Below, in pieces: positions 1 through 64,000 of a DNA stretch of 64,000 nucleotides. The notes under the pieces are model-generated. The model was not told the origin of the DNA, ran no database searches, and saw only the letters and a list, made by a program, of their open reading frames with translations. The first letter of the stretch is position 1. Each line of letters opens with the position of its first letter. Source of the DNA: Rubripirellula sp. GTDB taxonomy: Bacteria; Planctomycetota; Planctomycetia; Pirellulales; Pirellulaceae. The position numbers were made by a program, and so were the translations under genes. Location of the stretch: contig OZ244207.1 of the NCBI GenBank assembly GCA_965216875.1, positions 1,248,001 to 1,312,000 of the forward strand, written 5' to 3'.

Positions 1-1
1 A

Positions 2-1501
2 GAGAGCTTTTGCTGGGTGATCGCGGAAACCATTGAGCTGAATTCCAATGGCGATTTCGGCACGATCATCGAAGACAAAACGGTCGCTTGGATCGGCACC
101 CACTTGGGCCGCGCCAAAAAATATCGCTGGCAGGTCCAACTGGCCAAAGGCGAAGAGATCACGATCATCGGCCGCAGTGAACGCGAAGGACCCGACGGGC
201 CTCAGCTTTGGTATCGCATCGTTCCGCCATCGGGTGAGTTCCGCTGGGTTCACCGCGATCAAGTCGTTGAAACTTCTGAAGACCTTGTGGCGAGCGTTCG
301 CAAAACAAAAAGCACAACTGAATTCTTACCGGCCGCACCCGCTCGCAAACCGAGTTCAACGGAAGCTCGCACCGCCAGCACTCAGCGCCGCACGCAACCC
401 TCGGATGATGCGAATCGTCCCTCGGTCAACAAGATCGCCAAAGCAAACGACGGCCCCCAATCGTCTCGTCGCAATTCACCCAAACCGGGCGCACGTTCGA
501 TCTTGGTGAAAGATTCCGAGACCATCGGTAGTTCGCCGATTGGCAGCGGTTTGAAAGACGACTGGAAAGAACAAGACCAGGCGAAGCCGGTTGAAGAAAC
601 GGCCAAGACATCACCTGCTCGTTCACTGACCGAAGTCGTCAAGCAAGGTGCACTCGCGTCGATTGAATTCTTGACGCAGCCACGGATGACTGAAATTGGC
701 TTGAACGAAACGCCGAACATCGCTGACACAGCGGGCGAAGACAATTGGGTCGCTGGCGCACAGCCTCCGGTTGGTGCTTCGGGCGTTCAAGTCGCCGCCG
801 CCAACTTGGCTCCACCTATCGGCGCCGTACCAGCCAGCGTTCCACCGCAAACATCACCCCTTCAACCGGTGTCGGCCAACGTGCCACTGGCGCCGGCACC
901 CGTCGTCGTTTCGCCCGAGCAGATCGCTCGCGTGCAACGCGAAGTGCAAGGAGCCAATGTCGATCAGCTGAGTTTGATCTTGTCGCGTTTGATGGCTGAA
1001 CGTGCCAGTGCTCAAGAAGTCCAACCGGTTGTTCAAGCGGCGAGCTCGCTTGCGGTTGCAAACGTCGACGATGTCACTGCCGGACGAGCTCGGATGTTGG
1101 CAGATCGTTCCATGCAGTACCAACGCGTGGCTCAGCGTCGCGGTGCAACCGTGACGCCAAACGGTGGCGCCGTTGCACAGGCCAACGTGCAGCAAGCAGT
1201 CGGTTCGCCGACTCAGTACTTGAACACGGGCGTGATGCAGGTCTCGGCGGTCAACGATCCGCATTCTTCGGTGACTCAGGAAGGTTACCTGGTGCAGGTC
1301 TATTCGGTTCGTCCGAACAGTCCACCTTTTGCACTGACCGACAACGCTGGTCGAACGCTGGCGTACGTGACGCCTTCGCCAGGCATCAACATCCGCTCCC
1401 ATTTGAATAGTCATGTTCGAGTGCGAGGAACTCAAGGGTTCCTGAGAGGATTGAACACGCCCCATATCTTGGTGCGATCGGCATCGCGGGTCGTTCAGTA
1501 G
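2..1501 (+). CDS. Conserved planctomycete hypothetical protein (SH3-like N-terminal module, long low-complexity linker); 5' end probably outside the window
   Basis: Frame is open from base 2. 'WQVQLAKGEEITIIG...WYRIVPPSGEFRWV' looks like a bacterial SH3-type domain, followed by a P/S/A-rich linker and a folded C-terminal region. Confidence 0.65.
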   Translation, partial: ESFCWVIAETIELNSNGDFGTIIEDKTVAWIGTHLGRAKKYRWQVQLAKGEEITIIGRSEREGPDGPQLWYRIVPPSGEFRWVHRDQVVETSEDLVASVRKTKSTTEFLPAAPARKPSSTEARTASTQRRTQPSDDANRPSVNKIAKANDGPQSSRRNSPKPGARSILVKDSETIGSSPIGSGLKDDWKEQDQAKPVEETAKTSPARSLTEVVKQGALASIEFLTQPRMTEIGLNETPNIADTAGEDNWVAGAQPPVGASGVQVAAANLAPPIGAVPASVPPQTSPLQPVSANVPLAPAPVVVSPEQIARVQREVQGANVDQLSLILSRLMAERASAQEVQPVVQAASSLAVANVDDVTAGRARMLADRSMQYQRVAQRRGATVTPNGGAVAQANVQQAVGSPTQYLNTGVMQVSAVNDPHSSVTQEGYLVQVYSVRPNSPPFALTDNAGRTLAYVTPSPGINIRSHLNSHVRVRGTQGFLRGLNTPHILVRSASRVVQ

Positions 1502-1533
1502 GTTTTGGTTTGCAGTCGTTGGGCGGGTGGCCT

Positions 1534-1824
1534 GAAGATTCCGGCTAAAGCTCGGTACTACGAACGGGCGAGGCCGTGAGACCATGGGGCCTCGAAATGG
1601 GTGTTGAAGAGTTCATTGCCCGGCCGCTTACGCGATCGCGGCTCATGAGATCTGCCGCCGAGCGCTAGCTCGCGGTTCCTGCTTGGTCGACGGTTTGTGG
1701 GAACCGCACGCTATCGCGTTGCGGCTGATTGTAAGGCCCGACGCTAGCGCGTTCGGCTCACGGTGGGAGAAAGGGGCGTTGAAGAGTTCGTGCCCGGCCG
1801 CTTACGCGATCGCGGCTCATGAGA
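1534..1824. repeat. Intergenic mosaic of palindromic REP-like repeats
   Basis: Two ~50-bp direct copies of GTTGAAGAGTTC..GCCCGGCCGCTTACGCGATCGCGGCTCATGAGA (1601-1650, 1776-1824). GGCCCGACGCTAGCGCGTTCGGCTCAC (~1735) recurs at 37.2-37.6 kb. GAAGATTCCGGCTAAAGCTCG..ACTACGAACG (~1534) recurs at 8021-8053. Confidence 0.85.
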
Positions 1825-1903
1825 TTACCGGGTCTCGGGCGTCCATCAGACGGCTGATCGTTGCCCCTGGTGACCTGGGGGCTCAGCCGCTACGATTTTG
1901 TCT

Positions 1904-2263
1904 ATGAACAGCGACAAATTGGCCAAGCGACGTACATTGCTGCGGAACATCGTGGTGATGGCTTTTGCAGACGGTTCCCTCGGTGAACGCGAGGTGAATC
2001 TGGTCGCTGATCGCTGCGCCGAGCTTGGGCTCGATGGCTACGACATGCGGAAAGCGGTCGAGTTCGCTCTTAGTGATGAAGCCAAGTTGGAGCTGCCAAC
2101 CGATCCAGAAGAACGCATGGAATTGATGCGGGATCTGATTCGGATGATGGCGGCCGACGGTATCTTGGCCGAAGGTGAGAAACGGTTGTTCGCGCTGGCT
2201 GCTGCGAAGATGGAAATCGGAGCGGCAGAGGTCGAACAGTTGCTTGACGAAATGCTCGAGTAG
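1904..2263 (+). CDS. TerB-family (tellurite resistance-like) protein
   Basis: Duplicated 'MAFADG.L...E' / 'MMAADG.LAEGEK' helical motifs typical of TerB-like domains. Confidence 0.75.
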   Translation: MNSDKLAKRRTLLRNIVVMAFADGSLGEREVNLVADRCAELGLDGYDMRKAVEFALSDEAKLELPTDPEERMELMRDLIRMMAADGILAEGEKRLFALAAAKMEIGAAEVEQLLDEMLE

Positions 2264-2268
2264 AGGCC

Positions 2269-2898
2269 GTGGCTCGAATTCTGATCACATCGGGCCCCAC
2301 GCGTCAGTACCTCGACCCTGTGCGCTACCTGACCAACGCATCGAGCGGACGGATGGGCGCGGCGCTGGCCGAATCGGCACTCGAGCTAGGCCACGAAGTG
2401 GTGATCATCTCGGGCCCCGTCTCGATCGAGTACCCGTCGGCCGCTGAAATCGTTCCGGTTGAAACGACCGACGACATGTTGGAAGCGGCGGTGAGAGTTT
2501 TTGAAGATTGCCAGGGTGCGATCGGAGCAGCGGCGCCATGCGATTACATGCCGCGGTTTGTCCAGCAGTCGAAGATTGCCAAAACGGGCGAGCCACTGAA
2601 ACTTGAACTTGTCGAAACGGCCGATGTGGTCGCGACCCTTGGCCAACGCAAACGAAGCGACCAATGGGTCGTCGGCTTTGCTCTCGAAACCGAAGACCAT
2701 CGCTTTCGTGCGATCGCAAAACTAGAACGCAAACATTGTGACTTGATGGTCAGTAATGGACCGTCGGCGATCGATGCGATGGACAATGATGTTGAATTAT
2801 TGGATCCCGAAGGCAACGTGCTCGCTCACGTGATCGGATCCAAAGCAACGGTCGCTCAGCGATTGTTGCAAGAGATTGACCGGAGACTTGTGAACTGA
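2269..2898 (+). CDS. coaB: Phosphopantothenate-cysteine ligase (stand-alone CoaB half of Dfp)
   Basis: [34 protein letters not shown] and VVGFALET motifs. Confidence 0.9.
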
Positions 2899-3803
2899 TG
2901 GACCTTTCTGTTTCGCTCGGACGACTCACGCTAAAGAACCCAATCATGGTTGCCTCGGGCACCTTTGGGTATGCACGTGAAATGGAAGGCATCGTCGATG
3001 TCTCACAACTCGGCGGCGTTTTGCCAAAGACGATCACTCAGGAGCCACGGATTGGCAACGCCCCGTGGCGAACCGTCGAAACGTCGGCCGGATTGCTCAA
3101 TGCGATCGGGTTGGATAACGACGGTGTCGATGCATTCCTCGAGCACCACTTGCCCTATTTGAAGGACGTTGGCACGGCGATCGTTGTGAGTGTTGCCGGG
3201 CGAACGGAAGAGGAGTTCGTTTCGCTGGCCCAGCGAGTTGGCGGCCAAGAAGGTGTCTCGGCGATTGAACTCAATTTGTCCTGCCCCAACGTTTCGGGCG
3301 GGATCGATTTTGGAACCAACGCCGAGTCGTGTCGCAAAGTGGTGGCTGCCGCCCGCGAGCGATGCGACGTTCCGGTTCTTGCAAAGCTAACACCCAACGT
3401 GACGAAGATTGCCGACATCGCCAAAGGTGCTGAAGATGGCGGCGCGGATGCGGTTTGTTTGATCAACACGGTGCTCGGCATGTCAGTCGATTGGCGGCGA
3501 CGCAAACCGATGCTCGGCAATGTGGTTGGCGGGTTGAGTGGACCGGCGATCAAACCGATTGCGTTGCGATGCGTGCATCAAGTGGCGTGTGCGACCAACA
3601 TTCCAATCATAGGGATTGGGGGCATCGCAACGATCGACGATGTGATGCAGTTTCTAGTGACCGGTGCGAGCGCGGTTCAAATTGGAACGGCGAACTATTA
3701 CGACCCAACGGTTTCGGCACGGTTGGTCGAAGAGTTGCCAGCGGCACTGGGTGAACTCGGTGTCGGTTCGGTCAGTGAGTGCGTTCGGTCGCTGCAAGTT
3801 TGA
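2898..3803 (+). CDS. pyrD: Dihydroorotate dehydrogenase, class 1B catalytic subunit
   Basis: [40 protein letters not shown] and IIGIGGI motifs; overlaps the coaB stop (TGATG). Confidence 0.93.
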
Positions 3804-3811
3804 CAAAACAA

Positions 3812-3854
3812 ACCCTCTCCGGGCCTTAGCGCCCGGCTCTCCCAAGGGAGAGTG
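3812..3854. repeat. CCCTCTCC...GGGAGAG-type palindromic repeat
   Basis: ACCCTCTCCGGGCCTTAGCGCCCGGCTCTCCCAAGGGAGAGTG; near-identical copies at ~7950-7990 and, inverted, at 45208-45252. Confidence 0.8.
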
Positions 3855-4060
3855 TTCTGATGTACTGCGCATCAGCAATCACCCTCTCGCATGCGGGGTT
3901 TTCCTGACAGGGTTTGTCAGGTGGGGGGCGAGAGATGAGCATTGATTTTGTGATTTTTTTGCACCCCCTCTGATTTGTGTACTAGGTTTGCAGTGTGACG
4001 TAGGGAAAAACCGCATCGGACAGCGCGGTACCTGACGTCATTGTTTTTTGGGGCAGACCT

Positions 4061-4450
4061 ATGTGGCTATGCTTTGACCTGGTGGATGATGGATTCATCA
4101 CTTCTGACCAGGCGATGAAAATTCTCCGTCAACAAATGTCATGTCGAACGCCAATTGGGCAGATCGCAGTTGAAAGCAGCGTGATGACCATGGGGCAGGT
4201 GTTCGATGTGCTGGCGAAGCAATTTGAGTCTGAACTTCCCTTTGGCGAACTCGCCATTGAGATGGGTTACCTGAGTCGTGAGCAACTGGGGGATCTGATT
4301 TTGAAACAACTCGACAGTGTTCCATCACAAGCCGAGTTGTTGACTAAATCAGGCATGCTCACGGAGGAAGATCTAGGCAGAGCAGTTCAAGCCAGACGCC
4401 ACCGTCGGATGGGCGCACCACAGGAGCTCGATTTACTCGAGGCTTCTTAG
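4061..4450 (+). CDS. Small protein made of MshEN-like (T2SSE N-terminal) helical repeats
   Basis: Repeats PIGQIAVESSVMTMGQVFDVLAKQ and PFGELAIEMGYLSREQLGDLILKQ resemble the MshEN consensus RLGxxLvxxGlixxxxLxxxLxxQ. Confidence 0.6.
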   Translation: MWLCFDLVDDGFITSDQAMKILRQQMSCRTPIGQIAVESSVMTMGQVFDVLAKQFESELPFGELAIEMGYLSREQLGDLILKQLDSVPSQAELLTKSGMLTEEDLGRAVQARRHRRMGAPQELDLLEAS

Positions 4451-4614
4451 GGATTCGCCGGTGGTTTCGTTCATCGCATGTGGCGAGCGTTCGGTTTTGG
4501 GGCCGACGCTCGCCACGCGATGAACCAAATTTGTGCTTTCGAAAAACGTGGGCTGAAGATTCCGACGCCCCGCGATGAAACGACGAGCGTTGTCAAACGC
4601 TGCGCCGTTTCTTT

Positions 4615-6396
4615 CTAGGTAAAGCGGCCGTGCAACATCCAGGCATGAGGCTTGGCGGTTGTGGTTTGAGGTGTACGAGCTTTTGAAGCGAGTTGCCGAA
4701 AGATCCACCACCATCCGCGATCCGTTTCCACGCGATAGTAGTCGCGGCCAATGGCAGGGCCTTTCCACCAACCCGTCTCAATCCGTTCGGGCCCCCAATA
4801 GCGAACGACTCGATAGAGAACTCCGTCGAGCCGAAAGCGATCAGGAGGTTGGTGGCCGCCAGTGGCGTCGTCGAATTCGACAACCAACGGAATCGGTCGC
4901 GACAACAAAGACAGCGGACGACGCATGGCATCGTGAGGCGAGACAGTAGGTCGACCAGCCACATGCTTGCGTGACATTTCCAAAGCAGAAACATCCTTGC
5001 GAGGTGAGCTCTGGTCTAAAAACGATACCGACACATTTGAATGAGGGGCGTTCGTCGTTCGGCTTGTTGGACTTGACGCTTGTTGTGAGGCAACCCTCTT
5101 TCGTTTCGTTGTCTGTTGCAGCGGGGATTTCTTCAAACCACCTGTCAACGACTCGACGTGAAAGGCCTTTTCGGGAAGCGGATCACTGCAAAGCGTGACT
5201 CCAACCACCGCATCTCGCCCCAAGCGACCACTTAACGAGTCGACCAATCGAGAGATTCCGCCGCCACTGGTCCAATCAGCATCACGCTCGAACAACGATG
5301 TTTGATTGCTTCGCAGTGGTCCGGTCAAGTTAATCTCGATCGTCAATTTCACCACCGACGATGGCAAACGTTTGTTTTCGATCTGATTGGTGACCAAGCC
5401 GTAAAGGTGAGTGACATCGGACGTGGGCGCGAACAACCCGACCTCGAAGGTCAGTGGCGGGTGGATCGCAAGGTCCAGGTGACATGTCAATCGCAGTGCC
5501 CCACGGTTACATGTCACCAAGCCCGCCCTGGCTTTTTCAAGCAATTGGCGAACACGATCAAACAGAATCTCTTGGTCACTGGTCGGGTATTCCAGTTCCA
5601 TTGCAAATGAATGTTCGGCCGGTAATCGGTGCACGACCAACGCTTCGTCCATTTCTCCCGTCGTCTGCTTGATGCGGTGCAGTAACGTTTCACCCAAGCG
5701 AGCAGCCAGACCACTGCGAGGCAATTCGAACAACTGGGCGTTCGTTTCGATACCCAAGCGATGCAACGTCGCGACCGTCGACGAATCCAACCGCAGCGAT
5801 TCGACTGGTAACGGTTCGATGGAATGCATGGTTTGCTCGGTCGGAGCGATCGTTTCGCGATCCGGAGCACAATGAGCCAACGCCCAAGCCGCTCCGACGC
5901 TATCGGCGATCGCCATTCGGGCCACCAATCGATGTGACTTTAGGAGTTCGCGGACCGCGTCGAGCACACCCTGCTCGCCGCCAAACAGGTGAGCGAGCCC
6001 AGCGATGTCACACAACAACGATTCGGGATGATGCAACGCACAGCTTGCCCACAAGTAATCATCAAGCGATTCGATAGCCACTAGCGGACAGATCGTCATC
6101 GCAAACTGGTTGGCCAACTGATCAAGCGCTTCGCGATCGGCGAGCGCGTCGTGCTGCAGGACTTGCAATCCACCGGTGACCGCTTGAGCGATTTCGGTCG
6201 CGCCGGCAACGGGAGTTCCCAAACGCACACCAAGCTTGCGGCAGGCGGGGCAACACGCCGCAACCAACCGACCGCGGCGAGGATCTTCGTGCCAAAGCAA
6301 GGTCGCCCCCGTTTCATCAGGCGCGGCGTTGTTTTCTTGGCTTCGCAGACGCTGGATGGGCCAGTTCGGAAGCCAAACGCATAGTAGCCGTTTCAT
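4615..6396 (-). CDS. imuB: ImuB, inactive Y-family DNA polymerase accessory protein
   Basis: Start MKRLLCVWLPNWPIQR (ATG at 6396). Motifs LPVESLRL, VDSLSGRLG, RPLSLL, GPERIETGWW..RDYY and C-terminal WMLHGRF; clamp motif QTSLF. Confidence 0.88.
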   Translation of the reverse strand: MKRLLCVWLPNWPIQRLRSQENNAAPDETGATLLWHEDPRRGRLVAACCPACRKLGVRLGTPVAGATEIAQAVTGGLQVLQHDALADREALDQLANQFAMTICPLVAIESLDDYLWASCALHHPESLLCDIAGLAHLFGGEQGVLDAVRELLKSHRLVARMAIADSVGAAWALAHCAPDRETIAPTEQTMHSIEPLPVESLRLDSSTVATLHRLGIETNAQLFELPRSGLAARLGETLLHRIKQTTGEMDEALVVHRLPAEHSFAMELEYPTSDQEILFDRVRQLLEKARAGLVTCNRGALRLTCHLDLAIHPPLTFEVGLFAPTSDVTHLYGLVTNQIENKRLPSSVVKLTIEINLTGPLRSNQTSLFERDADWTSGGGISRLVDSLSGRLGRDAVVGVTLCSDPLPEKAFHVESLTGGLKKSPLQQTTKRKRVASQQASSPTSRTTNAPHSNVSVSFLDQSSPRKDVSALEMSRKHVAGRPTVSPHDAMRRPLSLLSRPIPLVVEFDDATGGHQPPDRFRLDGVLYRVVRYWGPERIETGWWKGPAIGRDYYRVETDRGWWWIFRQLASKARTPQTTTAKPHAWMLHGRFT

Positions 6397-7438
6397 GACG
6401 AGCGGTTGAGATCGATGGAAGCGAAACGTTGCCTTGATGGGGCGAACTTGGATGGGGTTGAATCTGAGCTTGCGAATCAATGAAAAGAGAAACGCTTTGA
6501 CCGATCGGACCGCCACGACAACGATCAAGCGTGACTTCGAGATCTCGTTGATTGGTTTGCAAAGGGGGGGCGTGTGCATCGCTTGCCCGAGCAACATGGT
6601 TTGCTTGATGAGCAACATGGTGTGCCCGGTGAGCGACATGAAAGCGGATGTCTGTAAAGCTTGGGCAGCCGCGTACGGACAAAGGGCGAATGAAAAGTCC
6701 GGGCGTGTTTCCGGTTTCGGAGGCAAGTTGAAAACGCCTTGCATCGCGATCATCAAGGTTCGGGCCGACATGCGCCCAGACGGCCGCGACGGCTGGACAT
6801 CGCAGCGCTTGATCGATTGCCCAAACCACGTCGGCAAGTTTGTCCGGACGCACCCAAATGATTCTCTCGGCCGCGATTCCGAGTGCGATGGCGGCCGGTG
6901 GGTAAAACGTGTCCGCACCGCCAACGATCACCAGCGGACCCACCGATTGTTGCAGTCGCACGCGAGCGGCCAGGATTGCCAGTGAGGCTGCGCCACTGCC
7001 GTCGGAATCGGCAACCCATTCGGTGATCGCATCGGTGCGCAAACCTTGGTTGGGTAACAACGCATCAAGGGTGCTCGAGCCGGTTGAAAAGAGTTTGTCG
7101 TCCGCGTCATCGGTTCGCGCGGTGGTCACGCAACCCACTTGGGCTCTGAGTCGGCGGAGGGTGTCGTCGCGCGAGTCGCTTGAACTGCACGACTCGTTCG
7201 AGGTTGACGACGCTGACTTGTCGTTTGCGGTTTGCGTTTTGGTAACGACCGATTCGACGACCGACTTGGAAATCCTTTTCGTGGTTGTCGCTGTTTGGGA
7301 TGCTCGGCGATGGGGTGTGCGAAGGCGTTGGTTGTGGCGGGTGGATGAGGGCGCAGGCGAATCGGCAATCGCAGTCGCGGTGGGCGAGCGGGTGGACGGT
7401 TCGTCGAAAAGAAAGGTTTGCTGAGTCGCCATCGTCAT
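6317..7438 (-). CDS. imuA: ImuA, RecA-like mutagenesis accessory protein
   Basis: STGSSTLDALLP..GL, FYPPAAIALG, WAIDQALRCPAVAAV and RRFQLASE.G motifs; directly upstream of and overlapping imuB; start at ATG 7438 or 7432. Confidence 0.85.
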   Translation of the reverse strand: MTMATQQTFLFDEPSTRSPTATAIADSPAPSSTRHNQRLRTPHRRASQTATTTKRISKSVVESVVTKTQTANDKSASSTSNESCSSSDSRDDTLRRLRAQVGCVTTARTDDADDKLFSTGSSTLDALLPNQGLRTDAITEWVADSDGSGAASLAILAARVRLQQSVGPLVIVGGADTFYPPAAIALGIAAERIIWVRPDKLADVVWAIDQALRCPAVAAVWAHVGPNLDDRDARRFQLASETGNTPGLFIRPLSVRGCPSFTDIRFHVAHRAHHVAHQANHVARASDAHAPPLQTNQRDLEVTLDRCRGGPIGQSVSLFIDSQAQIQPHPSSPHQGNVSLPSISTARHETATMRLASELAHPASAKPRKQRRA

Positions 7439-7552
7439 GCTGGTCGTCAGAAAGGTGGCAAACAGAGGCAATTCGATTGCAAAGGTCGCCGCGAGTGGTC
7501 CGCCATGGGTTACAGTCAAAAGGGGCGGGCAGCGTCAGTTGCTAGCATTGCA

Positions 7553-7566
7553 TGTTCTTTTGTACA
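7553..7566. promoter_or_regulatory. Candidate LexA (SOS) box upstream of imuA
   Basis: TGTTC-TTTT-GTACA, one mismatch from the palindrome TGTTC-N4-GAACA described for Verrucomicrobia LexA; ~115 bp upstream of imuA. Confidence 0.6.
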
Positions 7567-7591
7567 GTATCTCTTCGGCGAGGGAAACGAA

Positions 7592-7873
7592 TTGGTCCAG
7601 AAAATCCGCTGGGTGCTTCTTGTTTTGGCGATCGTCACGGCGCTTGCGGTGGCGATCCAGAACAACGATTCGACTGAAATTCAGCTCTTTTTCTTTAAGC
7701 GTTCCCTGCCGTTGTCGGTCTTGGTTCTCTCCACCACTGCGGTCGGCTTCCTGATGGGGGCACTGACCACGGTGTTGATGTTGAGGCGATCGGAAAAGGC
7801 AAAAAAGGCGGCTTCCAAGCCCTCACCGGCCGAAGCAGGGTCATCGGAAGCCGCCGCCGAGTCGAACGCGTAG
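7592..7873 (+). CDS. LapA-domain (DUF1049) small membrane protein
   Basis: TM helix, 'AIQNND..EIQLFFF', 'LPLSVLVL....VGFLMG' and a basic tail; TTG start preceded by GAGGG. Confidence 0.75.
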   Translation: MVQKIRWVLLVLAIVTALAVAIQNNDSTEIQLFFFKRSLPLSVLVLSTTAVGFLMGALTTVLMLRRSEKAKKAASKPSPAEAGSSEAAAESNA

Positions 7874-7891
7874 GGCCGTGGTGCTTGAATT

Positions 7892-8053
7892 ACCCTCCCA
7901 CTTGTGGGAGGGTCGGGCGCTAAAGCCCGGGGAGGGCCATTCGCGGTGCCCCTCTCCGGGCCTGAGAGCCCGACTCTCCCAAGGGAGAGTCATGACACCT
8001 AGCCTTTAGGCGGAACGTGTGAAGATTCCGGCTAAAGCTCGTTACTACGAACG
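7892..8053. repeat. Intergenic palindromic repeat cluster
   Basis: ACCCTCCCACTTGTGGGAGGGT hairpin, a CCCTCTCCGGG..CTCTCCCAAGGGAGAG copy and GAAGATTCCGGCTAAAGCTCG..ACTACGAACG, all repeated elsewhere in the window. Confidence 0.8.
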
Positions 8054-8065
8054 ACTCGATACCAA

Positions 8066-8323
8066 CTATTTGGCTCGGGCTGCCCGGCGTGCTGCCATTT
8101 GCTGGCGTCGTTTGGCGACCAGGTCGTATCGCAGCAGTACCAGGCGGGCCAAATCGCCCATGTGGTTGAGGCCACTTTCGTGATCCAGGGCCGCTGCAAT
8201 ATTCTTTGGCTCGTCAACCGTCTCAGCTGCAGTGTTTGCTGCCACAGCGTTGTCGGCTGGTGCTGGCATCACGGCAGTGCTGGTGCTGGCGGTGGGGGCG
8301 TCGAAGAGAAGCATTTGAGTCAT
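8066..8323 (-). CDS. Small hypothetical protein (85 aa) with N-terminal QMLLF motif
   Basis: ATG preceded by GGAGA; disordered N-half and a helical C-half (GLNHMGDLARLVLLRYDLVAKRR). Confidence 0.7.
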   Translation of the reverse strand: MTQMLLFDAPTASTSTAVMPAPADNAVAANTAAETVDEPKNIAAALDHESGLNHMGDLARLVLLRYDLVAKRRQQMAARRAARAK

Positions 8324-8486
8324 CGGGTTGTCTCCGTCGAAAGAGCGGCCTGTCGCCTGAGCAATCCATGTCTCACTCAGGTAGGAGCATTCTTCGCGGG
8401 GCCGGTGACACGTTAGGTCAGGGGCTAAAAAGAAAAACGAAAAGCTGCCAAAACGCCGTAAAACACCGTGAAAAAGCAGGCGTCCC

Positions 8487-8563
8487 CGTAGCTACCTTCG
8501 CCAGAAGGTGGAAGTATTGGCAAACGCTTCACCACCGGATCACGCTCTGCGAGCGTCGCGACG
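8487..8563. repeat. GTAGCTAC..TCGCCAGA..GTGG inverted repeat pair
   Basis: CGTAGCTACCTTCGCCAGAAGGTGG ... CACGCTCTGCGAGCGTCGCGACG; same family at ~11426 and 37288-37600. Confidence 0.75.
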
Positions 8564-8592
8564 AGCAGACGAAGGCTCACAACAAACCACCT

Positions 8593-9309
8593 ATGCAACA
8601 GATCAAATTCCGCGGCTATCGCCTCCACCACCGAAACCGCGAGGCGACTGAATCGATGATTCGCCAAAGCGAGCAGTTCGCCGCCTTTTTCAATCCTGCC
8701 GACGACCGGCCATTGATCATCGACTGTGGCGCCAACATCGGCGTCACCGTGCTCGATTGGAAAAGCCGTTGGCCGGGAGCACGAATCGTCTGCTTCGAAC
8801 CTGACCCGTTCGCCTTTGAACTGTTGCAAAAGAACATCGACGCCAACGACATTCCCGACGTGCGCTGCATCAACGCGGCCGTCGCGGGCGAAGAGGGCAC
8901 GACAACGCTCTTCGGTGACATCTCACGCGATGGCGATGCACGCGGCAATTCGATCGATCCAAACTGGGGCGACCGGGGCGACAGCGGCCAAGTTGTGGTC
9001 GCCTGCAAACGATTGTCACGCTTCCTGACCGAACGCGTCGACTTTCTAAAACTTGATGTTGAAGGAGTCGAGCAGCAAGTGATTGATGAAATCACCGATC
9101 AGCTCCGTCTCGTCCACGCGATGTACATCGAAGTGCACGAGACGCAGGCAGGTGACAATGGTGAGGCAGCCATTCGCCGTCAAGTCGAAACCGCAGGATT
9201 CAAAATCGAATCGGAACCACGCTACAAACCCCACGCACTGCCCGAACACTTGGCGGATTGGGCCGAGTCGGTCGGAGCTAGGCAAAGCCAATTGTTGTGT
9301 TGGCGATAG
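8593..9309 (+). CDS. FkbM-family SAM-dependent methyltransferase
   Basis: IIDCGANIG, FEPDP and FLKLDVEGVE motifs; ATG at 8593. Confidence 0.85.
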   Translation: MQQIKFRGYRLHHRNREATESMIRQSEQFAAFFNPADDRPLIIDCGANIGVTVLDWKSRWPGARIVCFEPDPFAFELLQKNIDANDIPDVRCINAAVAGEEGTTTLFGDISRDGDARGNSIDPNWGDRGDSGQVVVACKRLSRFLTERVDFLKLDVEGVEQQVIDEITDQLRLVHAMYIEVHETQAGDNGEAAIRRQVETAGFKIESEPRYKPHALPEHLADWAESVGARQSQLLCWR

Positions 9310-9333
9310 TAGGGTGCCGTGCTTGCACGCACC
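9309..9333 (+). repeat. GTAG-type REP
   Basis: GTAGGGTGCCGTGCTTGCACGCACC; related inverted copies at 55970-56043. Confidence 0.65.
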
Positions 9334-9358
9334 ACATCTACTTGCGGTACCGTGCGCG

Positions 9359-11305
9359 TTACGGAAGCTTCAGTCGATAGTGAACGACACCGTCGTTGCC
9401 TACCAACCGAATGTCCGAAATCTCGATTCTCCCGGGGCCGCGCGATGGATCGATCCGTACCGCGACGAGCGGGCTCGTAGTTTCAAACGCAATGGCATAC
9501 TGATGCGGCTTGCCATCGTTCGTGACTTTAAAGGATTGACTGCGGTCGATTTTGAAGGGCCCGCCATCGAGCTGCTGCCAATAGAGTTGACCGCTTCCCG
9601 AACAACGGGAGGTCATCGTGAACTGCAACGTAAAGGATGTTTGATCGATCGGCCTGGGCATTTGGTGGCTGAGGTAGGGATCTTTGCCCGAACTGTTGAC
9701 CTGCAACGCTCCGTTGGACGCCGACAAGGTACACGTGCCTCCAGGTTGCCATCCGGCGACTGCTTTACCACGCGGCTTAGCGCCCGATTTCTTTTGTCCC
9801 CTGGCACCTCCTTTTAAGCTGGCTTTGCCCTCTTGTGAGATGTCGTATTTCGACGAATCAAACCTCGGATTGGGTAGGGGCCGAACTGCGTCGGTCGCGA
9901 CCAGGTGTTCTTCGATCAGGGCGTCGAGATGTTGCACGCGATCGGCGAAGTGGTCAGCAAGATTGTGTTGCTCGCCAATGTCGTCTTTGAGATTGAACAG
10001 CTTGTATCGATGGGCTCCATCGTCACCACCGTGGAAGATGCGGATCAGTTTCCAGTCGCCTTGATGCACGCTGGCCGCCGGGGGTAACCAGTCTGGCACA
10101 CCGGGCGCGTGAGGGAAGTAAGTGAAGATGGCTTTGCGTGTGAGTGGCCGACCTTTCAACGCAGGAACGATGCTGGTGCCATCGAAGGTTTGATTGGGCT
10201 GGGCGTCGATCGACAACATTTCGAGTAGCGTTGGATAAAAATCGCTGCTTTGGATGATCTCATCGCATGTGGAACCTTCATCGATCGATCCTGGTTGTAC
10301 CACGATCGCCGGTCCACGCACGCCTCCTTCGTACATCGTTGCTTTGCCGCCACGAAGTGGTGTGTTACTTGTCGCGGTCCCGCCGTCGACAAGGTTGTAC
10401 ATGTTTCCCCCATTGTCGGACGCAAAGATGATGATGGTGTTGTCAGCGATCTTTAGGCGATCGAGTGTGTCGAGCAGCGTCCCAACGGCATCGTCCATGC
10501 TCTCGATCATCGCCGCATAGGTTGGACTGCGTTGCGGCTGATTGGGATCGATCCGTTTCTTGTATTTGTCGATCAGCGATTGCTTGGCATCAAACGGAGC
10601 ATGAACGCTGAACATCCAATAGTTCAAAAAGAACGATTCGTCTTTGTGTTGTTCCATGAAGGCAACGGCTTCCTTTGCCATCCGGTCTTCGATGTGTTCG
10701 TCAGGAATGTCGGGATCGTGATCAAAGTCCTTGAAACGCCACGGTGCCACATAACTGCCCGCCGGCCCAGGGCCAGGGTGATGGGGGACATCGACATCAA
10801 AGCCGTGCTCGAGTGGTGAATAGGGTTCGGCACCTAGATGCCACTTGCCAAAATGCCCCGTCGCATAGCCGTTGTCCTTGAACATCTCGGCGAGCGTGTA
10901 GTAGCGGGTATCAAGTCGCGTGACCGAAGCTGGTACGGTCGAAAACTTGTTGGGCGGTGCAATGGTTGAGGGGCTAGCTTGTAAAACCACCTTGGGCAGA
11001 TGGCATGTCGGAGAGGTGATGCCGTGACGCGCGGGGCTGAGGCCGGTGAGAAGACTCGCCCGGGTCGGTGAACAGAGCGGGCTCGAGGAATAGGCTCGAC
11101 GGAAAGTCATCCCACGCTTTGCCAGTCGCTCGATATTCGGAGTTTGGTAAAGCGTGGTTGTGCCGTAGAGCGTTGTGTCGCTCCAGCCGAGATCGTCGGC
11201 AAGAATCAAGACGACGTTGGGTTTGTGTTCGTCGGCGACGAGAGGCACGCAGGGAATCGCGGCGACAAACAGAGACAACAACAAAGGTTTTACAAAGTGA
11301 AGCAT
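9359..11305 (-). CDS. Secreted formylglycine-dependent sulfatase (S1) with C-terminal beta-sandwich module
   Basis: Signal peptide; [25 protein letters not shown] (CxPxR), [13 protein letters not shown] and SDNGG motifs. Confidence 0.92.
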
Positions 11306-11380
11306 GGTGCAGAGAGCGTGTGGTGGATGGTAGGGAATCAAGATTGTAGTCCCGAAAACGCCCAGCTGTGTTCAATCGGT

Positions 11381-11538
11381 GAGCCGCGATCGCGGCAGCG
11401 GCCGGGCCCCTGTTCGAATGATTCCCGTAGCTACGCTCGCCAGAGCGTGGGGCGTCACAGCGTGACCAACCAAAACGATCCACACTGCGCCGCCATAGAT
11501 CTCGACGCACGGAATGTGTCATGCGGAGCATGGCCTAC
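11381..11538. repeat. Mixed REP-like repeat cluster
   Basis: GAGCCGCGATCGCG..CGGCCGGGCCC; CCGTAGCTACGCTCGCCAGAGCGTGG; GTCATGCGGAGCATGGCCTAC (11518-11538, a GTAG-hairpin REP). Confidence 0.8.
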
Positions 11539-12395
11539 TTTTCGATTGGCACGCCGTCTTCCTTGCCCCACTGCGACCAACCGCGAACGTAGACCTTGAC
11601 TTTGGGATATCCAGCGAGCTCTAGAGCGAAAGCCTCGACCGAGGCTCGACCACCCGACTGTCAGTAACAGACCGTGGTCTGTTCGGGCTCAATCCGGTAT
11701 TCGCGAAAGAGTGCGTCGAGCTGTTTGCGAGACTTGAATCGGCCGTCGTCGGCAATCAAGTGCGTCCACTCAAGGTGAGTCGACTTGGGCACACGCCCCG
11801 CTTTGAATTCGCCATCACTGCGAGTGTCGACGACATGGAATTCATCACTCGTGTGCGATGCGTTGACTTCATCCAAATCGGCGACACGATCCGTTTGGAA
11901 TTCGACGACAAATTCGGTCGCTGCAACGGTTGGGGTTTTCGGTTCGATTCGTAGGTTCGCCTTGGTCCAATGATCCCAGCCACCATCGAGCAGTGCGACG
12001 TTCTTGACACCGACGTATTTCAGTAGCCACCAGATGCGCGCCGAGTTTGAGATGTTGTCGCCATAAACCACGACGCGACTGGTGGAGGTCACGCCAATTT
12101 CACCAACAAGTTTGGACCAATTTGCCGAATCGTTGAGCCCGTTTGGAGAAGTTGCCAAGCCTTTCCAGACGCCGATGTCAACTCGATGGGCACCAGGGAC
12201 ATGCCCCTCGCGGTAGTTATCCTCACTACGAACATCGAGCACAACCAAGTCGCCCGAACCGAGTGACTGAGAAAGTTGCTGAACCGATACGAGCATTTTT
12301 CCTCGGTCTTGTGAAGGTGCTTGCGCAAACGTCAGCCCCTGGGTGAAGAGCAAAGTCACAGCGGCAAAGGGAAAAAGTAGTTGATGTGGATTCAT
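11535..12395 (-). CDS. Exported tandem-domain rhodanese/sulfurtransferase, probable selenoprotein (UGA=Sec at 11661-11663)
   Basis: Signal peptide and two rhodanese domains (VLDVRS..YREGHVPGA; SARIWWLL; VVDTRS..GRVP). Reading through the UGA gives CY-U-QSGGRASVEAFALELAGYPKVKVYVRGWSQWGKEDGVPIEK*, the canonical rhodanese active-site loop and C-terminal signature. A hairpin follows the UGA. Confidence 0.85.
11627..11660 (-). promoter_or_regulatory. Bacterial SECIS-like hairpin
   Basis: The minus strand after the UGA reads CAGTCGGGTGGTCG-AGCCTC-GGTC-GAGGCT-TTCG: a perfect 6-bp stem with a G-first GGUC loop 20 nt from the UGA. Confidence 0.7.
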
Positions 12396-12817
12396 GTCGA
12401 AGCCGGAGTTCGTTGGGCGTTCCGATGGGATGATCTCTGTCGCACCACACGTTTCCATTGGAGTTTGGGCTTGCTGAAGTTTATCAACATCCCGAGCGTC
12501 AGACCGGTGACTTTGAGATAATTGAGCATCTTTCCAATGTCTTGGTCGCCGATCGTTTTGATCGTCTTCGTGTCTACAACGATGGCGTCAAAACAGATCA
12601 GGTCAGGGATGAAGTCGCCGACCTTCACGGACTTGTATTCGACAGGGTAGTGTTGCTGTTGGACGTGACGGACATTTCGGAGCCCAAACTCGACAACGAG
12701 AGCGTTCTCGTAGATCTTTTCGTGGAAGCCGTGCCCGAGTTCGTTCAGCACCTCCATCGAACTTCCGATGATCTGGTGCGTTTCGTTGCGATAGAGTTCC
12801 TCTTGATCAGCCATCAT
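12392..12817 (-). CDS. GxxExxY protein (PD-(D/E)xK nuclease superfamily)
   Basis: ELGHGFHEKIYENAL (GxxExxY), FIPDLICFDAIVVDTK, NYLK.TGLTLGMLINF; ATG at 12817 or 12814. Confidence 0.9.
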   Translation of the reverse strand: MMADQEELYRNETHQIIGSSMEVLNELGHGFHEKIYENALVVEFGLRNVRHVQQQHYPVEYKSVKVGDFIPDLICFDAIVVDTKTIKTIGDQDIGKMLNYLKVTGLTLGMLINFSKPKLQWKRVVRQRSSHRNAQRTPAST

Positions 12818-12950
12818 TGCCCCTTTGAGTAGCTGGTTCGCAGATGCGGCCAAGACCGCGTTCACCTGAATTGTAGCCGGACATTGCAGCGTCGTTAGAC
12901 GCACGGCTCGAGGACTTGTCTTTGCCCGCAGGTAGGACCAGTGGTGGTGG

Positions 12951-13790
12951 ACCGCAGATGGACGCAAATGAACGCAGATGAATGCGATGCCGAGGGGGAG
13001 TGAATCGAGCAAGGAGGTCGATAAGAGGATCGCCGTTCGCACCCTTCTTGGCAGTTTTTTTGACACCATCTGCGTGTATCTGAGTTCATTTGCGGTCTGG
13101 TGTCTCGTTAGACGGACAGGTGTTCAACCGCAGATAGACGCAAATGAACGCAGATAAAATGCGAAGCCGAGAGGGAGTGAATCGAGCAAGGAATTCGATG
13201 AAAGGATCGCCGTTCGCACCCTTCTTGACAGTTTTTTTGACACCATCTGCGTGTATCTGAGTTCATTTGCGGTCTGGTGTCTCGTTAGACGGACAGGTGT
13301 TCAACCGCAGATAGACGCAAATGAACGCAGATAAAATGCGAAGCCGAGAGGGAGTGAATCGAGCAAGGAATTCGATGAAAGGATCGTCGTTCGCGTCCTT
13401 CTTGGCAGTTTCTTTGACACCATCTGCGTGCATCTGAGTTCATCTGCGGTCTGGTGTCTCGTTGGAGCGAAGGTCGGTGGACCGCAGATAGACGCAGATT
13501 AACGCAGATGAATGTGAAGCCGAGAGGGAGTGAATCGAGCAAGGAATTCGATGAAACGATCGCCGTTCGTGCCCTTATTGGTAGTTTTTTGACACCATCT
13601 GCGTGCATCTGAGTTCATCTGCGGTCCCGGTGTCTCGTTAGACCGACAGTTGGTGAACCGCAGATGGACGCAAATGGATGCGATGCCGAGAGGAATTGAA
13701 TCGAACCAAGAGATCGAGAGCAAACGCATTTCATGTTCTCATTCTTGAATCATTCGATTTGATCTGCGTCTATCTGAGTTCATCAGCGGT
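12951..13790. repeat. Tandem array of five ~176-177-bp units, each bounded by ~30-bp inverted arms of 3x10-bp repeats
   Basis: Units start at 12951, 13127, 13304, 13481 and 13657 (last degenerate). Left arm ACCGCAGATR-GACGCAAATG-AACGCAGATR; right arm CATCTGCGTG-YATCTGAGTT-CATYTGCGGT. Confidence 0.95.
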
Positions 13791-13838
13791 CGCACTTCTC
13801 GCCAGTTCATCAGTCCAGCTCCCTGCAAGTGACTGACT

Positions 13839-15329
13839 CTATTTTGCAGAAGGTGTTGGCTTTTTTCTGGGGCGCTTCCGAGGCGCTGGGACGGGCGGTC
13901 TGGTTGGGAGGGCATCGAGCGGGTCGAAGAACCTCATGTTTGTGCCAACCCTGTCGTAATCGCCCAGGTCTTCACGCATCGATTCGGCAAGCCCCAGTAA
14001 TCTTGAAACCACTTGCGGGTTGTCTTTGGCCACGTTGGTCGTCTCACCGAGGTCGTTATGAAGGTCGACTAGAAACGGTTTTGCAAAACCAACACGGTCC
14101 GCGGGAGCAATGTGCGTGTTCCGGCTGAAGGGGGCGGCTCCCTTCGGCTCCTTTTCTCTTGGTAGATGCAATTTCCATTTCCCCTGACGAACGGCTTGCA
14201 AATGCACGCGAAGGTAATAGAAGTAAGCCTTGTCTGCGTCGGCCTTCTCGAACTCGCCGTGGAAAAGGTGGCGAATGTCGTCGCCGTCAATCGTTCGATC
14301 GGCCGGCACGTCAGCGCCAGCAAGTCCTGCGAACGTTGGCAGGATGTCCATCGTCGTGGCAATCGATTCGCATGTCGTCTTTGCAGGGACACGACCGGGC
14401 GCCCATAGGATCGTGGGCACACGCACGCCACCTTCAAAGGTCGATACCTTGCCGCTTCGAAGCGGGCCCGCCGATCCGCCATGGTCGGTAGGCAAGTGGC
14501 CGTCCTTGTGGTTTTTGTTCTTGATCAACCATGGGCCGTTGTCACTGGTGAACAGCACGTACGTGTTCTCAGACAACTCGAGTTCGTTGAGCGTATCGAG
14601 GATTCTGCCCACGTTGTGGTCGATCTCTTCAATGACGTCGCCGTAGAGACCACGCTTGCTCTTGCCTTTGAATTTCGCCGAAGCATCCAGACGCGTGTGT
14701 GGCATCGTGTGCGGGATGTAGACGAAGAACGGTGCTTGCTGGTTCTTCTTGATGAAGGCGATCGCTTCATCGGTGTAGCGCTCCGTCAATGTTGCCATGT
14801 TTGCGGCAGGTTCGATCAGCTCTTCGTTTCGGTAGAGATTGGCCAGTCGATCGTTGCTGGTGGGGGTGCCGAAGAAGTAGTCAAATCCTTGACGGGTAGG
14901 AAACAGATCGATGAAGAATCCTGATTGAGCATGTTTGGCCAAGTCCCATTTCCCGAAGCAGGCCGTTGCATACCCTTGCGTTTTGAGGACTTCGGCGACC
15001 GTGATTTCATCTTCGTGCAGGACGGGATGAATCTGTTTGGTGTGCCCACGTTCCGCCACACGCATCGGATAGCAACCTGTCATCAGCGCCGCTCGCGACG
15101 GCCCACAAACTGGCTGAGCATAGAAGCTCGTGAACTTCATGCCTTGTCTTGCCATCGCATCGAGTCGCGGCGTGCGAATGTCGGGCGAGCCGAAGCAACC
15201 GACGTCTTGGTACCCTTGGTCATCGGTGAAGATAATGACGAAGTTGGGCTTTTCGGCAGCAACGCAATCGTTAGTTATCGGAATGCCGACAAGAGCGAGG
15301 ACGATCCATGACGCGAGTGAGCGATTCAT
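13839..15329 (-). CDS. Secreted arylsulfatase (S1 family)
   Basis: Signal peptide; KPNFVIIFTDDQG, VCGPSRAALMTG, FGKWDL and TSDNGPW motifs. Confidence 0.92.
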   Translation of the reverse strand: MNRSLASWIVLALVGIPITNDCVAAEKPNFVIIFTDDQGYQDVGCFGSPDIRTPRLDAMARQGMKFTSFYAQPVCGPSRAALMTGCYPMRVAERGHTKQIHPVLHEDEITVAEVLKTQGYATACFGKWDLAKHAQSGFFIDLFPTRQGFDYFFGTPTSNDRLANLYRNEELIEPAANMATLTERYTDEAIAFIKKNQQAPFFVYIPHTMPHTRLDASAKFKGKSKRGLYGDVIEEIDHNVGRILDTLNELELSENTYVLFTSDNGPWLIKNKNHKDGHLPTDHGGSAGPLRSGKVSTFEGGVRVPTILWAPGRVPAKTTCESIATTMDILPTFAGLAGADVPADRTIDGDDIRHLFHGEFEKADADKAYFYYLRVHLQAVRQGKWKLHLPREKEPKGAAPFSRNTHIAPADRVGFAKPFLVDLHNDLGETTNVAKDNPQVVSRLLGLAESMREDLGDYDRVGTNMRFFDPLDALPTRPPVPAPRKRPRKKPTPSAK

Positions 15330-16361
15330 CTAATTGCCTGCGAGTTTTAGTTTTCCAACTTGAACGGCAGCACCCATGTTGGCGATCCCGGGACCAACAT
15401 AGTCTTTTCCGAACGGCAGGATCATCGGTTCCTCGTAGGGCCGATGCGGCACCATCGCAGCAAGCTCGTCGAGGCGAGCGAGGAGATCTTGCGGCAACGG
15501 GCCTTTTTCGACGGCTGCAACGCTTGCTTCGAGGTGTTCAACCGTTTTGCAGCCGATCGGGATGGTTGAAACCGCGGGATTCGACAGCGCGAATCGGAGG
15601 CACATTTCGTAAGCTGGCATCCCACTCTGGTCGAGCAGATCGTAATAGCCGAGCAGTTGTTTTCGTCGTGATTCAGCAAGCCAAATCGGTTTCGCGCGGA
15701 CCTCGTCGTCGGCGCGGCGAGTGAGAAAACCCTGTCCAAAGGCCGATCCGAGGACGATCCCCATGTCTCGTTCGACGGCAGCAGGGATCACAGTCGCAGC
15801 AGCTTCGCGAAAGAGCACGTTGTAGTTGAAGGCGGTCAACACAACGTCAAACAGATCGCTCTGGACCAACGAGGTCATCTCGGTAACGGTGGTTCCAGCC
15901 AATCCGGTGTAGCGGATTTTGCCCTCTGTTTTCAGTTCGGACATGAGCTCCAATGCTGGACCGCCAAGCGGATCGTAGCTCGTCCACCACGGGTACTGTT
16001 GAGGTCGGTCAGGTTCGTGGACCATCAGGATGTCGATGTGATCGCGTCCAAGTAGCCGCAGACTTTCATCCACGGATTGACGTAGGCCGTCGATGTCCTG
16101 GGGGTCGAAGGGCTGAGGGCGTCCGCCGAGTTTGGTTGTAATGATCAACGGAGCATCGAGACCTTTGATCGCCTCGCCAACTGTTTTTTCGCTGTCGGCA
16201 TAGGCCGGAGCGGTATCAATCGCGTTGATCCCCAGCTCAATTGCCTTTCGCATGATGCGACTGGTTTCGCGAGTGCCTCCAGCGAGCGAGGAGGTGTAGA
16301 GACCGCCGATGGAAAGGAGACTGATATCGAGGTTCGTCCGGCCAAGTCGTCTTGTTTCCAT
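15330..16361 (-). CDS. Aldo/keto reductase
   Basis: RRLGRTNL.IS.L..GG, IDTAPAY..SE, TTKLG and SLRLLGRDHIDILMVH motifs; stop codon abuts the sulfatase start. Confidence 0.9.
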   Translation of the reverse strand: METRRLGRTNLDISLLSIGGLYTSSLAGGTRETSRIMRKAIELGINAIDTAPAYADSEKTVGEAIKGLDAPLIITTKLGGRPQPFDPQDIDGLRQSVDESLRLLGRDHIDILMVHEPDRPQQYPWWTSYDPLGGPALELMSELKTEGKIRYTGLAGTTVTEMTSLVQSDLFDVVLTAFNYNVLFREAAATVIPAAVERDMGIVLGSAFGQGFLTRRADDEVRAKPIWLAESRRKQLLGYYDLLDQSGMPAYEMCLRFALSNPAVSTIPIGCKTVEHLEASVAAVEKGPLPQDLLARLDELAAMVPHRPYEEPMILPFGKDYVGPGIANMGAAVQVGKLKLAGN

Positions 16362-16663
16362 CGTTCCCTGTCCCTTTCCGAGCGTCGAACCGCAGCCAGC
16401 TCATAGCCACAGCGGCATTGATGTTGGAGCCAGCCCTATTGTTGCCGCTGCAGCTGGCATGTCGAGAATAGAATGCGACATGGCATTAATGGTTTGCGAC
16501 ACAACGGCAAACGCATTGCCACGCGAACGCAGCGGTACGGTTTGGCCGCAGGTGTTCGGAAGCGTTACACTCGGCTAGAGAAAGCTGGCGAACGATCGTC
16601 GGCGAACCAGCAAAACAAGGATGACGCCGCCCGTCATCTGGCAAAAGCAAGGCGACGATCAGC

Positions 16664-17422
16664 ATGAAGTTGGCGTGTATCCATTCCAGTTCCGACCGAG
16701 CGAAGACCACCTACGAGCAGCTCTCGCGAAAGATCGATTTTGTCGATGCGAACGAGGCTGATGTGATCCTCGCCTTGGGCGGTGATGGACTGATGCTGCA
16801 TGCGTTGCACAAGTTCCTCGATTTGGACACGCCGATTTATGGGCTCAACTGCGGGACAGTTGGCTTCTTGATGAATCAGCAAAGCGAGGAAGACCTCGTC
16901 GAGCGAGTTCGTGCGGCGGAGGCTTCGTCTCTGTTTCCACTGCGAACGGAAGTGACGACCGTGAGCGGCGAAACTCACGAACAACTTGCGTTCAATGAGG
17001 TTTCGGTCATACGCCATAGTGGTCAAACGGCGAACCTTCGCCTCGCAATCAATGGTGTCCAACGCATGGAAAAACTTGCATGTGATGGGCTGTTGGTGGC
17101 GACCCCGATGGGCAGCACGGCCTACAACCTGTCGGCTCACGGCCCGATCATTCCGTTGGGATCGAATGTCCTCGCGCTCACGCCGGTAAGTCCCTTTCGG
17201 CCGCGACGTTGGCGCGGCGCGTTGTTGCCTTGCACGTCTGTGGTTGAGTTGACGAACCTCGACCCCGCAAAACGCCCACTCGGGGCTTCCGCTGACTTTC
17301 ATGAAGTCCGCGACGTCGTCTCCCTAAGTGTTCGGCAAGACCGTTCCAGGCCATTTCACATCCTGTTCGACCCCAATCAATCGCTGGAAGAACGGATCTT
17401 TCGAGAACAGTTTGCCCACTGA
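16664..17422 (+). CDS. nadK: NAD kinase (short form)
   Basis: LALGGDG, GTVGFLMN, AFNEV and DGLLVATPMGSTAYNLSAHGP motifs. Confidence 0.92.
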   Translation: MKLACIHSSSDRAKTTYEQLSRKIDFVDANEADVILALGGDGLMLHALHKFLDLDTPIYGLNCGTVGFLMNQQSEEDLVERVRAAEASSLFPLRTEVTTVSGETHEQLAFNEVSVIRHSGQTANLRLAINGVQRMEKLACDGLLVATPMGSTAYNLSAHGPIIPLGSNVLALTPVSPFRPRRWRGALLPCTSVVELTNLDPAKRPLGASADFHEVRDVVSLSVRQDRSRPFHILFDPNQSLEERIFREQFAH

Positions 17423-17473
17423 GATTCTGCATGGGCAATGTCGTGACGGATCTGGTTCCTCAACGAATGATGG

Positions 17474-18994
17474 TTACTCGATCAACTCGGGATCACCTGG
17501 TTGCCAGGTTTTGTCGAACCAGGGCGGGAGCGGGCCGTAGACGCGCCAGAGCATGTTCCACCCTTTACCCGGAATCGTTTGCACCCAGTTGTTCTCTTTT
17601 CCTTCTGGGGCCTCGGGGCCAAAGTAGATGTCCCAAGAGCCATCGGCGTTCTGGATCATGCCAGGTTTGTTGTTGTCGATGCCCGGAAACCGCTCGTCGG
17701 TCTGCAACATCGATCGCGTCTGGTTGTCGTACAAAGTGAACGACCAGAAATCTTTGGCTGGAGGCTTCGGGGGTACGTGCACTTTGTAGGTCTTACTGCC
17801 GTCGAGGAAGTCCCCCTCGGCATCGGTGTAGGCGATGGCGTACTTTGACCCTTTGCCAATGATCTTGAACGTCATGGCGGGCGTGATTCCGGTCGCATAA
17901 AAGTGGAAGCCGGCCCGTGCGTCCAGCTGCATCGCGCCATCGACGAGGAACTCGTGATTGCCCTTGGTCGCTTCGAAAGGATTTGTCCAAACCTTACTCT
18001 TGCCTGGATACAAGTAGAACTCTTGATTGCGCGGCTTGGAGATGATCGTGCGAACGGCAACCGCGCCAACGTCAGCAGCTTCCGAGAGGATTTCCTTCAT
18101 CCGTGCGTCGGGCGCAAACTTCTTTCCCTTTTTGATCCCGATGGCGGAAAGCGTGCCCAGGATTTCAGGGTTTTGCCCGTCGCTCGGTTCAAGCTGGACG
18201 ACCTCATTGATCTCGTTGAAGATTTCGAAATCCATCCGGTGGATGGTGTTGAAGGATTCACCGGAAACGTTCACAAAGTTCATCTTCGGTGGATTGTTCT
18301 TTTGCGAAAGTGGATAGACGCGGACGAGTTTCTTTGTCGTCTCGACCGCTGGCTTGGTCGAACCGTCGACCTGGAAGCCTCGCCAGATCACCCAGTTGCC
18401 ATAGGTATTGCTCTTGGCCACGAGATAGCCTTCGGGAACATCCCCTTCGTAGCCCGGAGGAAGAATCAGAAACTTGCCGCCCTTGTTTTTGTCGGGCCCC
18501 AATCGACCGAAGTCGGTGACGTATTTGAACCAGTGGTCATCGATAATGCCGAGCACGTCGGGCGGCGTTTCGACGACCATCGGTTCGCCCGGCTTCATCT
18601 CGAGCCAAAGCATCATGTAGACGCTTGTTGTGTTTGCGGTCAGGAACAACGCCTTTGAGTCCATCAGTTCCTCGAAAACGAGCGCTGTCTGATTTGGCGG
18701 CCCGAACTCGAGCAGCCCCCTACGAATAGCGCTCATCGACGCGATTTGAATGCCGTTGAGGTAGGCTTGGACGCCGTTGTGGAAATCCAAATAGTCGTAG
18801 ATGTTCTCGATGGAGTCCGGATCGGGAATGCCGTCCTTGAGAGCAAAGTTTCCGACGCGGGTTTCGACTTTGTCCGCAGTAGCGATTCCTTCCGGAATCT
18901 CAGTCGTCATCTTCAGTTTCGGTGGTTCTGCGGCCACCGCATTGCCGGCTACCAGCACGACGGCCAGGGCTCCCATTGTCATCATGCGTTTCAT
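17474..18994 (-). CDS. Exported DUF1254/DUF1214-domain protein
   Basis: Signal peptide; LFLTANTTSVY, GPDKNKGGKFLILPPGY, FWSFTLYDNQTRS and NWVQTIPGKGW..RVYGP motifs. Confidence 0.85.
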   Translation of the reverse strand: MKRMMTMGALAVVLVAGNAVAAEPPKLKMTTEIPEGIATADKVETRVGNFALKDGIPDPDSIENIYDYLDFHNGVQAYLNGIQIASMSAIRRGLLEFGPPNQTALVFEELMDSKALFLTANTTSVYMMLWLEMKPGEPMVVETPPDVLGIIDDHWFKYVTDFGRLGPDKNKGGKFLILPPGYEGDVPEGYLVAKSNTYGNWVIWRGFQVDGSTKPAVETTKKLVRVYPLSQKNNPPKMNFVNVSGESFNTIHRMDFEIFNEINEVVQLEPSDGQNPEILGTLSAIGIKKGKKFAPDARMKEILSEAADVGAVAVRTIISKPRNQEFYLYPGKSKVWTNPFEATKGNHEFLVDGAMQLDARAGFHFYATGITPAMTFKIIGKGSKYAIAYTDAEGDFLDGSKTYKVHVPPKPPAKDFWSFTLYDNQTRSMLQTDERFPGIDNNKPGMIQNADGSWDIYFGPEAPEGKENNWVQTIPGKGWNMLWRVYGPLPPWFDKTWQPGDPELIE

Positions 18995-19143
18995 CTCAGT
19001 TCTCCCTGGAGGTCGTGTTTTGGGTGTTGGCTGGCTGGTTGATGTTTCGGATGAGATTCACTGTCTCTCTGCAAACAATCATAGACAGAAGTTCAAGGCC
19101 AGCGTCACTTTCGAGGCATCGAGCCTGCAGGCCAAACACAAAC

Positions 19144-19181
19144 AAAAAAAGGCTGCTCGCAGTTGATGCAAGCAGCCTTTT
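19144..19181 (-). terminator. Intrinsic terminator of ssrA
   Basis: Minus strand AAAAGGCTGCT-TGCATCAACTGCG-AGCAGCCTTTTTTT immediately after the tmRNA 3' end. Confidence 0.8.
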
Positions 19182-19186
19182 GAAGA

Positions 19187-19560
19187 TGGAGGCGGCGGGA
19201 ATCGAACCCGCGTCCCGCGATGCGTCCACGATGGCGTCTACGTGTGTAGTCGAGCTATTTTGGCTTCCGAGGAAACCGATTCACTCACCACGGCGCTGCC
19301 CGACAGGCTCCGCCGCTCGCTAACTCGAATCTTGGTTTAGCCGGCCGCGTCTCGAGTAGGACGGTCGACGATCCAGAATTGCGACGGACATTCAGGCGAC
19401 TCTGGCGATCCCCATCAGTCCGGGCTACCTGTTCTTAGGCGGCCAGCTGAAGATTTTCATCTGCAACTAAAAGTTTCGATCAGATTTTTACGTGGCCTTC
19501 TGATCAACCACGACACGCAACCATCGCTTCATGTCATCCGGTCGAATCCAGATCGCCCCC
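19187..19560 (-). ncRNA. ssrA: tmRNA
   Basis: 5' end GGGGGCGATCTGGATTCGAC; 3' end GGACGCGGGTTCGATTCCCGCCGCCTCCA; internal tag ORF ADENLQLAA* at 19464-19435. Confidence 0.96.
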
Positions 19561-19927
19561 GGATTCAACGGCCTGCCTTCGTCACAAACGCTTCAGTTTG
19601 AAACGCTTCGGTCGAAAGCTTATGGCGATGTTGAGTTCCCATTTTCTCGGCAAAACAGACACGCTTTGCCCACAAAATGTTCACTCCTATCTTAGGCAGC
19701 CACCCAACCCCGGTAAATGCCCAAGAATTCGAGTCGCATCGGCCTGGGCGGACCGGTTGCCAGGGAGCGGGGAAGTGCCCGCGGCCTCACGGCCAGCGGC
19801 TCACGACCGTATTGGGTGTTTGTCGCACGAATGGTTGGCCATCCTGCCGATTGGCCATCTGGCCGGTGGAGCCGAATCGGTTACAACGTCTGACGAAATC
19901 CAATATGCCGCGACAACTGCCCGCCCA

Positions 19928-20671
19928 ATGACCCAACTGGACGTTCTCTACGAAGACAATCACTTGCTGGTGATCAACAAGCAGGCTGAGATCGCCACGA
20001 TGGGCACGCCCGAAGGGCCCACGATCCATTCGATCGCTGCCGATTACATCAAGGAAAAATACAACAAGCCTGGCAACGTTTACGTCGGTATCGTCAGTCG
20101 GCTTGATGCGATGACCACTGGTGTCCTGGTGCTTGCTAGAACGAGTAAGGCGGCCGGAAGATTGACGACCCAGTTTTCGGGCAAATCAAAACAATCGGGC
20201 GCGGCCAAGATTTACCTCGCCGCTTTCGAGGGCCAACTCGACCGGCCTTCGGGAGAACTCGAAGATTACATTCGCAAGAACGATCACGCCAAACGGAGCA
20301 AGATCGTTGGGCCAGAAAGGGAAGGTGCGAAACTCGCGCGGCTTCGGTACATGACGGTAGGCCAAACCGACGACGAGACACTTGTTGCCATTCAGTTAAT
20401 GACCGGACGCAAACATCAAATTCGTGTTCAGTTTGCGGATCGACGCAATCCCGTGGTTGGCGATCGCAAGTATGGCGCACGATCGGTGTTCCCAGCGGGG
20501 ATCGCGCTGCATAGTTGGCGACTGAGAATCGAACATCCAACACGCAAGGAAGACATGTGGTTTGAAGCGGCGTTGCCACGCAGTTGGAAACGGTTTTCGC
20601 GTTTGTTGACACCGGCTAAGGTAGATGAAATCGAATCCGCATTTGAGTTTGAAGCGGACGGGGCATCGTGA
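19928..20671 (+). CDS. RluA-family RNA pseudouridine synthase
   Basis: VLYEDNHLLVINK, VSRLDAMTTGVLV, TGRKHQIRVQ, PVVGDRKYG and ALHS motifs. Confidence 0.9.
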   Translation: MTQLDVLYEDNHLLVINKQAEIATMGTPEGPTIHSIAADYIKEKYNKPGNVYVGIVSRLDAMTTGVLVLARTSKAAGRLTTQFSGKSKQSGAAKIYLAAFEGQLDRPSGELEDYIRKNDHAKRSKIVGPEREGAKLARLRYMTVGQTDDETLVAIQLMTGRKHQIRVQFADRRNPVVGDRKYGARSVFPAGIALHSWRLRIEHPTRKEDMWFEAALPRSWKRFSRLLTPAKVDEIESAFEFEADGAS

Positions 20672-20684
20672 CCGAAGGGGCAAC

Positions 20685-21173
20685 GTGACAAAAAACGAGG
20701 GCAGTTCGAATTCCTTTGTTCCCCAGCGGATCGTTTCGGGAGGGCAGACCGGAGTCGATCGCGGAGCGCTCGAAGTGGCGATCGCTTTGGGAATCGAACA
20801 TGGTGGCTGGTGCCCCGCGGGCCGGCTCTCCGAAGATGGTTCGATTCCGAGTCGCTATGAATTGGTCGAGTGCGATTCGGCCGACTACCGCGTTCGCACC
20901 GAACAGAATGTGGTCGACAGTGATGCGACGTTGATCCTCTACCGTGGTCGACTCAAAGGAGGCACGTTGCTGACGCGGAATCTTGCCGACCGGCATCGGC
21001 GCCCCTTTTTGACCGTTCGCATGGAACGAGATGATCCGGCGATCGTCCACGCTTGGCTCGATAAGACCAAACCGCAAACGTTGAACATTGCCGGGCCGAG
21101 GGAAAGTACCTGCCCTGGGATTTTTGACGAATCGATCGTGTATCTACTTCCGTGTCTTGGGAGTGCGTCGTAG
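20685..21173 (+). CDS. Putative molybdenum-carrier / YpsA-like SLOG-family protein
   Basis: IVSGGQTGVDRGAL, GGWCPAGR.SEDG, RTEQNVVDSDATL and LNIAGPRES motifs. Confidence 0.85.
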   Translation: MTKNEGSSNSFVPQRIVSGGQTGVDRGALEVAIALGIEHGGWCPAGRLSEDGSIPSRYELVECDSADYRVRTEQNVVDSDATLILYRGRLKGGTLLTRNLADRHRRPFLTVRMERDDPAIVHAWLDKTKPQTLNIAGPRESTCPGIFDESIVYLLPCLGSAS

Positions 21174-21275
21174 CTCACGTGCCAAGCAGGCTTTGTGCAT
21201 GGGTTTGTAACGAGCGGATTGCTGATGGATCCATCTATCTTCTCAGATGGGTGGCAACGGCAGATGGAAGAGATT

Positions 21276-21296
21276 GTCATGCGGAGCATGACCTAC
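21276..21296 (-). repeat. GTAG-hairpin REP
   Basis: GTCATGCGGAGCATGACCTAC, identical to the copy at 37742-37762. Confidence 0.8.
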
Positions 21297-21644
21297 GGAT
21301 GACGCGACATCGTACCCTGGGAATTGCGGTATTTTCACTCGTCCAGCGGGGTTCGGGTGTGCTGTCCGAGAAGTCCGCACAACCGGAACGCAAGTCGGGA
21401 ATCCGCACTGAATTCCTAGTTGCGAAAGCAAGCCCGACTCGCAAGGTCGCCGATACGTTGCCATGTTCCGCTAACCCTAAAAGCTGTTCGCGTTCGACAA
21501 TACGCGAAACCTGGTTGGCGTGAAACACACACTTCCCAACCCACCCGCCACGCAGCGTCCCAAGTGGAAAACCAACGAACACACATTATCTAGGCACCGT
21601 GTTCAAGGATGGTCGGACGTTTGCATTCAGGAGGAACTTCATCC

Positions 21645-23306
21645 ATGTGTCTCCCTCTTTCTCTGATGATTCGTCGTGCTTGTTTTGCTCTTCTCGCAGC
21701 ACTCACCAGCCTTGCAATCTCTCCCATCGTTGTCGCCGAACAAATCGATTGCGGCAATGAATTCCAAGGCTGCGAACCAGTGATGTCGTCCTGCGAGTTT
21801 GAATTGCAGCAGAGCGAAACGGCAAACGAATTTGAAGATGAACTTTGTGGTTGGGCCACGCACGATTCGTGTCCCGTACCACGTGTCGCCATGGCGTCGC
21901 GAACGTCCTCGACATTCCAGCTGTATCCCGACGCGCTCGCTTGGCCCATCGAAGAAACCGAGCCGCAACCCAGCAACACCTTCGAAGAATCGCTGGCGAC
22001 CGCCGCCGCAACCGCCTGTGCATCGGCGGGGATTTCGGTCGAGCAGATCATTGAACCGTTTGCGATGGTCGGCCCCAACATGCCGCACACCCTTGAGCAA
22101 GTCAAACGTTTCCAGCAATGGTGGGCGGACGCGTTTGAAAAAGCAAAAGCGGAAGCGGAACGGGCAGCGGACGAGGAGGAAGCTGATGAAGCGTCCGAGC
22201 CAGCCGTCGAAGCCACCGCGGTTGAAGAAGTGATTGATGAGGCCGGCGTGATTGCTGCGGTAGAAGCGTTTCCCGCACCAACCGTTGACGAAGTACTCGA
22301 TTCGATCGCGGAGGCAGTTGGGCTAAGTGCTGACAAGAATGCTGCGGAGGATGCCGAGGCTGTCGATGTCGTTGCCGGACCAATTGACGCTGATGCCGAA
22401 GCAAGCGAGTTTGCGGAACCTTCGGTCGATCCGGCGTGGGAACTACTCGCCTCGGAGGACGCAACGGAAACATCCCCCTCGGACCTGGAACAATGGGGGC
22501 CAAGCGTCGTGATCTTTGTTGAGACCGAAGTGGTCGAAGAAACGGAAAAGGCGGACGCTGAACCGAGCAGCGAAGTGCCTAGCCCCGCGGTTTCTCAGGT
22601 TGGTTCGTCACCCATCATCGTGACGTTGGAAGAAGCCTACATGCCCTACGATTTGGCGGCTCGCGATCTTCGCGTGTGGAGTGTGTTCCCGATGGTGACC
22701 GACCCGTATTGCTCGCGAGGCCGTTCGGAATGTGACCCGATTTGGACGGCCACCGAAGCTGCGCCAGCGGCAGTAGCAAACGAATCCGAAGAGAACCAAC
22801 CTGAAGAGAAGGTTGCTGAGGCACCGGTCGACGAAGCAGACTTGGCGGTCGTTGAGGAAGTCGACGCCAATGAAGCGAGTGTCGAGGTTGTTGCAGAAGA
22901 GGCGGCAGCAGCCGAGGTTGCATTCACACTCAACACCTCGCCCGATTGTTTGCTTGATGATCTGATTTGGCGTGTCGATAGTGTGGCGATTGACTACGCC
23001 GATTGGGCACAGTTGACCACGTACGGCGATACCCTGGTGCGGGTGTCGGTGCGAAGTAGCCGGGTACGAGAATCAGCCGTGTCGCAACTTGCCTCGGTCT
23101 GGCCGCTACCTTCGAAGATCGTTCCGCCGGTCAAAGAAACAGCAGGGGCGGCACTGTTGGCTCGAGCTGGTGCGGTGGTCGAAAGTGATGTCTGCCTGGA
23201 ACCGTTTGAGCAACCTGAGTCGTTCGAGTTGGGCGAACCCGGCGACGTTATCGTCAACGACGCGGTTCAGATCGCCGAGGCACCCGCGGAGTCGACCCTG
23301 CGGTAG
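21645..23306 (+). CDS. Exported, highly acidic low-complexity hypothetical protein
   Basis: AGGAGG before the ATG; N-terminal hydrophobic signal; long E/A/D-rich tracts separating short conserved-looking blocks. Confidence 0.65.
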   Translation: MCLPLSLMIRRACFALLAALTSLAISPIVVAEQIDCGNEFQGCEPVMSSCEFELQQSETANEFEDELCGWATHDSCPVPRVAMASRTSSTFQLYPDALAWPIEETEPQPSNTFEESLATAAATACASAGISVEQIIEPFAMVGPNMPHTLEQVKRFQQWWADAFEKAKAEAERAADEEEADEASEPAVEATAVEEVIDEAGVIAAVEAFPAPTVDEVLDSIAEAVGLSADKNAAEDAEAVDVVAGPIDADAEASEFAEPSVDPAWELLASEDATETSPSDLEQWGPSVVIFVETEVVEETEKADAEPSSEVPSPAVSQVGSSPIIVTLEEAYMPYDLAARDLRVWSVFPMVTDPYCSRGRSECDPIWTATEAAPAAVANESEENQPEEKVAEAPVDEADLAVVEEVDANEASVEVVAEEAAAAEVAFTLNTSPDCLLDDLIWRVDSVAIDYADWAQLTTYGDTLVRVSVRSSRVRESAVSQLASVWPLPSKIVPPVKETAGAALLARAGAVVESDVCLEPFEQPESFELGEPGDVIVNDAVQIAEAPAESTLR

Positions 23307-23405
23307 GTCGCGTTTCGGTCGAACGCAGAACGACCACGTCGACTCATCTGGCGGGATACAGTCGACGTGGTTGGGGTATGCGTCATCGTCGCCGCGGACC
23401 ACTTG

Positions 23406-24710
23406 CTAACGTCGGTCGCGCCAAACCGCGCCCGTTGGAAATTCGTGGTCGCGCAGCGAATCTTCGAGCATCGTGATGCTGTAGCCCGGCTTGGTCGGCA
23501 AGCGGTACTTTGCCTTTTCGACTCGTAGGCGATCGACGAAGTGTTCGTGCAGGTGATCCGAAAACTCGAGCACCACTCCGTCGAGCGACGGCGAGATGGC
23601 GATGTAGTTGACCGCCGAAAGGTGTTGGATGTAGTTGCATAAGCCAACGCCGCCGGCATGGGGGCAAACGGGGATTTCGAATTTGGCGGCCATCAGCATG
23701 ATCGCCAAGAGTTCGTTGACCCCACCGACGCGACACGAATCGATCTGGCAATACTGCATCGCGCCCGCTTGCATGAACTGTTTGAACATCACACGGTTTG
23801 CGATGGCTTCACCCGTTGCCACACCGATCGGAGCGATGTCTTTCGAGATGCGAGCGTGTGCGAGGACATCATCAGGCGAGGTGGGTTCTTCGATCCAGAC
23901 GGGATTGAATTTCGCGAGCTTGCCCATCTGATCGACCGCTTCAGCGGCGTCCCAAACTTGGTTGGCGTCCATCATCAGATGTCGATCCTCGCCAATTTCT
24001 TCGCGAATGATTGCGGCTCGGTGCAGGTCGTCGTCGAGATTGGCCCCCACTTTCATTTTGAACCAGTCGAAACCGAGGTCGAGATACTTGCGGCAGAGTT
24101 CCCGACGATGGTCGTCGCTATACCCCATCCACCCGGCGCTTGACGTGTAGCAGGGCAAACCGCCTGCGAGCAGTTCTTCTTCGCGTTCAGCTTTGGTTGA
24201 CTCGTTCTGTTTCAGGATGGCGATCGCTTCGTCAGGAGTCAGCGCATCGGTGATGTGGTGAAAGTCAATGCAGGAAACCAACTGCTCGGGCGACATGTCC
24301 GAAAGCAGCTTCCATACAGGTTTGCCCTGTTGTTTGGCGTAGAGGTCCCAGAGAGCATTCACGACGGCCGCGAACGAGGTGTGGATCAAACCTCGTTCGG
24401 GCCCCAGCCAACGCAATTGACTTTCGTTACAGGTGTCGTGCCAAAATGCGGCGAAGTCATCGGTGATCGACTCGAGCGTGCGGCCGACGACGAACCGCTT
24501 GAGTGTTTTGATCGCTGCGACGCAGAGCTCGGTGCCGCGGCCGAGTGTGAAAGTAATTCCATGTCCTTCAAGCCCGTCGACGTCGGTGGTCAATGTGACG
24601 TAGGCACAGGAATAATCGGGGTCGACGTGAATCGCATCCGATCCGTGCAGTGCGTCGGATGTGGGAAAACGGATGTCGCGTACATCGAGATCGGTAATCT
24701 TGGTTGGCAT
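23406..24710 (-). CDS. fucD: L-fuconate dehydratase-like enolase-superfamily enzyme
   Basis: DIRFPTS..LHGSDA.HVDPDYS, FTLGRGTE, SQLRWLGPE, FKMKVG, MMDANQ, WIEEPTSPDD and VCPHAGGVGLC motifs. Confidence 0.88.
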   Translation of the reverse strand: MPTKITDLDVRDIRFPTSDALHGSDAIHVDPDYSCAYVTLTTDVDGLEGHGITFTLGRGTELCVAAIKTLKRFVVGRTLESITDDFAAFWHDTCNESQLRWLGPERGLIHTSFAAVVNALWDLYAKQQGKPVWKLLSDMSPEQLVSCIDFHHITDALTPDEAIAILKQNESTKAEREEELLAGGLPCYTSSAGWMGYSDDHRRELCRKYLDLGFDWFKMKVGANLDDDLHRAAIIREEIGEDRHLMMDANQVWDAAEAVDQMGKLAKFNPVWIEEPTSPDDVLAHARISKDIAPIGVATGEAIANRVMFKQFMQAGAMQYCQIDSCRVGGVNELLAIMLMAAKFEIPVCPHAGGVGLCNYIQHLSAVNYIAISPSLDGVVLEFSDHLHEHFVDRLRVEKAKYRLPTKPGYSITMLEDSLRDHEFPTGAVWRDRR

Positions 24711-24801
24711 TGTGGTGGCGAAACGAGGTGGGAGCGGCAGCGCGAGGGATGCGTCGGACGCTTGGGGAAGGAGTGGAGTAGAAAATGGAGAATGCCGGTG
24801 A

Positions 24802-27693
24802 TCAATACAACAATAACGCTGCGTCGCTCGCCAACAGGGTGCAGCATACCTGAGTCCAGGCTGCGACTTCAGTGGGCTCGAGATCGGAATCGACCGGCGC
24901 ATCACCGACGGCAAGCAGGGCCGACGCATCGTCACGCGATCCTTGATAACGCCCGGTCATGAATTCAATCAAAGATTGGACCACACCGAGCTCACGATCA
25001 TTGGCATTGCGACAAGCGATCCATTGATAAAGCTGGTTGATCCTCGCTTCATCGTCGGAGTGCGTTTTGATCAAACGCTGGGCAAGCGATCGAGCCATTT
25101 CAATTCGTTGGATTTCGTTCAATAGGCCAAGCGATTGAAGTGGCGTGTTGGTTCGCGAGCGACGAACACAGCTTGATTCGCGATCGGGCGCATCGAAAAG
25201 CGTCATCATTGGATGGGGGCTTGTGCGTTTCCAATAGACGTACAGGCTTCGCCGATAAACTTGTTGCCCTTCGTCGCGAACGTATTTCTTGGTGTTGCTC
25301 GCCGGATGCGCCAGGGCCATCCACATGCCAGCCGGTTGGTAGGGACGAAACCCTTCGCCGCCCATATGATCATCAAGCAGGCCGCTGGTTAGTAGCCCGA
25401 TGTCGCGAAGGACTTCTGCATCGAGTCGGTAGCTTGATGCACGAGCGTAGAGATGGTTTTCGGGATCGTCGATGTCGCGTCGCCAAACACTGCTTTGGCG
25501 AAACGTTCGGCTGGTCACCATTTGCCGCAAGAGTTGTTTCAGGTTCCAACCGTTCTCTTGCAACTCGACCGCCAACCAATCAAGCAATTCCGGATGAGTC
25601 GGTTGCATTCCTTGCAGCCCAAAGTCCTCGGGCGTGCGGACCAACCCAAAACCGAACGTTCGCTGCCAGATTCGATTGACCAGGACACGCGAGACCAACG
25701 GGTTCTCTGACGACGTGAGCCAAGCCGCCAACCCAAGTCGGTTGCGCGGCGCATCATCAGGCAAGTCGCCCAAAACGCTGAGGATGCCTGGTGTGAGGGG
25801 TTCGCCAACGGGCAAGTCGTACTCGCCGCGATTGAGCATTCGCGTTTGCCGAGGTTTCGCAAGCTCTCGTGCAACCAGGGTGGTCGTGAAACTGTTTTGT
25901 GCTTCGGTGATTTCACGCGATAGCTGGGCAGCTCGAACTTGTAGGTCTCCCGAGCCGAAGGGACCGGCCGCGTCGGCGATCATCGCCATCTGGTCGTTGC
26001 GATCACACTTCGCCCAGTCGCCGGTTTTGGCCAACGCATCCCACGGATTGGAAACTTGCAATTCAAGTTGCGCCATTCCGCCGAACCCAACGACTCGGAC
26101 TTCGAGATTGTGTTGGCCCTCAGACAACGAGATAGGAACTGTCAGTCGGGGCTCGTGATTGTCTTTGGTAACGAGAGGCTCGGGCTTACCGTCGACGTAC
26201 ACCGCAGTGCCGGCTGCACCCGAGAGTGTCAATTGAAGGTGCTGGTCCGTACCGACCTTGGCTTGAAAGGCGATCGAAACGGATTGGTCCTTGCCGGGGA
26301 GTTTGTTGCGAGCTTGTTTACCCGAAATGGTTCCAGGCAGTCCGACCGCTTTCTGCCATTGATCGCTCGGTGAGGCACTTGAGTCGTAGGGTTGTGAGAT
26401 CCGCCAATTGAAGGTGCGCCATTTGCTCCGGGCTCGAGAAAACTCGACGTGCGCATTCCCGTCGCCAACTCGGACGCTCGCTTCATCAAGCAAGGCGTCA
26501 CGACGTTGTTCCATTTCGTTCCACCGCATCCATGCCGCTTGTCCATCGGGAACATTGACGGTCGGCCCGTAGGTGTAAGAGTTTCCATCGAGCGCTGGTT
26601 CGGCAGTGTTGTTGAAGAACGCCAGAAGTTGGTAGTACTCCGACTGCGGAATGGGGTCGTATTTGTGCGTGTGGCATCGCGCGCAGGTGAGTGACAATCC
26701 AAGAAAAACAGTTCCGAGAGTTTCGACTCGGTCAAAGTTGTTTTTCATTTGAAACTCGGCGGGAATGGCGCCGCCTTCACCCGTGCTCGGGTTAAGCCGC
26801 ACATAGCCCGTTGCCACCCGTTGTGCGAGTGTTGGATTTGGCATCAAGTCGCCGGCAATTTGCCAGGTGATGAACTTGTCGAGCGGAAGGTTCTGGTTCA
26901 GGGCGCCAACGACCCAATCACGATACGGGTAGATGCCGCGTCGGTTATCCAAATGCAATCCGTGGGTGTCACCGTAGCGAACGGCGTCGAGCCAGTAGCG
27001 GGCTTGATGTTCGCCAAACCGCGCACTCTCGAGCAACGAATCGACGAGACGTTCATAGGCACCTTCGGAATCATCCTGCAAGAACGTTGCCAATTGCTCG
27101 GCCGTTGGTGGCAGGCCGGTGAGTACCAGTGCGACGCGCCGAGCAAGGACAGACTTGTCGGCTTCCGGCGCGAACGAAACCTTGGCCTCGCGTAATCCAT
27201 GTTCGATGTACCAATCGATGGCGGACACATCGCTTGGCAGGCCTGGCTGTTTTTGCGGTGGTACGAAAGCCCAATGCGTTGCGTATTGGCCTCCCGATTC
27301 AATCCACCGTTTCAACAGCGCTCGCTCGTCCTCGGTCAGCTGTTTCTCAGCACCCTCGGGCGGCATGGGGTCGTCTTCGGAAAAGATCCTCGACAACAAT
27401 TCACTTTGCGCTGGCGCCTCTGGATCGATTGCTTTGTAACCGCCAAGGTCGGTGGTCGCCGCTTCAAGCGAATCGAGTCTCAGGTCGGATTGATCGTCCG
27501 AATCGGGCCCGTGGCAAACGAAACACTTGTCGGAAAGGATCGGCAGGATCTGTTTGGCAAAATCGACCTTGGTCGATGAAGAAGTTGTCGAGTCGTCGGG
27601 CTGAGCCGCTGCGGACTGCGCTTTGACCTGTGCGAGGGGGGCGACGGCAAGCAGCGCAACCAAGGCTGCGCGAAGGAATCGAGGTTTGCACAT
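24802..27693 (-). CDS. Planctomycete cytochrome c (PSCyt1) + DUF1549 + DUF1553 protein
   Basis: ILSDKCFVCHGPD, HWAFVPP, WLDAVRYGDTHG, CARCHTHKYDP, PTHPELLDWLA and RRSLY..WKRT motifs. Confidence 0.92.
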   Translation of the reverse strand: MCKPRFLRAALVALLAVAPLAQVKAQSAAAQPDDSTTSSSTKVDFAKQILPILSDKCFVCHGPDSDDQSDLRLDSLEAATTDLGGYKAIDPEAPAQSELLSRIFSEDDPMPPEGAEKQLTEDERALLKRWIESGGQYATHWAFVPPQKQPGLPSDVSAIDWYIEHGLREAKVSFAPEADKSVLARRVALVLTGLPPTAEQLATFLQDDSEGAYERLVDSLLESARFGEHQARYWLDAVRYGDTHGLHLDNRRGIYPYRDWVVGALNQNLPLDKFITWQIAGDLMPNPTLAQRVATGYVRLNPSTGEGGAIPAEFQMKNNFDRVETLGTVFLGLSLTCARCHTHKYDPIPQSEYYQLLAFFNNTAEPALDGNSYTYGPTVNVPDGQAAWMRWNEMEQRRDALLDEASVRVGDGNAHVEFSRARSKWRTFNWRISQPYDSSASPSDQWQKAVGLPGTISGKQARNKLPGKDQSVSIAFQAKVGTDQHLQLTLSGAAGTAVYVDGKPEPLVTKDNHEPRLTVPISLSEGQHNLEVRVVGFGGMAQLELQVSNPWDALAKTGDWAKCDRNDQMAMIADAAGPFGSGDLQVRAAQLSREITEAQNSFTTTLVARELAKPRQTRMLNRGEYDLPVGEPLTPGILSVLGDLPDDAPRNRLGLAAWLTSSENPLVSRVLVNRIWQRTFGFGLVRTPEDFGLQGMQPTHPELLDWLAVELQENGWNLKQLLRQMVTSRTFRQSSVWRRDIDDPENHLYARASSYRLDAEVLRDIGLLTSGLLDDHMGGEGFRPYQPAGMWMALAHPASNTKKYVRDEGQQVYRRSLYVYWKRTSPHPMMTLFDAPDRESSCVRRSRTNTPLQSLGLLNEIQRIEMARSLAQRLIKTHSDDEARINQLYQWIACRNANDRELGVVQSLIEFMTGRYQGSRDDASALLAVGDAPVDSDLEPTEVAAWTQVCCTLLASDAALLLY

Positions 27694-27821
27694 GTCGGAC
27701 TTGCTCGTTCTCCCTTTGCGACCCGTTTGGCGGGATTGGAACAGGTCGCGATCGACTATGGGTTGGCGTTGCCCAAAGGTGGTTCAGGCAAACTCCAACC
27801 AAGATACCGAAGGCCTGAGCT

Positions 27822-28826
27822 CTATCGGCGCTCGATCCAGGGATTTTCTTCGTCACTGACGACGATATTCGAGTTGACGAAACTGACGATGGCTTGAATG
27901 ACACCGGAGCTCTGTTCGTTAACAAGGCGAACTCCACCCAACGAAGTGTTGGGCATCACCAAATCGAAACCATCGGCGGTTCCGCGCCCGAGCCGTTTCT
28001 TGACGCTTTCGATACGCTTGGCGATTCGTCGAGCCTCGTCGGCCTCGTCGTGCGTTTTTCCTGCTGCAATCATGATTGGCAGGCGGACCAAGTTGGGGTC
28101 GTTCAGGGCTGGGTCAAGCGCGACACCTTTGATTTGCTTTTCCGGAGAAATCAAAACGAGTGCTTTGACGTCTTGACCTTGCTTGACGCGCCCGATGCTT
28201 TGAAATTGCCAATCGCGTTGTGCCCATCGGGCTGCCATCACACAGCCTTCGCCGACACCAACGACCACGAGTGCGTTGAGGTTAAGCGATTCGTCGTTGT
28301 TTTCATCTTTCAAGAACGCCTTGGCCTTTTCCAAGTCGAACGAGATGATGTTTTCGATGTCGCGTTTGGACATCTGTTCGACGTTGAATTCTTTGGTTTC
28401 GCCCGCTCGGTTGGTGTATTCCTTGCTTGTGCCGTGACCGCGATAGTTTGGCGCCAGAACGGCACAGCCCGCTTTGTTCAGGGCGATCACCAGCTTGGCG
28501 TAGGCACCCGCTTGTCCTTTCCATTCATGCACCAGCAATACGGTGGTGGCATCTTTGCCTCGATCCGAAGGGAAATAGAACGCGCTCAACTTCACACCAT
28601 CTTTGGTTTTGAGCGTTACCGGTCGCGGTTTCGGCTTGTCGTCACTGCGTTTGCGGTTGGATTGTGCCATCGCCGATGAGGCGACCGCGACGACCATCAA
28701 AAAGATGAACGTCATCACGAGACGTTGTCGAATGGTCTTGGCTCTTTCGTCTTTTGCTGCAGCGACTGCTCGCATCGAGTATCCCCTCTTTCTGTGCATC
28801 ATTGCTTGAGTGGTGAATCTGGTCAT
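27822..28826 (-). CDS. Exported alpha/beta-hydrolase-fold protein (start uncertain)
   Basis: LKTKDGVKL, VLLVH, APNYRGHGTS and KALVLISP motifs; the nucleophile elbow reads GVGEG. Confidence 0.75.
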   Translation of the reverse strand: MTRFTTQAMMHRKRGYSMRAVAAAKDERAKTIRQRLVMTFIFLMVVAVASSAMAQSNRKRSDDKPKPRPVTLKTKDGVKLSAFYFPSDRGKDATTVLLVHEWKGQAGAYAKLVIALNKAGCAVLAPNYRGHGTSKEYTNRAGETKEFNVEQMSKRDIENIISFDLEKAKAFLKDENNDESLNLNALVVVGVGEGCVMAARWAQRDWQFQSIGRVKQGQDVKALVLISPEKQIKGVALDPALNDPNLVRLPIMIAAGKTHDEADEARRIAKRIESVKKRLGRGTADGFDLVMPNTSLGGVRLVNEQSSGVIQAIVSFVNSNIVVSDEENPWIERR

Positions 28827-29098
28827 TGCGTCCGCAATGACCGAAGCCGTGAGCCAAGGCCATTCTTGAGGCCCGAGCCGAGACTACATTGGGGTGGTAT
28901 CGTCAGTGGAGAGGAGCCAAATTTCGTCTCTTCCTCAACACTGAACTTCATTTTAGAGGTTAGACGCCATCTTGAGTGGGGTCAAACTCGCATTTCGCCT
29001 TGTTGGACAACCTCAAGACGCGTGCTCCATCTATAATCCTCAGTCCCGCCAAGAAGATTCTCACCTCATTCCTGCTCGCCCAAGGTCTATCGGCCGTG

Positions 29099-32000
29099 AT
29101 GCCATCGCTTACCCCCCGACTTGTCCCGTTCATGGTCGTTGTTGGGCTAGTCGCCTACCCCGTCTCGGCTTTCGCGCAGCGCGATTTGACCGAGATTCCG
29201 AAGCCTGATCCGGTGGCCGAGTTGGCCGCGATGAAGGTCGACCCTGCGGCGGCCGCAAATCTGTACGCAGCCGATCCTGACATTCGCAAGCCGATTCAGA
29301 TGAATTTTGATTCGGCGGGCGGTCTTTGGATCGCGAGCAGCGAGGTTTATCCGCAAATCCAACCGGGGGAAAAGGCAAACGACAAAATCATCGTCTTGCG
29401 CGACACCAACGGCGATGGAACCGGTGACAAGGCGACCGTTTTCGCGGATGGACTTTTGATTCCGACCGGAGTCCTGCCCGATGGCCCCAATGCCGCTTAC
29501 GTTGCTGAAAGCACGCGGCTGATTTACTTGCAGGACACCGACGGAGACGGCAAGGCGGATCGTGGGCGCGTCGTTTTGAGTGGGTTCGGTACCGAAGACA
29601 CACACCACCTGGTCCACACTTTGCGCTGGGGGCCAGACGGATGTTTGTACTTCAATCAATCGATCTACATCCACAGTCACGTTGATACGCCGTACGGCAG
29701 TCGCCATCTCGATGGCGGTGGCATTTGGCGATATCGCCCCGACACCGGCCAACTCGAAGTCTTCTGCAAGGGTTTTGTGAATCCTTGGGGACACGTGTTT
29801 GATTCGGTGGGCGAGTCGTTTGCTACGGACGGTGCCTACTTTGAAGGAATCAACTACGTCTTTCCCGACTCCGTGTTTGTCACTTCGCCTGGCGCGACCC
29901 GCTGGCTCAAGGGGATGAATCCTGGAAGTCCCAAACACTGTGGCCTCGAGATACTGTCTGGCAAACACATTCCGGAAAGTTGGGCTGGCGATTTTGTGAC
30001 GAACGATTTTCGTTCGCACCGTGTTTGTCGTTTCACTGTGCGACCAGCCGGTAGTGGCTACATCGGGCGCCAACAACCCGAGATCATCACAACACCGCAC
30101 GTTGCGTTTCGCCCGATTGATGCGCGGATGGGGCCCGATGGAGCGATCTACGTTGCCGATTGGTACAACCCAATCATCCAACATGGCGAAGTCGATTTTC
30201 GTGATGATCGTCGCGATCGAAAGCATGGCCGCATCTGGCGCGTTTCCTTCCCGTCGCGTCCCCTCGACCGTTGGCCGAATTTCGAATCACTCGACGACGA
30301 TCAGTTGATTGACGCTTTGGAAGCCGATGCGCTCGCCGTTCGCCAATTTGCACGCCAAGAGCTTTGGGGCCGCGCCAAGGCGGCGCCGGAAGCAGTGATG
30401 AAAAAACTGCGATCGTGGCGCGACCGTTCGCCGTCACCACAGCGCGGGCTTGAAGTGCTGTGGATGAATGAAGTGCTCAGTCAAGTGTCGCTGTCCGACG
30501 CCCAAAAAGCGATTGCGCTGGCCGACGCTGGCGGGGCAAAGGCGACCCGAACGGTGCTGCGAAGTGTTTGGCGGTTACGGTTAAACGCCGACGCGGGCTC
30601 GACCCTGCGAAATCAATTGAGCGAGTTGGTTGTTTCCCGGACCAACGACGAAGACCCGCGCGTCCGATTGGAGGCGGTCGTCAGCAACGGACAACGAACC
30701 GGTGCCGAGGCAGCCTCCTTGGTCGCTGCGGCCGTGTCAAAACCGGTGGATCCGAACTTGGATTTTGCGATTTGGCAATCGCTTCGAAGTCTCGACCAAA
30801 CCACCGACGGGTCGGTCTTGGCGAAGATTGATTGGAACAATCGTTGGGGCGAGCTTGCGTTTGCCGTTGGAGCGATTGGGACACCCGCGGCTGCTCAGAC
30901 AGCCGTGGATGTGGTCGTTGCCCAGCAATCGAGCGATCTACCTGCCGGTTTGGTTTCGGCAGTTGCCAGTGCCGGTAACGCCAATCAGCTTGGCGCTGTT
31001 CTCGCGCACGTGGTGGCGAAAAAGGGCAAGGACTTGCAGCGGTCTGACTTGCAGTCGTTAATTGATCGTACGGCGCGCGACAAAACCGTTCCCGCGGACG
31101 CAGCGAATCGATTGTCGCAGCTGGCCAAGCAACACAGTGACGCATTGACCTCGAGTCCCGCGTTGATGGATGCGCTCGCGGCTGCCGCGGCGGCGTGGAA
31201 TGCCAACGCGCTGGAAGCGACCTTCATCCAGCTGCTTCCCGACGCAAAGGGTGAAACGAAGGCGGATTTGATCGCTGCGATGGGGCGATTCAATTCACAA
31301 TCCGCACGACAAACCATCGATCGCTTGTCTCGTGATCAAGATTTGGCGACGCGTGTTGCCGCGACACGAGCGATTGCGTCCAACCGTCCTCGTGCTGCGA
31401 TCAACGCGGTGGTGAACCTTTCGAAGGAAGACGCGACCGGTGACGCGGGCGATGACCTTGTTGTGCAGTTGATGAAACGCAAAGACCTGCCGGCGTTGAT
31501 TGCCAAGCGAATCGAAAGTGAAACGTTGGGAGCCGACCGCGCCCGGCACTTGCTGCGGCGAGTGCGAACCGCTGGCGGTAATGGTGCATTGGAGGCGGCG
31601 ATCACCAAAGCTGGAAAGCTGAGCGACGCGTCATGGAAATTGACGCCCGAACTTTCAAAGCAGCTTGAATCGCTCGTCAAAGCGGAAGGAAACGCCGCCC
31701 GAGGCGAAGCGATCTATCGCCGAGCCAACCTGCAATGCATCAATTGCCATGCGATCGGAACAGCGGGTGGATTGGTCGGGCCGAACTTGATCAGTATGGG
31801 AGGAAGTTCGCAAGTGGATTACATCATCGAATCGCTTCTTGCTCCGAATGCCAAGCTGAAAGAAGGATTCACGACCCTGAGTGTGTTGACCGAAGATGGC
31901 GAAGCGATCAATGGAATTGTGGTCGGCAAATCAGACGAGTCCGTTCGCTTGCGGCTTGCCGATGGGAAGTACCGCGAGATTGATACCGAAGAGATCACGG

Positions 32001-32542
32001 GGCAAAAGCCAGGCCGCTCTTTGATGCCCGATGGGACGATGGATGGACTCAGCAAGCGTGAACTTGTTGATCTGATTACTTTTCTATCCGAGTTGGGTCG
32101 AACCTCTGCGTTTACCGTGTCGACTCAACCGGTCGTGCGTAGCTACGAGACACTGATTTATAGCAATGAAGCCAATCGCCGATTGAATCGCACGAGCACC
32201 GACACGGTCGCAAGTGATGATCCAGCAATGCAGTGGCGCGTCATCACATCCAAGGTTGACGGTTCGTTGCCGCTTGGTGAACTCGATCAATTCAAACAGC
32301 ATCGGCAGACGCCACCAACCTCGTTTGTTCGGTTTGTGATCGAATTGCCAAGCAAAGGCGCAGCGGGGCTTGAGTTGCCAAACGAAGGGATCGAAGCCTG
32401 GGTCGACGGCAAGCCGACACCTGTCTGGAAACTAAAAGAGATTGTGCTCGAGCAAGGCAAACATACTGTGGTTGTTGCCATCGATCGATCCGAAGTGAAT
32501 GAAGATTTGTTGGTCTCGCTGACAGCCGACGCAACCAACTAG
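29099..32542 (+). CDS. PVC-type membrane-bound dehydrogenase / heme-binding CxxCH protein with HEAT repeats
   Basis: KPIQMNFD..G.LW...YP, DTNGDG, GFGTEDTHH, WGPDG, FRPID..GPDGAIYVADWYNPIIQH, CINCH..GPNL and SLMP motifs. Confidence 0.9.
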   Translation: MPSLTPRLVPFMVVVGLVAYPVSAFAQRDLTEIPKPDPVAELAAMKVDPAAAANLYAADPDIRKPIQMNFDSAGGLWIASSEVYPQIQPGEKANDKIIVLRDTNGDGTGDKATVFADGLLIPTGVLPDGPNAAYVAESTRLIYLQDTDGDGKADRGRVVLSGFGTEDTHHLVHTLRWGPDGCLYFNQSIYIHSHVDTPYGSRHLDGGGIWRYRPDTGQLEVFCKGFVNPWGHVFDSVGESFATDGAYFEGINYVFPDSVFVTSPGATRWLKGMNPGSPKHCGLEILSGKHIPESWAGDFVTNDFRSHRVCRFTVRPAGSGYIGRQQPEIITTPHVAFRPIDARMGPDGAIYVADWYNPIIQHGEVDFRDDRRDRKHGRIWRVSFPSRPLDRWPNFESLDDDQLIDALEADALAVRQFARQELWGRAKAAPEAVMKKLRSWRDRSPSPQRGLEVLWMNEVLSQVSLSDAQKAIALADAGGAKATRTVLRSVWRLRLNADAGSTLRNQLSELVVSRTNDEDPRVRLEAVVSNGQRTGAEAASLVAAAVSKPVDPNLDFAIWQSLRSLDQTTDGSVLAKIDWNNRWGELAFAVGAIGTPAAAQTAVDVVVAQQSSDLPAGLVSAVASAGNANQLGAVLAHVVAKKGKDLQRSDLQSLIDRTARDKTVPADAANRLSQLAKQHSDALTSSPALMDALAAAAAAWNANALEATFIQLLPDAKGETKADLIAAMGRFNSQSARQTIDRLSRDQDLATRVAATRAIASNRPRAAINAVVNLSKEDATGDAGDDLVVQLMKRKDLPALIAKRIESETLGADRARHLLRRVRTAGGNGALEAAITKAGKLSDASWKLTPELSKQLESLVKAEGNAARGEAIYRRANLQCINCHAIGTAGGLVGPNLISMGGSSQVDYIIESLLAPNAKLKEGFTTLSVLTEDGEAINGIVVGKSDESVRLRLADGKYREIDTEEITGQKPGRSLMPDGTMDGLSKRELVDLITFLSELGRTSAFTVSTQPVVRSYETLIYSNEANRRLNRTSTDTVASDDPAMQWRVITSKVDGSLPLGELDQFKQHRQTPPTSFVRFVIELPSKGAAGLELPNEGIEAWVDGKPTPVWKLKEIVLEQGKHTVVVAIDRSEVNEDLLVSLTADATN

Positions 32543-32549
32543 CGCAGTT

Positions 32550-32770
32550 CCCGTGAGCCGCTGGCCGTCAGGCCTCGGGCTCTTGCCGACGCGCATCGAG
32601 TGTGAAGGCGAGTAGGGCCCGGCCGCTCACGCGATCGCGGCTCATTGCGATCTGTAGCACGCCGGATCAGCGTCGCTGTTGCTCCTTGATCCGGCCTACC
32701 ATTGTCGCCTTTCGCTCCGCGAAAGTAGCTTTGGTGCTCGCGGCTTTCGCGGAGCGAAAGGCGACTATGG
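32550..32770. repeat. Mixed palindromic repeat cluster between convergent genes
   Basis: GTAGGGCCCGGCCGCTCACGCGATCGCGGCTCA; GTAG..CCGGATCA..TGATCCGGCCTAC; long inverted pair GTCGCCTTTCGCTCCGCGAAAG...CTTTCGCGGAGCGAAAGGCGAC. Confidence 0.85.
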
Positions 32771-32771
32771 A

Positions 32772-33797
32772 TCACTTGGTGAGTGTGATCTGTGATTCGC
32801 CAATTTCGACATCGATCGAGCCGGGAAGGGTGAACCTTGAATCGGTTTGAGCTTCACGAATCGCATCCGCTACGCGCAACCAGTGTTCACGCGACATTTC
32901 GCCGAGCGGCCAGCGTTGCGAATGCCAAAGTTCTTTCATGGCTGCGACGACAACCGGCGTAGCAACCTCCGCGTCTTTTCGAACTTGGATCGGGCGATCA
33001 CCGACCAGGTTTCGACTGAGCCAAACTCGAGCTTGTTCGTTAACAAAATCGTCGAGGTCGCCGATCGATGCCGAAGCGCGCAGGATCGCGTCGGAGGCGT
33101 TGGGGAATTGCGACTGGATGATTGGGACCAGCTCGTTGCGAATCCAATTGCGCGTGTATTGCGATTGAGCGTTGCTCGAGTCTTCACGCCACGTTTGGCC
33201 GATCGACCGCAGCGCATTGCGAATCAATTGTCGTCGCGTCTGTAAAAGGGGGCGGATCAAGACAAGGTCGTCACCGAGTGGACGATGCTTGGGGATGCCA
33301 GTTAGCCCACTCGGGCCGGTGCCGCGAAAAAGGTGATGCAAAACTGTTTCGACGGTGTCGTCGGCGGAATGAGCGACAGTGATATAGCGAGAACCGGTTT
33401 CGGCCGCGACCTGTCGCAGAAAATCCAGTCGGGATCGCCGCAATGACGACTCGTCATGCGCCTGGTCGGACGCGGATTGCGAGATGAATGGGAATTTGAG
33501 GTCGTTGGCGAGCTCTCTGACAAACGCTTCGTCGGCATCCGATTCGGCACCACGAAGACGATGGTTGAAATGCGCGAGCGTTACAAAACCCTGTACGAAT
33601 GTGACTGCGAAAGACCGCAGACGATGCATCGCGATTGCGAGGGCCACGCTGTCGGCACCGCCGCTGCAGCCGATCACGACGCCTACGTTTTGCCAACGCC
33701 GCAGAGGCCAGGCGGCTTCGAATTCACGGAGCAATCGATCAAAAGTGTCTTCGATTTCCCGATCTGCGGGCACGTTGATTTCCCCGTCTGCGGGCAT
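32772..33797 (-). CDS. tilS: tRNA(Ile)-lysidine synthetase
   Basis: GCSGGADSVAL, HFNHRLRG, AHSADDTVET..RGTG, IRPLL and EDSSN..YTRNWIR motifs. Confidence 0.92.
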   Translation of the reverse strand: MPADGEINVPADREIEDTFDRLLREFEAAWPLRRWQNVGVVIGCSGGADSVALAIAMHRLRSFAVTFVQGFVTLAHFNHRLRGAESDADEAFVRELANDLKFPFISQSASDQAHDESSLRRSRLDFLRQVAAETGSRYITVAHSADDTVETVLHHLFRGTGPSGLTGIPKHRPLGDDLVLIRPLLQTRRQLIRNALRSIGQTWREDSSNAQSQYTRNWIRNELVPIIQSQFPNASDAILRASASIGDLDDFVNEQARVWLSRNLVGDRPIQVRKDAEVATPVVVAAMKELWHSQRWPLGEMSREHWLRVADAIREAQTDSRFTLPGSIDVEIGESQITLTK

Positions 33798-34065
33798 GTT
33801 GTGGCCTAGTATTTCACCGCGTGGTTGTTTCGCCGCGGTCCGCGAGGTGGTAATCTCTTTAACACAGTCTGAACAAACTCTTGCTCAACTGTCGACGTGA
33901 ACAACAAAGATTAACAACTCCATCGGACAACAAAATCACCCGGCTTTGCCAGCTCCTGCCCGTGTTGCGTTGAATCTCTTTTCGAATCGACAAAACGCAT
34001 TGCTGCATTGACTCGGCGTTGTCTCCCTTGCCTTCGCCCTTTTCCCATCATGTGGATTTTACTTT

Positions 34066-34240
34066 GCGTGTTGATTCGGCTCGCCGACAGTTGTCGGAAG
34101 GGTCGATTCTTCGCCGCGGTCGCTCACGGCGATTCGCTGGTTGCGAAGCAAAACCATGATTGGAATTTGATGGTACAAGGCCAACGGCGAACGTCTCCGC
34201 AAAGCCCCGTGCTCGCCACCTCTCTTGTCGAGCCAACGCA
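34066..34240 (+). ncRNA. Candidate structured RNA (6S-like or leader) upstream of rny
   Basis: The ends are complementary (GCGTGTTG..GGCTCG vs CGAGCCAACGC) and there is an inner stem TTCGCCG/CGGCGAA; ~175 nt in a long non-coding gap. Strand is assumed. Confidence 0.4.
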
Positions 34241-34335
34241 CCTTTCGCGTAAACAAACGCGAGTTTCAGCGATGATGCTGCGCTCGTGCGCGTTGGGGGT
34301 ACGGTTTTGGAGTCCTCTGGATCGAGGACGGATAG

Positions 34336-35895
34336 ATGACAGCGACTATCGCACTGTACTGCCTGATTTCACTGATCGTGGGATTGGCCGCATCCTTTGG
34401 CTTTTTCAAATGGACCGAAAAAGGCCGACAGGCCAAGCTTCAGGAAGAGGCTAACCAAGTACTCAATAACGCTCGCGAGTCGGCCGAAACGGAACGGGGC
34501 CAGCTTCTACTGGCGGCGAAAGAGTCCGCTCTGTCGATCAAGGCCGAGGCGGAATCGGAAATCGCTGATGGCCGCAAGAGTCATCTGGTCCGCGAAAAGA
34601 AACTCGATCGACGTGACGAGCTGCTGCAACAGCAAGAAGATGCTCTGCGAAAACAGCAACGAGGTCTCGAGAGCAGCCAAAATCGCCTGGCAACCCAAAT
34701 GCGCGCGATCAACGACCAGCGGGTAAAGCTTGATGCAGTGCTGAAGAAGCAGCAGGAGGTGCTTGAATCGGCCAGTGGCATGACGCGCGAAGAAGCCGGT
34801 CAGCGGCTCATGGAAGCTTTGGAACAAGACCTTCAACATGAACGCGGGTCGGCATTGCTGAAGCACCAAAAGCAGCTCGAAGAGTTGGTCGACCAGCAAG
34901 GTCGCGAAATGTTGCTGACTGCGATCCAGCGTTATGCGTCGACCTATACGGCTGAGACGACAACCAGCACCGTCGATGTTCCGACCGATGACATGAAAGG
35001 TCGCATCATCGGCCGCGAAGGACGAAACATTCGCGCTTTCGAAAAAGCGACGGGGGTCGACGTGATCATCGATGACACACCGGGCGTGGTGATCGTCAGT
35101 GGCTTTGATCCCGTTCGCCGTGAGATTGCACGCCAAGCATTGGACGCGCTGATTAGCGATGGACGGATTCACCCCTCACGAATTGAGGAAGTCGTCGGTG
35201 AGACGGAGAAGAAGATCGACGGCTTCATTCTGCAAAAGGGGCGTGAAGCGGCCGACGAAGTGAACGTTCCAGGCTTGAACGACAAAGTGATTCGGATGCT
35301 TGGGCGTTTGCATTTTCGAACGTCCTACAGCCAAAACGTTTTGCGACACAGTATTGAAGTGGCGTTCATTTCGGGGTTGGTTGCCGAGATGTTGGGGATG
35401 GACGCTGATCTCGCACGTCGCTGCGGGTTGCTGCACGACATCGGCAAGGCGGCGGATCACGAGCTCGAGGGCGGGCATCCGAAGATCGGCGCGGATCTTC
35501 TGCGGCGCAATGGCGAAGGCGCCGAAGTCGTGCATGCTGCGTTTGGCCATCACGATGAAATTGTTGTGGAGCACCCGTATACAATGCTCGTCGCGATCGG
35601 CGACGCTTGCAGCGCGAGCCGACCCGGCGCTCGTCGTGAATCGCTTGAACGCTACGTCAAACGGATGGAAGAGCTCGAGGCGATCGCAACGCGATTCGAA
35701 GGAGTCCGTCAAGCGTTTGCCATCAGCGCTGGCCGTGAGTTGCGAGTGATCGTCGGTAGTGAAAAGACGACCGATGAAGACGCCGCTGCGATCTGTCGCG
35801 ATATCGCGAAGGCCTTTGAACAAGAATTGACTTACCCCGGTGAGATCAAAGTCACGGTATTGCGCGAATCGCGATTCGTCGAAACGGCAAAGTAG
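34336..35895 (+). CDS. rny: Ribonuclease Y
   Basis: N-terminal TM, coiled coil, KH domain ([14 protein letters not shown]) and HD domain ([17 protein letters not shown]). Confidence 0.96.
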
Positions 35896-35973
35896 CTCTC
35901 ACTGATTGACCATTGCTGACGTTTGTCCCGCCGGCGTCACCTTCAAAAATATTCCCGCCTACAAGAGTTTGTG

Positions 35974-37233
35974 ATGAACTTCCTTTGCCGCTGCAGTGTG
36001 CTGTCGATGATGCTCAGCACGTTCGCGTTTGCTGTGGAACCGACCAAGACCGATTGGCCCAATTGGCGCGGCCCGCGGCACGATGGAACGGCAGAGGCCG
36101 ATCAGAATCCACCGCTGCAATGGAGCGAGACTGAAAACGTGTTGTGGCGAGCCAAAGTGGCTGGCCGCGGTCATGGATCAGCAATGGTGCTTGGTGACCA
36201 TGTATATCTTGTTACCGCAGACGCAAGCCGTGAGGTTCAGGTCTTGCTCTGTTTCGATCGCGCAAGCGGCACACAGCAATGGGAAGCGATCGTTCATGAG
36301 GGCGGGTTCAAGGTCAAGGGAAAGAAACAGCCAAATGAAAAGGCGTCGCTCGCTTCTTCGACACCCGCCACCGACGGTGAATTGATTTATGTGACCTTTT
36401 ACAACGACCACGCCGTCTGGGTAACGGCGCTCAGCTTGGGTGGCGACATCGTTTGGCAAAAGAAAGTCAGCGACTACATCGTCCATCAAGGGTTCGCCGC
36501 TTCGCCATTGCTTTACGGGGATTTGGTGATCGCGTCAGCGGACAACAAAGGCGGCGGCGCGATTGTCGGTTTCGATAAGAAAACGGGTGGCGAGGTTTGG
36601 CGGCACAAGCGACCGGAGTTACCCAACTATCCCTCGCCGATCGTGATCGATGCCGCAGGCCGCACGCAGCTTGTCATGACCGGTTGCGAACGGGTGACCT
36701 CGCTCGATCCGACGACGGGGAAAGTGATTTGGGAGATCGAAGGTTCGACGACCGAATGTGTGACCACAGCGGTGTCCGATGGCACGCATGTCTTTACAAG
36801 CGGAGGTTACCCCAAGAACCACATGTCCGCAGTGAAGGCCGATGGATCAGGCACCGTCGTTTGGGAAAACAACCTGCGCAACTACGTTCCCTCGATGGTC
36901 GAACACGATGGTTATTTGTTCTTGACGCTCGATGCCGGGATTGCGAGCTGCTTTCGCTGTGACGATGGCGAACAGGTTTGGAAAGCGCGGCTGGGGGGCA
37001 CCTTCAGCAGTTCACCCGTGCTTGTTGGCAATCGTATCTACGCAACCAACGAGGATGGTGAGACCTTTGTTTTTGAAGCCAACACCGAGGAATTCAAACA
37101 GCTTGGAAAGAGCAAGCTGGGAACAAGCGTCTTTGCTACGCCCACCATTTGCGGTGGTCAGATCTTTGCACGCGTCGCCAAGATGAATGGCGACGTTCGA
37201 GAAGAGTACCTGTATTGCCTAGGCAACAAGTAG
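35974..37233 (+). CDS. Exported PQQ-like beta-propeller (BamB-like) protein
   Basis: Signal peptide; DWPNWRGP, repeated W-propeller blades, ASSTP and FSSSPV motifs. Confidence 0.85.
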   Translation: MNFLCRCSVLSMMLSTFAFAVEPTKTDWPNWRGPRHDGTAEADQNPPLQWSETENVLWRAKVAGRGHGSAMVLGDHVYLVTADASREVQVLLCFDRASGTQQWEAIVHEGGFKVKGKKQPNEKASLASSTPATDGELIYVTFYNDHAVWVTALSLGGDIVWQKKVSDYIVHQGFAASPLLYGDLVIASADNKGGGAIVGFDKKTGGEVWRHKRPELPNYPSPIVIDAAGRTQLVMTGCERVTSLDPTTGKVIWEIEGSTTECVTTAVSDGTHVFTSGGYPKNHMSAVKADGSGTVVWENNLRNYVPSMVEHDGYLFLTLDAGIASCFRCDDGEQVWKARLGGTFSSSPVLVGNRIYATNEDGETFVFEANTEEFKQLGKSKLGTSVFATPTICGGQIFARVAKMNGDVREEYLYCLGNK

Positions 37234-37242
37234 CGGGGCGTC

Positions 37243-37762
37243 CGTGAGCCGAACACGCAAGCGTCGGGCCGTGAAAAACCGAACCGTCGTAGCTACCTTC
37301 GCCAGAAGGTGGATGAGCTGGCGAGCCGCGTCGTGAGAAAATCCCACGCTCTGGCGATAGCTGTGAGCCGAACGCGCTAGCGTCGGGCCCCGAGAAGACA
37401 GACCGTTGTAGCTACCTTCGCCAGAAGGTGGCCGCGCTCGCAAGCTGCGTAATAAAGATATTCCCACGCTCTGGCGATGGCTGTGAGCCGAACGCGCTAT
37501 CTAGCGTCGGGCCTCGAGGAATCAAACCGTCGTAGGTGCCTACCCCAGTCGAGGTTCCTGCGAGTCGGCTATCGAATTCCCACGCTCTGGCGAGCGTAGT
37601 TACGGAGAAGAGTAGGGCCCGACGCTAGCGCGTACGGCTCACAGGTAGAAGGTGGTGAACCGGGTAAAAAATAAAAAACCACGCTCTGGTGAGCGTGGCT
37701 ATGGGGATGGTCGGGTTGTCATGCGGAGCACGACCTACTTCGTCATGCGGAGCATGACCTAC
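37243..37762. repeat. Large mosaic of three repeat families
   Basis: GTGAGCCGAACGCGCTAGCGTCGGGCC-like x4; GTAGCTACCTTCGCCAGAAGGTGG and CCACGCTCTGGCGA multiple times; tandem GTCATGCGGAGCAYGACCTAC at 37718-37762. Confidence 0.9.
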
Positions 37763-38217
37763 TGGTTGCCGGTTGGCTCGCCGCTGCCGAGTTGGGCGAG
37801 GACTTGCAGCACACCATTGAGGTGAGCGAGGCGAGGTCCGAAGCGATCGACAAATTCGTTCAGCATGTACTCACCTTCCATGAGGTGGTCTTCGCTGTCT
37901 TGGATCTCTTCGGTCAAGCTGTCGAGGAATTGCGTTTGCACGCGTGAAAGCGTTTCAGCGGCACTGCGGCAGGAACGGGCCAAATCAGGATTGGCGTTCT
38001 TCCATTGCTGCAGCTCGTTGACGCGTTGCTTGTGCGCCGCGGCTTGCTGTTGAACCATGTCTTCAAGCAATCGGTTTTGCTGTTGTTGGCCAGCCACCAA
38101 TGCACGCAGCAACTCAATCACCACCCGTTCGTTTGATGCAGGCGTTGCTTCCGAGTCTGCTTCCGCCGAAACATCAATGCGAAACATGGGAGAGATAGGT
38201 TCCTGTTCGTACGACAT
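37759..38217 (-). CDS. Conserved planctomycete helical hypothetical protein
   Basis: Clean ORF, coiled-coil-like; C-terminal EFVDRFGPRLAHLNGVLQVL block. Confidence 0.7.
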   Translation of the reverse strand: MSYEQEPISPMFRIDVSAEADSEATPASNERVVIELLRALVAGQQQQNRLLEDMVQQQAAAHKQRVNELQQWKNANPDLARSCRSAAETLSRVQTQFLDSLTEEIQDSEDHLMEGEYMLNEFVDRFGPRLAHLNGVLQVLAQLGSGEPTGNQ

Positions 38218-38626
38218 AACTTGCACTTCCGATTACTTCTTTGCTGACAACACCAAGCGGTACGCTGAGTATAACCAACGAAAATTCGCATTGTGCGGCA
38301 ATCGAAAAACGAGGCACACTTTTTTGCGTTGATCTTTGATTTCTTCGAAAGATTCCTAAAGTTTTCGCTTGTTTTCCATGTGTTGGCATAACCGGAGTAA
38401 CCGTTAAAGTCCGCGCAGACCGGCGCCGATGAACAGAACGTACGTCCGCCGGACGTAGGTAGAGAGTTTCTGCAATGAGGTTGCCTGTTGGTGTTTCCCA
38501 AGCGGGGGTGCGTCAACAAATTGACGGCAGTTGTCGTCGGTTTCACGCCAACTTTTTTTGCATGCAATGGTGAGCTCTCTTGCCTCTGCGTCACCTCCCA
38601 ATTGATTGACCAACGACGACTCGCAA

Positions 38627-39178
38627 GTGGCTGATAAATCGGATCAAACAACTCTTGGTTATTACACGGTTGTCCAGGACGATCACACCGGATGGACTGG
38701 CGGGCTACTGCTGCTTAATCGCGCAGGACGACCGCTTGAGTTTCAGTGCACGCTTCCAGTGCGACCGACCAAAGCACACGAGATTCTGTTTGGGCCGACA
38801 CTGCGAGATCATTTGATTGGTGAAGTGATTGGCCCGTTGTTGGTGAAACGTTGCCGATTGCCGATCGCAATGTTGTGCTGTGACCAACCCGAAGCGCTTC
38901 AATTGGAAACTCGCATTCAAGTTCCGATCGCGTTGGTTTCGGAAGCGGCTGAGGGTGACGAAGGTCCAGTGACCGGAGACATGTTGACGGGGGCATCGAG
39001 TATCGAGCTTGCCGGCGCAACGCTGTGTGTACCGATGGAGGTTGCGGATCGAGCACGCGATATCGCGGGACGATTCGGCGACTTGCCTGATGCGGTCGAG
39101 CCTTTCGAGCGGATCCGCGAAGCGATTGCCGAGGCTCATTCGCAGCTTGCGCGGGCCCAAACGGCTCGCGCAGCTTAG
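38627..39178 (+). CDS. Conserved hypothetical protein upstream of the SNF2 helicase
   Basis: Alpha/beta ORF with GGLLLLNRAGRPLEFQCTLPVRP..EILFG and D.VEPFERIREAI motifs; start GTG 38627 or TTG 38606. Confidence 0.7.
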   Translation: MADKSDQTTLGYYTVVQDDHTGWTGGLLLLNRAGRPLEFQCTLPVRPTKAHEILFGPTLRDHLIGEVIGPLLVKRCRLPIAMLCCDQPEALQLETRIQVPIALVSEAAEGDEGPVTGDMLTGASSIELAGATLCVPMEVADRARDIAGRFGDLPDAVEPFERIREAIAEAHSQLARAQTARAA

Positions 39179-39212
39179 CGCTGGTTGCATCCGTCGATTG
39201 CGAGGCAAACGC

Positions 39213-40967
39213 ATGTGGCATCAAAAAGCTCCCAACTCAAGCAGCACTCAGGCTCAGCGGACCCTTACGGCCGAAATCGATCAATCGCACAGCTGGTGCG
39301 TTGACGACTTTGTGCCTGAGGATGTTGTCACGCTGCCGCTTGAAAAACTCGAGCCAAAGTCGCTTCCGATTCGGTTACCGAAGCTGAAGCCGCAAACCAC
39401 AGGCTTCCTCTTTCCCGAAGCCAACCAGTGGGTGCCGCCCAAACCGCCAGCGCCGCCCAAGAAGGCAACCGCCGCTGAAAAGAAGAAGCGTCGCGAACAG
39501 ATGAAGGAACTGTCGCGGCATCGAATCAAGCCACCCAACGACGTGGTCAAACTCCAGGACCGGTTGTATTACCTCTTGCAGCCACCGCTCGGCGTCTTGG
39601 TTGGTAGCGGGCAATTGAATTTTCCGTTCAACCCGTTTCCCTACCAATTGGACGGGATCGCCTTTATGTTCCCGCGTTACTCGGCCATCCTCGCTGATGA
39701 GATGGGGTTGGGTAAAACGATGCAGTGCATCAGCACGATTCGTTTGTTGCTCTGTAGCGGCGAGATCCGCAGTGTGCTTTTGGTCTGTCCCAAACCGCTG
39801 GTCACCAACTGGCTGCGCGAATTTTCCGTTTGGGCGCCCGAGATTCCGATTGCTGCGATCGAGGGCAATGCGAGTAAACGTGAATTCGCTTGGCGTTCGC
39901 CCGATGTTCCTGTGAAGGTCGCCAACTATGAGCTCTTGATGCGCGACAAGGACATCGTTCTTGATAGTGGGTTGCACTTCGATTTGGTGGCGTTGGACGA
40001 AGCCCAGCGAATCAAGAACCGCAATAGCACGACGAGTGAAATTGTGCGCTCGATTCCACGGACGCGATCATGGGCATTGACGGGAACGCCCGTCGAAAAT
40101 TCGCCGGACGACTTGGTGGGAATCTTTGACTTCCTGTCGCCAGGCTACTTGCGTACGGGGATGCCGATGGCCGAGATGGCCAAGCAGTCGCGCGACTACA
40201 TCATTCGCCGTACCAAAGACATGGTGCTTGATGACATGCCACCCAAGCTCTACCGCGATGCCGAACTCGACCTGACGCCCGAGCAATGGGCGACGTACGA
40301 ATCGGCCGAAAAGGAAGGAGTGATTCAGCTCGAGGAGTTGGACCAAGAGTTGACGATCCAGCACGTCTTTGAACTCGTTCTGCGGTTGAAGCAGATCTGC
40401 AATTTTGATCCCGCGACCGGTTCGAGCGCGAAGCTGGAACGGTTGGTTGCAGATATGGAAGAGGTGGCCGCAAGTGGCAAGAAGGCGATTGTTTTCAGCC
40501 AGTGGGTGGCAAGCGTCGAAAAGATGCGCCCGGCGCTCGAGCGATTCGGGCCGTTGGAATACCACGGAAAGGTGCCTCACAAGAAACGCGACGGTGTGAT
40601 TGATCGGTTCAAGAACGATCCCGATTGCAGCGTGATTCTGATGAGTTACGGCGCGGGCAGCGTTGGATTGAACCTTCAGTTCTGTGAGTACGTATTCTTG
40701 TTCGATCGCTGGTGGAACCCCGCGATTGAAGATCAAGCAATCAATCGTGCTCATCGGATCGGCGCCGCCGGTGCCGTGACGGTGACGCGTATGTTGGCAA
40801 TGAATACGATCGAACAGCGGATCGCGTCAGTGTTGGATCAGAAACGCGAAATGTTCGACGCTCTCTTTTCAGAAACGGGAGACGGCCCGGCGGCGGGTGG
40901 ACTAAGTCGTGACGAAATCTTCGGACTCTTCGACTTGCGTGCACCAGGCGGGAAGAAAGTCGCCTAG
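39213..40967 (+). CDS. SNF2-family DEAD/DEAH-box helicase
   Basis: LADEMGLGKT, LDEAQRIKN, ALTGTPVEN, LRLKQICN and GLNLQ..FDRWWNPAIEDQAINRAHRIG motifs. Confidence 0.93.
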   Translation: MWHQKAPNSSSTQAQRTLTAEIDQSHSWCVDDFVPEDVVTLPLEKLEPKSLPIRLPKLKPQTTGFLFPEANQWVPPKPPAPPKKATAAEKKKRREQMKELSRHRIKPPNDVVKLQDRLYYLLQPPLGVLVGSGQLNFPFNPFPYQLDGIAFMFPRYSAILADEMGLGKTMQCISTIRLLLCSGEIRSVLLVCPKPLVTNWLREFSVWAPEIPIAAIEGNASKREFAWRSPDVPVKVANYELLMRDKDIVLDSGLHFDLVALDEAQRIKNRNSTTSEIVRSIPRTRSWALTGTPVENSPDDLVGIFDFLSPGYLRTGMPMAEMAKQSRDYIIRRTKDMVLDDMPPKLYRDAELDLTPEQWATYESAEKEGVIQLEELDQELTIQHVFELVLRLKQICNFDPATGSSAKLERLVADMEEVAASGKKAIVFSQWVASVEKMRPALERFGPLEYHGKVPHKKRDGVIDRFKNDPDCSVILMSYGAGSVGLNLQFCEYVFLFDRWWNPAIEDQAINRAHRIGAAGAVTVTRMLAMNTIEQRIASVLDQKREMFDALFSETGDGPAAGGLSRDEIFGLFDLRAPGGKKVA

Positions 40968-40986
40968 GCCCGATCCGGCTCTCTCG

Positions 40987-41015
40987 ATAGTCGCCTTTCG
41001 CGCTGCGAAAGTAGC
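40987..41015. repeat. Single GTCGCCTTTCGC..GCGAAAGTAGC repeat copy
   Basis: Matches the left arm of the repeat starting at 32704. Confidence 0.7.
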
Positions 41016-41267
41016 GTCCCTATACGCCTCGGTCGCGAAGCAAGAAGCGACTCGAGCGAAACTCGACGCCAAAAGCCCCCTGTCTCTTTGCGAGGCCGGA
41101 CTCTGCGGGCGATCGATACCTCGAATGTCTGCTGAGTCGCGTACCGAAGCGCGAAAAAACTTCTCTGCCGAAGGTTTTCCGAGGTGGCAATGCACCCCCA
41201 CCTTGTTTGGTTTCGGCTAAGATTAACCGAGTCATTTCTTGGACCCGACAGGACGTAAAAGCTGCTG

Positions 41268-42272
41268 ATGAGTAACACCGTAGAATCGATGCAGGCCCAA
41301 GCCGAAGAGTTTCGCGACCGATACACAGCTGTCCGCGACATGATTGGACGTGTGATCGTTGGTCACGACGACATTGTGCACGGTGTGTTGACGGCCATGC
41401 TTTGCGGCGGACACTGTTTGCTCGAAGGTGTACCGGGCCTCGGCAAGACGATGTTGGTTCGCACGCTGGCTGAGGTGATGGATTTGAATTTCAATCGGAT
41501 TCAGTTCACGCCCGACTTGATGCCGGCTGACATCCTGGGAACCAACATGATCGTCGAAGACGAAGATGGTCGACGCCGGTTCGAATTCCAACAGGGACCT
41601 GTCTTCACCCAGATCCTGCTTGCTGACGAAATCAACCGAGCGACGCCCAAGACTCAGTCGGCGATGCTCGAAACGATGCAAGAAGGAACGGTCACTGCGG
41701 CGGGGACTCGCTTCGAACTCGATAAGCCGTTCTTTGTGCTGGCGACCCAGAACCCCATTGAGCAAGAGGGGACTTACCCGCTGCCCGAGGCGCAACTTGA
41801 CCGCTTCCTGTTCAAGCTTGTCGTGGGCTACAGCAGTCGTGAAGACTTGAATACGATCGTCGATCGCACCACGCGTGGTGAAAAGATCGAGCTCGAAAAA
41901 GTGATGGAAGGCAACGAGATCCTTAAGTGGCAAGCCTTGGTGCGTGAAGTCATCCTTGCGCCGCACGTGCAAGATTATTTGGTGCGGCTGAATCTGGGGA
42001 CCCATCCTGATGGGCCTCATTCGGTTGATGCCACCAACAAGTACGTGCGTTGGGGGGCCAGTCCTCGTGGTGCTCAAACGTTGGCGCTCGCATCGAAGGT
42101 GCGTGCACTCTTGGAAGGACGCTACAACGTCAGTTTCGAAGATGTGCGTCGGGTCTTCCTGCCAGCGATGCGACATCGTGTCTTGCTCAATTTTGAGGCT
42201 CAGGCTGAAGGCGTTGATCCAGATCAAGTGTTGCTAGACATCCTCGAAAAGGTCCCTGAAAAGGCGGACTGA
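41268..42272 (+). CDS. moxR: MoxR-family AAA+ ATPase
   Basis: LEGVPGLGKT, RIQFTPDLMPAD, LADEINRATPKTQSA and ATQNPIEQEGTYPLPEAQLDRF motifs. Confidence 0.93.
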   Translation: MSNTVESMQAQAEEFRDRYTAVRDMIGRVIVGHDDIVHGVLTAMLCGGHCLLEGVPGLGKTMLVRTLAEVMDLNFNRIQFTPDLMPADILGTNMIVEDEDGRRRFEFQQGPVFTQILLADEINRATPKTQSAMLETMQEGTVTAAGTRFELDKPFFVLATQNPIEQEGTYPLPEAQLDRFLFKLVVGYSSREDLNTIVDRTTRGEKIELEKVMEGNEILKWQALVREVILAPHVQDYLVRLNLGTHPDGPHSVDATNKYVRWGASPRGAQTLALASKVRALLEGRYNVSFEDVRRVFLPAMRHRVLLNFEAQAEGVDPDQVLLDILEKVPEKAD

Positions 42273-42423
42273 GTTTTTTCTTGGCAATCAACAGTAGATG
42301 CATCGTGCTTGTGAGAGCGAAGAGGTGCGTTTACGAGCGGGAATGAGGCTTGAAGTGAAGGTCCGCTCGACCTAGATTGAATCTTGTCGATCGAAATGCT
42401 CGCCTTATTCAAGTGGGAAGGTT

Positions 42424-45180
42424 GTGGCAACTTCAGATGCTGGGCATCCGTTGAGTTTCGTCGGGGTGGGCACCGAAGAGCTGCTTACCACGCTGATCAA
42501 TTCAGCGAACCATCTCGTTTGGTGCACTTCACTCGACGGCCAAACGCTGCTCTACACGAACCCCGTTGCCGAACGCATCTACGGGCGTCCTCTCTCGGAC
42601 TTGCTCAGCCAAAAGGATTACTGGATTGAAGCGATTCATCCTGATGATCGGCATGCGGTGATCGAGAATCTCAAGTCGCTCGGCAAACAACAGCAGATTG
42701 AGCACGAGTACCGTATCGTCCGTCCCGACGGTTCGGTGGCATGGCTTCACGATCGAATCAGTATCGTTTGTGATGCCGGTGGCAACGCGATCTATGTTGG
42801 TGGGATCGGTACCGACATCACCGCCATTCGTGAATCCGAGGCTCGGTACAGTTCTCTTGTCGAAAACCTGCCGCTGCATGTGTTGCGCAAAGATCGTGAC
42901 GGCAAAGTTTTGTTTGGGAACCAACGCTATTGCGAAGCAATCGGGTTGCCGCTCGAGGAGTTGGTTGGCAAGACCGATTTTGATCTCTTCCCTAACGACC
43001 TTGCGAGTAAATATCGCGACGACGATTTGAGAGTGATCGAAACGGGACGCGTTTTCAACGACGTTGAAGCGCATCAGACACCGGATGGTCGACGCGTGTA
43101 CGTCGAAATATTCAAAGGTCCGATCAAAGACTCGTTTGGCAACAATGTCGGCGTCCAGGTGATGTATTGGGATGTGACGCGGCGCAAGCAAGCTGAAGAG
43201 GAAGTGCGTCACGCCAAAGAGCTGGCTGAGGCAGCGAATGAAGCGAAAGGCCAGTTCTTGGCGAACATGAGCCATGAAATCCGGACGCCGATGAACGGGA
43301 TCGTCGGGATGACCGAGTTGCTTCTTGCGACGCAGCCGACCGACGAGCAGCGCAACTACATGATGATGGTGAAACAGTCCGCTGATTCGCTGTTGCGATT
43401 GCTAAACGATATCCTCGATTTTTCAAAGATTGAAGCGGGCAAGCTCGATCTCGAACAAACCGTTTTCAGCCTCCGCGACTGTATCGGTCAAACACTGAGG
43501 ACGTTGGGACAACGTGCGGGTGAAAAAGGAATCGAACTTGTCTACGACGTTGCTTCCGAGTTACCCGACGTGTTGTCCGGAGACGCCGGACGGCTTGGTC
43601 AAATCTTGCTGAACCTGGCTGGCAACGCGGTCAAGTTTACCGAGCGCGGCGAGATCGCGATTGATGTTCGGCCCCAACAGATCGATGGCAAGTCGGTTTG
43701 TCTGCACGTTTCTGTTCGCGATACGGGAATTGGGATTCCTGAATCGAAACGGGAGCACATTTTTGAATCGTTTAGTCAAGTCGATGCGTCGACGACGCGT
43801 CGCTTCGGTGGTTCGGGGCTCGGATTGGCGATTTCAAGCCAGCTCGTTCAGTTGATGGGCGGCAGCATCTGGGTAGAAAGTCGTGTTGGGGTTGGGACGA
43901 CGTTTCATTTCACCGCCGAGTTTGTCGTCGCTGATGAAGGACACCATGATTCGGTGGATAGCGACCGCCTCGATCAGTTTCGCGTGCTTGTTGTTGATGA
44001 CCACCCGCAAAGCCGCATCAACCTCTCTCGGTTGTTGTCGGATTGGGGATTCAACGTTGTGGCCGTCGAGTGTGCGGGCCAAGCACTTGGGATGCTTCGA
44101 GAGAGTGCCAATGCCAACCGAGCGTTCGATGTGGTTTTGATCGATCGCTGGATGCCGGATGTCGACGGACTCGATCTGGCTGGCCAGATTCGCAGTGATG
44201 CGCAGATTGCCGGATGCAAGCTGGTGGTGCTTTCGATGGGCACCTCTGTCGGTGACATGGAAGTTTGTCGTCAGCTTGAGATTGGACGGTACCTTCAAAA
44301 ACCGGTCGTTCACCACGAGTTGCATGAGACACTGTTGCAATTGCTCGGGCTGCGCCCTGACTCGAACGCGACGTGGGATGGATCAGATGAGCGTCGCAGC
44401 GTTCCGCTAAAGATTCTGCTTGCCGAAGATGGCGAGGTGAATCAGCAGGTGGCGGTCGGTCTTCTGGAGCAGCGTGGGCATCAGGTGGTGGTTGCCTGTG
44501 ACGGTGCAGCCGCGGTCGACGCGTATGAATCAGGTCAATTCGATCTGGTGCTGATGGATGTTCAAATGCCAACGATGGATGGTTTCGCCGCAACGGAGCG
44601 AATCCGGCAACTGGAACAGCAACAGGGCAACCGGACACCAATCATTGCCATGACGGCAAGTGCCATGAAAGGTGATCGCCAGCGATGTCTCGAGGCTGGC
44701 ATGGACGATTATGTCTCCAAGCCGGTTCGACCCGCGAAGTTGTTTGATGCGATTGGGCGTTGCGTGTTTAACAGCACGGTTTCGCATCCGCAATCACAAG
44801 AGGAGCGACCGAGTGAGACGCACGATCTTGACGAGACGGTCGAGTCCGATGACGTGCTCGATCTCGTCGCAGCACGTGAGTTATGTGGTAACAATGATTC
44901 TCGCCTGCAACTGTTAGCTGAGACGCTGCTGAGCGAGGCGAGTGAAATCGTTCCACAGATCAAGGAAGCGATGGCCGACCAGGACTGGCCCGTTGTCCAG
45001 CGTTTGTCCCACACCTTGAAGGGTTCTGCAGCGGTCTTCGGCGCACAACGCGTTGTCGACGCATCGTGGGAATTGGAACATCATTGCCAGAGCAGCCCGG
45101 CCGAAAATGATGAGCGATTCGTGGAACTTGAAATCGCGGCTGACCGTTTGGTCAAAGCGCTCGCGCTCCTGGTGCGATGA
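42424..45180 (+). CDS. Cytoplasmic hybrid sensor kinase PAS-PAS-HisKA-HATPase-REC-REC-HPt
   Basis: IHPDDR and EYRIVRPDG (PAS); FLANMSHEIRTPMNG; DTGIGI and GGSGLGL; two receivers; SHTLKGS (HPt). Confidence 0.93.
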   Translation: MATSDAGHPLSFVGVGTEELLTTLINSANHLVWCTSLDGQTLLYTNPVAERIYGRPLSDLLSQKDYWIEAIHPDDRHAVIENLKSLGKQQQIEHEYRIVRPDGSVAWLHDRISIVCDAGGNAIYVGGIGTDITAIRESEARYSSLVENLPLHVLRKDRDGKVLFGNQRYCEAIGLPLEELVGKTDFDLFPNDLASKYRDDDLRVIETGRVFNDVEAHQTPDGRRVYVEIFKGPIKDSFGNNVGVQVMYWDVTRRKQAEEEVRHAKELAEAANEAKGQFLANMSHEIRTPMNGIVGMTELLLATQPTDEQRNYMMMVKQSADSLLRLLNDILDFSKIEAGKLDLEQTVFSLRDCIGQTLRTLGQRAGEKGIELVYDVASELPDVLSGDAGRLGQILLNLAGNAVKFTERGEIAIDVRPQQIDGKSVCLHVSVRDTGIGIPESKREHIFESFSQVDASTTRRFGGSGLGLAISSQLVQLMGGSIWVESRVGVGTTFHFTAEFVVADEGHHDSVDSDRLDQFRVLVVDDHPQSRINLSRLLSDWGFNVVAVECAGQALGMLRESANANRAFDVVLIDRWMPDVDGLDLAGQIRSDAQIAGCKLVVLSMGTSVGDMEVCRQLEIGRYLQKPVVHHELHETLLQLLGLRPDSNATWDGSDERRSVPLKILLAEDGEVNQQVAVGLLEQRGHQVVVACDGAAAVDAYESGQFDLVLMDVQMPTMDGFAATERIRQLEQQQGNRTPIIAMTASAMKGDRQRCLEAGMDDYVSKPVRPAKLFDAIGRCVFNSTVSHPQSQEERPSETHDLDETVESDDVLDLVAARELCGNNDSRLQLLAETLLSEASEIVPQIKEAMADQDWPVVQRLSHTLKGSAAVFGAQRVVDASWELEHHCQSSPAENDERFVELEIAADRLVKALALLVR

Positions 45181-45207
45181 GTCCAGCGGCGCGATGGATC
45201 GCGTTCT

Positions 45208-45316
45208 CACACTCTCCTTTGGGAGAGTCGGGCTCTAAGGCCCGGAGAGGGGCTTTTGCAACGGTTATTCCCTTCCCCGGACTTTGCGTCCGACCCTCCC
45301 GCAAGCGGGAGGGTGA
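45208..45316. repeat. CCCTCTCC/GGGAGAG-type repeat pair
   Basis: Inverted counterpart of the cluster at 7892-7990. Confidence 0.8.
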
Positions 45317-45340
45317 TTGATGGTGGGAACGAAACTCCAA

Positions 45341-45871
45341 TCAGCGGCACTCGTCGGCTGCAAGATCCGCTCGATAGCGTCGACCTCGTTCGACATAGCT
45401 ATTGGCTGCGTGTCGAATCATAGCGATCTGCTCGTCCGTGACCTCGGCGACGACCTTTGCCGGGCTACCAAGGATCAAGGATCCTGCGGGGAACGATTTG
45501 CCTTCGGTCACCAACGCACCGGCGCCAACAATTGAATTCTTTCCGATCGAGGCGCCGTTGAGCACGATTGCTTGCATGCCGATAAGGGTGTCTTCGTCGA
45601 TCGAGCAGCCGTGAAGGGTCGCTTGGTGGCCGACGGTCACGCGTGCTCCGAGGGTCATCGGATAACCCGGATCGGTGTGAAGGACGGCGTTGTCCTGGAC
45701 GTTTGCTCGGGCGCCGATTTCAATCAATTCATTGTCGCCACGAATGACAGCACCAAACCAAACACTGCTTTCGGGGCCAAGTGTGACGTTGCCGATGATG
45801 GTCGCAGTGTCAGCAATGTAACAGTCCTTATCAACGCGGGGACTCTGGTCGCCAAGTTTGTACAGCGACAT
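45341..45871 (-). CDS. Gamma-carbonic anhydrase family (PaaY/YrdA-like) protein
   Basis: SVWFGAVIRGD, NVQDNAVLH and VTVGHQATLHGC hexapeptide repeats. Confidence 0.9.
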   Translation of the reverse strand: MSLYKLGDQSPRVDKDCYIADTATIIGNVTLGPESSVWFGAVIRGDNELIEIGARANVQDNAVLHTDPGYPMTLGARVTVGHQATLHGCSIDEDTLIGMQAIVLNGASIGKNSIVGAGALVTEGKSFPAGSLILGSPAKVVAEVTDEQIAMIRHAANSYVERGRRYRADLAADECR

Positions 45872-45954
45872 GTCGGATTCCGTTTCGGTGAGTGGGTTGG
45901 TCGGTCGTCAGGTCGGATAGAATGTCGCTGACGTTCAATGAAGAGGATCGAAAG

Positions 45955-47160
45955 ATGAAGCAAATCATACTGGCTGTTGGAATCTTTTTCGCCCTACTGG
46001 TTCCCGGCGCTGCCCAAGCCCAATTCAGTCAAAAACAACTTGGCCAATGGTTGAAGCGTTTTCCTCAGGCCGACACCAACGGCGATGGAAAACTATCCGC
46101 CCAGGAAGCCAACGCGTTTCGCAAGAAGCTGTCTGGCAATCGACAGCGTGGCGGAGGAGTGCCACGGGAGTTTCCTGTCGATCCGGGCTGGGATGCCGAT
46201 GCGTTCCCAGAGCACGCGATTTGTTATCTCGATCCCGAGGAGATCGCAAACGCGTTTGGATGGGTGAAACGCGGCAATGAAATGGCCATCACCCGGTACG
46301 ACAAACCAGCGGACGATTCATTGCGTATCGTTGCGACGGGCCATAGTTTCATGGCGCCTGGTTTCGCGACCTTTCCAAAAATTGCAAAGGCGGCTGGTCT
46401 GCAACAACCGCCACTGTTGACGCATACTGGCGGCGGCATCACCGGAAGTGCTCGCTACAAGTGGGAACAAGAGAACGGCATCTTTCAGTTCGATAAGAGG
46501 CCCACGCCAAAGTTGCTCGCGTCGATCTGCAATGCTCATTGGGACGCGATGATGTGGGGCCCCTACTACAAGGACCGACCCGAATACTATGCGTGTTGGA
46601 TTGACTTCTGTTTGAAGTACAACCCCGACATGAAGTTCTATTTGGCCGATGCGTGGCCTCAACTCGAGCAACTTGCGTCGACACCGAGCGACGAATCGGA
46701 ATTGACGACCGAGGTCGTTGCGCGTCTCGGGCAGGAGCGGTTTGCAGAAAACGAAAAGCTCATCAATACACTGAACGAGAAATATCCGGATCGCGTCTTT
46801 GTGCTGCCAACTTGCGAAGCCATGGTTTTAGCTGTGGACTACTACCATCAGGGCAAGCTGCCAGGAATAGAAGGAATCCATACAGCGGTTGGCAAAAAGC
46901 AACGATCACTTTGGCGAGACCGGCTCGGCCATCTTGGCCCAGGTTTGGGACAGCTCGAGGGCTACGTCTTTTACGCAACGATGTATGGGCGCTCGCCTGA
47001 ATTGATCGGTGACGAGATCGAGTTCTCACGATCAGGTTACCCAAGCCCTGATCTTGATCGGGTGTTTCGTAAGATTGCGTGGGAAGCGGTGCTGAAGAAC
47101 CCGCTTTCGGGTGTCACGGACGAAGATGGAAATCAGATCGGTGATCGTTTTGAAGATTGA
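45955..47160 (+). CDS. Exported protein with EF-hand loop and SGNH-like domain
   Basis: Signal peptide; DTNGDGKLSAQE; VATGHSF and RDRLGH motifs. Confidence 0.6.
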   Translation: MKQIILAVGIFFALLVPGAAQAQFSQKQLGQWLKRFPQADTNGDGKLSAQEANAFRKKLSGNRQRGGGVPREFPVDPGWDADAFPEHAICYLDPEEIANAFGWVKRGNEMAITRYDKPADDSLRIVATGHSFMAPGFATFPKIAKAAGLQQPPLLTHTGGGITGSARYKWEQENGIFQFDKRPTPKLLASICNAHWDAMMWGPYYKDRPEYYACWIDFCLKYNPDMKFYLADAWPQLEQLASTPSDESELTTEVVARLGQERFAENEKLINTLNEKYPDRVFVLPTCEAMVLAVDYYHQGKLPGIEGIHTAVGKKQRSLWRDRLGHLGPGLGQLEGYVFYATMYGRSPELIGDEIEFSRSGYPSPDLDRVFRKIAWEAVLKNPLSGVTDEDGNQIGDRFED

Positions 47161-48351
47161 TTGACCGAAAGTGTAGGCATGGATGTAGAAAGACTGCGCG
47201 GTGAAACGCCGGCGACGTCAGCTTTGGTTCATTTGAACAATGCCGGGGCATCCCTGATGCCTCAGCCGGTCGTGGACGAAGTGACCAGCTACCTCCGTCT
47301 CGAAAGTGAAATCGGCGGTTACGAAGCTGCAGCGTTTCGAGCGGCCGATATACGCGTTGCCTATCGTCAAGTTGCGAATCTGATTGGAGCCCAGCCGCAT
47401 AACGTCGCGTTCACTGAAAATGCCACCGTTTCGACGGCACAAGTGCTGTCGGCGATTCGGTGGAACCGAGGCGATACGATTGTCACAACGCGGAACGACT
47501 ACGCGTCGAATCAGATTCAGTTCCTCGCGTTGCAAAAGCGTTTCGGTATCCGCGTTTTGCGGGCCGAGGATCGAGCGACTGGTGGCGTTGATGTTTCATC
47601 GCTTGACGACTTGGTCGCAAAGCACCGTCCCAAGCTTGTTTGCGTGACGCACATTCCGACAAACACCGGAATGGTTCAGGATGTGGTGGGGGCCGGTCAA
47701 ATATGCAAACACCATGACGTTCCGCTGTTGGTCGATGCATGCCAATCGATTGGCCAAATGCCAGTTGTGGTCGGCGAGATTGGCTGCGATTTTCTTTCTG
47801 CCAGCTCGCGGAAGTTTCTACGAGGACCACGCGGCTGCGGCTTTCTTTACGTTTCCGACCGCGCCCTTGAAGCGGGTCTCGAGCCGTTGTTCATCGACAT
47901 GCACGGAGCAAATTGGGTCGATGCGGATCGATACGAACCTACGGCCGATGCGAGTCGTTTCGAGAATTGGGAGTTCGCTTGGGCATTGGTGTTGGGGACG
48001 GGAGTGGCGGCAGACTATGCCACTTCGATTGGGCTCGATGCCATCGAAGGCCGGATTCGGTTGCTTTCGCAATACCTGCGCAAGGAGTTAGATCAATTTC
48101 CACGAGTACGGTTGCTGGATCGAGGCGAACGTTTGTCGTCCGTGGTTTCGATCGAGGTTGAAGGAGTCGACCCAGATTGGTTGGTGACGCGGTTGCGCAC
48201 AGAGAAGATCAACACGTCAGCGCAAAAAAGGGTCTACGCCGTGATTGATTTTGATGCCAAAGGTGTCGAAAAGTCGTTGCGTCTCTCACCACACTACTTC
48301 AACACGGTTGAGGAGATCGATCGGGTGGTTGCAGTGCTGAAGCAAGCGTGA
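47161..48351 (+). CDS. Class V PLP-dependent aminotransferase / C-S lyase-like enzyme
   Basis: HLNNAGAS, LVDACQSIG, SSRKFLRGPRG (PLP lysine) and LRLSPHYFNT motifs; start TTG 47161 or ATG 47179. Confidence 0.85.
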   Translation: MTESVGMDVERLRGETPATSALVHLNNAGASLMPQPVVDEVTSYLRLESEIGGYEAAAFRAADIRVAYRQVANLIGAQPHNVAFTENATVSTAQVLSAIRWNRGDTIVTTRNDYASNQIQFLALQKRFGIRVLRAEDRATGGVDVSSLDDLVAKHRPKLVCVTHIPTNTGMVQDVVGAGQICKHHDVPLLVDACQSIGQMPVVVGEIGCDFLSASSRKFLRGPRGCGFLYVSDRALEAGLEPLFIDMHGANWVDADRYEPTADASRFENWEFAWALVLGTGVAADYATSIGLDAIEGRIRLLSQYLRKELDQFPRVRLLDRGERLSSVVSIEVEGVDPDWLVTRLRTEKINTSAQKRVYAVIDFDAKGVEKSLRLSPHYFNTVEEIDRVVAVLKQA

Positions 48352-48439
48352 TGGTCTTCGTGAGGGTGAGGCTTCCGCCGAACTGGGGCTCGGCAACCGC
48401 CGAACTGGCTGCCGGCTCCGCAGGAGCGTCGCCCGCCCG

Positions 48440-49165
48440 CTATGGCGACACCGTTTCTTCGGCGACACCTTCGTTTGCGTTGCGGGGGTCGCGAAAACGG
48501 TATCCGATTCCGCGAACCGTTTCGACGAGGCCAGCGTTGTCTCCGAGCTTCTTTCGAATCGCTCGGATGTGAACATCGATGGTTCGCTCGAGGACGATTG
48601 CATCGCCGAGTGCTGCATCGATGAGCTCGCTGCGGCTGAAGGCGCGACCAGGTTGGCGAATCATGGTATCGAGTAATGCAAATTCGCTCAGCGTCAGGTC
48701 GAGCGTTTCTTCGCCAGCTGTGACGCAGTGACGACCGCGGTCAATGACAATGCCTTGGCAGGCAACAACGCTGCGAGCATCGGCGGCGGTAGAACGCCGT
48801 CGCAACAAGGCTTTGATTCGTTCGAGCAGAACTTTGACGCTGAAGGGTTTGGTGACGTAATCGTCTGCCCCCATGGCGAGTCCAACGACTTGGTCGGTCT
48901 CTTCCGATTTGGCGGTCAGCATGATGACCAGCACGTCGCTTTTGGCCGGATTGGCACGCAGGCGGCGGCAGACTTCCAAGCCATCGATGACGGGAAGCAT
49001 GAGGTCGAGAACGATGACATCGGGAGTTTTGTGTTGGGCTTGGTTGAGTCCGTCTTGTCCGTCGTGCGCGACCGAGACGTTGTAACCAGCCTGTTCCAAA
49101 TTGTACGAGAGGACTTCCGACAACGAACGGTCGTCCTCGATGATCAAAACGTTTTGCTTGGCCAT
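48440..49165 (-). CDS. phoB: Phosphate regulon response regulator
   Basis: OmpR-type receiver (LDLMLP..DG; GADDYVTKPF) and wHTH (RTIDVHIR..RKK; VRGIGY); follows phoU. Confidence 0.88.
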   Translation of the reverse strand: MAKQNVLIIEDDRSLSEVLSYNLEQAGYNVSVAHDGQDGLNQAQHKTPDVIVLDLMLPVIDGLEVCRRLRANPAKSDVLVIMLTAKSEETDQVVGLAMGADDYVTKPFSVKVLLERIKALLRRRSTAADARSVVACQGIVIDRGRHCVTAGEETLDLTLSEFALLDTMIRQPGRAFSRSELIDAALGDAIVLERTIDVHIRAIRKKLGDNAGLVETVRGIGYRFRDPRNANEGVAEETVSP

Positions 49166-49174
49166 GGTTATTGT

Positions 49175-49849
49175 TTATTGGACGACGGCGTCCAGATCGT
49201 GTTTGTGGCGAGCGATTTCGCCGTCGACGAGATAGATCACGTCTTCGGCGATATTGGTTGCGTGGTCGGCAATCCGTTCGACATAGCGGGATGCGGAAAA
49301 CAGGTACATCGCTGCTTCCACAAGTTCAGGCTGAGTCTTCATGACCTGCTGGACTTGTTCGATGACTTCGCGGTTGAGTGCGTCCACTTCTTCGTCACGC
49401 ATGCGTACCGCGCCGGCCGTTTCGACATCCATACTTACCAGGGCATCCAAAGCCGCCTGCACCATGGCAACCGTGACTTCAACCATGCGGTCAAACGTTT
49501 CTGGCACCAACAAGCCGGCGTGGCCTGAGAGGCTGCTTGCACGTTCGGCCACATTGACGGCCAAGTCTGCGATTCGTTCGAGGTCGTTGTTGATTTTCAG
49601 GATCGTCACCACCCGTCGCAGGTTGATTGCAACGGGTTGGTGAAGGGCGAGGATCTTGAGGCATTCCTCTTCGATTTGCACTTCTTGTTCATCGACGATG
49701 GTTTCGTGCTGCATGACGTCCGAGACAAGCTCGGGTCGCATTTCGCGAATCGCGAGGCACGCCTTCTGGATCATCTCTTCGACAATCGAAGCTTGCGAAA
49801 GAACTTGTCGTTCGAGCGTTTCGAGGTCGCGTACGAAGTGTTTGCTCAT
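49175..49849 (-). CDS. phoU: Phosphate signalling protein PhoU
   Basis: ALHQPVA..LR, DLERIADLA.N and ERIADHATNIAE motifs. Confidence 0.95.
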   Translation of the reverse strand: MSKHFVRDLETLERQVLSQASIVEEMIQKACLAIREMRPELVSDVMQHETIVDEQEVQIEEECLKILALHQPVAINLRRVVTILKINNDLERIADLAVNVAERASSLSGHAGLLVPETFDRMVEVTVAMVQAALDALVSMDVETAGAVRMRDEEVDALNREVIEQVQQVMKTQPELVEAAMYLFSASRYVERIADHATNIAEDVIYLVDGEIARHKHDLDAVVQ

Positions 49850-49851
49850 CG

Positions 49852-50775
49852 TTATCCAAATCTGCCCGTGATGTAATCTTCGGTTTGTTTTTGGGTGGGC
49901 GCGGTAAACAGCTGATTGGTTGGACCGGCCTCCACCAGACGTCCTTCGAAAAAGAAGGCGGTTTGATCCGAAACACGCGCCGCTTGCTGCATGTTGTGGG
50001 TAACGATCACGATCGTGTAGTTGTCACGCAATTCAAAAATCAGGTCTTCGATACGAGCGGTCGACGCGGGGTCAAGCGCCGAAGCGGGTTCGTCCATCAA
50101 CAGAACATCAGGATTGGTCGCCAACGCGCGGGCAATGCAAAGCCGTTGCTGCTGGCCGCCGGACAACCGAAGTGCTGAGTCGTGGAGTCGATCTTTGACT
50201 TCATCAAGCAATGCGGCTCGCTCAAGTGAATGCTCGACAATCTCCAGCAGGGCGGCGCGATTGCGAATGCCGCCCAGGCGAGGACCATAGGCGACGTTTT
50301 CGAATATCGATTTTGGGAAGGGGTTCGACTTTTGAAACACCATTCCGACGCGTTTGCGAAGCTCAACCACGTCGGTTTGCGGGTGGTAGATGTCTTCGTT
50401 GTCCAGAAGCACGTCACCCTCAACGCGAGTGTTGTCGATCATGTCGTTCATTCGATTGAGGCAGCGAAGGAACGTCGACTTGCCGCATCCAGAGGGACCG
50501 ATGAACGCGGTCACAAGCTTTTCGGGGATACGCAGTGAGACATCTTTGAGGGCGAGGCTGTGGCCGTAGTAGAACGACAGGTGATCGGCTCGGATCTTTG
50601 GATGGATCCCGGCAAGATCCTCGGCCGTTGAGGGCGCTCCGCTGCGTTCGACTTTGGGAGCCGAAAGCGATGGCGTGCCGCTGTCGACGCGAGACGATTC
50701 AGCGGTATCTGTCGACATGGGTTGCGGTTCCATTCGGGAGGGCTCGGTGGTTTTCTTTTGGATGGTCAAATTCAT
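49852..50775 (-). CDS. pstB: Phosphate ABC transporter ATPase
   Basis: [34 protein letters not shown] and [10 protein letters not shown] motifs; start uncertain. Confidence 0.95.
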
Positions 50776-50811
50776 CGTCATCAACTCGAATATCTCTTGT
50801 GGGACGAGGTT

Positions 50812-51687
50812 TTACCAGCGAATTCGTTTGGCGTACTTTTGTCGAAGGAATACGGCGATCGCGTTCATGCAGATCAGGACGACGAGCAGCACGATGATTC
50901 CACCCGCTGCGACGCTGTGGAATTCAGCCTGAGGGCGTGACGTCCAGTTGAAAATCTGAATCGGGAGTGCCGTGAACTGATCCATCGGACCTTGGGGCGT
51001 AAACGGCACAAAGGCAGCTGCACCCACGGCGATCAATGGTGCGGCTTCCCCAATGGCTCGCGACAAGGCAATGATCACTCCAGTCATGATGCCGGGCATC
51101 GCCGCCGGCAAAACCTGACAGCGGACCGTTTGCCATTTCGTTGCTCCCAATGCGTACGATCCGTGGCGAATCGAATCGGGCACGGCTCGCAGTGCTTCTT
51201 GCGTGGCAAGAATGATGATCGGCAAGACAACCAGCGAAAGGGTAAGGGCACCCGAGAGCAAACTGCGACCCATCGACAGCGTTTGGACAAACAGCCCCAA
51301 GCCCAAGATGCCGTAGACAATCGAGGGCACGCCCGCCAAGTTGGCGATGTTGATTTGGATCAGCTTGCGCCAACGTGATGCACGAGCATACTCTTCCAGG
51401 TAGATCGCGGCGCCAACGCCCGCTGGCAGCGAAATCATGGCGGTCATCACCGTCAACCAAATGCTTCCGGCAAGTGCCGATTTGATTCCGGCCTTGTCTG
51501 CGTGCCGCGATGGGAAACTCGTCAGAAAGTCAAAGCTGACGTACTGTGAGCCGTGCGAAAAGATGTTGACCAGGAGGAACACCAAGGTCGCTACGCAAAG
51601 CAAGGTTGCCCCAAGGCAGGCAAACTTAAACAGGTTCGCAGCGATTTGAATATTGCCTCCGGTGCGACGGAGTCCACCGGAACTCAT
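50812..51687 (-). CDS. pstA: Phosphate ABC transporter permease
   Basis: GAAIYLEEY, NLAGVPSIVYG and RAIGEAAPL motifs. Confidence 0.95.
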   Translation of the reverse strand: MSSGGLRRTGGNIQIAANLFKFACLGATLLCVATLVFLLVNIFSHGSQYVSFDFLTSFPSRHADKAGIKSALAGSIWLTVMTAMISLPAGVGAAIYLEEYARASRWRKLIQINIANLAGVPSIVYGILGLGLFVQTLSMGRSLLSGALTLSLVVLPIIILATQEALRAVPDSIRHGSYALGATKWQTVRCQVLPAAMPGIMTGVIIALSRAIGEAAPLIAVGAAAFVPFTPQGPMDQFTALPIQIFNWTSRPQAEFHSVAAGGIIVLLVVLICMNAIAVFLRQKYAKRIRW

Positions 51688-52628
51688 TCGTATTTCTCCC
51701 TCATGATGCTGACAACAAACTGTGCCAACAGATTCATGGCCATCGTGAAGATAAACAGCGTTAGCCCCACTGCGAAGATTGTGCGGTATTCAGGGGTGCC
51801 TGCAGGCGTGTCGCCGAGGCTGACCTGAACAATGTAGGCCGTCATGGCCTGGATGCTCTCGAGTGGATTGAGCGTCAGGTTGGGTGTCGCACCGGCGACG
51901 AGTGTGACCGCCATCGTTTCGCCGATCGCTCGTGAAATCGCGAGCAGGAACGAGGCGATGATTCCAGAGATCGCTGCGGGCACCACGATTTGGACCGTCA
52001 CATGGAATTTCGTGGCACCCAATGCGTAGCCCCCTTCGCGGAGCGAATTGGGGACCGATCGAAGGGCGTCTTCACTCAGCGAGATGATCATCGGCAGGAT
52101 CATGATGCCGACCACGATGCAAGCACTTGCTGCATTGAAGACTCCGGCACCTGGAAAGATCCAGCGAATGATTGGCGAGATAAAGACCAGGCCCACGTAT
52201 CCGTAAACGACCGATGGTATTCCTGCCAAAACCTCAAGCACAGGTTTGACGATGTCGCGGAACCACGGCGATGCATATTCGCTTAAGAAGATTGCCGTTC
52301 CGAGTCCGAGCGGGACAGCAACCAGTGCTGCCCCCGTCGCGACCAGGACGGTGCCGCAAACCAAAGGCATGATGCCAAAGTGTTGCGGCTTAAAAAGTGG
52401 TGTCCACTTGGTGTCCGTCAGGAACTCGACGATCGAAACGTCAAAGAAGAACTGAACGGACTCGTAAAGCAGAATGACGACAATGCCGATCGTGGTCAGC
52501 ACCGAGATCGCAGCACAACCTACCAGGAAGATATGCACTCCCGATTCGATCCACTGGCGAATCCGCGTTTCGTTCGATTGCGAACGCAACTGAGACAGCG
52601 GCCTTGCAGTCGTTGGATTTGAGCTCAC
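51684..52628 (-). CDS. pstC: Phosphate ABC transporter permease
   Basis: AIFLSEYA, LAGIPSVVYG and SRAIGETM motifs. Confidence 0.95.
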   Translation of the reverse strand: MSSNPTTARPLSQLRSQSNETRIRQWIESGVHIFLVGCAAISVLTTIGIVVILLYESVQFFFDVSIVEFLTDTKWTPLFKPQHFGIMPLVCGTVLVATGAALVAVPLGLGTAIFLSEYASPWFRDIVKPVLEVLAGIPSVVYGYVGLVFISPIIRWIFPGAGVFNAASACIVVGIMILPMIISLSEDALRSVPNSLREGGYALGATKFHVTVQIVVPAAISGIIASFLLAISRAIGETMAVTLVAGATPNLTLNPLESIQAMTAYIVQVSLGDTPAGTPEYRTIFAVGLTLFIFTMAMNLLAQFVVSIMREKYE

Positions 52629-52703
52629 TCGCGGTGATCCTGTTTATTGGCTTGTCGTCGCCACTTCCAAATGCGGCCGAGCACTCAACCTCGGCCCGAA
52701 GGC

Positions 52704-53642
52704 TCAGCCTGAAGTTGCCGAAGAGTAAGCCTCTTCGTTCTTTTTGGCTGCGTCGTCCGAGATGGCAACGTAGCCGACCTCCGAGGCGAGGTCACCACAG
52801 TTGTCCAAGTAGAACCGAACGAACTGTTGCACGTCCTCGCGATCCTTCAAAGCGTCTTTGCGGACGTAGATGAAGATCGGACGCGACAGTGGTTGGTAAG
52901 TGCCGTCACGAACGGTTTCTTCCGATGGGGTCATCGGGCCATCGCCACCATCAACACCCATTAGCTTTAGGCGACCTTTGTTTTCGATGTAGTAAGCGAA
53001 GCCAAAGTAACCCATTGCGAACTTGTCTTCTTGAACACCGGTGACCAAGACATTGTCGTCTTCGCTGGCGGTGTAATCGGCTCGCGAAGCACCTTCTTCG
53101 CCGTTGATTGCTTTGGTGAAGTAATCAAAGGTGCCCGAATCGGTACCAGGTCCGTAGAGGTGAATTTCCTCTTCTGGCCATTCAGGGTTGATGTCGCTCC
53201 ACTTCTTGACGCCACTTTCGGGACGCCAGATTTCTTTGAGTTGCTCGACCGTTAACGAGTCGCACCAGTCGTTCTCGGGGTTGAGGACAACGGCCAAGCC
53301 ATCAAAGGCGACTTCAAGCTGGATGTATTCAACACCAGCGGCTTCACACTTCTCTTTTTCGCTGTCCTTGATCGGACGCGATGCACCGCAGATCTCGATC
53401 GAGCCGTCGATGAATTTCTTGAATCCACCACCGGTTCCTGAGAACCCGGCCGTGACGCGGATGCTTTGGGTGGTCTTTTGGAACTCCTCAGCGACTGCTT
53501 CGGTGACCGGGTAGACCGTGCTCGATCCGTCGATCTGAATCGTCGTGGTCGATGCTGTCTCGCTCGAGCATCCCACACAAAGTGCCATCGCTGCGGTGGC
53601 GGCAACGGTTCCCATGCGTCCTAGAAACATGCGTTTTTCCAT
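52704..53642 (-). CDS. pstS: Phosphate-binding lipoprotein
   Basis: Lipobox (CVGC); IDGSSTVYP, SGTGGGFKKF, DSGTFDYF and YQPLSRP motifs. Confidence 0.93.
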   Translation of the reverse strand: MEKRMFLGRMGTVAATAAMALCVGCSSETASTTTIQIDGSSTVYPVTEAVAEEFQKTTQSIRVTAGFSGTGGGFKKFIDGSIEICGASRPIKDSEKEKCEAAGVEYIQLEVAFDGLAVVLNPENDWCDSLTVEQLKEIWRPESGVKKWSDINPEWPEEEIHLYGPGTDSGTFDYFTKAINGEEGASRADYTASEDDNVLVTGVQEDKFAMGYFGFAYYIENKGRLKLMGVDGGDGPMTPSEETVRDGTYQPLSRPIFIYVRKDALKDREDVQQFVRFYLDNCGDLASEVGYVAISDDAAKKNEEAYSSATSG

Positions 53643-53808
53643 TTTCTTTCGTGTTTCGCTGTAAAAAGCAGGTTGGCATCCGTTTGCTAGCTAGGCAAGG
53701 CAGGGGCCTGCAGGCTAGCAGAAATTGAGGGCAGATCCGCGAAAGGTCACGGCCTCGAAGAAGGTTGAAATCCGCCTCTGGATGAGTGCCCGAAAGCTAA
53801 ACCAGAAA

Positions 53809-53836
53809 TGTGAAGACTTCATTAAGAGTTTGTGAA
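53809..53836 (-). promoter_or_regulatory. Candidate Pho box (three direct repeats, 11-bp period)
   Basis: Minus strand TTCACA-aactc-TTAATG-aagtc-TTCACA, ~170 bp upstream of pstS. Confidence 0.65.
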
Positions 53837-53846
53837 TGCAAGCTTT

Positions 53847-55631
53847 TTAGATCCGCGGGAGTCTTACGGTGAAAGTGGTTCCCCTTCCGGGCTCACTTTC
53901 GACATCCACGCGCCCATTAAAAGACTGGGTCAGATGCTTCACAATCGACAGGCCGAGACCGGTCCCGCCCAATTCTCGTGACCGGGCTTTGTCCACGCGA
54001 TAGAACCGCTCGAAAAGGCGGGGCAGGTGTTGCGCAGGGATGCCGATACCGGAATCGCGAACTTCGATCACACCATACTCGGCTTCACCCTTCCAGGCTA
54101 CCGTGATCGATCCCCCTTCGGGAGTGTACTTGATCGCGTTGTTGATCAAGTTGTTGAGGATTTGCCGAACGCCTTCCTCGTCAGCAACGACATTCAGATT
54201 GGGCGTGTGGGCATCGCTGTTGATGGTCAGCCGCTTGGCCGCAACCTGAGCCTGTTGTTGTTTCAAGCAGGAGGTCACCACCTCTTGAACATCGACCGTT
54301 CCGATATCGAACGCTTGCTGGCCGGATTCGATTCGGGCCAGCGATAGGAGGTCGAGAATCAGTTGATGAAGCCGTTCGGCTTGGTCTTCGATGTTCTGGA
54401 CGAACCGGAGTCGATTGTCTCGGTCGTCCAATGCGCCCTGACTGAGCGTTTCTGCGTAGGCTTTGATCGCGCTAAGGGGTGTCTTCAGCTCGTGCGAGAC
54501 GTTGGCAACGAACTCTTGTCGCATCGATTCGAGTCGACGCAGTTCGGTAACGTCTTGAATCACGAGAATGAATCGTGTGGTCGGTTCTTCGGTAAGCAGA
54601 TTGGCGTAGACGCTCAAAGCGCGCGGTTCTTGATCGCCCATTTCGATTTCGACGCGACGCGATTCTTGATCGGCTTGGCACTCGACAAGCGCAGCGTGAA
54701 GCTTGTGACTTCGAACGACTTCGAGCAGTGGTCGGCCCTGTGCGTCCGAGGGCGAAAAACTCATCAATCGGCCCGCTGCTGCGTTGGCCAGCACGACGCG
54801 TTGTCGATCGTCCAGCGAGATCACGCCCTCAGCCATCCCTTCCAGGACGGTGGTCAGGCGTTGGCCGCTTTCGCGCAGCTCCATTTCGCGTGAAGAGAGT
54901 TGGTCGCTCATGCGGTTGAAGCCTCGCGCCAACACGCCAAGTTCATCATGCGAGCGAATGTAGACGCGTTCTCGGTAGTCACCATCAGCGATACTCTCGG
55001 CCGCCGACGTCAGCCTCGTGACGGGCCGAGCGACCGTTGCAGCAACGAAATAGCTGAGGAAAACGACACCTAGGCTAACCAAGGCTCCGACCAGCCAGAT
55101 CAATCGCTTGATCGAGGCCACCTCGGCGCGAATGTCGTCCGTTTGCATCGCAGTCCGAACCAAACCGACCGGTTTCTCGTTGAGGTCGGCCCGAATGGCG
55201 ACGTAAAGCATCGAGCTTTTGAGGGTCGGGCTGATGCGTTCAGAGGTCCCAAACCCGAGCTCTCGAGCGCGCACGAGTTCGACGCGTTGGTGATGGTTTT
55301 CCATCGCTTGGACTTCTGCCAGACCGTCGCGTGACGAATCGGCAAGGACCACACCTTCCATGTCGACCAGCGTGATTCGCGTTTCGACCTCACTGCCGAG
55401 ATGCTTGACCTGTTGCTGCAGTGTGTCGTTGCTGCCATCAGGCAGTGCATCGATGAAGTTGCTTCGCACGAGCCTTGCCGTCGAAGCGAGCTGTTGCTGC
55501 AGCAATGCCTCGACCTGTGACTCCTGCCATCCGCTGACGATCACGACAAACATCACCGTTGCTGCGAGATTCAGCGCGGCGTAGGTGATGAACAGTTTCC
55601 AAAAGAGTCGCGATGACCACACGATAGACAT
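53847..55631 (-). CDS. phoR: Phosphate regulon sensor kinase (TM-periplasmic-TM-HAMP-PAS-HisKA-HATPase)
   Basis: MENH..R.E, EFVANVSHELKTPL and FERFYRVDKARSRELGGTGLGLSIVKH motifs. Confidence 0.9.
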   Translation of the reverse strand: MSIVWSSRLFWKLFITYAALNLAATVMFVVIVSGWQESQVEALLQQQLASTARLVRSNFIDALPDGSNDTLQQQVKHLGSEVETRITLVDMEGVVLADSSRDGLAEVQAMENHHQRVELVRARELGFGTSERISPTLKSSMLYVAIRADLNEKPVGLVRTAMQTDDIRAEVASIKRLIWLVGALVSLGVVFLSYFVAATVARPVTRLTSAAESIADGDYRERVYIRSHDELGVLARGFNRMSDQLSSREMELRESGQRLTTVLEGMAEGVISLDDRQRVVLANAAAGRLMSFSPSDAQGRPLLEVVRSHKLHAALVECQADQESRRVEIEMGDQEPRALSVYANLLTEEPTTRFILVIQDVTELRRLESMRQEFVANVSHELKTPLSAIKAYAETLSQGALDDRDNRLRFVQNIEDQAERLHQLILDLLSLARIESGQQAFDIGTVDVQEVVTSCLKQQQAQVAAKRLTINSDAHTPNLNVVADEEGVRQILNNLINNAIKYTPEGGSITVAWKGEAEYGVIEVRDSGIGIPAQHLPRLFERFYRVDKARSRELGGTGLGLSIVKHLTQSFNGRVDVESEPGRGTTFTVRLPRI

Positions 55632-55733
55632 CCAGGCAACGAGTCAACTTAGCGTCTGTCGCCTACCTTATTGGATCGGACTGCTACCAGCAATCGGCAG
55701 CACACCCCGTTCACGCAAAGATCATCAATGCAC

Positions 55734-55910
55734 TCATGCTAAGAACATCGACGCCATGACAACGAACGCGATGATCAGCGGCACGACGATGATTCCCGTG
55801 ATCGCATGTGCCAACAGCCCACTTTCGATCGAAGTGTTCGGTTCGGCATCTTCGGTCTTCGGCTCGTTCGTTTCGCCCGGTGGGCGATAGGGGTTTGCTT
55901 CTTCGGCCAT
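55734..55910 (-). CDS. Small membrane protein with N-terminal NPY motif
   Basis: MAEEANPYRPP followed by one C-terminal TM helix; GAGG before the ATG. Confidence 0.55.
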   Translation of the reverse strand: MAEEANPYRPPGETNEPKTEDAEPNTSIESGLLAHAITGIIVVPLIIAFVVMASMFLA

Positions 55911-55969
55911 GGGGGCCTCGACCAGGTTTTGGAAAGAGGGGGCGTTGAAACACGCGTTAAAGAGTTTGG

Positions 55970-56043
55970 CGTGTGGCAGCACACGCAAGGATTGGTGCGT
56001 GCAAGCTCACACAAGAATTGGTGCGTGCAAGCACACACCCTAC
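55970..56043 (-). repeat. Tandem GTAG-type REP copies
   Basis: ATTGGTGCGTGCAAGC x2 ending in CACACACCCTAC; related to 9309-9333. Confidence 0.7.
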
Positions 56044-56056
56044 CAAAAGGCTTGGG

Positions 56057-58288
56057 CTAGGCTGGAGTGGGAGCCAAAGATTTGGTGGGGTCGACGATGT
56101 CACGATCGATGCCAACGTAGTCGGCGTCGCTTTCATCGACACGTGGCCGTACCGTTCCAAAGTACAGCAGGCAGGTCACCGCAACACCAATGCTGACCAC
56201 GATCCACATCGGTTGATACGCCGGTCCGGCATCGGTCGAACGCAAGAAGAGCGATGCGCCCTCCCATTGGCTCGAGGCGATGCGTTCCATCGAAACGGAA
56301 AGGGCATTGTTGGTGAAGTGAATCAAGATGCCCGGCAACACACTTCCTGTTCGCAGGGCAATCCAGCCGAGCAAGACACCCATCACCGTCGCGGCGATCG
56401 ATTGCTGGAGCACGCCGTGAGAAACACCAAACAGGATGGCGGTGATCAAGACGGCACGAAGGCGTCCGCGTTCTCGAACCAAGCCACCAAAAATGAAGCC
56501 GCGGAAGGCAAGTTCTTCACAGATCGCAGGGACGAACGCCATCAGGAACAGGACGCTCAACCAAGGTGCGGTCGAGATCTTTTCTGCAAATGGCCGCATC
56601 GCTGCCGCGGCTTGCTCGCTAATCGGGTAGGTGTAGCTGATCCATTCGGCAAGCAGGACATACATCGGATGCAGGGTCACACCGAGCAAAACCGCAAGCG
56701 GCAAGGTTGTCCAGTGCGGCATGCGGATTCGCAAGCTTTGACGCAGTGAGGTGGTCAGTACCGTGGCCATCAACAAAGCAGGAGCCAGGATCAAGCCGAT
56801 TTGCGGCAGCAGGACCATTTGAGCAATCCCACCAAAGCCATCTGGCATCTCGGTCACGGCCAACTTGCCAAAGAAGAGGCCGACCAAGATGATCGCACCA
56901 CAGACAAAGGCTTGCGTCGGTGTCGCGGCAATCTGACGATCACGCCAAAGGTGTTTGACCCAGCTGCTGAGTTCCCATTGGTCGCCGCCGCCGAAGAGGA
57001 CTTTTTCTTCTTCGAATTGACGTCGGGCCCAAGAGACGGCCAGCCACAAGCATCCCGTTGTCACGCCAGCGACGATTGGCAGGTGCCACAGGGCCAAGCC
57101 GTACTGGCCTTCGACCAGAGCGCGAACCAAAAGGAACATTCCCGTGACAGGAATCAGGCTGGTTCCGGCAGTCAACGTTGTGCCAGGTAGCATCGGTAGC
57201 AGTACCAACGGCAACGTGACCATCATCAATGGCATCAAGTAGTATTGACCTTCCTTGCTACTTCGGGCCATCGCGGCAACCGAAAGTGCCAGAGCACTGA
57301 AGAGTGCCGATAGGGGCACCAGTGCAACGAGCAACCAAAGCATCGGAGCGATGGGTGGAGCGCCGATGCCGCCTTCGCCCCCAACGCCCATCTGTCGAAA
57401 GACGAACGAACTGGTGACGAGCATGCTGCTGGCGTTTAGCAATGCCGTCAACATGCTGAAGGTGGTTACGGCACCAAGCTTGCCCCAAACGATTTCGCTG
57501 CGTAGGGCAGGGCTGCAAAGAAGTGTTTCGAGTGTCCCGCGTTCTTTTTCGCCAGCAACCAAGTCGATGGCTGGATAGAACGCTCCGGTCATCGCCCAAA
57601 CGAGCATGATGAACGGAAGGAGTTTGCTCCAGAAAGCGGCTTCGCGCGTTTGATTGGGCGCGATGTCGATGTCGCTCAGCTTGAAGGGCTCGAGCATTTC
57701 AATGTCGATGCCCGAGTTGGTCAAGCGATCTTGAATCCAGCCATTACGCCATTGACTCAATAATCGCCCAACGCGGTCTCGTGCGACCATCGATTGGTCG
57801 GATGCCACGTTGTAAAGCAGTTGGACCGATGCGGCTTCGTCTGTCAGACGTGCATCGACATCGGTGAATTTGGGCGGCACGATCACGACCGCGTCAAACG
57901 TTCCTTCGCGAACCCACTGCGACGTTTGTTCTTCAATATTGCCTTTCCTGAACTCGTCCCATCGATGGGTGATCAGTTCAAGCGGGTCGGTCTCGCCCAA
58001 GCTGCTGGCAAACCGATCGTCTTCGATCAGGATGGGAGCATTGGTCAGGTGTTCGGTTCCGACAACACAAACCGAAGTGGGGTGTTGCCGAGTGAATTGA
58101 GCGATTTGTAGCAGGAGCGTTCCAACCAGCGGGTACAGCAAGATTGGAAGCACAGCGATCGTGAACAGCGTTCGGCGATCACGCAATTGATCGCGCATTT
58201 CTCGCAGGTAGATCAACCAGATCGCTGACAATCTTGGCTTGCCAGACTGGCGTGCCAGGCGTCGCTTCTCTTCGGAGGACAAGCTCAT
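56057..58288 (-). CDS. natB: NatB-like ABC-2 permease fused to a CPBP/CAAX protease domain
   Basis: [12 protein letters not shown] and [13 protein letters not shown] (NatB); [16 protein letters not shown] and HFTNN (CPBP). Confidence 0.85.
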
Positions 58289-59085
58289 TGGGCACCTCCA
58301 GATAGTAGAAGTGCCTCTTCGCTTTCCATCGTGTGTTCGTCTTCTGCCAATTCGTGGCGACTGAGCAATCCGAAGAACAGCTCTTCAAAGTCGCGTTCGC
58401 TGTGGCGTGAGCGGAGTTCGGTGAGTGTTCCGCTATCGAGGATTCGGCCGCGATACATGATGGCGATGCGGTCGCAAAGTCGTTCGACTTCGCTCATGAT
58501 GTGCGTCGAAAAGATCAAGCACTTGCCGGCTTCGCGAAGTGATCGAATCACGGAAAGCAAGTTACGTGCAACAAGGACATCGAGGCCGAGTGTGGCTTCG
58601 TCAAAGACGAGCACCGGTGGGTCGTGTACCAAGGCGCGGGCGATGGAAACCTTTTGTTTCATCCCGGTCGACATCTTCGAACCGGGCACGTCGCGAAAGT
58701 CGTTCATTCGCAACTGGTCAAACAGGTTTTCAAGTCTGTCTTTGAGGTGCTTGGCGGACATGCCATGCAGGCGACCAAAGTATTCGACCAGTTCCCAGGC
58801 CGTCATGCGGTCGTAGATGGCTGTGTTGTTGGAGACGAATCCGATGCGTCGTCGTACTTCTGCGGGGTCTGTGACGACGTCGTAGCCACCCACGGTTGCG
58901 ATGCCGCTGGTTGGCGAAAGCACGGTGCTCAAGATTCGTAGCACGGTTGTCTTTCCCGCGCCATTGGGGCCAAGCAGGCCAAAGATCTCACCGGGCCGAA
59001 CGGTGAAGGAAATGCGATCGACAGCGACGAAGGGTCCTCGTTGGACGTCCTCGTAGGTCTTCGTCAGATGTTGAACTTGAATCAT
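58285..59085 (-). CDS. natA: NatA-like ABC transporter ATPase
   Basis: [23 protein letters not shown] and [15 protein letters not shown] motifs; ATG at 59085. Confidence 0.85.
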
Positions 59086-59318
59086 GCCGTCGTGCTTGGT
59101 GTGGGCCGCTTCGTCAGAGACGCGCCACCACATACCACGTGCGCCGGTTGTTCCGGTAATGTGGGCGCATCGGAAGCGATCTCTATCGGACACTAGCCCG
59201 CCATTAGGCCCCAGGCGGGTCGCACGACTAAAGAACTGGAGGAAACCAGCAGAGGGGACCGGACTAACCGGCAATCGCTGCAAATCTTTGCGAGCGACGA
59301 AGTTTTCGAGGTCGTTTG

Positions 59319-60626
59319 CTAATCTTTGACTCGCAATCGCACGACTTCGCCACTAACGGCTTCAAGCTGCTGGATCTCTTCGGTCGCTGCTTTGGCCGCG
59401 CCATCGGTTGCTTCGTGAGTCATGACGACCAGCGGAACCAGGCCTTCGTTGTCGCCTGATCCGGTGCTCTCATGTTGAATCACCGAAGCGATGGAAATGC
59501 GATGTTTGGCCAGGACGGCGGTGATGGCGGCGAGCGTGCCGGGGTGGTTGGCTACCTTCAAACGGAAGTAGAAACGACCTTTCAGTGTGTCGGCGTCACG
59601 CAGGATGACGCGTGGCGGCTGGTCGCTCGAAAAATACTCGAGCGTTTCGAACGTCAATCGTGTTCGGCCCACCGCGGTGTCGATCAAATCAGCGACGACG
59701 GCAGAGGCGGTCGGCATTTGGCCGGCACCGAGTCCGTGATAAAAGACCGGGCCTACCGCGTCACCGACGGCGCGAATGGCATTGAACGCGTCGCGGACTT
59801 CGGCGAGTGGTGTCCCGATGGGAACAAGCGTCGGAGCGACCGACAATTCGAGACCGTCCTCGGCAAGTTCGGCGACGGCGAGCAGCTTGATGCGATAGTC
59901 GAGTTCACGAGCGTAACGCAAATCGCTCGGGTCCAGATTGTCGATCCCTTGCCGCGGGATTTCGGACCAATCGGCGGTGGCGCCGAATGCCAAGTGCGCA
60001 AGGATCGCAAGTTTTTGAGCAGCATCGGTGCCGTCAACGTCCATGGTCGGATCGGCTTCGGCATAGCCGAGTTCTTGGGCGAGGCGAACGACGTCGGCGT
60101 ACTCGGCGCCCTTTTCATCCATCTGTGAGACGATGAAGTTGCTTGTTCCGTTGAGGATCCCTTCGAGCGAAACGATCTGATTCGCAGACAGGCATTGGCT
60201 GATGTTGGCGATGATCGGAATCCCACCTGCGACCGATGCTTCGAAGGCGATGGTGCGGCCGAGTTGTCGTGCTCGGGTAAAGAGCTCGGGGCCGTGTTCG
60301 GCGAGCAACGCCTTGTTGGCGGTCACGATGTCTTTGCCCGATTCGAGCAACTGGAGCATGATCGACCGGGCTGGTTCGAGGCCGCCAATCAGCTGGGCGA
60401 CCACAGTGATGTCGTCATCGTTGATGACATCTTCGACCGACTCGGTCAGGACGCCCTCGGGGACGTCAACGTCCCGCGGCTTGTTGAGGTCGCGCACGAC
60501 GGCCTTTTTCAGCCACATCGTCCGCCCAGCATGTCGGGCGGTGCGGTCGCCATGATCAAGCAATAACTTGGCAACGCCCGTTCCGACGGTGCCCATTCCC
60601 ACGATAGCTACGTTTGTCTTTTCCAT
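59319..60626 (-). CDS. hom: Homoserine dehydrogenase with ACT domain
   Basis: [33 protein letters not shown] and GYAEADP..DV.G.DAAQK motifs. Confidence 0.95.
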
Positions 60627-60808
60627 GACGGAGAATCGTAGCTGGAACGATTGAAAAGGACGAGGTGGGTGGGGGCATTTTCACAGCCGCCAGCCACGCG
60701 GCGGGCCAGATCGGCCAAACGCCACGAATCGAGTCGGTGGGCCAAAAGGACGGCCCCCGCCGGTAGGCGCAATTCGGCCATGCCGGTCGGCAGTATCAGG
60801 AAGAGCCG

Positions 60809-61906
60809 TTAGGCAGCGCGGCGTGTTTGGTGGATTCGGCGACTTGCTGCTTCGACCCGTTCTCGGACCATCGCGTGAGGCCCGATTTCGGTGGTGCCTG
60901 CGTTGGCGTACCACGCTCGTTGATCGATCGACTGCAAGACTTGTTCGGCGACGGCGACGGCTCGCGCTCCCGAGGCACCATCGACGGTCGGCGAAATCCC
61001 TGTTTGAATGCTGATCACAAAATCATGCAGTTCGTCCAGGATCGCGTTTCGAGGTTCGAGCTCGAGTGTCTCGCAGCGAAGTCGGCTGCTAAAGAGTTGG
61101 TCCTTGTAACTCAGCGGATCATCCGTATCGCTGGTCAGGTCGAACGAACGATCGACAACCGTTTCGCATGGACGCACGACCGACAGCGCTGGGGCTCCGA
61201 AGTCGATATCGGCAAAGCCGTTGCTGCCGAACACCTGCATCTGACGCGCTGGCGCGGGGCTGACGCGGGATGCTTTGAGGTTGGCGACCATGCCGCATTC
61301 GAATTCGATCCGCGTCTCGGCTAGGTCGTCGTGGCTGCTGATCAATGCCACACCGCTGCTTGAGATCGACTTGACGGAAGCATCGGTCATCGAAAGAACG
61401 AGGTCGATGTCGTGAATCATCAAGTCCATCACGACGCCAACGTCCAGGCAGCGTCCCGGGAAGCTTGAGGCGCGAACGGCTTCGACGTACTTGACGTCGA
61501 CGGCCAGTTCTTCGAGTGCCGTGAAGGCTGGATTGAAGCGTTCGACGTGGCCCACTTGAAGTGTGAGCTGCCGAGATGCCGCAAGCATCGCGATGCGCTG
61601 TGCATCGGCCGCGGCAACGGTCAACGGCTTTTCAACAAGCAAGTGCTTGCCAGCTTTGATCAATGTTTTGGCGATGTCGGCGTGGTAATCCGTTGGTGCG
61701 GCAATGATCGCTGCGTCAATGTCGTCGATGCAATCACGGTAGTCCGCATGCGTTGGCACCGAAAAGAGTTTTGCAGCATTGTCACGGGCTGCTTCGACGG
61801 GGTCGCTGATGGCGACCAGTTCCGCACCATCAACTTGCCCGAGTAGTTTGGCGTGGATACGACCGAGGTGGCCGGCACCGATGACTGCGATTTTGAGACG
61901 GCTCAT
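60809..61906 (-). CDS. Gfo/Idh/MocA oxidoreductase (GnnA-like)
   Basis: VIGAGHLGRIH, LVEKP, QVGHVERFNPA and DVGVVMDLMIHDID motifs; coupled to lpxA by an ATGA overlap. Confidence 0.85.
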   Translation of the reverse strand: MSRLKIAVIGAGHLGRIHAKLLGQVDGAELVAISDPVEAARDNAAKLFSVPTHADYRDCIDDIDAAIIAAPTDYHADIAKTLIKAGKHLLVEKPLTVAAADAQRIAMLAASRQLTLQVGHVERFNPAFTALEELAVDVKYVEAVRASSFPGRCLDVGVVMDLMIHDIDLVLSMTDASVKSISSSGVALISSHDDLAETRIEFECGMVANLKASRVSPAPARQMQVFGSNGFADIDFGAPALSVVRPCETVVDRSFDLTSDTDDPLSYKDQLFSSRLRCETLELEPRNAILDELHDFVISIQTGISPTVDGASGARAVAVAEQVLQSIDQRAWYANAGTTEIGPHAMVRERVEAASRRIHQTRRAA

Positions 61907-62712
61907 GCTGCGTTCCTCCGATCACGTCCGCGACCGTGGCGACCACCGCTGGTGTGATCAATGAAGTCGAACAAATGTTTCAATACGGGGCGGATCGGAC
62001 CGCTTTCCAGTAGTTCTTGTCGTGCTGCTTGGACACCAACGCGTGCTCGGTAAAGAAGCTTGTAGGCTTTCGAGACCGCTTGTACGTCGTCGTGTGGGAA
62101 GTCGTGGCGTTTGAGCCCGACGACGTTTGCTGCACGAGGTTTGGCGGGTTGGCCGTCAACAATCATGTAGGGAGGCACGTCGTGAAGCACGCGACTCATT
62201 GCGCTGATGAACGCCAATTGGCCGATCGATGCGAAATGGTGAACGCCGACGCCGCCGGCGATGGTGACGTCGTTGGCGATATGGACGTGTCCGCCGAGCA
62301 TGCCGTTGTTGGCCATCACAATGCGGTCGCCGAGGTGGCAATCATGCGCGATGTGGCCACCGACCATGAAGTAGTTGTTGTCGCCGATTCGGGTGACGCC
62401 CTCTTCCTTTTCTGTGCCGCGATGGACGGTACAGTTTTCTCGGAAGGTGTTGCAGTCACCGATTTCGACACGCGTGGGAGCGTCGCGGTAGCCCGTGTCC
62501 TGAGGATGGGCACCGATCACGCAACCTGGAAATAGGTGGTTGTTGCAGCCGATCGAGGTGATACCTGAGATGACGACGTGATCTTCGATGATCGTGTCGT
62601 CGCCGATGGTGGCGTCAGGTCCGATCACGCAGAAGTGACCGATGCGAACGTTGTTGCCGATGTTGGCCCGAGGGTCGACAACGGCGGTCTGTGCAATGGC
62701 AGGATTACTCAT
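61903..62712 (-). CDS. lpxA: UDP-GlcNAc acyltransferase
   Basis: Hexapeptide repeats; PQD, FRENCTVHRGT, HIAHDC, GVHHF..IG and DVPPY motifs. Confidence 0.92.
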   Translation of the reverse strand: MSNPAIAQTAVVDPRANIGNNVRIGHFCVIGPDATIGDDTIIEDHVVISGITSIGCNNHLFPGCVIGAHPQDTGYRDAPTRVEIGDCNTFRENCTVHRGTEKEEGVTRIGDNNYFMVGGHIAHDCHLGDRIVMANNGMLGGHVHIANDVTIAGGVGVHHFASIGQLAFISAMSRVLHDVPPYMIVDGQPAKPRAANVVGLKRHDFPHDDVQAVSKAYKLLYRARVGVQAARQELLESGPIRPVLKHLFDFIDHTSGGRHGRGRDRRNAA

Positions 62713-62802
62713 GATGTCTCCGGCAAAACAGTGCGGGGGTGTTTTTGCCAAAAAAGGGACAGACACTTTTTCCGAGGAAAAGGAGTCGTGGCACCTTTTT
62801 CG

Positions 62803-63699
62803 TCACGCGGCTCTTCGAGACTGGCTCGAGTGAGTCGCGTTGGTTGTTTGGTTGGCGGCGAGTTCGGCAAGGTGGCTGGCCATCTTGCCGTTCAATTTGT
62901 GTCCGCCTCGAAACGAAACAAAATTTCCGACCAGGTCGATTCCCGCCAGCGCGAGGTCACCGATCAAGTCGAGCGTTTTGTGTCTTGCGCACTCGTTGGT
63001 GTAACGGTATTCGTTATCAATCGGTCCTTCCGGTCCGATCACCAGCAAGTCTTGGTTGGATACGTGACTGGCAACGCCGGTGGCGCGAATCTCGTTGGCT
63101 TGCGCCTCGGTCACGAAGGTGCGTGCTGGAGCGACTTCGCGCGAAAACCTTCGCGGTGTCAGCTCGACGCGGTAATTCTGGTTTGGGATGGGCGACGGCC
63201 CATCGAAGCTCAGTTGGTATTCGAAGGTGGAGCGATTGCCACGCAGCGGGCTCGCTTCGATCCACCCGTCGACGCCACCGATGCGAATGTTTTGTTGGAT
63301 GAACAAGGTCGGTCGCGACTTGGCTTGCACGATCAGACCAGCGTGGCGAAGCGCATCGACAATGGCTTTGCTGCTGCCGTCGAGTCCTGGAAGCTCCTCG
63401 CCATCGATTTCGACAATGCAGTTGTCGATTTCGAGTGCGTACAGAGCGGCCATCAGGTGTTCGACCATCTGGAATTGTGCGTCGCCGCTATGAAGGTTGG
63501 TTCGCAGCGAAGCGTCTTGTCGCTGAGAAACATGTGCGGCGCATTCGGGCGAACCGTCGAGATCGGTTCGCACGAGTTTGACTCCCGTGCCACTTTGGGC
63601 GGGATGAATCGCAACGCTGACTTCTTGGCCAGTCCAATACCCTTTTCCTGAGAAAGAGCACGAAGCTGCGATCGTGTGTTCGTTGCGTGAAGTGATCAC
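62803..63699 (-). CDS. lpxC: UDP-3-O-acyl-GlcNAc deacetylase
   Basis: VEHLMAAL..IDN, P.LDGSS, APARTF, NECARHKTLDLIGDL and GGHKLN motifs. Confidence 0.92.
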   Translation of the reverse strand: MITSRNEHTIAASCSFSGKGYWTGQEVSVAIHPAQSGTGVKLVRTDLDGSPECAAHVSQRQDASLRTNLHSGDAQFQMVEHLMAALYALEIDNCIVEIDGEELPGLDGSSKAIVDALRHAGLIVQAKSRPTLFIQQNIRIGGVDGWIEASPLRGNRSTFEYQLSFDGPSPIPNQNYRVELTPRRFSREVAPARTFVTEAQANEIRATGVASHVSNQDLLVIGPEGPIDNEYRYTNECARHKTLDLIGDLALAGIDLVGNFVSFRGGHKLNGKMASHLAELAANQTTNATHSSQSRRAA

Positions 63700-63870
63700 G
63701 CTGCGGCCTCCCTGCCGTCCAGCCGACAAATCCTTCTGTCGGCATTGTGATGCGTGAACGTCTCGGTCAATCGGACCAGGACATAAATTGGATAGGTTTC
63801 GCCGCAGAATGCGGCGTCACAGACAAGTCCGTAACGCCGCGATGAGATCTGGAGCGGATCGGATTGGCAA

Positions 63871-64000
63871 TTATTTGCGAGCGGGAGTTCCGCCAGCAAC
63901 CTCGACACCCTTCATGGTTTGGTCAAGGTATTGCATCACGCCTTTGGTCATGTCCAGGGCGTCGTCGTGATAAACGACACTCTTCATCACGCCACGGATC
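63871..64000 (-). CDS. skp: 3' end of a probable OmpH/Skp chaperone (truncated by the window)
   Basis: Minus frame IRGVMKSVVYHDDALDMTKGVMQYL...ARK* resembles the Skp C-terminus (Y....D.T..V...L); lies upstream of lpxC-lpxA. Confidence 0.55.
   Translation of the reverse strand, partial: IRGVMKSVVYHDDALDMTKGVMQYLDQTMKGVEVAGGTPARK

Follow-up and report, generated by a model that had tools for sequence, protein, structure and literature searches.

Does the TGA that closes an open reading frame on the minus strand of a Rubripirellula sp. contig (OZ244207.1) end a gene, or does it encode the catalytic residue of a longer protein? The frame lies in a 64,000-nucleotide stretch of DNA (the window), and under translation table 11 it occupies 11661-12458 (-), starting at an upstream ATG and finishing with the residues ...TTVCY. 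The original prediction, which gave no strand, held that the frame continues beyond TTVCY for another 41 codons. Translation of the minus strand with TGA read as selenocysteine (Sec, U) reproduced this: the full coding sequence, 11535..12395 (-), encodes 286 residues with a single U at position 245, after which 41 codons remain (QSGGRASVEAFA...VPIEK) before the true stop, a TAG at 11535-11537 (-). The in-frame TGA, codon 245, lies at 11661..11663 (-) in the column of the catalytic cysteine and presumably encodes Sec. A plus-strand reading of 11535..12395 was rejected because it contains many stops. As had been anticipated, gene callers shorten the protein. The window's gene is stored in a public protein collection as a 244-aa protein, and of 120 listed database homologues, 43 likewise stop precisely at the Sec site. 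We conclude that the locus is an intact single gene for a two-domain rhodanese in which the UGA at the catalytic position is very likely read as selenocysteine. This reading corrects a systematic mis-annotation, in which these 43 homologues and the gene itself are cut just before the catalytic residue.

The stored 244-aa protein is also what would be expected of a pseudogene, a nonsense mutation or a sequencing error, and the codons found at the site in homologues bear directly on that explanation. The site was covered in 164 of 172 homologous loci, where the codon was TGA in 69, TGC in 75 and TGT in 20; TAA, TAG or another residue occurred in none of the 164. Removing 8 duplicates left 156 non-redundant loci (62 TGA, 94 Cys), including the window's own. 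These divide into 42 TGA and 2 Cys loci at 45% identity or above, 7 and 16 at 40-45%, 0 and 24 at 35-40%, and 13 and 52 below 35%. Close orthologues, which the original prediction had proposed to compare, therefore carry TGA and not TGC or TGT in 42 of 44 non-redundant loci. The reading frame is kept to its normal end, with the stop falling 40-43 codons past the TGA in 55 of the 62 non-redundant TGA loci, and identity to the query across 41 Sec orthologues is higher after the UGA (76%) than before it (47%). The TGA is also unchanged in contigs of two sequencing runs, X1 (identical across the site) and X6. The single X6 contig comes from a different strain and has 31 differences over 1176 nt, yet retains both the TGA and the hairpin described below; of the 26 changes that fall inside the gene, 20 are synonymous, among them the two that lie downstream of the TGA. 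In run X5 coverage stops short of the UGA, and a run guessed to be RNA covers 218 nt of the 5' part of the gene, with the UGA outside. Recurrence of TGA in 62 non-redundant loci, the preserved frame, the conservation beyond the UGA and the mostly synonymous changes between strains leave the pseudogene or error explanation barely credible, and we regard it as effectively refuted.

If the UGA is decoded as Sec, the genome should be able to make and insert it, and a search for selA, selB, selC and selD, as had been suggested, found all four genes above curated cut-offs in the 8.26 Mb, single-contig, 99% complete genome assembly (G000). The genes selB, selA and selD are clustered at C1:325-331 kb, and a tRNA-Sec with a UCA anticodon lies at C1:7784438-7784530 (-). 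Inspected by eye, the eighth acceptor pair of this tRNA is a U-C mismatch, and the tRNA may fold as 7/6 rather than 8/5. SelD forms the C-terminal part of a 749-codon frame, C1:325171-327417 (-), with a long N-terminal extension that we take to resemble a flavoprotein oxidoreductase domain.

A SECIS-like hairpin, also suggested at the outset as something to look for, lies at 11630..11647 (-). According to our own folding script it has a 7-bp stem, a free energy of -10.0 kcal/mol and a GGUC loop that begins 20 nt past the UGA. By the same script, rather than by bSECISearch, the hairpin lies within all four bSECIS constraints given in the accessible text of PMC13188914: a loop of 3-9 nt with a G in the first two loop positions, a distance of 16-37 nt from the UGA, a stem of 4-16 bp and an energy of at most -7.5 kcal/mol. 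Because 129 of 3619 long TGA-ending frames of the genome have a hairpin at -9 kcal/mol or better, and 485 of 3619 at -5 kcal/mol or better, the hairpin on its own is modest evidence. Comparison among loci with at least 40% identity is more specific, with a qualifying hairpin present in 45 of 48 TGA loci and 4 of 17 Cys loci. Across the 49 TGA loci that reach this identity, the hairpin codons are nearly invariant (GCC in 47/47, TCG in 49/49, GTC in 48/49 and GAG in 49/49), whereas the nearby Ala at +12 is encoded by four codons (21/12/9/7) and flanking conserved residues are also codon-variable. Where the residues A-S-V are present, a single codon string encodes them in 46 of 47 TGA loci and in 2 of 13 Cys loci. 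The rows behind these codon counts are related by descent and therefore do not represent independent events; even so, the frozen hairpin codons still contrast with adjacent codons of the same genes.

Our reading of the UGA as Sec draws on the restriction of the site to TGA or Cys codons, on a frozen hairpin that TGA forms alone possess and on the presence of the Sec genes. In the process that we propose, SelB would bind the GGUC hairpin 20 nt downstream and bring Sec-tRNA to the UGA, and by analogy with known Sec decoding it is almost certain that selenocysteine is inserted in this way. The Sec genes, the TGA codons of orthologues, the SECIS-like hairpin and the conservation beyond the UGA together bear out the predicted 286-aa Sec enzyme. 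Insertion of cysteine, tryptophan or another residue, through an altered code or a leaky stop, would also yield a full-length protein. The inserted residue cannot be read from the sequence, and cysteine is tolerated at this position in 95 loci. However, TGA ends ordinary genes of this genome, including selA and a MoeB-like gene, and the tRNA-Sec with its UCA anticodon is accompanied by a full-length SelB. Moreover, the frozen hairpin is confined to TGA forms, and selA was found in all 25 of the named genomes with a TGA form that were examined. In these genomes selB was found in 24 of 25. The corresponding numbers for genomes with a Cys form, 17/25 for selA and 15/25 for selB, come from 25 genomes picked from 52, mostly from the planctomycete clade, that are metagenome-assembled and of completeness not established. 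Read-through with a residue other than Sec is very improbable against this evidence.

The protein has two stretches that match Pfam PF00581: an N-terminal, non-catalytic rhodanese domain at residues 37-145 (11961..12287 (-)), which contains no cysteine, and a C-terminal catalytic domain (11562..11873 (-)) with the TGA inside it. An AlphaFold model calculated from a 50-sequence alignment, with C substituted for U, had a mean pLDDT of 90.2 and a pTM of 0.85, and its best Foldseek matches were two-domain rhodaneses and mercaptopyruvate sulfurtransferases (TM 0.77-0.81). Together, the two PF00581 stretches and this fold identify a two-domain rhodanese, the only one found in the genome by Pfam search; five other rhodanese hits are single domains, alone or fused. 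The C-terminal domain has its best sequence matches in the C-terminal domains of 1uar, 3p3a and 3hzu. U245 occupies the column of the catalytic cysteine of Thermus rhodanese (1uar), E. coli SseA (1urh) and the Frondihabitans protein 8k55, just where the original prediction had placed the UGA. In a gapless alignment, the active-site loop U-Q-S-G-G-R (11646..11663 (-)) pairs with C-R-I-A-E-R of 1uar and C-G-S-G-V-T of 1urh, and is identical to neither. The loop has the six residues of the sulfur type, unlike the longer C-X5-R loop of phosphatases and arsenate reductases, a length rule given in the accessible text of PMC6272796. A C-terminal signature V.VY.GSW.EW had also been predicted; the signature is present, as the variant VKVYVRGWSQW and not in that exact form. 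In NCBIfam the best match is 3-mercaptopyruvate sulfurtransferase SseA (NF008557), at 121.3 bits against a cut-off of 250, and lower scores were obtained for ExtH (NF040901; 66.2 against 200), NF041203 (59.3 against 115) and NF045694 (31.9 against 805), so that no NCBIfam model claims this Sec rhodanese at its curated cut-off. Weak TAL-effector matches covering ~37 residues were treated as spurious.

The N terminus indicates where the enzyme would act. Residues 1-24 (12324..12395 (-)) form a predicted signal peptide of the general secretory pathway, with probable cleavage after T-F-A. The hydrophobic core, the T-F-A and conservation in the family agree with the signal peptide claimed earlier, as judged by a heuristic that scores the uncharged core at 2.25, but a basic residue is missing from the n-region of this member, which has neither Lys nor Arg. 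Over residues 1-30 the pLDDT of the model is ~50 or lower. A signal-like segment is detected by a hydrophobicity heuristic in 39 of the 43 listed homologues truncated at the site and in 71 of the other 77, and 23 of these 71 also have a lipobox-like motif. Sec forms from Chloroflexota and SAR324 start directly at the rhodanese domain, and two from Acidobacteriota have a signal-like start. These sequence features make it likely that the signal peptide carries the protein across the inner membrane.

Once the protein is across the inner membrane, the Sec245 selenolate in U-Q-S-G-G-R would attack its sulfur donor (thiosulfate, polysulfide or a persulfide) at the outer sulfur. The resulting enzyme-Se-S intermediate would then pass that sulfur on, with sulfite, thiols and cyanide as examples of acceptors. 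The Se-S step is modelled on the persulfide cycle of rhodaneses described in the accessible text of PMC6272796, and from this chemistry sulfur transfer through the Sec245 selenolate appears quite probable. In the cell envelope, such an enzyme would probably serve to detoxify reactive sulfur or to mobilise it. In general, Sec is a nucleophile that stays ionised and is re-reduced more easily than cysteine; here, selenium could preserve the ionised state of the nucleophile and ease its re-reduction under the oxidising conditions of the periplasm. Taken as a whole, we favour a probably periplasmic Sec rhodanese predicted to shuttle sulfane sulfur, and consider this explanation reasonably likely. 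Several observations weigh against it, namely the n-region without a basic residue, the patchiness of the family, the existence of a Cys form in the same genus, the mercaptopyruvate sulfurtransferase score far below its NCBIfam cut-off and a loop unlike those of characterised enzymes.

A different role for selenium is suggested by a second cysteine, C243 (11667..11669 (-)), which forms a C-Y-U motif on the strand preceding the loop (residues E240-244 in the model). C243 and U245 could constitute a redox pair, and the protein would then be a thiol-dependent reductase of polysulfide, thiosulfate or selenium/tellurium species, or a selenium carrier. A second cysteine at position -2 (36 loci) or -1 (12 loci) is present in 48 of 62 TGA loci and 6 of 94 Cys loci, CxU and UxxxxU forms of rhodanese have been catalogued, and the weak match to ExtH is to a rhodanese of a selenite operon (66 bits against a cut-off of 200). 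However, the association of Sec with the second cysteine is due to shared ancestry: independent pairs on the tree do not support co-evolution of the two (median p = 1). The cysteine is at -2 in one subclade and at -1 in another, it is absent from the P-Y-U and Chloroflexota Sec forms, and C243 is located on a core strand. We consider a redox pair unlikely, and sulfane sulfur transfer remains our preferred reading.

The tree behind this comparison is a quick, unrooted one of 126 rows, calculated with the site masked, with distant Cys rows thinned by about half and short-coverage rows dropped. A single branch (86 rows, SH-aLRT 96) unites the exported, mainly planctomycete proteins and contains a Sec-dominated subclade of 54 rows with support of 89, or 98 in a 53-row tree. 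Cys forms, including one from another genome of the same genus, are scattered inside this subclade and are likely reversions, judging from their placement. Another part of the exported branch contains a second small Sec group with the motif P-Y-U (L055, L154), and the tree requires at least 16 Sec/Cys changes. Forcing the Sec-dominated subclade together with the SAR202-type Sec forms was rejected by an AU test (p = 0.0019), for a group that was picked after the first tree was seen. Sec in the exported branch may thus represent a separate gain or, as the tree is unrooted, an ancient Sec with many losses. A more specific scenario is that Sec arose in an exported two-domain rhodanese of Planctomycetota, independently of the cytoplasmic SAR202-type forms, and was paired there with a resolving cysteine (C-Y-U or C-U). 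The product would be a periplasmic reductase of polysulfide or other reactive chalcogen species that uses a Se-S redox pair and belongs to an envelope selenoproteome; we put this forward as a doubtful, tentative proposal.

Gene context was surveyed for a substrate or partner. The gene directly upstream, of the GxxExxY family, has a stop codon that overlaps the ATG of the rhodanese gene, and downstream on the same strand lies a sulfatase gene. With alternative frames of the rhodanese gene itself excluded from the clustering, no conserved operon was found across loci, many of them on short contigs: no neighbour family recurs except sulfatases, at five other loci plus the window, and DUF1501, at four loci. 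Both families are abundant in these genomes; G000 alone has 88 sulfatase-motif frames, and a position drawn at random has an 8.4% chance of falling within 4 kb of one. When 71 of 102 candidate flanking frames were scanned against Pfam, the families found were scattered and unrelated, with a sulfatase immediately downstream in 3 loci. Because the neighbours are not the same at different loci, the context points to no particular substrate or partner. A promoter scan returned 0 sites against 1.0 expected, and terminator-like matches were at chance level.

The surroundings of the gene have some features of their own. The GxxExxY gene (TIGR04256 / PD-(D/E)XK; window 12392-12815 (-)) is preceded at 12945-13791 by an array of 177-nt tandem repeats (four to five copies) that contain inverted repeats, and parts of this array recur ~5-11 times in the genome. 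The GxxExxY gene and the array look like a repeat-associated mobile unit, which was not found beside the rhodanese gene at other loci. Between the rhodanese and sulfatase genes, window 11373-11455 contains short REP-like repeats that match ~100-240 places in the genome and show very high contig depth.

In some relatives, the rhodanese is fused to another domain. A signal peptide followed by a class I methyltransferase and a rhodanese is found within one subclade at five TGA loci, L155 (2302-3807), L043, L144, L145 and L046, and a methyltransferase-rhodanese fusion is also seen in P0115 and, as a Cys form with a different methyltransferase, in L052; Pfam was run on L155, L052 and P0115. These fusions, and the presence of EanB structures among the Foldseek matches of the model, raise the possibility that the protein performs an EanB-like sulfur- or selenium-inserting step on a small molecule together with an exported methyltransferase. 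However, most members of the family stand alone, and the neighbour survey found no methyltransferase gene beside the unfused ones. Fusion partners also vary, and include an isochorismatase-like domain, a domain with CxxCH that has no match in Pfam and a 3-keto-disaccharide hydrolase. EanB itself is longer, at about 430-460 aa, and only 23-24% identical. Fused forms of more than 500 aa numbered two in a weak search. The partners are too varied to name a pathway, and an EanB-like activity is improbable in comparison with sulfane sulfur transfer by a free-standing enzyme.

The statement in the original prediction that Sec-containing rhodanese-like proteins are known in bacteria is accurate, as two-domain Sec forms of COG2897 have been catalogued since 2005. 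In the accessible parts of the respective papers, a Sec-containing COG2897 rhodanese-related sulfurtransferase (SseA) was predicted from the Sargasso Sea in 2005 (PMC1088965), a Sec form of 'Sulfurtransferase COG2897' was predicted in Olavius symbionts (PMC1976440), COG2897 Sec sulfurtransferases are listed in PMC9312934, a rhodanese-like selenoprotein family is listed in PMC5029168, and form 4, with the motif UxxG, is one of five Sec rhodanese forms in PMC13188914. The protein described here is likewise a two-domain rhodanese of the SseA type that carries Sec in a U-x-x-G motif (U-Q-S-G in this case) and has widespread Cys homologues. Since a UxxG motif in a PF00581/COG2897 protein is the motif-level definition of form 4, the gene belongs to an already predicted kind, by likeness of motif and description, and it shows no new recoding mechanism. 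The form 4 representatives MCY3690685.1 and MQG53192.1 are not listed in the Sec two-domain clusters that were looked up. In the literature searched, from which subscription papers were largely missing, Sec rhodaneses appear as predictions and no biochemical study was found. Published accounts of form 4 and COG2897 Sec rhodaneses, as far as their text was accessible, do not mention the exported planctomycete branch, nor did the searched literature yield a paper on it, although supplements could list it. It is well supported that the gene belongs to the predicted COG2897 Sec rhodaneses and adds to them an unlisted, probably exported and mainly planctomycete lineage, most members of which have a second cysteine beside the Sec.

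More distant two-domain rhodaneses with a TGA in this column occur in Chloroflexota/SAR202, SAR324 and Acidobacteriota (L085, L086, L088, L089, L110, L097, L100, L080, L090, L075, L081, L099 and L109), and those that were looked up are stored truncated. They may be the catalogued form, the sole hint being the resemblance of accession prefixes (MQF86685.1 and MQG53192.1). The Sec forms of SAR202, other Chloroflexota and SAR324 share 27-33% identity with the present protein and have no signal peptide, and the hairpin loop of SAR202-type forms begins at 17 nt rather than 20 nt.

The Cys-dependent rhodaneses 1uar, Azotobacter RhdA (1e0c), SseA (1urh) and the bovine enzyme share the fold (TM 0.77-0.81), the C-terminal catalytic residue, the six-residue loop and, according to the accessible text of PMC6272796, the persulfide mechanism. 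They are 22-31% identical to the present protein, which differs in its Sec, its U-Q-S-G-G-R loop and its N-terminal signal-like extension. Like this protein, Geobacter ExtH (NF040901), E. coli YnjE (3ipo, 2wlr) and PspE are envelope-located proteins with a rhodanese fold, YnjE and PspE being periplasmic, but ExtH (49 kDa) and YnjE (>400 aa) are larger. ExtH is a rhodanese-like lipoprotein by the title of a reference cited in PMC13510729, and a Geobacter periplasmic selenoenzyme that acts on polysulfide is clustered with it (PMC13510729, PMC5877670, accessible parts). The conserved cytochrome cluster of ExtH, described in the accessible part of PMC5877670, contrasts with the unconserved neighbours found here. 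Two further Sec rhodaneses have Sec in or near the loop. NF041203 (rhodanese_LYCAU; CxU, form 3) has a nearby cysteine and is a single domain of 126 positions, and TsoB (NF045694; UxxxxU, form 5) has a second Sec nearby and is a DsbD-like fusion.

Sec machinery and selenocysteine use in planctomycetes have already been published (PMC4807772); Table S9 of that paper gives 13 planctomycete selenoprotein candidates, none of them a rhodanese, and its other supplements might list one. Sec use is common in this order: selA exceeds its cut-off in 135 of 401 sampled genomes and is uneven by family at E <= 1e-60, from 0 of 69 genomes in f15 to 14 of 14 in f6. The two-domain rhodanese family was found in 28 of the same 401 genomes, in 3 of them with TGA. 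A genome of the same genus (G002; locus L024/L065) has a Cys form, 52% identical to the Sec form of G000, and retains both selA and selB. Selenium is therefore not essential to the job of the family, and the Sec/Cys pair within one genus makes the contribution of selenium to a sulfurtransferase directly testable.

Other RNA genes of G000 include two large tRNA arrays at C1:591000-632638, which account for ~48 of the 100 tRNA/tmRNA calls of the genome. ARAGORN also reports a 'tRNA-Pyl' with a CUA anticodon at C1:3282034-3282109 (-), which may be a degenerate tRNA. Within the window itself, a tmRNA gene at 19187-19560 (-) encodes the tag ADENLQLAA.
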